Assembly (NCBI GenBank): GCA_016840425.1
Contig: JAEOSI010000147.1
Coordinates: 1 to 6,017, forward strand
Source of the DNA: Candidatus Wukongarchaeum yapensis
Lineage (GTDB): Archaea; Asgardarchaeota; Wukongarchaeia; Wukongarchaeales; Wukongarchaeaceae
Reading direction: 5' to 3'
Length of the DNA: 6,017 nucleotides
The notes beneath the pieces were generated by a model. That model was not told the origin of the DNA. It made no database searches and saw nothing but the letters and a program-made list of their open reading frames with translations. A program made the translations under genes and the position numbers. Of the stretch, positions 1 through 6,017 are shown piece after piece (position 1 is the first letter of the stretch; every line of letters begins with the position of its first letter).

Positions 1-246
1 TCCCTAAAAATCCTTAAAAAAGACCCTATAATAGAGGGGATCGAAGACGATTCCTACGTATATTTTGTCCACAGTTACTACCCAAATTCTGAAGAAAGAG
101 CTGTTGCAAAAACCTCTTATGGTGTCGATTTTCCTTCAATAGTCAGCAAAAACGAACAGATATTTGCCACCCAATTCCACCCGGAAAAAAGCGGTAAAAC
201 AGGGCTTAAAATACTAGAAAACTTCACAAAAATAATTAAAAGATGA
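1..246 (+). CDS. hisH: Imidazole glycerol phosphate synthase glutaminase subunit HisH, C-terminal part (5' truncated by window edge)
   Basis: Manual translation of frame 1 is open from base 1: SLKILKKDPIIEGIEDDSYVYFVHSYY...FATQFHPEKSGKTGLKILENFTKIIKR*. It has the HisH motifs YFVHSY and QFHPEKS (catalytic His-x-Glu). Stop TGA 244-246 overlaps the hisA ATG (ATGA). Confidence 0.96.
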   Translation, partial: SLKILKKDPIIEGIEDDSYVYFVHSYYPNSEERAVAKTSYGVDFPSIVSKNEQIFATQFHPEKSGKTGLKILENFTKIIKR

Positions 247-992
247 ACATAAAGAAGGTTTTTAAATTGTTTCTTGTTATTCCAAGCATCGACATAAGAA
301 AGGGAAAAAATGTAAGACTTATAAAAGGCTCCCCCAAAGCAGAAACCGTTTACGAAACCAGCCCCCTTGAAGCTGCTTACAACTGGCTTGAGAAAGGAGC
401 AAAAACCATCCACGTAATAGATTTAGATGCAGCTTTTGGTGAGGGTGAAAATGAAGAAATAATCAGGGAAATAATCACAAATATCGATGTAAAAGTCCAG
501 GTCGGTGGCGGCATCAGAACCCTTGAAAAAGCTTTTAGGCTCTTAGAAATGGGAGCAGAACGCGTTATTTTAGGAACATTGGCCTTTAAACAACCAGAAT
601 CCATAACAGAACTTGCAAAAGAAGCAGGATCCAGGCATGTAATGGTGGCAATAGATCACCTAAAAGGCGCGGTTGCTGTTGAAGGATGGAAAAAAGTGAC
701 CAAATTAGATGTACTAGAAGCAGCAAAGCTTTCAGTAGAAAAGGGTGCAAACTGGCTACTAGTCACCTCTATATTAAAGGACGGAACCCTTAGCGGTCCT
801 GAAGTTGGAAGTTTAAAACGTTTACGTGTAGAATTAAAAGAAGCAAAAATCATTGCTTCTGGCGGGATCAGCACCCTAAAAGATATTTTAGAAGTCAAGA
901 AGATAAGAATGGATGGCGTAGTTGTTGGAAAAGCTTTACATGAAGGAAAAATAAGTTTAGAAGAAGCGTTAAAGATAGAAAAGGAGGTATAA
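243..992 (+). CDS. hisA: ProFAR isomerase HisA
   Basis: Motifs IPSIDIRKGKNVRL, IHVIDLDAA, VQVGGGIRT, AERVILGT, VAID, LLVTSILKDGTLSGP, IIASGGI, GVVVGKALHEG. Lies between hisH and hisF. An alternative start is TTG at 267, preceded by AAGAAGGT. Confidence 0.96.
   Translation: MNIKKVFKLFLVIPSIDIRKGKNVRLIKGSPKAETVYETSPLEAAYNWLEKGAKTIHVIDLDAAFGEGENEEIIREIITNIDVKVQVGGGIRTLEKAFRLLEMGAERVILGTLAFKQPESITELAKEAGSRHVMVAIDHLKGAVAVEGWKKVTKLDVLEAAKLSVEKGANWLLVTSILKDGTLSGPEVGSLKRLRVELKEAKIIASGGISTLKDILEVKKIRMDGVVVGKALHEGKISLEEALKIEKEV
983..988 (+). promoter_or_regulatory. Shine-Dalgarno site for hisF
   Basis: GGAGGT in the last hisA codons, 10 nt before ATG 999. Confidence 0.7.
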
Positions 993-998
993 TGAAGC

Positions 999-1832
999 AT
1001 GTTAGCTAAGCGAATAATTCCGTGTCTTGATATGAAGGATGGACGCGTGGTTAAAGGTGTCAAGTTTGTTAATCTCAAGGATGCTGGAGATCCAGTAGAG
1101 CAAGCTCAATATTATAATTCTGAAGGCTCAGACGAGCTTGTATTTCTGGATATCACAGCAAGTAGTGATAAAAGGAAGATCTTAATAGATGTAGTAGAAC
1201 GTACAGCGGACGTTGTTTTCATCCCCTTCACAGTAGGCGGAGGCATTGGATCTATCCAAGATATGAGAGATGTGCTTTTAGCTGGTGCTGACAAAGTTTC
1301 TATAAACACAGCCGCAGTTAAAAACCCTGAAACAGTGAGGGAAGGTTCTAAAATTTTTGGTTCTCAATGCGTAGTAGTGGCAATAGACGCAAAAAGAGTC
1401 TACGTAGAAACTGATGACAATAAAAAGCAAAAAATAAAGGAGGAATCCGATAGGGTTATCGTGGAAACCGCTAAAGGAGCGTGTTGGTGGGAGGTTTATA
1501 CTCACGGTGGGAGAACCCCTACAGGCTTAGATGCAATCCTATGGGCTAAGCAAGTAGCAAGTCTTGGAGCTGGAGAAATACTTCTAACCTCTATGGATTG
1601 TGACGGTACAAAAAATGGCTACGACATAGAGTTAACAAGGGCGATAAGTGAAGCGGTAGAAGTTCCCGTGATAGCAAGTGGAGGCGCGGGAAAACCCGAA
1701 CACTTGTACGAAGCCCTTACCGAGGGAAAGGCTGATGCAGTCCTTGCTGCCTCTATATTCCACTATCGGGAATACACCATAAAAGAAGTTAAGAGATATT
1801 TAGCGGAAAGAGGCGTGTGCGTTAGAATATGA
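999..1832 (+). CDS. hisF: Imidazole glycerol phosphate synthase cyclase subunit HisF
   Basis: [11 protein letters not shown] (catalytic D11), [17 protein letters not shown] (catalytic D130), [38 protein letters not shown]. Has an extra ~25-aa loop after D130. Confidence 0.98.
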
Positions 1833-2551
1833 AAACCGGAGAAGAAAGAGGTAAAAGAGTTGAGGATATAATAGGACAAGTTGATTTCGAGAAAGGAGAC
1901 GGCCTCGTCCCAGTAATAAGCCAAGAAACTTCAACAGGTAAAATATTAATGCTCGCCTATGCAGATAAAGAAGCTTTAAAAAAAACCATCGAAACAGGAT
2001 ATGCCCACTATTTCTCAAGGTCTAGAAACAAGCTTTGGATGAAAGGTGAAACTTCAGGACACGTGCAAAAAGTCCTAGAAATAAACATTGATTGTGATAA
2101 CGACGCGATACTCTTAAAAGTAGAACAGGTTGGCGCCTGTTGCCACAAAGGCTATCCTACATGCTTTTACAAAGAGCTTCTAAGGAAGGGAGAAGTCCAA
2201 GTTAAAGAAGAAAGGTTTTTTGACCCTTCAAAAGTATACGCTCACTGTAAGGTCCTTGATGAAATACAAGATGTGATAAAACAACGTATTAAAGAAAAGC
2301 CCAAGGACTCATATGTTGTAAAAATTTTTGAGGAAGGGACGGAAAAAATAGCTAAAAAAATCTTAGAAGAAGCATCGGAACTAGCGGTAGCCCTATTAAA
2401 AGAGGAAAAAGAACCGGTTATATATGAAGCGGCAGACCTTATTTTCCACATAATACTTGGAACAATCACAAGAGACGTGAAAAACGAAGAAATCTATGAA
2501 GAACTGAAAAAAAGGAGAAAAAAAGGAGAAAAAAAGGAGAAAAAAAGCTGA
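1829..2551 (+). CDS. hisIE: Bifunctional phosphoribosyl-AMP cyclohydrolase / phosphoribosyl-ATP pyrophosphatase (HisI-HisE fusion)
   Basis: HisI motifs [21 protein letters not shown] and CHKGYPTCF in the N-half. HisE (MazG-like) motifs [12 protein letters not shown] and YEAADLIFH in the C-half. Single uninterrupted ORF. ATGA overlap with the hisF stop. Confidence 0.95.
2506..2547. repeat. Perfect 11-bp tandem repeat (GAAAAAAAGGA) x ~3.8
   Basis: A7 runs at 2507-2513, 2518-2524, 2529-2535 and 2540-2546, separated by GGAG. Confidence 0.95.
2506..2547 (-). terminator. Probable oligo-T terminator for the convergent 3147-2599 gene
   Basis: On the - strand this reads as four TTTTTTT tracts starting ~50 nt past the stop at 2599. 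Oligo-T tracts are established archaeal intrinsic terminators. Confidence 0.55.
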
Positions 2552-2561
2552 TAATCAACTA

Positions 2562-2570
2562 TTTTTCTTT
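2562..2570 (+). terminator. Probable oligo-T terminator of the his operon
   Basis: TTTTTCTTT 10 nt after the hisIE stop, at a convergent gene junction. Confidence 0.5.
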
Positions 2571-2598
2571 ATTAAACTCGTATACCCTAAAATCTCCT

Positions 2599-3147
2599 TT
2601 AAGTCTTCATTGCCCTCCTTATGCTACAGTTTTTCCAGTCTGCTTTACACAAACCGGTTAATCTTTGTTCTCCTAACGGGCCACCAGTAAGTTTACAAAT
2701 AGCCCCGCTAGCGTCTTCATAAAGGTCTGGGCAAGGCTCAACTTTAGGAGTAAGAAGCCCCAATCCTTCCGCTGAACCTGAACCAGAAGCCCCTGCTCCT
2801 GGAGGAGGTGGTGGCGGCGGCGCTCCTTTTTTTGGTTTACTTGGCGGTGCTACTGGAGCAGATGGTGGCGGAGTAGACGGAGGTCCCGGTGGACTAGATG
2901 GTGGCGGAGTAGACGGAGGTCCCGGTGGACTAGATGGTGGCGGAGTAGACGGAGGTCCCGGTGGCGGCGTGGTTGGTGCGGCTATCTTTTCCTCTTTTTG
3001 TTCTCCGGTTTTCCCAGAACTTCCTATAATATAGCCTAATGCTGCTCCTATACCAATCCCTAAAAAAAGCCATAATGGAGAATAACTATTATATAATAAA
3101 TCCTCTGTAAGATCTAAGACTATGTTTTCAAAGCTTAATCCAGCCAA
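2599..3147 (-). CDS. Hypothetical single-pass membrane protein with proline-rich repeat stalk and C-terminal four-cysteine domain
   Basis: 182-aa ORF with a TTG start and GAGGGT 7 nt upstream. TM at residues ~24-42 (PLWLFLGIGIGAALGYIIG). Residues 58-116 contain 34 Pro in 59 aa. C139-x11-C151-x15-C167-x6-C174. The repeat unit is a multiple of 3 and in frame. The ORF fills an otherwise empty gap. Confidence 0.85.
   Translation of the reverse strand: MAGLSFENIVLDLTEDLLYNSYSPLWLFLGIGIGAALGYIIGSSGKTGEQKEEKIAAPTTPPPGPPSTPPPSSPPGPPSTPPPSSPPGPPSTPPPSAPVAPPSKPKKGAPPPPPPPGAGASGSGSAEGLGLLTPKVEPCPDLYEDASGAICKLTGGPLGEQRLTGLCKADWKNCSIRRAMKT
2860..2964. repeat. Perfect 36-bp tandem repeat, 2.9 copies, encoding PPGPPSTPPPSS
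   Basis: Unit AGATGGTGGCGGAGTAGACGGAGGTCCCGGTGGACT starts at 2860, 2896 and 2932 (third copy 33 bp). No mismatches. Unit is 23/36 G+C in an AT-rich window. Confidence 0.98.
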
Positions 3148-3154
3148 ATTTATA

Positions 3155-3160
3155 ACCCTC
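3155..3160 (-). promoter_or_regulatory. Shine-Dalgarno-like site for the Pro-rich gene
   Basis: GAGGGT on the - strand, 7 nt before TTG 3147. Confidence 0.6.
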
Positions 3161-3204
3161 TTCTTAAACCAAATGGGTTCTAAACTCTTTCCGAACAGAG
3201 AAAC

Positions 3205-3228
3205 TATATTTTATTTAAGTTCTTCTCC
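3205..3228 (-). promoter_or_regulatory. Candidate archaeal BRE/TATA promoter for the Pro-rich gene
   Basis: - strand GGAGAAGAAC-TTAAATAAAATATA (purine-rich BRE-like stretch followed by an AT box), ~60 nt before the start. The region is AT-rich, so specificity is low. Confidence 0.35.
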
Positions 3229-3349
3229 TTATTAACTTCTACTTTTTCCTTTTCATCAGTTAATTTAGTTACTTAAAAGCCAAAACTGCTTTTATGTTGA
3301 ACCCATTAAATAAGAAATAGTTTCCATTATAAATAAATAATTTGGGGGG

Positions 3350-3385
3350 AAAAGACCAAAAAAATAAGGAATTAAAAAAAATTTT
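3350..3385 (-). terminator. Probable oligo-T terminator after the heliorhodopsin gene
   Basis: - strand reads AAAATTTTTTTTAATTCCTTATTTTTTTGGTCTTTT (T8 and T7 tracts), 30-60 nt after the stop at 3412. Confidence 0.55.
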
Positions 3386-3411
3386 ATTGGAGATATAGAT
3401 CAGGTATTTAA

Positions 3412-4188
3412 TTAGGCTCTACTAGGACCGCCTCTTGTTCCGCCGTATACTTGCCAAGCTAAGGCACTTTTTGCAATCAAGCTGAGAATGATGTACACCT
3501 TTTCTCCAAAGAGATAATCGTTCCATGGTCCCCATTTTTTATATTGTAAGTACATGTTTATTGCAAAGCTATTGTAAAGTAGTGCAAGAGTTATGTAGAT
3601 TACATAAACAAATCTTGGGATATCTCCTCCAGAAGTTTCTGAAAAGTAGAAGTATAAACCAATAACTAACCATGGTACGATTCCAGCTATACATCCAACT
3701 ATATATGATATCCATTTTGTGTCTTTTGTTGTTTGGTTATGTACCTCCATCACCATACCGCAAAGGCTCATTACTGCTGTTAAAGCAAATATCGCTATTA
3801 AACTTCCTACATCGTATATGCCCGATAGCATTGCGATTATGATGATCATTACTGATGCGCTGAAAGAGTATTCAATCCATCTTGCATAGTTTATTTTGTT
3901 CTTTAGATTCTTAACATACCAGTCATAGCGAACTGTAGCTACAAGAAAATGGTCAAGAGCAGCTAAAAATAAGAAAAGCGCGATCAAAGGACCAAGTTGG
4001 ATATCAAATAGAACTTTTGTTTCTTGGAATAATTTGCCAGATTCTTCCGTTAAATACGTCGCTTTAATAGGTACTGAAAAATCAACGCTAATAATTAATA
4101 TCAAAATACCCTGAAATAAATGAACAAAAGCTGTTGCAAGGTTGAATTTTTTTAAGTACCAGAATTTAGCTTCATCTGTTGCTGACAT
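3412..4188 (-). CDS. heR: Heliorhodopsin (HeR), 258 aa
   Basis: Seven hydrophobic segments with the HeR signatures FN...H23LFQ26, long A-B loop, H80, N100..R103W104xE106Y107SxS110 (counterion), M140..G144..E148, PW173, N206xFA, E229..Y232..LS236LIAK240SALAWQ (retinal Lys). As recalled, very similar to Thermoplasmatales TaHeR. ATG 4188 is preferred over the track's TTG 4212 because GGAGTGA lies 5 nt upstream of it. Confidence 0.96.
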   Translation of the reverse strand: MSATDEAKFWYLKKFNLATAFVHLFQGILILIISVDFSVPIKATYLTEESGKLFQETKVLFDIQLGPLIALFLFLAALDHFLVATVRYDWYVKNLKNKINYARWIEYSFSASVMIIIIAMLSGIYDVGSLIAIFALTAVMSLCGMVMEVHNQTTKDTKWISYIVGCIAGIVPWLVIGLYFYFSETSGGDIPRFVYVIYITLALLYNSFAINMYLQYKKWGPWNDYLFGEKVYIILSLIAKSALAWQVYGGTRGGPSRA

Positions 4189-4193
4189 TATTC

Positions 4194-4200
4194 TCACTCC
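4194..4200 (-). promoter_or_regulatory. Shine-Dalgarno site for heliorhodopsin
   Basis: GGAGTGA on the - strand, 5 nt before ATG 4188. Confidence 0.8.
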
Positions 4201-4248
4201 TAATTTCTTCAAACTTAGACTGAACGATTATTTGCCATCAAGAATTGA

Positions 4249-4267
4249 TTTAAACGTTCTTTCCCCA
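4249..4267 (-). promoter_or_regulatory. Candidate BRE/TATA promoter for heliorhodopsin
   Basis: - strand GGGGAAAGAACG-TTTAAAT, ~60 nt upstream of the ATG. Confidence 0.35.
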
Positions 4268-4445
4268 GTATTTTTACTTAATAAAGATTATCATTCGAAA
4301 TAGAAAAGGAAAAAAATCTAAAAGAACGTTTTCAAAGATTTTTCTAAACTTTTAAACAGATATGCAAAAAATGAAAGAAGCAAAGTTTTTAGTAGTTGCG
4401 TTTTCTGACTTGCTTTAAAATTTATTTTGGTATAAATAAAAGATT

Positions 4446-6017
4446 TTATTCAAGATATAGAGCAGGTTTTCCTGGTTTTGCTTGTTTTACTTTCCCCAAG
4501 GGATCTTCTTCTATTCTTTCTGCATCAGTTATCTCTATTTCCAGGCCAGTATCCTTACTTATATACATTTTAAGTTTTTGAAATGTTTCCATCTCCTTCT
4601 CCTTTTCAGCATATCTTGGCCTTTCTCTAATTATCTGAGAAACTATAGAAACAACTATTTTACCCTTTTTCCGCATTTCAGGATTTCCCATAAGCTTCTT
4701 GATTATTTCCTTCTGCTTCTTCCCCTCGCCTAAAGCAACAGTAACATCATCATAGATTTCATAAAGCCATGATGACGCCAATATAACCTTGGCAATCTTT
4801 GGCTTTGTCTCCTTCATAAGAGAAGCTATCTCTTTTATATCATCAATCGTTTGCCTAACAACCTGAACAGCCTTGAAAACCTGATCATCAACTAAATCCC
4901 GCCTCACTTTAGGCCAAGAAGCCTGACTAGCAAAACCCTCAACTCCCATAATCTCCCAAAGCTCCTCACACAAATGAGGTGTAAAAGGCGCCATCAAACG
5001 CACCCAACCAGACAAAACTTCCCTCATAACCCTCCTAACACCGGCAAAATCCGTTGACCTCTTCATCTTTAAATACTCAGAAACATCCTGATCCAAAAGA
5101 TACAAAGAGTGCTGTAAAGCGTCCCTCGTCTCACAAATCTCCAAAGACTTCGTAGCCTCATCCACATGCTTATAAAAAGCAGAAAACATCCACCTATCAA
5201 CAACATCAAAACCCTCATCCCCCTCCTTTTCCGATTCTCCTCCATTATCACCATAATATTCCCTAACATAATTATATAATCGCTCAAGCTTGCCCCTAAC
5301 AGACCTGACCAACTGCTCATTAAAATCAGCATCAGTTAAAAGACCAGCAGAAGCCATAAGGACAGCTCTTATCAAATCAGCACTATAAAGCTCAACAGCC
5401 TTCCTTATCGGTACAATGTTCCCCATAGATTTCGACATCTTCTCACCCCCCATCAAAACCGAACCATTAACCACAATACCTCTCACCCAATCTTCTCTCG
5501 AAAATATAGCCACATGATTAAAAACCATAAAACTCAAATGATTCGGCACAAGATCCCTGCCAGAATGACGGGCATCCAGAGGATACCAGTAAACAAACTC
5601 ATCCCGCATCTGCTTCAAAAGCTCAACAGACATCCCAGCCTTTCTGGCTACTCCCTCTAAATTACACTCACCAAGAAAAACATAATCAAAGACCTCGTCT
5701 GAAAAATTCTCCTCACCAACCAATCCCTCCTGCAAATATTTTGCAATCGTGTAAAAAGCCATGTATATCGTAGAATCGCTCAAAGATTCAATAATCCAAC
5801 TTGTATCAAAAGGCAAAGGCGTCCCAAGCCCAGACTTCCTAGCACAAGCCTTCTCCTTCAACCAATCAAAAACGTTCCTAAACTCCTGCCTCAAATCCTC
5901 GGGAAATATCCTCAGATCCTCAAGGCCTTCACTAGCCAAAATTTTCCACCCATGATCGCCATAATTTATAAACCACTGATCCTCAACAATCCTTACAACA
6001 CACTGGGTCCCGCACCT
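4446..6017 (-). CDS. leuS: Leucyl-tRNA synthetase, archaeal/eukaryotic type, C-terminal ~half (5' part outside window)
   Basis: The frame stays open past the track's TTG 5939 to the window edge (RCGTQCVVRIVEDQWFINYGDHGWK). Motifs WIIESLSDSTIYMAFYT, YWYPLD, SGRDLVPNHLSF, KMSKS (5427-5441), PFTPHLCEELW, and the archaeal C-terminus AKPGKPALYLE. Confidence 0.97.
   Translation of the reverse strand, partial: RCGTQCVVRIVEDQWFINYGDHGWKILASEGLEDLRIFPEDLRQEFRNVFDWLKEKACARKSGLGTPLPFDTSWIIESLSDSTIYMAFYTIAKYLQEGLVGEENFSDEVFDYVFLGECNLEGVARKAGMSVELLKQMRDEFVYWYPLDARHSGRDLVPNHLSFMVFNHVAIFSREDWVRGIVVNGSVLMGGEKMSKSMGNIVPIRKAVELYSADLIRAVLMASAGLLTDADFNEQLVRSVRGKLERLYNYVREYYGDNGGESEKEGDEGFDVVDRWMFSAFYKHVDEATKSLEICETRDALQHSLYLLDQDVSEYLKMKRSTDFAGVRRVMREVLSGWVRLMAPFTPHLCEELWEIMGVEGFASQASWPKVRRDLVDDQVFKAVQVVRQTIDDIKEIASLMKETKPKIAKVILASSWLYEIYDDVTVALGEGKKQKEIIKKLMGNPEMRKKGKIVVSIVSQIIRERPRYAEKEKEMETFQKLKMYISKDTGLEIEITDAERIEEDPLGKVKQAKPGKPALYLE

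Follow-up and report, generated by a model that had tools for sequence, protein, structure and literature searches.

A genus-restricted orphan membrane protein with a proline-rich stalk and a four-cysteine head in an Asgard archaeon, possibly a tether at the cytoplasmic face

The best functional analogy for the protein described here is offered by TonB, the energy transducer of Gram-negative bacteria, and ZipA, which anchors FtsZ to the membrane, both of which share with it an N-terminal single transmembrane (TM) helix, an extended Pro-rich spacer of variable length and a small docking head. The likeness is one of design only: neither has a sequence or Pfam relation to the protein, from which the TonB_C domain is absent, and no ExbB or ExbD was found beside its gene. 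Moreover, the spacer of TonB is periplasmic (N-in), whereas the present protein is predicted to be N-out with its stalk in the cytoplasm; it further departs from TonB and ZipA in its head, a Cys4 domain without known relatives, and in its host, an archaeon. In formin FH1 regions, Ena/VASP and WASP, too, Gly or Ala borders the Pro runs and repeated GPPxxPPP units occur close to the membrane, and the genome under study encodes profilin and other actin-related proteins. In contrast to the formin, WASP and VASP proteins, however, the protein is without FH2, WH2, EVH1 and EVH2, its family spans one genus, and its Pro units vary as those of a spacer would.

Asgard and other prokaryotic membrane proteins, for example those of three frames in the same phylum (L002, 1039-1911; L003, 1053-1937; L006, 898-1794), lead from a membrane anchor through a Pro-rich linker to a small four-Cys module at the C-terminus, but they contain four to five TM helices and classical CxxC...CxxC ribbons, as opposed to one TM helix and the pattern C-x11-C-x15-C-x6-C here. 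The matches to them are weak (E = 4e-5 to 0.04), compositional and limited to the TM and Pro-rich parts. The coat protein of phage Pf3, of 44 residues, is alike in its acidic N-tail without positive charges, its one TM helix and its basic C-terminal flank, which provides an analogy of topogenesis and implies no homology.

The window, that is, the whole stretch of DNA analysed, is an entire 6-kb contig (6,017 nucleotides) of a 2.16-Mb metagenome-assembled genome, which is 92% complete, has 38% G+C and, by its profilin, belongs to an Asgard archaeon. The gene of interest (Table 1) is separated by 264 nt from a heliorhodopsin gene that precedes it on its own strand, and it converges on hisIE, which is read from the opposite strand. 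A T-rich tract just after the heliorhodopsin stop, an upstream region with TATA-like elements of its own and the convergence on hisIE mark the gene, as read from its surroundings, as a stand-alone unit outside any operon. Its upstream region has diverged at a rate 2.5-5 times lower than that of the synonymous sites of the open reading frame (ORF), and within it the TATA-like box closer to the start is the likeliest promoter, a function that we infer from sequence. The conserved upstream region returned no Rfam match and no covarying pairs, and scans for sigma-70 promoters and terminators gave results at chance level only. An upstream ORF of 11 codons (~3292-3327) was considered and set aside; it is not conserved, and in L010 its ATG is followed directly by TAA.

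Table 1. Features of the window in order of position; residue numbers refer to the product of the gene at 2599-3147.
Feature	Positions	Strand	Residues	Details
End of hisH, then hisA, hisF, hisIE	1-2551	+		
Whole gene	2599..3147	-		182 codons plus TAA stop (2599-2601); TTG start at 3145-3147
C-terminal four-Cys domain	2602..2757	-	131-182	C139, C151, C167, C174; W171 invariant
Gly/Ser/Ala spacer	2758..2799	-	117-130	
KPKKGA followed by P7	2800..2838	-	104-116	Sole invariant motif within the stalk
Pro-rich stalk of variable length	2800..2976	-	58-116	57% Pro in the best 40-aa window
Tandem repeat PPGPPSTPPPSS	2860..2964	-		36 bp x 2.9, 100% identity
Lys/Glu linker	2977..3018	-	44-57	3 Lys and 3 Glu; source of the positive charge C-terminal to the TM helix
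Single TM helix LWLFLGIGIGAALGYIIGS	3019..3075	-	25-43	Sole hydrophobic window
Acidic N-tail (GLSFENIVLDLTEDLLYNSYSP)	3076..3147	-	1-24	4 acidic residues, no K/R
GAGGG, Shine-Dalgarno-like motif	3156..3160	-		8 nt upstream of the TTG; read from sequence
TTAAATAAAATATAG, TATA-like box	3204..3218	-		~60 nt upstream of the start; nearly invariant in 6 loci
AAATTATTTATTTATAATGG, second TATA-like block	3324..3343	-		Invariant; within the conserved upstream region
Heliorhodopsin gene	3412-4212	-		PF18761, E = 4e-96
LeuRS, 3' part	4446-6017	-		

Judged by its conservation, the ORF is a real gene. Six orthologues of 61-98% identity keep the reading frame; the TTG start is the same codon in all six, with L011 adding an ATG as codon 2, and the Shine-Dalgarno-like motif is kept in five of them, the sixth (L010) having GAGGT instead. 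Length differences among the orthologues are all multiples of 3, including a 3-nt indel in metagenome run X7, whereas the flanking intergenic DNA carries indels of 1-2 nt. Pairwise dN/dS by the Nei-Gojobori method amounts to 0.19-0.36 for the whole ORF, and by region to 0.18-0.51 for the N-tail with the TM helix, 0.22-0.44 for the stalk and 0.10-0.47 for the Cys domain. The in-frame orthologues, the conserved start and ribosome-binding-like motif, the in-frame indels and the dN/dS values therefore place the ORF beyond chance. The alternative, in which the frame is non-functional, either a chance ORF or a decaying gene held open by the GC-rich repeat, could draw on the TTG start, the lack of a known domain, the low AlphaFold2 confidence and the unclear RNA evidence; however, it has to contend with dN/dS well below 1 in all three regions, with indels that are in frame only, with the conserved start and its upstream motif, and with a C-terminal alignment in which 43 of 55 columns are invariant (mean column identity 92%) despite a synonymous divergence of 0.2-0.4. 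This alternative is scarcely credible and, as far as sequence evidence goes, refuted.

As to RNA, no RNA dataset was listed for the locus. The metatranscriptome X25 contains a small share of the gene's sequence words, and its contigs cover hisA, hisF/hisIE and LeuRS of this organism; one contig of 110 nt extends into the ORF by no more than its final 29 nt, and there is some depth on the repeat, so that transcription of the gene is not demonstrated by these data.

The protein proved to be built as the earlier note had laid it out, every element being present from the acidic N-tail, TM helix and Lys-containing linker to the Pro-rich stalk, the Gly/Ser spacer and the four-Cys domain. In the family alignment, the N-tail is invariant at F6, N8, V10-L13, D16, L17 and Y19-P24, and a low-confidence AlphaFold2 model predicts a helix at residues 7-18. 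The TM helix has a mean Kyte-Doolittle hydropathy of 1.65-1.84 across members (1.8 in the window protein), a second hydrophobic window is absent, and the helix contains the glycine zipper G30xxxG34xxxG38xxxG42, in which all four Gly are invariant. Since glycine zippers drive helix-helix packing, self-association of the helix or a TM partner is likely.

The orientation of the helix can be read from its flanking charges. In all six members, the N-tail contains 0-1 K/R against 3-4 D/E, and 2-3 K/R lie within the 15 residues that follow the TM helix, which gives a charge difference (C minus N) of +2 to +3 in six of six; under the positive-inside and charge-difference rules, an N-out/C-in topology is thus predicted, and the same orientation had been proposed from the charge distribution in the earlier note. 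The excess of K/R is small, at 1-3 charges, and the linker also contains 1-3 acidic residues; on balance, the C-terminus probably resides in the cytoplasm. The positively charged n-region that precedes the hydrophobic segment in Sec-secreted or type II-anchored proteins is missing from all six members, so that the N-terminus is neither a type II anchor nor a Sec signal peptide.

With its stalk, the ORF is the most Pro-rich of the 8589 stop-to-stop frames in the genome, and the gene is the only real-looking one there with a P7 run; the tandem repeat within it raises the local G+C to 0.49. Near-identical strains differ in the number of copies of the 12-aa unit, with 3 in the window, 2 in L020 and 1 in L013, although these exact counts are provisional, short-read assemblies being able to collapse perfect repeats. 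Outside the stalk variation these strains show 7-9 nucleotide differences in the gene, their Pro run comprises 7 or 9 Pro, and Logan contigs break at the repeat. More distant members have other stalk indels, and the length of the family proteins ranges from 160 to 186 aa with the difference located in the stalk, while the N-tail, the TM helix and the Cys domain that flank it are nearly invariant. Within the stalk, K104, P105, K106, K107 and G108 are invariant in the family, and the Pro run that belongs to this motif comprises 5-9 Pro in relatives, the indel of run X7 lying at 2813. In its pattern of variation, the stalk appears to behave mainly as a variable-length spacer.

These properties bear on the resemblance to eukaryotic membrane adaptors or actin-nucleation-promoting scaffolds that the earlier note had seen in the layout, and the resemblance does not hold up. 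It is a likeness of composition alone; Pfam finds no WH2, FH2, EVH1 or further actin or profilin module in the protein; the length of the stalk shifts between near-identical strains in a spacer-like manner; no SH3, WW, WH1 or GYF reader domain is found in the genome; and a TM anchor followed by a Pro-rich spacer and a Cys head is an ordinary prokaryotic layout. By these comparisons, the plan of the membrane protein is familiar among prokaryotes, and what is new is the head domain, which has no detectable relatives. The case is of value as a negative one: what looked like a eukaryotic Pro-rich scaffold is an orphan gene that is young, limited to one genus and spacer-like in its stalk, and no ancestral eukaryotic signature protein.

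The head displays the pattern C-x11-C-x15-C-x6-C with all four Cys invariant. It contains neither a CxxC nor a CxC knuckle, its spacings being 11, 15 and 6, and the pattern matches no known Fe-S signature and differs from that of a classical zinc ribbon; a Cys spacing without such a knuckle is unusual for a structural Zn site. A zinc ribbon of the zinc_ribbon/DZR type was considered for the head and rejected, the two CxxC (or CxxxxC) knuckles being absent and no Pfam zinc-ribbon match being obtained. The 11/15/6 spacing would suit two local disulfide loops, which would point to an extracellular head, and the head also contains an invariant N173-C-S sequon. The structural modelling that the earlier note had suggested was carried out with AlphaFold2 on the six-sequence alignment: a model was obtained, with a pLDDT of 49.7 at full length and 46.4 for the head alone, and such values below 50 leave the fold not readable. 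Besides the N-tail helix, the model suggests only a TM helix at residues 25-42 and, for the head (pLDDT 30-54), three short strands, with a low-confidence beta-hairpin between C139 and C151. As no confident head fold was obtained, the head may need a metal or a partner in order to fold, or may be unfolded.

Taken together, the features would suit a small bitopic membrane protein of an Asgard archaeon whose acidic N-tail crosses to the outside without a signal peptide, in the manner of the Pf3 coat protein, and whose TM helix packs with its own copies or with a partner helix through the invariant glycine zipper. The remainder of the protein would lie in the cytoplasm, where the Pro-rich part would be mainly a stiff polyproline-II spacer, free to vary in length, that with its ~60 residues could reach up to ~18 nm when fully extended and could keep the four-Cys head at a distance from the cytoplasmic surface of the membrane. 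The head would probably be metal-binding (Zn or Fe-S) or redox-sensitive and, perhaps together with the KPKKGA-polyPro motif, would dock some cytoplasmic partner, the overall function being that of a membrane tether of the TonB/ZipA design. This picture is consistent with proteins from other Asgard genomes in which a Pro-rich linker joins a membrane anchor to a zinc ribbon (CxxC...CxxC) at the C-terminus, the zinc ribbon being a cytoplasmic type of domain. A cytoplasmic-face tether with a variable spacer and a probably metal-binding Cys4 head is tentatively preferred, with odds that fall somewhat short of even; if true, it would add one more lineage-specific membrane protein on a common prokaryotic plan.

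A protein of the same composition could also face the other way, as an N-in/C-out extracellular lollipop in which a Ser/Thr/Pro stalk, possibly O-glycosylated, presents a knob with disulfides C139-C151 and C167-C174, to serve as an adhesin, receptor or envelope component. Ser/Thr/Pro-rich stalks are typical of extracellular glycosylated linkers, and both the composition of the PPGPPSTPPPSS unit and its copy-number variation between strains are typical of the linkers of surface proteins; the x11 and x6 spacings would fit local disulfide loops where a CxxC metal knuckle is absent, and the weakly modelled hairpin and the invariant sequon of the head would fit as well. However, the N-terminal flank has a net charge of -3 to -4 (0-1 K/R), and in six of six members it is the segment following the TM helix that is positively charged, the opposite of a signal anchor or signal peptide; no archaeal surface-protein domain was found in Pfam and NCBIfam searches; and extracellular disulfides would be less favoured if the marine sediment, mangrove and marsh habitats are anoxic, as is assumed. 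An extracellular knob on a stalk is therefore regarded as unlikely, though it deserves serious weight. If the stalk lies in the cytoplasm, it could instead recruit profilin to the membrane and concentrate profilin-actin there, the GAPPPPPPPG run and the PPGPPS units acting as a minimal FH1/VASP region. A profilin that scores above the Pfam cut-off is present in the genome, its gene being split over contigs C175 and C200, and a full-length copy lies in a sister genome (L015, 1432-1791, - strand); profilin occurs in 11 of 13 genomes of the phylum; the run at residues 108-117 is, as in profilin-recruiting scaffolds, a tract of at least 5 Pro with Gly or Ala on its flanks; the stalk stands out in the genome for its Pro content and its P7, its one invariant motif is the KPKKGA-polyPro, and searches for SH3_1, WW, WH1 and GYF found no other known reader of Pro motifs in the genome. 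Moreover, in vitro binding to a VASP polyproline peptide is reported for a Heimdallarchaeota profilin, but the affinity is weak (Kd 0.3-3.3 mM), and the natural ligands of this profilin are unknown (PMC8410842). Against profilin recruitment also stand the absence of WH2, FH2 or any other actin-binding module in the protein (Pfam), the phylum-wide occurrence of profilin as opposed to a protein limited to one genus-level clade, the free variation in number of the Pro units, and a cytoplasmic topology that is itself a prediction. Prediction of a complex between the sister-genome profilin and stalk residues 86-122 gave a score of 0.02 against a mark of 0.32, which weighs neither way. A membrane-anchored profilin recruiter is thus quite improbable, and it would be a long shot for Asgard profilin to have in this protein a natural polyproline ligand anchored in the membrane, one that evolved independently in one lineage and whose zipper clusters the stalks; a polyproline run that was a physiological profilin ligand would matter more than a further tether.

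The position of the gene invites yet another reading, in which the protein serves the heliorhodopsin encoded 264 nt upstream as an accessory or transducer subunit and contacts it through the glycine-zipper helix. Among the loci long enough to show it, the gene order is kept in the window, L009, L010, L013 and L020, and L011 retains the 3' end of heliorhodopsin; but the loci that keep the order are all close kin, so that the shared order is inherited, and the T-rich tract and separate TATA-like boxes lie between both genes. L012 has an intact gene whose conserved upstream region directly adjoins the LeuRS stop, heliorhodopsin being absent from the interval, and none of 20 bacterial heliorhodopsin loci has a Pro-rich ORF nearby. 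As L012 keeps the gene without heliorhodopsin, the link is contradicted by the locus comparison, and a heliorhodopsin subunit is very improbable. Among species genomes, the heliorhodopsins closest to this one come from bacteria (Saccharibacteria/Patescibacteria and Chloroflexota, 46-58% identity), and this, together with the arrangement in L012, makes the heliorhodopsin gene look like a recently acquired cassette beside an older resident gene.

The reach of the family was assessed with the whole protein and with its parts. Sequence searches of Pfam, NCBIfam and the PDB with E up to 10 gave no family for either, and no relative was found outside one genus-level clade, which bears out the earlier note's remark that the family is unrecognised; a PDB match to the solute-binding protein of a TRAP transporter (E = 0.76) aligns no Cys and was taken as chance. 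The earlier note had also advised searching with the TM module and the Cys domain separately, and this recovered only the family itself: with the Cys domain as query, an exhaustive HMMER profile search over 1.84 billion representatives yielded the family's own representative alone, and the N-terminal module, searched in proteins of similar and greater length, returned family members only and no fused forms. Among 5.8 billion protein clusters, six true relatives were present, the remaining matches being Pro-rich noise; a pattern scan of 185,579 species genomes, in which the window's own genome is possibly not included, gave no relative; and profile and pattern searches of the same genome gave no paralogue. 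Sixty relatives in the phylum gave nothing beyond compositional matches, weak matches in other Asgard genomes (E = 4e-5 to 1) were rejected as compositional, covering the TM and Pro-rich parts, and feature searches of the ESM Atlas with the head and the whole protein gave no usable match. A match to a characterised family, which the earlier note had named as telling against its reading, was not encountered, and the gene is conserved. By these searches, the gene is an orphan confined to one genus-level clade, and the narrowness of that clade makes the comparative evidence thin.

The survey of taxonomic distribution and gene neighbourhoods, likewise advised beforehand, accordingly yielded one genus-level clade with a conserved gene order. 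In all family loci, the order is LeuRS, heliorhodopsin where present, the gene and then the converging his operon; a genome of the same order (G002) has a different gene after LeuRS, and a genome of the same genus (G001) is uninformative on presence, its contig ending inside LeuRS and its hisIE being unassembled. JGI metagenomes contribute three further loci, which brings the total to about nine near relatives, and DNA of the locus occurs in the metagenomes of 12 studies, from marine sediment, seawater, mangrove, marsh and other settings.

The 264 nt that lie upstream of the proline-rich gene have diverged 2.5–5 times more slowly than the gene's own synonymous sites, with Jukes–Cantor (JC) distances of 0.12–0.22 against dS values of 0.42–0.60 for the same pairs of strains, and two TATA-like blocks inside the region are both invariant. 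Since this stretch has no match in Rfam and no covarying pairs were found in it, its slow divergence looks like the outcome of regulatory constraint rather than of a structured RNA.

On the far side of this region, the heliorhodopsin gene is a presence/absence cassette; in one relative (locus L012, 1900–2170), the stop codon of the leucyl-tRNA synthetase (LeuRS) gene abuts the region upstream of the proline-rich gene, with no heliorhodopsin gene in between. The closest heliorhodopsins in a search of 185,579 species genomes are bacterial (46–58% identity) and belong to Saccharibacteria/Patescibacteria and Dehalococcoidia/Chloroflexia, which suggests horizontal acquisition by the Asgard lineage of the window.

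Coordinates of the features discussed (G000, genome of the window; C, its contigs; L, loci in relatives or other Asgard genomes)
Feature	Location	Strand	Remark
Region upstream of proline-rich gene	window 3148-3411	-	264 nt
Heliorhodopsin gene	window 3412-4212	-	
Profilin gene, split	G000 C175:3-293	-	contig end
Profilin gene, split	G000 C200:2-142	+	contig end
Proline-rich frame without TM helix	G000 C135:1757-2515	-	
Proline-rich frame without TM helix	G000 C122:366-950	-	
Proline-rich frame without TM helix	G000 C93:6871-7422	-	
4-5 TM, proline-rich linker, zinc ribbon	L002 1039-1911	+	
4-5 TM, proline-rich linker, zinc ribbon	L003 1053-1937	+	
4-5 TM, proline-rich linker, zinc ribbon	L005 1360-2229	-	
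4-5 TM, proline-rich linker, zinc ribbon	L008 1375-2265	-	
4-5 TM, proline-rich linker, zinc ribbon	L006 898-1794	+	

A membrane anchor, a proline spacer, and a Cys4 head form a recurrent layout within the phylum. The five multi-helix proteins from other Asgard genera are ~290 aa long and carry a C-terminal zinc ribbon of the form CPHC...CNxC or CPNC...CISC. Each of the three proline-rich frames in the same genome as the window begins with a charged helical part, continues through a proline-rich middle in which EPEPVS or PQPK units recur, and closes with another helical part at the C-terminus. The two profilin fragments of this genome overlap by 47 identical residues, and the complete protein of 119 aa is found in the sister genome at 90% identity (L015:1432–1791, minus strand).

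One member of the proline-rich gene's family, P0004 (157 aa, from a 5.7-kb contig), is missing 27 residues (YIIGS…PPPGP) across the last part of its TM helix and the linker; the gap is either an assembly artefact at the repeat or a broken allele.

The his operon, otherwise conserved, is interrupted in L012 by a 387-aa gene (3534–4697, minus strand) that lies between hisIE and hisF and matches no Pfam family. The Lys-rich C-terminal tail of HisIE is coded by a perfect tandem repeat (11 bp × 3.8; window 2506–2547, plus strand) and is shorter in the relative represented by L022.
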